NCBI GenBank assembly: GCA_000004985.1
Contig: GG739010.1
Length of the DNA: 11,476 nucleotides
Direction: 5' to 3' (one strand)
Source: Naegleria gruberi
Taxonomy: Eukaryota
In this document: positions 1-11,476 of the stretch, piece by piece
How positions within the stretch are numbered: the stretch's first letter is position 1
How the letters are laid out: the number at the start of each line of letters is the position of its first letter
Notes under the pieces: generated by a model
Database searches by the model: none
Told to the model about the DNA's origin: nothing
Seen by the model: the letters and a program-made list of their open reading frames with translations, nothing else
Program-made: the position numbers and the translations under genes

Positions 1-217
1 AGGTATCTTAGCCATTGGACCACACGGGATTCTTGTTTGTTATTGAAAAATACGTAGCTCGTCTCAAAAACGCAAATTAGGAACGTTGCGTACTCAATAA
101 ACAAATGACAACAAGAATAATATTACTTTTCTAAGATAAAAATTGAAAAGATTGATACAAAAAGGTTACAATAGCAAAGGAACAACAAACGTCACTCATC
201 AATAAAGTTAAAAAAAA
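1..217 (+). promoter_or_regulatory. 5' flank / putative promoter and A-rich leader of the WASP-family gene
   Basis: Non-coding AT-rich stretch ending in aaaaaaaaATGa, an A at -3 typical of AT-rich eukaryotes. No ORF of note on either strand. No specific promoter element can be named from sequence alone. Confidence 0.3.
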
Positions 218-1236
218 ATGACAACAAGAATCAACATTCTCCCTGACGAATTACAACTCGCTGCAGGTGTCTTGTCTTTACCAAACATTTTCGAAATCAA
301 GTATTCTGCACCAGTTCGTCTCTACAAAGCCAACAATGGTAATCAATGGTCATATGCCAATTCTTATGGAATTTTGACAGTTACATTGGTTGAAAAGCAA
401 TCAGTAGTAATGATTCGGTTGGTAGATTTGAAGAGTAAATCAGTTACTATGGAACAAGAATGTTATGAAGGTTTCGACTATCAAACACTTTCTTCCAATT
501 TTCATGCATTCGAATCTGATGATGGTTTTGTCGGATTGTTATTTGCTGAAAGATTTGATGCTGATCAATTTGCCAAGCAAGTTTGTCAACTCATTCGTTT
601 GAAAGCAACTGGTTCTATCAATGGTTCAACTCCAAGTTTGCCTTCAACTAAACCTTCTGTTAATATGAGAAGTGACAGTTCTGATTCTTCTTCTTCTTCA
701 CCAACTGGTACTGGTTCCAGTACTGCCCCACCTACTCCAGTGAAGAAGACTAATCCTCCTCCATCCACTCCTCCACCAGTTGCTAACAAGCCAACTGCTG
801 TCAATACTTCAATTGCTGCCAGTAGCTCAGTACATACTACCAGCACTACCTCTTCCCATAAGGAACCTGAAAAGAAACACATTCCTAGCAATAGCAGTAG
901 TGGAGGTAGTAGCAGTAGTGGAGGTGGTTTATTCTCCAAGATTTTCGGAACAAAGAATAAGGACCAAATTCCTGACCGGTCACAAATCAAAATTTCTGGA
1001 CCAAAGGTTGACAAGTTTAAACACGTTTCACACATTGGTTTTGATCCAAAGCTTGGCTTTACTGAAATCCCTCCACAGCTAAAAACCATTTTCGAGAAGG
1101 CAGGTATTTCTGAAGCTGAATTGAAAGATAAGAAAACTGCCAAATTTTTAATGAAGACACTTGTCACTGTCACATCAGATGCTCCCCCACCTCCTTCTTT
1201 GGATGTTCCAAGTGGAAGACCACAACCTCCACCAAN
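218..1236 (+). CDS. WASP-family actin nucleation-promoting factor, N-terminal part (WH1/EVH1 domain, basic region, CRIB/GBD, start of polyproline). 3' end lost in assembly gap
   Basis: Translation starts MTTRINILPDE. Residues about 20-125 (NIFEIKYSAPVRLYKANNGNQWSY...FHAFESDDGFVGLLFAERFDADQFAKQV) align by eye with the human WASP WH1 domain (LYLALPPGAEHW...[28 protein letters not shown]). A S/T/P-rich low-complexity linker follows, then a basic stretch (KNKDQIPDRSQIK). A CRIB core ISGPKVDKFKHVSHIGFDPKLGF matches the CRIB consensus I-S-x-P-x-x-F-x-H-x-x-H-V-G and human WASP [21 protein letters not shown]. The following AGISEAELKDKKTAKFL matches WASP AGISEAQLTDAETSKLI. Then DAPPPPSLDVPSGRPQPPP runs into the N gap. 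It is a single long exon. Its frame simply continues into the Ns, so the ORF-track 1712-aa product is an artefact. Confidence 0.88.
893..925 (+). repeat. Short tandem coding repeat (agcagtagtggaggt x2, encoding SSSGG-SSSGG) in the S/T/P-rich linker
   Basis: The direct repeat agcagtagtggaggt occurs at 893-907 and 911-925, separated by agt. It lies in a low-complexity Ser/Gly stretch of the WASP-family CDS. Confidence 0.5.
983..1060 (+). other. CRIB / GTPase-binding motif within the WASP-family CDS
   Basis: Encodes QIKISGPKVDKFKHVSHIGFDPKLGF. The I-S-x-P, F-x-H-x-x-H-V/I-G and D-P positions of the Cdc42/Rac-interactive binding motif are present. Confidence 0.8.
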
Positions 1237-4200
1237 NNNNNNNNNNNNNNNNNNNNNNNNNNNNNNNNNNNNNNNNNNNNNNNNNNNNNNNNNNNNNNNN
1301 NNNNNNNNNNNNNNNNNNNNNNNNNNNNNNNNNNNNNNNNNNNNNNNNNNNNNNNNNNNNNNNNNNNNNNNNNNNNNNNNNNNNNNNNNNNNNNNNNNNN
1401 NNNNNNNNNNNNNNNNNNNNNNNNNNNNNNNNNNNNNNNNNNNNNNNNNNNNNNNNNNNNNNNNNNNNNNNNNNNNNNNNNNNNNNNNNNNNNNNNNNNN
1501 NNNNNNNNNNNNNNNNNNNNNNNNNNNNNNNNNNNNNNNNNNNNNNNNNNNNNNNNNNNNNNNNNNNNNNNNNNNNNNNNNNNNNNNNNNNNNNNNNNNN
1601 NNNNNNNNNNNNNNNNNNNNNNNNNNNNNNNNNNNNNNNNNNNNNNNNNNNNNNNNNNNNNNNNNNNNNNNNNNNNNNNNNNNNNNNNNNNNNNNNNNNN
1701 NNNNNNNNNNNNNNNNNNNNNNNNNNNNNNNNNNNNNNNNNNNNNNNNNNNNNNNNNNNNNNNNNNNNNNNNNNNNNNNNNNNNNNNNNNNNNNNNNNNN
1801 NNNNNNNNNNNNNNNNNNNNNNNNNNNNNNNNNNNNNNNNNNNNNNNNNNNNNNNNNNNNNNNNNNNNNNNNNNNNNNNNNNNNNNNNNNNNNNNNNNNN
1901 NNNNNNNNNNNNNNNNNNNNNNNNNNNNNNNNNNNNNNNNNNNNNNNNNNNNNNNNNNNNNNNNNNNNNNNNNNNNNNNNNNNNNNNNNNNNNNNNNNNN
2001 NNNNNNNNNNNNNNNNNNNNNNNNNNNNNNNNNNNNNNNNNNNNNNNNNNNNNNNNNNNNNNNNNNNNNNNNNNNNNNNNNNNNNNNNNNNNNNNNNNNN
2101 NNNNNNNNNNNNNNNNNNNNNNNNNNNNNNNNNNNNNNNNNNNNNNNNNNNNNNNNNNNNNNNNNNNNNNNNNNNNNNNNNNNNNNNNNNNNNNNNNNNN
2201 NNNNNNNNNNNNNNNNNNNNNNNNNNNNNNNNNNNNNNNNNNNNNNNNNNNNNNNNNNNNNNNNNNNNNNNNNNNNNNNNNNNNNNNNNNNNNNNNNNNN
2301 NNNNNNNNNNNNNNNNNNNNNNNNNNNNNNNNNNNNNNNNNNNNNNNNNNNNNNNNNNNNNNNNNNNNNNNNNNNNNNNNNNNNNNNNNNNNNNNNNNNN
2401 NNNNNNNNNNNNNNNNNNNNNNNNNNNNNNNNNNNNNNNNNNNNNNNNNNNNNNNNNNNNNNNNNNNNNNNNNNNNNNNNNNNNNNNNNNNNNNNNNNNN
2501 NNNNNNNNNNNNNNNNNNNNNNNNNNNNNNNNNNNNNNNNNNNNNNNNNNNNNNNNNNNNNNNNNNNNNNNNNNNNNNNNNNNNNNNNNNNNNNNNNNNN
2601 NNNNNNNNNNNNNNNNNNNNNNNNNNNNNNNNNNNNNNNNNNNNNNNNNNNNNNNNNNNNNNNNNNNNNNNNNNNNNNNNNNNNNNNNNNNNNNNNNNNN
2701 NNNNNNNNNNNNNNNNNNNNNNNNNNNNNNNNNNNNNNNNNNNNNNNNNNNNNNNNNNNNNNNNNNNNNNNNNNNNNNNNNNNNNNNNNNNNNNNNNNNN
2801 NNNNNNNNNNNNNNNNNNNNNNNNNNNNNNNNNNNNNNNNNNNNNNNNNNNNNNNNNNNNNNNNNNNNNNNNNNNNNNNNNNNNNNNNNNNNNNNNNNNN
2901 NNNNNNNNNNNNNNNNNNNNNNNNNNNNNNNNNNNNNNNNNNNNNNNNNNNNNNNNNNNNNNNNNNNNNNNNNNNNNNNNNNNNNNNNNNNNNNNNNNNN
3001 NNNNNNNNNNNNNNNNNNNNNNNNNNNNNNNNNNNNNNNNNNNNNNNNNNNNNNNNNNNNNNNNNNNNNNNNNNNNNNNNNNNNNNNNNNNNNNNNNNNN
3101 NNNNNNNNNNNNNNNNNNNNNNNNNNNNNNNNNNNNNNNNNNNNNNNNNNNNNNNNNNNNNNNNNNNNNNNNNNNNNNNNNNNNNNNNNNNNNNNNNNNN
3201 NNNNNNNNNNNNNNNNNNNNNNNNNNNNNNNNNNNNNNNNNNNNNNNNNNNNNNNNNNNNNNNNNNNNNNNNNNNNNNNNNNNNNNNNNNNNNNNNNNNN
3301 NNNNNNNNNNNNNNNNNNNNNNNNNNNNNNNNNNNNNNNNNNNNNNNNNNNNNNNNNNNNNNNNNNNNNNNNNNNNNNNNNNNNNNNNNNNNNNNNNNNN
3401 NNNNNNNNNNNNNNNNNNNNNNNNNNNNNNNNNNNNNNNNNNNNNNNNNNNNNNNNNNNNNNNNNNNNNNNNNNNNNNNNNNNNNNNNNNNNNNNNNNNN
3501 NNNNNNNNNNNNNNNNNNNNNNNNNNNNNNNNNNNNNNNNNNNNNNNNNNNNNNNNNNNNNNNNNNNNNNNNNNNNNNNNNNNNNNNNNNNNNNNNNNNN
3601 NNNNNNNNNNNNNNNNNNNNNNNNNNNNNNNNNNNNNNNNNNNNNNNNNNNNNNNNNNNNNNNNNNNNNNNNNNNNNNNNNNNNNNNNNNNNNNNNNNNN
3701 NNNNNNNNNNNNNNNNNNNNNNNNNNNNNNNNNNNNNNNNNNNNNNNNNNNNNNNNNNNNNNNNNNNNNNNNNNNNNNNNNNNNNNNNNNNNNNNNNNNN
3801 NNNNNNNNNNNNNNNNNNNNNNNNNNNNNNNNNNNNNNNNNNNNNNNNNNNNNNNNNNNNNNNNNNNNNNNNNNNNNNNNNNNNNNNNNNNNNNNNNNNN
3901 NNNNNNNNNNNNNNNNNNNNNNNNNNNNNNNNNNNNNNNNNNNNNNNNNNNNNNNNNNNNNNNNNNNNNNNNNNNNNNNNNNNNNNNNNNNNNNNNNNNN
4001 NNNNNNNNNNNNNNNNNNNNNNNNNNNNNNNNNNNNNNNNNNNNNNNNNNNNNNNNNNNNNNNNNNNNNNNNNNNNNNNNNNNNNNNNNNNNNNNNNNNN
4101 NNNNNNNNNNNNNNNNNNNNNNNNNNNNNNNNNNNNNNNNNNNNNNNNNNNNNNNNNNNNNNNNNNNNNNNNNNNNNNNNNNNNNNNNNNNNNNNNNNNN

Positions 4201-5319
4201 NNNNNNNNNNNNNNNNNNNNNNNNNNNNNNNNNNNNNNNNNNNNNNNNNNNNNNNNNNNNNNNNNNNNNNNNNNNNNNNNNNNNNNNNNNNNNNNNNNNN
4301 NNNNNNNNNNNNNNNNNNNNNNNNNNNNNNNNNNNNNNNNNNNNNNNNNNNNNNNNNNNNNNNNNNNNNNNNNNNNNNNNNNNNNNNNNNNNNNNNNNNN
4401 NNNNNNNNNNNNNNNNNNNNNNNNNNNNNNNNNNNNNNNNNNNNNNNNNNNNNNNNNNNNNNNNNNNNNNNNNNNNNNNNNNNNNNNNNNNNNNNNNNNN
4501 NNNNNNNNNNNNNNNNNNNNNNNNNNNNNNNNNNNNNNNNNNNNNNNNNNNNNNNNNNNNNNNNNNNNNNNNNNNNNNNNNNNNNNNNNNNNNNNNNNNN
4601 NNNNNNNNNNNNNNNNNNNNNNNNNNNNNNNNNNNNNNNNNNNNNNNNNNNNNNNNNNNNNNNNNNNNNNNNNNNNNNNNNNNNNNNNNNNNNNNNNNNN
4701 NNNNNNNNNNNNNNNNNNNNNNNNNNNNNNNNNNNNNNNNNNNNNNNNNNNNNNNNNNNNNNNNNNNNNNNNNNNNNNNNNNNNNNNNNNNNNNNNNNNN
4801 NNNNNNNNNNNNNNNNNNNNNNNNNNNNNNNNNNNNNNNNNNNNNNNNNNNNNNNNNNNNNNNNNNNNNNNNNNNNNNNNNNNNNNNNNNNNNNNNNNNN
4901 NNNNNNNNNNNNNNNNNNNNNNNNNNNNNNNNNNNNNNNNNNNNNNNNNNNNNNNNNNNNNNNNNNNNNNNNNNNNNNNNNNNNNNNNNNNNNNNNNNNN
5001 NNNNNNNNNNNNNNNNNNNNNNNNNNNNNNNNNNNNNNNNNNNNNNNNNNNNNNNNNNNNNNNNNNNNNNNNNNNNNNNNNNNNNNNNNNNNNNNNNNNN
5101 NNNNNNNNNNNNNNNNNNNNNNNNNNNNNNNNNNNNNNNNNNNNNNNNNNNNNNNNNNNNNNNNNNNNNNNNNNNNNNNNNNNNNNNNNNNNNNNNNNNN
5201 NNNNNNNNNNNNNNNNNNNNNNNNNNNNNNNNNNNNNNNNNNNNNNNNNNNNNNNNNNNNNNNNNNNNNNNNNNNNNNNNNNNNNNNNNNNNNNNNNNNN
5301 NNNNNNNNNNNNNNNNNNN
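1237..5319. other. Assembly gap (4083 N)
   Basis: Uninterrupted run of n. It must hide the WASP C-terminus (rest of the polyproline region, WH2/V, central and acidic regions) and the copine N-terminus (tandem C2 domains), plus the intergenic spacer between them. Confidence 0.99.
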
Positions 5320-6183
5320 GTTGCCAGGAAGGAAAACCGCCAAGATCAATTTTTAGACCACATTATGGGAGGATGTAACATTTCAGTATCAGTTGGCATT
5401 GATTTTACTGCATCAAACGGTGGTTTCACCAGTAGTAGCTCCCTCCATTATTTAAGTTCCAAGAAGAATCACTATCAACAAGCCCTTGCACAAGTTTTGC
5501 AAATTTTGGAACCTTATGATTCTGACAAGATATATGGTGGTAAGTATTTGACTTTTAACACTTTCACTAATTATTCGAAAGCATATGGATATGGTGCAAG
5601 GATAGATAAGGAATTAAAAATGAATCCAATGTTTAATCTGTCACTCTCAGATAAGGAGGAACTTTGTGTAGGAGAAATACTTGAAGCATATGAGAAGGCA
5701 GTTCCAAGACTATCATTTGGAGATATGGGAAGTGCCACTAATCCAAAAACTGGAAAGCCTTATCGAGGAGATGACTTTTATAGAGTTATTGAACATGTCG
5801 TTGAGAGAACTCCTCCTGTTACTCAACAACAACAATTCTACAATATTCTATTGTTAATTATTGATGGTGATGCATTTGACATGCAAGGCACAATCGATTC
5901 AATTATAGAGGCCAATGACAAACCTATCTCAATTGTAATTGTTGGTATTGGTGGTAGAAGTTTCCCAAGTTGTAGAAAATTCGATGCTGATGATGAACCA
6001 CTCATTCACAGTAATGGAACTAAAATGACAAGAGACATTGTTCAATTTGTGAGCTTTTCTGAATGTTCTGATTTAACACAATTAGCTTCTGAAGTGCTAG
6101 CTGAAATACCCAAACAAATGGTTACGTATTTTGAATCAAAAGAAATTATTCCTAATCCACGACCTCAAAGTGCTTTCTACTAA
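5320..6183 (+). CDS. Copine, C-terminal vWA-like 'A domain' (5'-partial, emerges from the gap). Contains a 42-nt in-frame intron at 5540-5581
   Basis: Frame 1 is open from the gap edge: ...RKENRQDQFLDHIMGGCNISVSVGIDFTASNGGF...SLHYLS... Compare the copine consensus FLDY(I/V)MGGCQINFTVG(I/V)DFT(A/G)SNG and SLHYI. Downstream LLLIIDGDAFDMQGT, ISIVIVGIGG, DIVQFVSF and the C-terminal LASEVLAEIPKQMVTYF track the copine family (human: FVLLIITDGVITD, MSIIIVGVGG, DIVQFVPF, LAQCVLAEIPQQVVGYF). TAA stop at 6181-6183. The ORF track starts it at M5365 only because it demands a start codon. Confidence 0.9.
   Translation, partial: VARKENRQDQFLDHIMGGCNISVSVGIDFTASNGGFTSSSSLHYLSSKKNHYQQALAQVLQILEPYDSDKIYGGKYLTFNTFTNYSKAYGYGARIDKELKMNPMFNLSLSDKEELCVGEILEAYEKAVPRLSFGDMGSATNPKTGKPYRGDDFYRVIEHVVERTPPVTQQQQFYNILLLIIDGDAFDMQGTIDSIIEANDKPISIVIVGIGGRSFPSCRKFDADDEPLIHSNGTKMTRDIVQFVSFSECSDLTQLASEVLAEIPKQMVTYFESKEIIPNPRPQSAFY
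5540..5581 (+). other. Spliceosomal intron (42 nt, phase 1, in-frame read-through) inside the copine CDS
   Basis: GTAAGT donor at 5540-5545, a CACTAAT branch-like motif 13 nt upstream of the acceptor, and AAAG acceptor at 5578-5581. Removing it converts the read-through DKIYGGKYLTFNTFTNYSKAYGYGARI into DKIYGAYGYGARI. That restores the invariant copine motif D-K-[MI]-[FY]-[PG]-A-[FY]-G-[FY]-G-A-[QR]-I (human DKMFPAFGFGAQI). Length 42 is a multiple of 3 with no in-frame stop, so six-frame translation hides it. Confidence 0.8.
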
Positions 6184-6284
6184 TGTTTACCAGGATTAAT
6201 TGGCTAAATGTGTGCCACCTGAATTGATAAAGTAGTTGTTAGGAAAAAAATTTCACTTCCATTTTTTCCAAACCATGAATCCTT

Positions 6285-6290
6285 AATAAA
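6285..6290 (+). promoter_or_regulatory. Candidate poly(A) signal (AATAAA) for the copine transcript
   Basis: AATAAA lies about 100 nt downstream of the copine TAA and is followed by an A-run. Positional evidence only. Confidence 0.25.
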
Positions 6291-6478
6291 AAAAATGACT
6301 CCACCCTTAGATGCAAACAACATGGAAAAAATGATAACAGCAGAACATACCGTAGTGGCAAAGTACTTTAAATTGGTTTGCAATAACCTTGAGCCCCCGT
6401 TAAACGATTTTAAACAAGTTAGAAATAATAGTGGACAATTACTTTCGAATAGAACCTAATGTATGCTGTTTTTGGCCA

Positions 6479-6817
6479 ATGCTCATGGTAGTAATTTGGA
6501 AAAATTCATTCATATACCAAGGTAAAACAAAACAACATCAGGATAATGGTATCCTCTCTTACGAAATTGCTTCAAAAAATTCACTATTCGAACTCACCAA
6601 ACATATATTCAATAATGTTTGCAATCAACAAGCCAAACCAACACACCAAGAATACTTTGCTACAACCATTATCTTACGCCAAGTCTTCCAACACAAACAA
6701 AACCCCAAAATATCTCTTCATATTGGTAATCTTAATCTAGGCCATCACAAATTTTATTTATTTGGGAAATTAATGGTAATAGATGGAACAAAAGAAGAAA
6801 TTGGCCAACTTTTCTAA
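6479..6817 (+). CDS. Hypothetical small ORF (113 aa from first ATG) in the copine / coiled-coil convergent spacer. Possibly non-coding
   Basis: This is the only long ORF in the 1.1-kb spacer, and no long ORF exists on the minus strand there. The track start at 6431 is a GTG. The first ATG is 6479 (MLMVVIWKNSFIYQGK...). It is Q/N/K/H-rich with no recognisable domain, and its composition is hard to tell from AT-rich non-coding DNA. Confidence 0.2.
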   Translation: MLMVVIWKNSFIYQGKTKQHQDNGILSYEIASKNSLFELTKHIFNNVCNQQAKPTHQEYFATTIILRQVFQHKQNPKISLHIGNLNLGHHKFYLFGKLMVIDGTKEEIGQLF

Positions 6818-7291
6818 AAGTTAAATCCCTCTGATTCTATTTTACTGAATAATGCAAACACACCTGTAATGCAAAAACTTCTCCATAATGAGATGAGTGC
6901 TTTGAATTATTAGAGAAAGTTAAAGACCAATATTGTGTCAATGCTACATACTCACGATTCATTTCTGACAAACTTTTTTTAGTGGATGGTGTGAATATTG
7001 ACAAAGAACTGATCAATCATTTCGATATGTTGTGCAAACAAGAAGAAGATTAATAATAATAAAGGAATAAATCATCACCCAGTTCTCCTCTCCTTACTGC
7101 CTCTCAACAACACCATCCAATGAGGAATTCCATTCTTGAAGATTCCGAAATTAAGAAGGTAATAAATTAGAATTCTACCAAAGAGCCAATTTCTTTGAAA
7201 ATGGTGCATCTTCAGTAGCACTTCCCCAATATTAACATAGAAAATAGATGTGACACAATTCTTAAAGTGCTAATTTTATAGATCCATGTTT

Positions 7292-8257
7292 TTATATTGA
7301 AGTTGCATTGATCGTTTGATTAAGGTTTGGTGATTGTTTTGTTTCATTAGAAATTAGATTGGAAATTTTGAGATTCAGTGGAAAGTCCTCTATTTTCAAA
7401 ATTTCCTTGTGTAAAAAGTTGGAGTAATCTTGTGTTTTGAGCAGTTGCTGTCTGAGAATGTCGTTGGATTTTCTTAGACTCTCTGTTTGTGTAACCTCAA
7501 TTGATAGTCTATATTTGAGTCTATCAATTTCTGTTTTTAAAGAATTGGTTATATCTTTTTCATTGGAAAGTCCTTTTTTAAGAAGTTGTATTTCATCCAA
7601 TCTTCCGTGTAAGGAGGTGGTAAGGTCATGAATCTTCTTATTGCTTTCATCCTTAGATTTGGTGTATAATTTTTTACATTGAGCAAGTGAAACTTCAGAA
7701 TCCTTCCCAAGTTTTTTGTAATTTACAAGCTTTCTTTCTAAGGAGTTTGCATACTGTTCTAGTTCTCTAAATTTGATTTCTGATTGTCTTTCGAATATCG
7801 TGTCTCTGGTGAGGAATGAAATACTTTCAGAAAGGTTGTGCATGGACTTTAAAAACTCGAAAGGGACTTGATTTCTATGGTAAGGAGTGTCTTCACTAAG
7901 GACGGAATTGAGAAGGTTTAATTTAGTTGAGAGTTCAGAGGTTAGATCGTTAATTTCATCGTACAAGTGCATTCTCAGACTTTCATCCTTATAAACCTCT
8001 CTATCAATGAGTCTATTTGTTGGTTCCATTGTTTCAAAGAATGTGTCTTCCAATTTATCTCCTTCTGTTTCAATAAAATCTGTTTCATTTTCTTCCTTAG
8101 ATGTTATTTCCTTCACTTTCTCTTGAATTTCAAAATCTGATGAGAGAGGTGAGTCTATTGAAGTAAATTCATCTGCATCAATGATTGGTGCTTTGTTTAC
8201 AACTTCTGAAACAAAAGGTCCAATCTCGAATCTAAATACTTCATCTGTCCGAATGAA
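7292..8257 (-). CDS. Coiled-coil protein of unknown function (5' end unresolved; N-terminus probably in the adjacent gap or an upstream exon)
   Basis: The minus-strand frame is open for 322 codons, from an in-frame TGA at 8258-8260 (flush with the N run) to a TAA at 7292-7294. The ORF-track start at 8116 is a GTG. The first in-frame ATG is at 8029-8027 (METMEPTN...). Upstream of it the frame still reads protein-like and acidic (FIRTDEVFRFEIGPFVSEVVNKAPIIDADEFTSIDSPLSSDFEIQEKVKEITSKEENETDFIETEGDKLEDTFFET). The body is heptad-rich (LERKLVNYKKL, EIQLLKKGL, EIDRLKYRL, LRQQLLKTQ) and the tail is S/N-rich. Confidence 0.6.
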   Translation of the reverse strand, partial: FIRTDEVFRFEIGPFVSEVVNKAPIIDADEFTSIDSPLSSDFEIQEKVKEITSKEENETDFIETEGDKLEDTFFETMEPTNRLIDREVYKDESLRMHLYDEINDLTSELSTKLNLLNSVLSEDTPYHRNQVPFEFLKSMHNLSESISFLTRDTIFERQSEIKFRELEQYANSLERKLVNYKKLGKDSEVSLAQCKKLYTKSKDESNKKIHDLTTSLHGRLDEIQLLKKGLSNEKDITNSLKTEIDRLKYRLSIEVTQTESLRKSNDILRQQLLKTQDYSNFLHKEILKIEDFPLNLKISNLISNETKQSPNLNQTINATSI

Positions 8258-8270
8258 TCANNNNNNNNNN

Positions 8271-8640
8271 NNNNNNNNNNNNNNNNNNNNNNNNNNNNNN
8301 NNNNNNNNNNNNNNNNNNNNNNNNNNNNNNNNNNNNNNNNNNNNNNNNNNNNNNNNNNNNNNNNNNNNNNNNNNNNNNNNNNNNNNNNNNNNNNNNNNNN
8401 NNNNNNNNNNNNNNNNNNNNNNNNNNNNNNNNNNNNNNNNNNNNNNNNNNNNNNNNNNNNNNNNNNNNNNNNNNNNNNNNNNNNNNNNNNNNNNNNNNNN
8501 NNNNNNNNNNNNNNNNNNNNNNNNNNNNNNNNNNNNNNNNNNNNNNNNNNNNNNNNNNNNNNNNNNNNNNNNNNNNNNNNNNNNNNNNNNNNNNNNNNNN
8601 NNNNNNNNNNNNNNNNNNNNNNNNNNNNNNNNNNNNNNNN
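8271..8640. other. Assembly gap (370 N)
   Basis: Run of n. The ORF-track 8181..8660 ORF is translated Ns. Confidence 0.99.
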
Positions 8641-8758
8641 GTGTTGATATAGAAGAATGATTTGTGAATTATTGTTCTCCCAATGATTTTAAGTATCTAA
8701 CCTCATGGTTTGAATATAATCTTAATTCGAATTTAAAATTACAATAACCCTTAAAAAA

Positions 8759-9544
8759 ATGTTTTCAGAATCAACAGCCTCTTGCTACTTTGATGAGCCT
8801 GTTATATTTGAGACTCTTTCTACTCGGCGTGAGGTCTTACTAACAGACAAACACTCCGATTTTACAAAATCCAAAACACCTTTTAGATACGAAACTACAA
8901 TAGAATTCTCGAAAATGTATCAGTATCTGTTTTGGTTAAAAGTTATCTGGTGCATGATGATGGAAAATCTAGTGTTCCACTAACAGGATCTGGATTGTTG
9001 CTAACTCCAATACGTGAAGGAAGCAATTCAACGATTTTTATTGCAACTGCCCTACACTCCATTCTGCAATTTAGACACCCTCTAGTTGGATTAGAGGTAC
9101 ATTTTTGTAAGCACTCTTCATTGCCCATTTGTATTTTAAATGGTAAAGTTGTTAGTCATGGAAAACCCTTATCTCTGAAACTTTTTCCTAATGAAGATTG
9201 GGCAATAGTAGAACTCGATAAAACAAGTGGTGAAGTGTTTGATTTATTATTCAATAGTAATCAGCTTCCAGCAATCCCTTCCCTGTTGGTGATTCAACGA
9301 CCATCAAAAGTAGAGAAAACAATATTGAGTGATAGATATTCTATGGCACTTTTTTCCATTCTTCTCCCAACCTCTTAACAACAAGGAGATATGTATGGGT
9401 ATGGAACAATGCTTTCCGAGCAAGCACTTTTTCATACCTTATGCGATTGTTTTTGGAGCTATGGCTTTTAGTGTTGAAATTCCTTTCTTTGAGGAATGGT
9501 TGCTTTTAAAAGACATTGAGTTGATATACCAAGAAAAGCATTAA
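8759..9544 (+). CDS. Hypothetical protein, composite gene model over three ORF-track ORFs (8759-8983, 8932-9378, 9329-9544), joined by short introns or by one intron plus an assembly frameshift
   Basis: Three consecutive same-strand ORFs overlap in staggered frames (codon phases 2, 1, 2). The track starts of ORF2 and ORF3 are TTG and GTG, not ATG. The first real ATG in ORF3 leaves only a 50-aa product, so splicing is the likelier explanation. Junction 2: a GTAGAG donor at 9310 and an AG acceptor at 9384-9385 preceded by CTTAAC give a 76-nt intron (length 3n+1) that joins phase 1 to phase 2 exactly (...VIQRPSK|EICMGMEQCFPSKHFF...). Junction 1 needs an intron of length 3n+2. The candidates are GTATCA 8917 or GTATCT 8923 to AG 8972 (56 or 50 nt), or GTGAGG 8829 to CACTAACAG 8986 (158 nt). 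A 1-nt assembly error is the alternative. The protein has no domain I can name (…TGSGLLLTPIREGSNSTIFIATALHSILQFRHPLVGLEVHFCKHSSLPICILNGKVVSHGKPLSLKLFPNEDWAIVELDKTSGEVFDLLF…). Confidence 0.45.
9310..9385 (+). other. Candidate 76-nt intron joining exon 2 and exon 3 of the 8759-9544 gene
   Basis: GTAGAG donor sits at a phase-0 codon boundary. AG acceptor lies at 9384-9385 with cctCTTAACaacAAG upstream. Length 3n+1 converts phase 1 to phase 2 as required. The downstream frame opens only at 9329 (TGA at 9326-9328), so the acceptor must be at or after 9329. Confidence 0.4.
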
Positions 9545-9699
9545 AAAAAGGTAAAATAATCAACTTCGACATTCCTGAAGGCTACTATTCTCCTTTATGC
9601 TTGTGGGAGACTTTTCTTTTGATAGTGCAGAATCTTAGCTCTACATGTCCTTAATTGTTTTTTTAAATTTTACTAATCATCAAAATTGGAAAGTTGATC

Positions 9700-9705
9700 T
9701 TTATT
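9700..9705 (-). promoter_or_regulatory. Candidate poly(A) signal (AATAAA on minus strand) for the 10773-9741 gene
   Basis: Plus-strand tttatt at 9700-9705 is AATAAA on the minus strand. It lies 36-41 nt downstream of the minus-strand stop at 9741-9743. Confidence 0.3.
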
Positions 9706-9740
9706 GGTGTGCATTCCCTTCACACAACTCTATTTTCCAA

Positions 9741-10773
9741 TTAAAACTTATTAAATGCCAATCTTGGCTCTTCCAATAAAATTTCAGAATCAATATTTTG
9801 TCTTGGTGGTGTCATTGCCATAACGGTGTGTCTTCTTGTTGTTGGTTTTGTGGCCTCTTTTGGTTTTCCAATAAAATCATCATATACTTCATCACTCTTT
9901 TCTTCGTCATCAGTTTCAGATTGATTTGTGTAAAGATGAGCATGATGATCGAAGGCATCATGATAATGGTTTTGATTTTGATCATGCCCTGGATGAGCAT
10001 TCTTTGGAATATGCTGAGCTTTAGCCAAATATAGAGAAACACTGTGTCCTGCATGTAGGTAATGCGTTGACTTATCAAAGATGATGTACAAGTGAACAAA
10101 AACTTCCAAAATTTCCACTGCCAACTCTTCCTCAAGTGTAACTGTTTTGTAAGCAAATTCTCTGGNNNNNNNNNNNNNNNNNNNNNNNNNNNNNNNNNNN
10201 NNNNNNNNNNNNNNNAAAACAGATGATTCAATCCAGTTTACCCAAATTGAAAGAGGTTTCTTCCTGGAAATTGCAATCAATTCTCTGACATATCTGAAAG
10301 TGAAAAGTAAAATTAAAATAGCCATGTATAGATATGAAAGAACTTTGAATGCCATTTGCATATCCTTCTCTGTTTGATTATTTGTGTTTGAAGCTTTGCC
10401 CAATACGTCATTTGCTTGAACGTATGTAATAGTAGCAAACTTTTGTGTGATTTAGTTTAATTTATCCTTTCCAACAACCTACCTTTAGAACTGAATAAAT
10501 ATACATCTTTAATCTTCTATTTCCGATCGTCCAACTAGAAAATTTCTTCCATCTCCTTGCTACTGTATCAGTCCACGACCCATTATTATTTGATCCACCT
10601 CCATTATTATTATTAGGTTTAGTATTAAAATCTTTAATTGCCGAAGCATCAAAATATGGAGTAGAATCTGATAAACTATCTTCATTGTTGGTTTTTGATG
10701 TTGTTGGTGTCAACTTTCTGCCATACGCCTCTGAAACAATGAGTGGCTTTGATCCAGAACGATGTATCGACAT
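9741..10773 (-). CDS. Two-exon gene: S/N-rich N-terminal region, single TM helix, C-terminal domain with a His-rich acidic tail (exon 1 10773-10483, intron 10482-10440, exon 2 10439-9741; interrupted by a 50-N gap)
   Basis: ORF-track ORFs 10462-10773 (ATG start, MSIHRSGSKPLIV...) and 9741-10403 (TTG 'start') lie head-to-tail on the minus strand. Exon 1 ends ...TCA GTT CTA AAG, immediately followed by GTAGGT. A 43-nt intron follows (gtaggttgttggaaaggataaattaaACTAAATcacacaaaag), with an ACTAAAT branch-like motif 13 nt before the AG. Its length is 3n+1, exactly the shift needed from codon phase 0 to phase 2. Exon 2 opens FATITYVQANDVLGKASNTNNQTEKDMQMAFKVLSYLYMAILILLFTFRYVRE (one hydrophobic helix). 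It continues ...EFAYKTVTLEEELAVEILEVFVHLYIIFDKSTHYLHAGHSV...HPGHDQNQNHYHDAFDHHAHLY...SETDDEEKSDEVYDDF... and ends at a TAA. Confidence 0.5.
10166..10215. other. Assembly gap (50 N) inside the minus-strand CDS
   Basis: Run of n. About 17 codons are lost. The frame is conserved across it only if the true gap length is 3n+2, which is unknown. Confidence 0.99.
10440..10482 (-). other. Candidate 43-nt intron (GTAGGT...ACTAAAT...AG) joining ORF-track ORFs 10462-10773 and 9741-10403
   Basis: See the CDS entry above. Canonical donor, branch-like motif and acceptor are all present. Phase arithmetic is exact. Its size class matches the verified copine intron (42 nt). Confidence 0.45.
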
Positions 10774-11038
10774 TTTTTAATTTAGGTTGTTACTTTGTGA
10801 ATTAGAGAGAAACATGCTACCAATGAGAATCACGTTGTGATTGTTTGTGATTTGGAAATAAATGTAATCCGAAAGTTCTCTAGTAACTGTGATACAGCCT
10901 ATTTTATGTGTTTTTAGGAGAGTTTTTGAATGATTCATTTGGGAATCTTGTTAAAAAGATCATCAGCCTTTTAGTTCAGAATCAAATCGAATTTCGAAAT
11001 TGTTGTGGTGTGGCAAAATAATTTCTTCTTCAATCGAA
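10774..11038. promoter_or_regulatory. Divergent intergenic / promoter region between the minus-strand gene (ATG at 10773) and the plus-strand gene (ATG at 11039 or 11084)
   Basis: About 265 bp with no coding potential, flanked by two outward-facing start codons, each in an A-rich context. No specific element identified. Confidence 0.35.
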
Positions 11039-11476
11039 ATGATTACCTTCTTATTGAGGAATTTGTTAATAAAAAGAATTAAAATGACTACACCAACAAC
11101 TCAACAACAGCAAAGCAAAACACCAACAACAGAAGGCAATCATCACAATGAATTCTTCTTCAATGCATCAAACGTGCCGAAACCTCTAAAACTCAGTCTT
11201 CGATCCAAAATCAAAAACTATATGAAACATAATGGTTACTTTTTGGATATGGAAATTCTTCAGGTTATAATTTCCTTTCTCTTTTTTGTTATTTTCATTG
11301 CGGACGTTTACACAAATTTTGTTTTCTATTCGCAAATTTATCCTCAATCAAGGCCAACTCCTGAAAATTCCTTCTCACTCTCTGATCAACATATTCAATT
11401 CATGTTGCAGAGTATATTCATTTGTGATTTGATACTGTGTACCATAACTGTTTCATTGTGGTTCGTTTCCTTTCTC
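11039..11476 (+). CDS. Membrane protein, N-terminal fragment (cytosolic Q/T-rich N-terminus followed by at least 2 predicted TM helices). Runs off the 3' end of the window and is absent from the ORF track
   Basis: The frame is open from 10955 to the window end, with in-frame ATGs at 11039 (MITFLLRNLLIKRIK-) and 11084 (MTTPTTQQQQSKTPTTEGNHHNEFFFNASNVPKPLKLSLRSKIKNYMKHNGYFLDMEILQ). Two hydrophobic segments follow: VIISFLFFVIFIADVYTNFVFY and IFICDLILCTITVSLWFVSFL. A GT...TTGCAG stretch at 11264-11410 looks intron-like but reads through as a clean TM helix, so it is treated as coding. Confidence 0.5.
   Translation, partial: MITFLLRNLLIKRIKMTTPTTQQQQSKTPTTEGNHHNEFFFNASNVPKPLKLSLRSKIKNYMKHNGYFLDMEILQVIISFLFFVIFIADVYTNFVFYSQIYPQSRPTPENSFSLSDQHIQFMLQSIFICDLILCTITVSLWFVSFL

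Follow-up and report, generated by a model that had tools for sequence, protein, structure and literature searches.

The window, by which we mean the whole 11,476-nt stretch of DNA analysed here, is AT-rich eukaryotic DNA (about 32–38% GC in its non-N parts) and contains runs of N at 1236–5319 (4,084 bases), 8261–8640 and 10166–10215. A WASP-like gene occupies 218–1235 on the plus strand and encodes a WH1 domain (1.7e-15) and a P21-Rho-binding/CRIB domain (PBD, 1.7e-11) with a Ser/Pro-rich linker between them. This gene lies upstream of a copine gene and runs into the N run 1236–5319, which removes its 3′ part. A word-indexed search of 5.8 billion proteins returned no homologue of its WH1 region, which suggests a poorly sampled lineage. 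Rfam and tRNA scans found no RNA genes in the window.

Position 5320 is the first base past the large N run, and from there to 6183 a plus-strand frame is open throughout. The encoded product is the C-terminal vWA-like domain of a copine (Pfam Copine, PF07002); the 5′ part of the gene, with its C2 domains, falls in the N run, so that the gene is partial in the window and represented by its vWA/Copine-domain part only. The upstream exon (5320–5539, plus strand), delimited by its translation and its PF07002 match, covers the start of the vWA-like/Copine domain, carries the MIDAS-like DxTxS motif as DFTAS and ends in a G that is the first base of a codon. The downstream exon (5582–6183, plus strand), 65–76% identical at the amino acid level to its counterparts in the four closest relatives described below, opens with CA, which completes an Ala codon (G/CA), continues with YGYGAR... 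and ends in the stop TAA at 6181–6183. The copine ORF and other ORFs end in TAA, as the standard code requires, and on this ground a ciliate-type code was rejected.

Joined to each other, the two exons encode a protein that matches PF07002 over profile positions 1–216 of 218 (175.5 bits against a gathering cut-off of 27, 1.4e-51) and Arabidopsis BON1 (6kxk) at 9.4e-33. It has in common with the copine/BONZAI family the DxTxS metal-site motif and the DK..P.xGFGA segment. Among the matches listed, the closest copine in the protein database is 78% identical; identity is at most 50% to any listed match except the contig fragments P0001–P0004, and at most 45% to any listed match with a named source, the best of these being about 40–45% identical and coming from scattered taxa. 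One copine-domain protein (P0007, 45% identical to the query) has an "Oligoflexales bacterium" MAG as its NCBI source, and comes either from a eukaryotic contig binned in error or from a copine-like gene of a bacterium.

Between the two exons lie 42 nt (5540–5581, GTAAGTATTTGACTTTTAACACTTTCACTAATTATTCGAAAG) that the sequence-only reading had proposed to be an intron hidden in the copine ORF, with GTAAGT...AG borders and a CACTAAT branch-like motif. Its account of a stop-free, in-frame segment adding 14 residues was accurate to the base: the segment follows the opening base of a codon (phase 1), lies in the frame of the copine ORF with zero in-frame stops and, when read through, adds the 14 residues GKYLTFNTFTNYSK, while its excision gives ...YDSDKIYG-AYGYGARI.... 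The signals could be read directly and were confirmed as well. A GTAAGT at 5540–5545 would serve as the 5′ splice site and the AG at 5580–5581 as the 3′ splice site; elsewhere in the segment, AG occurs only inside GTAAGT. The CACTAAT at 5565–5571 is branch-point-like by its match to the consensus, its CTAAT core (5567–5571) starting 13 nt ahead of the AG and the putative branch A (5570) standing 10 nt before it. The GC content of the segment is 0.26, compared with 0.39 and 0.35 in the flanking exons.

Do copines carry residues at this position? The Pfam comparison that had been suggested as a check favoured excision, the PF07002 score rising by 18 bits from 157.5 for the read-through translation when 5540–5581 was removed. 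A protein database search with the spliced protein yielded 656 significant matches, the best 120 of which were aligned to the read-through translation; 115 of these span the site and form the basis of the spacing count. The interval from the D of DK to the first G of GxGA is exactly 6 residues in all 115 spanning homologues, and measures 20 residues in the read-through form of the window protein and 6 in the spliced form. None of the 115 (from the best 120 of 656 matches) had extra residues at the junction, and the sequence of the BON1 crystal structure (6kxk) aligned over it (YDSDKRFPAWGFGAR) without insertion. These counts bear out the warning that an annotation taken from the ORF track would carry a 14-residue false insertion. 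The motif restored by excision had been called strictly conserved, which holds for its spacing but is somewhat overstated for its residues: spacing is invariant, whereas residue identity in the DK..GxGA segment varies (P/G/A/S, then A/V/L/S and so on). Among the 6,962 bases of the window that are not N, the plus strand has a single GTAAGT, and this lone copy sits exactly where the 14 residues in excess of the 115 homologues begin. Because the signal falls exactly at the border of the homology gap, the coincidence of the two is far beyond chance.

The closest relatives of the gene are four metagenome contigs (L001–L004) that carry the four best protein matches (P0001–P0004), with 62–76% amino acid identity to the spliced window protein over the aligned exon segments (tblastn). 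P0001–P0004 align to no more than the C-terminal two thirds of the query, as if prokaryote-style gene calls had been interrupted just upstream, and tblastn matches to L001, L003 and L004 stop at query residue 72–73, the end of the upstream exon. In all four contigs a GT...AG segment is present in the same codon and the same phase, after the first base of the codon preceding YG(Y/F)GA: 1734–1777 in L001 (44 nt, GTAAGT...ATAG, spliced peptide DKMYP-AYGYGA), 139–180 in L002 (42 nt, GTAGGT...AAAG, DKMYA-AYGYGA), 142–196 in L003 (55 nt, GTAAGT...TTAG, DKMYG-SYGYGA) and 212–248 in L004 (37 nt, GTGAGT...ACAG, DKMYP-AFGYGA). Every one of these segments contains in-frame stops and three of the four also shift the frame, and gene callers split the ORF there; the conserved downstream sequence is thus expressible only if the segment is spliced out. 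The orthologue comparison, which might have uncovered a genuine insertion of about 14 residues in close relatives, therefore gave the opposite, stop-bearing introns of 37–55 nt in the four closest.

A five-way DNA alignment of the window and these contigs shows exons conserved on both sides of a middle that is variable in length and unalignable, where hardly any column is invariant apart from the GT, the G/T of the donor and the AG. Averaged over pairs, DNA identity in the exon flanks comes to 0.70 and 0.67, and within the intron it falls to 0.30. TAAY-type motifs stand about 9–14 nt (by eye) before the AG in four of five related introns, namely TTCTAAT in the first L001 intron, AATTAAC in L002, TGTAAC in L004 and ACTAAAT in a candidate intron elsewhere in the window (10440–10482). 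Only the window intron among the five homologous ones is both a multiple of three in length (3n) and stop-free. The L002 segment is also 42 nt long and has its first 12 bases in common with the window intron (GTARGTATTTGA), yet contains two in-frame stops; P0002, its protein, is 71% identical to the query in the protein search. L001 holds a complete copine gene (about 460–2367), with two C2-matching ORFs encoded upstream of the Copine domain, and the prokaryote-style calls of this contig make of it three "genes", split at two introns. No synteny outside the copine gene was found between the window and L001–L004.

How widely is the intron distributed? Scanning metagenome contigs with the single protein as query gave no matches; with an alignment profile, the scan gave 33 more distant copine loci (31–54% best-segment identity) and no added close relatives. 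At 21 of the distant loci (L005–L025) the match is single and unbroken, and those that extend to the site all continue across residues 73/74 without a break; the matches of L026–L036 are segmented (tblastn), with breaks after about residue 44, 81 or 203–208 and not at the intron site. No distant copine match breaks at the site, which argues that the intron is specific to a small clade, and by this comparison it appears to be confined to the window and L001–L004. As a caveat on its absence from the distant contigs, part of them may be transcript-derived.

What, then, is the 42-nt segment? Its signals, the Pfam gain, the spacing and the introns of the four relatives all support the reading first proposed, and 5540–5581 is very probably a constitutive spliceosomal intron (U2-type, GT-AG, 42 nt, phase 1) in the part of the copine gene that encodes the vWA-like domain. 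The pre-mRNA would be cut after G5539 and rejoined to C5582, producing a predicted junction 5539/5582 that reads ...ATATATGGTG/CATATGGATATGG..., also given as ...GACAAGATATATGGTG/CATATGGATATGGTGCA.... The joining would form the split Ala codon and a peptide with the spacing of all copines. As the 42 nt are a multiple of three without an in-frame stop, ORF finders would read through them and add the spurious residues, and the intron position would be common to a small, AT-rich eukaryotic clade whose introns are very short. Both the actual splicing of the segment and its efficiency are what we infer from these sequence comparisons; the predicted diagnostic peptides are IYGAYGYGAR if the intron is spliced and ...YLTFNTFTNYSK if it is retained. 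The closest known system is the short U2-type introns of intron-compact eukaryotes (35–60 nt class, with a GTAAGT donor and a CTAAY-type branch site near the AG). The window intron shares with them the GTAAGT, the AG, a CTAAT about 10 nt upstream, a base composition AT-richer than that of the exons, an unconserved interior and a position common to relatives, and differs in nothing essential; like the introns of its relatives, it is without an obvious polypyrimidine tract (3′ end ...TTATTCGAAAG).

A meaningful fraction of transcripts could instead retain the segment, escape nonsense-mediated decay (NMD) and encode another form of the copine, its vWA domain enlarged by a loop of 14 residues. An unspliced message would indeed encode a full-length protein, the 42 nt being in frame and stop-free. 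Introns that are 3n and stop-free are the class whose retention NMD misses in short-intron genomes; they are under-represented in several such genomes, and their retention cannot trigger NMD (PMC5014332, which also cites Paramecium work on such introns). The window intron is like this class in that its retention would give a full-length protein; the window offers a single instance, in a standard-code organism. Structure does not stand in the way either. We modelled the read-through protein with AlphaFold2 from an alignment of 73 homologues (mean pLDDT 89.5, pTM 0.88), and the insert (residues 74–87) was placed as coil between helix 51–66 and strand 86–91, as an alpha1-beta2 surface loop. The only stretch of at least three residues below pLDDT 50 (71–82) takes in the insert's first nine residues, and this low-confidence coil fits a non-native insertion. 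The remaining fold is intact and undisturbed in the model, so structure does not forbid the read-through product; judging from this model, the copine fold would probably tolerate the 14 residues.

Against such an isoform, a stop-free 3n state is expected by chance. We simulated phase-1 introns of 42 nt, drawing bases at the frequencies pooled from the interiors of the five introns (A 0.35, T 0.43), and found 27% of them to be stop-free; since roughly one length in three is 3n, about 9% of introns like these would be invisible to ORF maps by chance alone. The hidden state of the window intron is not special. Moreover, the stops in all four homologous introns, with frame shifts in three, mean that coding capacity is not conserved, interior identity is at the random level and the donor is a perfect GTAAGT, with no sign of selection for the peptide. 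We regard an isoform retained in a meaningful fraction of transcripts as very unlikely; occasional retention may occur. The related idea, that the 3n, stop-free state is maintained on purpose so that regulated retention yields an isoform whose vWA domain bears the GKYLTFNTFTNYSK loop between helix alpha1 and strand beta2, seems to us similarly unlikely; this one intron (n=1) provides no evidence of selection for or against the stop-free 3n state.

If the 42 nt were instead true coding sequence, never spliced, the window copine would carry a lineage-specific 14-residue insertion in its vWA domain. The ORF is uninterrupted and the AlphaFold2 model tolerates a loop at this site, but such an insertion would have to possess exact GTAAGT/AG borders and a drop in GC, would lower the Pfam score by 18 bits and would be without parallel in the 115 homologues; the closest relatives have unreadable introns precisely there, and pLDDT stays below 50 over most of the insert. 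We attach next to no probability to it. An intron with other borders, for instance with its donor at the GT of 5537–5538, is just as improbable: that GT is present, the 45-nt excision is also 3n and the product (...DKIY-AYGYGA) still scores 170.0 bits, but as a donor GTGGTA is poor beside GTAAGT, the score is 5.5 bits below that with donor 5540, the D-to-G interval becomes 5 instead of the invariant 6 residues, and in all four relatives the intron splits the same codon behind its opening base.

The 42-nt intron had also been put forward as a gauge of intron size and signals for the organism, and other short introns agree with it. In L001 a second intron interrupts the C2B domain at 1133–1170 (38 nt, GTAAGT...TTCTAAT...GAAG), its removal restoring GKSDP/FFILEK. 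On the minus strand of the window, a 43-nt candidate at 10440–10482 (GTAGGTTGTTGGAAAGGATAAATTAAACTAAATCACACAAAAG, GTAGGT...ACTAAAT...AAAG, with the ACTAAAT about 10 nt ahead of the AG) joins ORFs 10483–10773 and 9741–10439 exactly in frame, in phase 0. This is likely a second short intron of the same style; the joined protein had no Pfam match. Also on the minus strand, a 56-nt GTGAGT...CTCTAAT...TTCAAAG segment at 6900–6955 lies inside ORF 6837–7016, which reads through it, and may be another short intron, in a gene within 6200–7250. Three overlapping plus-strand ORFs in alternating frames (8759–8983, 8932–9378 and 9329–9544) look like one split gene, and no Pfam match was found in 8759–9544. 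A 26-nt GTATCA...AAAAG segment (8917–8942) would join the first two of these ORFs, and is shorter than any verified intron here; 9329–9385 was also considered as a possible intron.

With the four related contigs, the window thus supplies a set of intron signals for gene modelling in the rest of its sequence: 37–55 nt, a GTRAGT donor and a TAAY motif about 10 nt before the AG, without a pyrimidine tract. The copine intron itself is an ordinary intron of low biological novelty. That it belongs to the NMD-invisible class of 3n, stop-free introns, whereas its four homologues are NMD-visible, is only mildly interesting. Its significance is as a caveat to annotators: in short-intron eukaryotes, translations of in-frame introns pass unnoticed into gene models that derive from ORF maps or prokaryote-style callers, and here a naive translation would burden the copine's vWA domain with 14 spurious residues.

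What the first reader, a model, noticed from the sequence alone, without database searches (positions are those of the whole stretch)
9741..10773. Two adjacent ORFs are likely one gene joined by a 43-nt intron, encoding a single-pass membrane protein with a His-rich acidic tail
Six codons before its TAA, the upstream ORF ends in AAG|GTAGGT. Forty-three nt later, an ACTAAAT...AAAG acceptor opens the downstream frame, and 3n+1 is exactly the phase correction needed. The combined product would be about 330 aa: an S/N-rich cytosolic N-terminus, one hydrophobic helix (AFKVLSYLYMAILILLFTF), then a domain ending in HPGHDQNQNHYHDAFDHHAH plus a D/E-rich stretch. That His-rich tail looks like a metal-binding segment, though that is speculation. 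No family assignment could be made by eye. A 50-N gap also removes about 17 codons.
Basis: partly seen in the sequence, partly recalled or inferred. Interest (0 to 1): 0.5.

Follow-up and report, generated by a model that had tools for sequence, protein, structure and literature searches.

The report
Annotated Naegleria membrane-protein gene with short intron
The two ORFs are one Naegleria gruberi gene joined by a real 43-base intron that the public annotation already contains; it encodes a four-helix, not single-pass, membrane protein of unknown function found only in Naegleria and its relatives.

Summary
The window is a complete 11,476-bp scaffold of Naegleria gruberi. The gene is NAEGRDRAFT_76516 (XP_002668570.1).

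The proposed 43-nt GT-AG intron (10482..10440, minus strand, phase 0) is real. It recreates the family-conserved motif MYIYSxLK|FxxITYVQAN. Three relatives encode that motif in an uninterrupted ORF, and two others carry an intron at the same codon boundary. The public gene model already uses this junction, so it is not new.

- **Not single-pass.** Homologues and a confident AlphaFold model (core pLDDT about 90) show an up-down bundle of four helices.
- **The gap is larger than it looks.** The 50-N run hides about 34 codons, including most of helix 3, not about 17.

The public model has its own error. It adds a false 171-nt "intron" (10241..10071) to jump the gap, which deletes conserved helices 3 and 4.

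The family has 32 cluster representatives among 1.84 billion. Every member that carries a name comes from Naegleria or Willaertia. It has no Pfam, PDB-sequence or specific fold match.

The His- and acid-rich tail recurs across the family, reaching 37% His, and follows a conserved HxxHxxH motif. Metal binding is therefore plausible but untested.

This is an ordinary, already annotated gene of an uncharacterised lineage-specific family.

The parts
10483..10773 (-). Exon 1 (97 codons, ATG at 10773-10771). It encodes an S/N-rich N-terminus, the basic GNRRLK motif (10507-10524) and the first half of helix 1, MYIYSVLK (10483-10506).
   Evidence: Translation. An in-frame TAA lies two codons upstream of the ATG (read). 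The N-terminus MSIHRSGSKPLIVSEAYG aligns with P0003 MSFHNKPPLVLSEAFS and with L010 MSSSLDKPLVVSEQLYG.
10440..10482 (-). Spliceosomal intron, 43 nt, phase 0: GTAGGT...ACTAAAT...CAAAAG. It interrupts the codons of helix 1.
   Evidence: The junction equals that of public protein P0001. The junction motif is contiguous in L003, L001 and L004. An intron sits at the same site in L002 (86 nt) and L010 (35 nt).
10216..10439 (-). Exon 2, the part before the gap. It encodes FATITYVQAN (rest of helix 1, 10410-10439), helix 2 AFKVLSYLYMAILILLFTF (10296-10352), the invariant RYxRE with a basic linker (10251-10295), and VNWIESSV, the start of helix 3 (10218-10241).
10166..10215 (.). Assembly gap of 50 N. 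From the relatives it stands for about 98 nt (about 34 codons): most of helix 3, with its near-invariant T...H, and the acidic loop.
   Evidence: N-run located; alignments. The edge codons GTT TT|N and N|CC AGA fit V-[F/L] and P-R, as in the relatives' V-F...P-E.
9741..10165 (-). Exon 2, the part after the gap. It encodes helix 4 LAVEILEVFVHLYIIFDK (10071-10124), the juxtamembrane motif THYLHAGH = HxxHxxH (10044-10067), HSVSLYLAKAQHIPK (10002-10046), the His-rich stretch (9936-10001), the acidic stretch with YDDFIGK (9864-9920), RRHT (9825-9836), the C-terminal LAFNKF and TAA (9741-9743).
10071..10241 (-). False 'intron' of the public gene model (171 nt = 3n, GTAAAC...GATAAG). It was used to skip the N gap and deletes 57 codons that are conserved coding sequence.
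   Evidence: P0001 reads ...KKPLSIW|STHYLHAGH. 329 - 57 = 272 aa. The deleted residues align to relatives at high identity.

Best explanation
SHOWN:
- Window 9741..10773 (minus strand) is one protein-coding gene of Naegleria gruberi, NAEGRDRAFT_76516.
- It has two exons separated by a 43-nt phase-0 GT-AG intron (10482..10440).
- The product belongs to a small uncharacterised family whose named members are all from Naegleria or Willaertia.
- The family core is an up-down bundle of four hydrophobic helices followed by a disordered C-terminal tail.
- The 50-N gap hides about 34 codons, including most of helix 3, so the true protein is about 345 aa.
- The public 272-aa model is wrong around the gap.

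INFERRED from the positive-inside rule:
- The basic N-terminus (WKKF, GNRRLK), the basic loop RYxRELIAxxRKKPL between helices 2 and 3, and the C-terminal tail face the cytosol.
- The acidic loop between helices 3 and 4 faces outward or into a lumen.

INFERRED, my best guess at mechanism (about 0.35):
- The juxtamembrane HxxHxxH, the conserved HIPKxAHPGH and the His/Asp/Glu-rich tail bind a divalent transition metal (Zn, Cu or Ni) on the cytosolic face.
- The protein probably acts as an oligomer.
- The tail would hand metal to, or sense it for, polar residues inside the bundle: E at the start of helix 3, T...H in helix 3, and E..E..H...D in helix 4.
- That would make it a metal sequestration, export or sensing protein of a membrane.
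For: **Identity**
- The best hit is the N. gruberi predicted protein P0001, whose only contig is 11,476 bp, the same length as the window.
- The window's 33% GC matches N. gruberi (PMC8296547).

**Intron**
- Junction SVLK|FATITYVQ equals that of P0001.
- Willaertia P0007, an environmental P0006 and N. lovaniensis P0003 encode the junction region in one continuous ORF.
- N. lovaniensis P0004 has an 86-nt intron at the same K|F boundary, and L010 a 35-nt one.
- Of 27 frame-restoring GT-AG pairs, only this one recreates the motif.

**Architecture**
- Four hydrophobic segments in paralogue P0002.
- AlphaFold2 with 20 family sequences: mean pLDDT 73.6, core blocks 88-96, helices 43-64, 76-113, 119-160 and 172-200, tail below 50.

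**Conservation**
- R, R, E, N and E are invariant; F, L, T, H and P are nearly so.

**Tail**
- 7-17 His in the first 40 tail residues in many members, and up to 31 His (37%) in (HG/HD/HE)n tails.
- Members that lack HxxHxxH (P0014, P0016, P0017) also have short tails with 0-1 His.

**Weak lead**
- Paralogue XP_002677797.1 was detected by mass spectrometry. It is listed as present in only one of the copper-replete and neocuproine conditions (PMC9035749 Table S1).
Against: - No transcript evidence was available for this gene.
- Helix 3 of this particular gene is unseen because it lies in the gap.
- Helix 1 is only weakly hydrophobic (Kyte-Doolittle 1.16, with two Lys). It might be interfacial rather than membrane-spanning.
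- There is no similarity to any known transporter, channel or metal-binding family.
- His-, Asn- and acid-rich low-complexity tails can arise without function.
- Some subfamilies lack the tail entirely.
- The copper-proteomics entry concerns the paralogue, is one of several hundred such entries, and its direction had to be inferred from row order.
Confidence: 0.8

Rival explanations
1. Two separate genes. The upstream ORF is translated to its own TAA at 10462, and the downstream ORF starts at an internal ATG (MQMAFKV...).
For: Both ORFs are open on their own. No transcript data were available here.
Against: Every relative that has the exon-1-like region continues into the helices. Three do so without any intron. 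None ends at ...SVLKVGCWKG. The conserved helix 1 would be cut in half.
Confidence: 0.03
2. The public 272-aa model is right. A second, 171-nt intron (10241..10071) is really spliced out, leaving a protein with fewer helices.
For: It is the deposited model and has GT...AG ends.
Against: The 'intron' is a multiple of three and has no in-frame stop. It encodes VNWIESSV and REFAYKTVTLEEELAVEILEVFVHLYIIFDK, which match relatives closely, including residues conserved in all six sequences of alignment A2. It exactly brackets the N gap, a typical annotation work-around.
Confidence: 0.03
3. The gene structure is as described, but the His/acid-rich tail does not bind metal. It would be a disordered low-complexity or pH-sensitive region, and the protein would be a structural, trafficking or scaffolding 4-TM protein like MARVEL or MS4A proteins.
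Confidence: 0.35
4. It is an accessory subunit of the voltage-gated-type K+ channel encoded divergently next to it.
For: The divergent neighbour (11084..11476+) is homologous to the neighbour of the closest environmental orthologue in L010 (40% identity, E 1e-23). That L010 neighbour has an S4-like RIFRLLRILF, a TIGYGD pore and a Pfam Ion_trans_2 hit.
Against: The pairing is seen only in this orthologue pair. The paralogue and orthologue loci L001, L002, L003 and L006 have other neighbours. Gene adjacency in eukaryotes rarely implies shared function.
Confidence: 0.07

Closest known systems
Public gene model XP_002668570.1 / EFC35826.1 (NAEGRDRAFT_76516, UniProt D2W528), 'predicted protein' of Naegleria gruberi
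   Same: Same locus, same start, same stop and the same 43-nt intron junction.
   Different: The public model removes a further 171 nt (10241..10071) around the N gap. That deletes 57 codons, including the start of helix 3 and all of helix 4. Reading through the gap agrees with the relatives.
Paralogues and orthologues: N. gruberi NAEGRDRAFT_67028 (P0002) and NAEGRDRAFT_69795 (P0040); N. lovaniensis C9374_010166 (P0003) and C9374_002264 (P0004); Willaertia magna ABK040_006057 (P0007); N. fowleri FDP41_003969 and FDP41_012605
   Same: 45-50% identity over 51-80% of the query for the named relatives P0002, P0003, P0004 and P0007. Shared motifs are GNRRLK, FTxRYxRE, NWxE, VEILEV..H.YII.DK, THxLHxGHSVS and QHIPK, plus a His/acid-rich tail ending in AFxxL.
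   Different: All are unnamed hypothetical proteins. Intron presence at the K|F site varies, and tail length and His content vary widely.
Cytosolic His-rich loops and tails of metal transporters (CDF/ZnT and ZIP families), compared from general knowledge
   Same: A His/Asp/Glu-rich disordered cytosolic segment lies next to transmembrane helices that carry conserved His, Asp and Glu.
   Different: This protein has four helices rather than six or eight. It has no Pfam Cation_efflux, Zip or Ctr match and no PDB sequence match. It resembles those families in composition only and is not a member.
Four-helix membrane bundles (MARVEL/synaptophysin, sarcospan, MS4A/CD20)
   Different: Identity is 4-9%, soluble and designed four-helix bundles score as high, and there is no Pfam hit. 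The similarity is generic to the fold.

Membership tests
Spliceosomal GT-AG intron | GT donor and AG acceptor whose removal restores the reading frame | tested here: met
   GTAGGT...CAAAAG, 43 nt = 3n+1, with an open frame across the junction. Weak on its own, because 27 such pairs exist.
Spliceosomal GT-AG intron | The spliced product is collinear with intron-less homologues across the junction | tested here: met
   MYIYSVLK|FATITYVQAN compared with MYLYSVLKFFSITYVQAN (L003, one ORF) and MYIYSCLKFLTITYVQAN (L001 and L004, one ORF).
Spliceosomal GT-AG intron | Intron position shared with homologues | tested here: met
   Phase-0 introns after the same Lys in L002 (86 nt) and L010 (35 nt).
Spliceosomal GT-AG intron | The spliced junction is observed in RNA | not testable with these tools
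   No transcript data are available. No full-length, gap-free copy of this protein was found in the protein collections.
Unnamed four-helix, His-tail family of Naegleria and Willaertia (D2VDT0/D2W528 group) | Significant full-length sequence similarity to family members | tested here: met
   E-values 1.6e-66 to 5.4e-33 to seven relatives. The family has 32 cluster representatives.
Unnamed four-helix, His-tail family of Naegleria and Willaertia (D2VDT0/D2W528 group) | Invariant R..RE after helix 2 and N.xE at the start of helix 3 | tested here: met
   The window has RYVRE and NWIE.
Unnamed four-helix, His-tail family of Naegleria and Willaertia (D2VDT0/D2W528 group) | Near-invariant T...H within helix 3 | not testable with these tools
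   This region lies in the 50-N gap (10166..10215).
Unnamed four-helix, His-tail family of Naegleria and Willaertia (D2VDT0/D2W528 group) | Helix 4 VEILEV..H.YII.DK, followed by HxxHxxH, SVS.YL and QHIPK | tested here: met
   LAVEILEVFVHLYIIFDKSTHYLHAGHSVSLYLAKAQHIPK.
CDF/ZnT, ZIP or Ctr metal transporters | Match to the family profile (Pfam Cation_efflux, Zip or Ctr) and the corresponding number of helices (6, 8 or 3) | tested here: not met
   No such Pfam hit at E <= 1 for the window protein or six relatives. No PDB sequence hit at E <= 10. Four helices.
Voltage-sensor domain / Hv1-type four-helix proteins | A fourth helix with regularly spaced Arg residues; a match to Ion_trans | tested here: not met
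   Helix 4 is acidic and His-bearing, without an Arg repeat. There is no Ion_trans hit.
MARVEL / MS4A / tetraspanin-like 4-TM proteins | Profile match, or a fold match clearly above generic helix bundles | tested here: inconclusive

The most novel reading that the evidence does not exclude
The family of Naegleria and its relatives (including N. fowleri paralogues) is a previously unrecognised class of small, oligomeric membrane proteins that handle metal. A cytosolic HxxHxxH motif plus a His/Asp/Glu-rich tail would capture Zn, Cu or Ni. Polar residues inside a four-helix bundle would conduct or sense it.
Probability: 0.2. Interest if true: 0.4.

Novelty: already known. Interest (0 to 1): 0.15.

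Why it matters
As a finding it matters little. The gene and its 43-nt intron are already in GenBank, and short introns are normal in Naegleria.

The practical value is corrective:
- The deposited protein (272 aa) lacks two conserved helices because the annotation jumped an assembly gap.
- Anyone reading the raw ORFs would take a four-helix protein for a single-pass one.

More broadly, the protein belongs to a lineage-restricted, wholly uncharacterised membrane-protein family. The family has conserved charged residues in the membrane and a recurrent His-rich tail, and it has paralogues in the pathogen N. fowleri. If the metal-binding idea held, it would add a lineage-specific component to Naegleria metal homeostasis.

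Tried and rejected
- **Pfam, window protein and neighbour.** Both halves of the window protein and the neighbouring ORF gave nothing significant.
- **Pfam, six relatives.** Only sub-threshold noise: DUF1746 at 0.02, DHHC at 0.019, MscL and others, all far below the gathering scores.
- **Profile search of PDB sequences.** Zero hits at E <= 10.
- **Foldseek against PDB with the first, poor model (pLDDT 56).** Nothing at E <= 0.001.
- **afdb50 fold search.** Not available on the machine.
- **Exhaustive HMM search of 1.84 billion representatives.** 32 hits; every hit that carries a name is from Naegleria or Willaertia, the rest are unnamed.
- **Two further profile searches seeded with diverse and divergent members.** No relatives outside the family.
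- **Exact look-up of the genomic locus of paralogue P0002.** Not on record.
- **Literature search for the locus tags and UniProt ids.** No paper found.
- **Copper-proteomics supplement (PMC9035749).** Only the paralogue is listed. Its direction of change had to be inferred from row order because the colours were lost.
- **A bis-His haem-binding bundle.** Considered because designed haem maquettes appeared among the fold hits. Rejected: those hits are generic, and only one intramembrane His (helix 3) is near-invariant.

Full report
**What the window is**

The window is AT-rich (about 33% GC) and carries three runs of N: 1236-5319, 8261-8640 and 10166-10215. A search with the conceptually spliced protein returned, as best hit, a 'predicted protein' of Naegleria gruberi whose only contig is 11,476 bp long. 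That is the window's length. The protein is EFC35826.1 / XP_002668570.1 / UniProt D2W528, locus NAEGRDRAFT_76516. Published figures for N. gruberi NEG-M are 33% GC, 1.7 exons per gene and a mean intron length of 203 bp. A 30-bp minimum intron was used for N. fowleri read mapping (PMC8296547).

**Checking the observation**

On the minus strand an ORF starts at ATG 10773. An in-frame TAA lies two codons upstream of it. The ORF ends ...YIYSVLK VGCWKG TAA at 10462.

The segment 10482..10440 is 43 nt long: GTAGGTTGTTGGAAAGGATAAATTAAACTAAATCACACAAAAG. Removing it joins the frame to 10439..9741, which ends in TAA. The product is 329 aa when the 50 N are read as 18 X. The hydrophobic segment, the His-rich segment and the acidic segment are all present as described.

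The frame-restoring GT..AG pair is not in itself beyond chance. I enumerated 27 GT-AG pairs of 20-300 nt in this stretch that also give an uninterrupted frame.

**Why this intron is nevertheless real**

- Only the 10482/10440 pair produces MYIYSVLK|FATITYVQAN. This matches, without any insertion or deletion, the most conserved N-terminal motif of the family.
- Willaertia magna P0007 is encoded by one uninterrupted 768-nt ORF (L003) and reads MYLYSVLKFFSITYVQAN.
- N. lovaniensis P0003 (L001) and an environmental relative P0006 (L004, L005) also run through the site in one ORF.
- Two loci carry a phase-0 intron after the same Lys:
  - N. lovaniensis P0004 (L002): GTATGC...ACAG, 86 nt.
  - Metagenome locus L010: GTATGT...TTTAG, 35 nt.
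- The deposited N. gruberi protein uses exactly this junction.

It is not met by any of the proteins retrieved. The remaining gap is the absence of direct RNA evidence, which these tools cannot supply.

*Number of helices.* The relatives show that the protein is not single-pass. A 19-residue Kyte-Doolittle scan of the gap-free paralogue P0002 gives four hydrophobic segments: residues 49-67 (weak, 1.16), 84-102 (2.05), 127-145 (1.95) and 176-194 (1.41).

AlphaFold2 run with a 20-sequence family alignment gives mean pLDDT 73.6. The core blocks score 88-96. The helices are 24-38, 43-64, 76-113, 119-160 and 172-200, and the tail from about residue 207 is disordered.

In the window gene:
- Helix 1 is split by the intron (10506-10483 and 10439-10410).
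- Helix 3 begins at VNWIESSV and then runs into the gap.
- Helix 4 is LAVEILEVFVHLYIIFDK.

*Size of the gap.* All six complete relatives have about 34 residues between the equivalents of ...ESSV and REFA.... An example is FLTYFIYSCFTAILHIVYIGKKYASEVVEREEKP. The half-codons at the gap edges, GTT TT|N and N|CC AGA, fit V-[F/L] and P-R. The relatives read V-F...P-E there. The 50 N are therefore a placeholder for roughly 98 nt. That the frame is preserved across them (2 + 50 + 2 = 54) is a coincidence. The true protein should be about 345 aa.

**An error in the public model**

P0001 has 272 aa and reads ...KKPLSIW|STHYLHAGH. It removes 10241..10071 (GTAAAC...GATAAG, 171 nt). This 'intron' is a multiple of three, has no in-frame stop and brackets the N run. 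It encodes VNWIESSV and REFAYKTVTLEEELAVEILEVFVHLYIIFDK, which align closely to the relatives. It is an annotation work-around for the gap.

**The family**

An exhaustive profile search of 1.84 billion representative proteins found only 32 hits at E <= 0.001. All hits that carry a name come from N. gruberi, N. lovaniensis, N. fowleri or Willaertia magna. The rest are unnamed metagenome or read-archive contigs. Two further profile searches seeded with diverse members added no outside relatives.

Across 20 members, R, R and E (FTxRYxRE, just after helix 2) and N and E (NWxE, at the start of helix 3) are invariant. F, L, T and H (the last two in helix 3) and the P of QHIP are nearly invariant.

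**How it probably works**

By the positive-inside rule, which is an inference, three parts face the cytosol:
- the basic N-terminal region (WKKF, GNRRLK);
- the basic loop between helices 2 and 3 (RYxRELIAxxRKKPL);
- the C-terminal tail.

The acidic loop between helices 3 and 4 (EY..E.EERE..PEEF) would face outward or into a lumen.

Directly after helix 4 come an HxxHxxH motif (THYLHAGH), then SVSLYLAKAQHIPKNAHPGH, then the His- and acid-rich tail. His enrichment at this position recurs across divergent clades. Many members have 7-17 His within the first 40 tail residues. A distant clade has (HG/HD/HE)n tails with 26-37% His (P0023, P0041, P0043, P0044, P0045).

The subfamily that has lost HxxHxxH (P0014, P0016, P0017) also has a short tail with 0-1 His and lacks the E..E..H of helix 4.

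This pattern suggests a selected metal-binding module next to a bundle with buried polar residues. My best guess is a probably oligomeric membrane protein that sequesters, exports or senses metal. I give this about 0.35. It resembles the cytosolic His-rich loops of ZnT and ZIP transporters in composition only, and membership of those families was tested and not met.

One weak external lead concerns the paralogue XP_002677797.1. It was detected by mass spectrometry in N. gruberi and is listed as 'IC' (present in only one condition) in the neocuproine-versus-copper comparison (PMC9035749 Table S1). Its place in the second IC block, after the up-regulated fold changes, suggests it was absent under copper chelation. 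The colours that mark direction are lost, and several hundred proteins are listed the same way.

**Rivals**

- Two separate genes, or the public 272-aa model being right: both effectively excluded by the homologues.
- A non-metal role for the tail (disordered or pH-sensitive), with the protein acting as a scaffold like MARVEL or MS4A proteins: remains quite possible.
- An accessory role for the adjacent K+ channel. This is suggested by conserved divergent pairing with a Kv-like channel in the window and in L010. The pairing is not seen at four other family loci.

**Verdict**

It is already part of the public annotation. The 'single-pass' architecture and the gap estimate are wrong. The metal-binding speculation is strengthened by comparative evidence but remains untested.

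This is an ordinary eukaryotic gene of an uncharacterised lineage-specific family, so interest is low. The useful by-products are a corrected gene model and a description of the family.

Noticed in passing
window 218..1235 (+), running into the 4,084-N gap at 1236..5319: The N-terminal part of a WASP-type actin regulator. It has a WH1 domain (E 1.7e-15), a P21-Rho-binding/CRIB domain (E 1.7e-11) and a Pro-rich stretch. The gene is cut by the large assembly gap.
   Followed up: partly
window 5365..6183 (+), just after the large gap: An ORF with a full Copine domain (E 3.5e-46). It is probably the C-terminal part of a copine whose C2 domains lie in the gap.
   Followed up: partly
window 11084..11476 (+), cut by the scaffold end; L010 1345..2516 (-): The divergent neighbour of the studied gene is the N-terminus of a membrane protein homologous to the neighbour in metagenome locus L010 (40% identity, E 1e-23). 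That L010 neighbour is a Kv-like K+ channel with S4 RIFRLLRILF, pore TIGYGD and a Pfam Ion_trans_2 hit. The head-to-head pair is therefore conserved between N. gruberi and this relative, but not at four other family loci.
   Followed up: partly
window 10071..10241 (-): The deposited protein XP_002668570.1 skips 171 nt (3n, no stop) around the 50-N gap as if it were an intron. This deletes 57 conserved codons, so the database sequence is mis-modelled.
   Followed up: yes
L001 about 3771..3884; L004 585..1382; proteins P0006, P0011, P0039: N. lovaniensis P0003 has no intron at the K|F site. Instead it has a phase-1 intron (GTAAGT...CAAAAG) inside the HxxHxxH motif (HAS|HSVS). Prokaryote-style gene calls on related metagenome contigs read through into that intron. 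They end in spurious tails such as ...HASKLENV or ...HASK.
   Followed up: partly
proteins P0023, P0041, P0043, P0044, P0045 (read-archive and metagenome contigs, e.g. L008): A divergent clade of the family has extreme (HG/HD/HE)n C-terminal tails with 26-37% His, for example HEHEHHDDHDEHDEHGHGHDDHHGGHGEHGHGHDDHH. The source organisms are unidentified.
   Followed up: partly
PMC9035749 Supplementary Table S1 (paralogue XP_002677797.1 = P0002): The N. gruberi paralogue was detected at protein level. It is listed as present in only one of the copper-replete and neocuproine conditions. The direction is inferred from row order only.
   Followed up: partly
window 7292..8116 (-) and 8759..9544 (+): A 274-aa ORF rich in Glu, Lys and Leu looks like a coiled coil and has no Pfam match. 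Three overlapping plus-strand ORFs (8759-8983, 8932-9378, 9329-9544) probably form one intron-containing gene convergent with the studied gene. A 380-N gap lies at 8261..8640.
   Followed up: no
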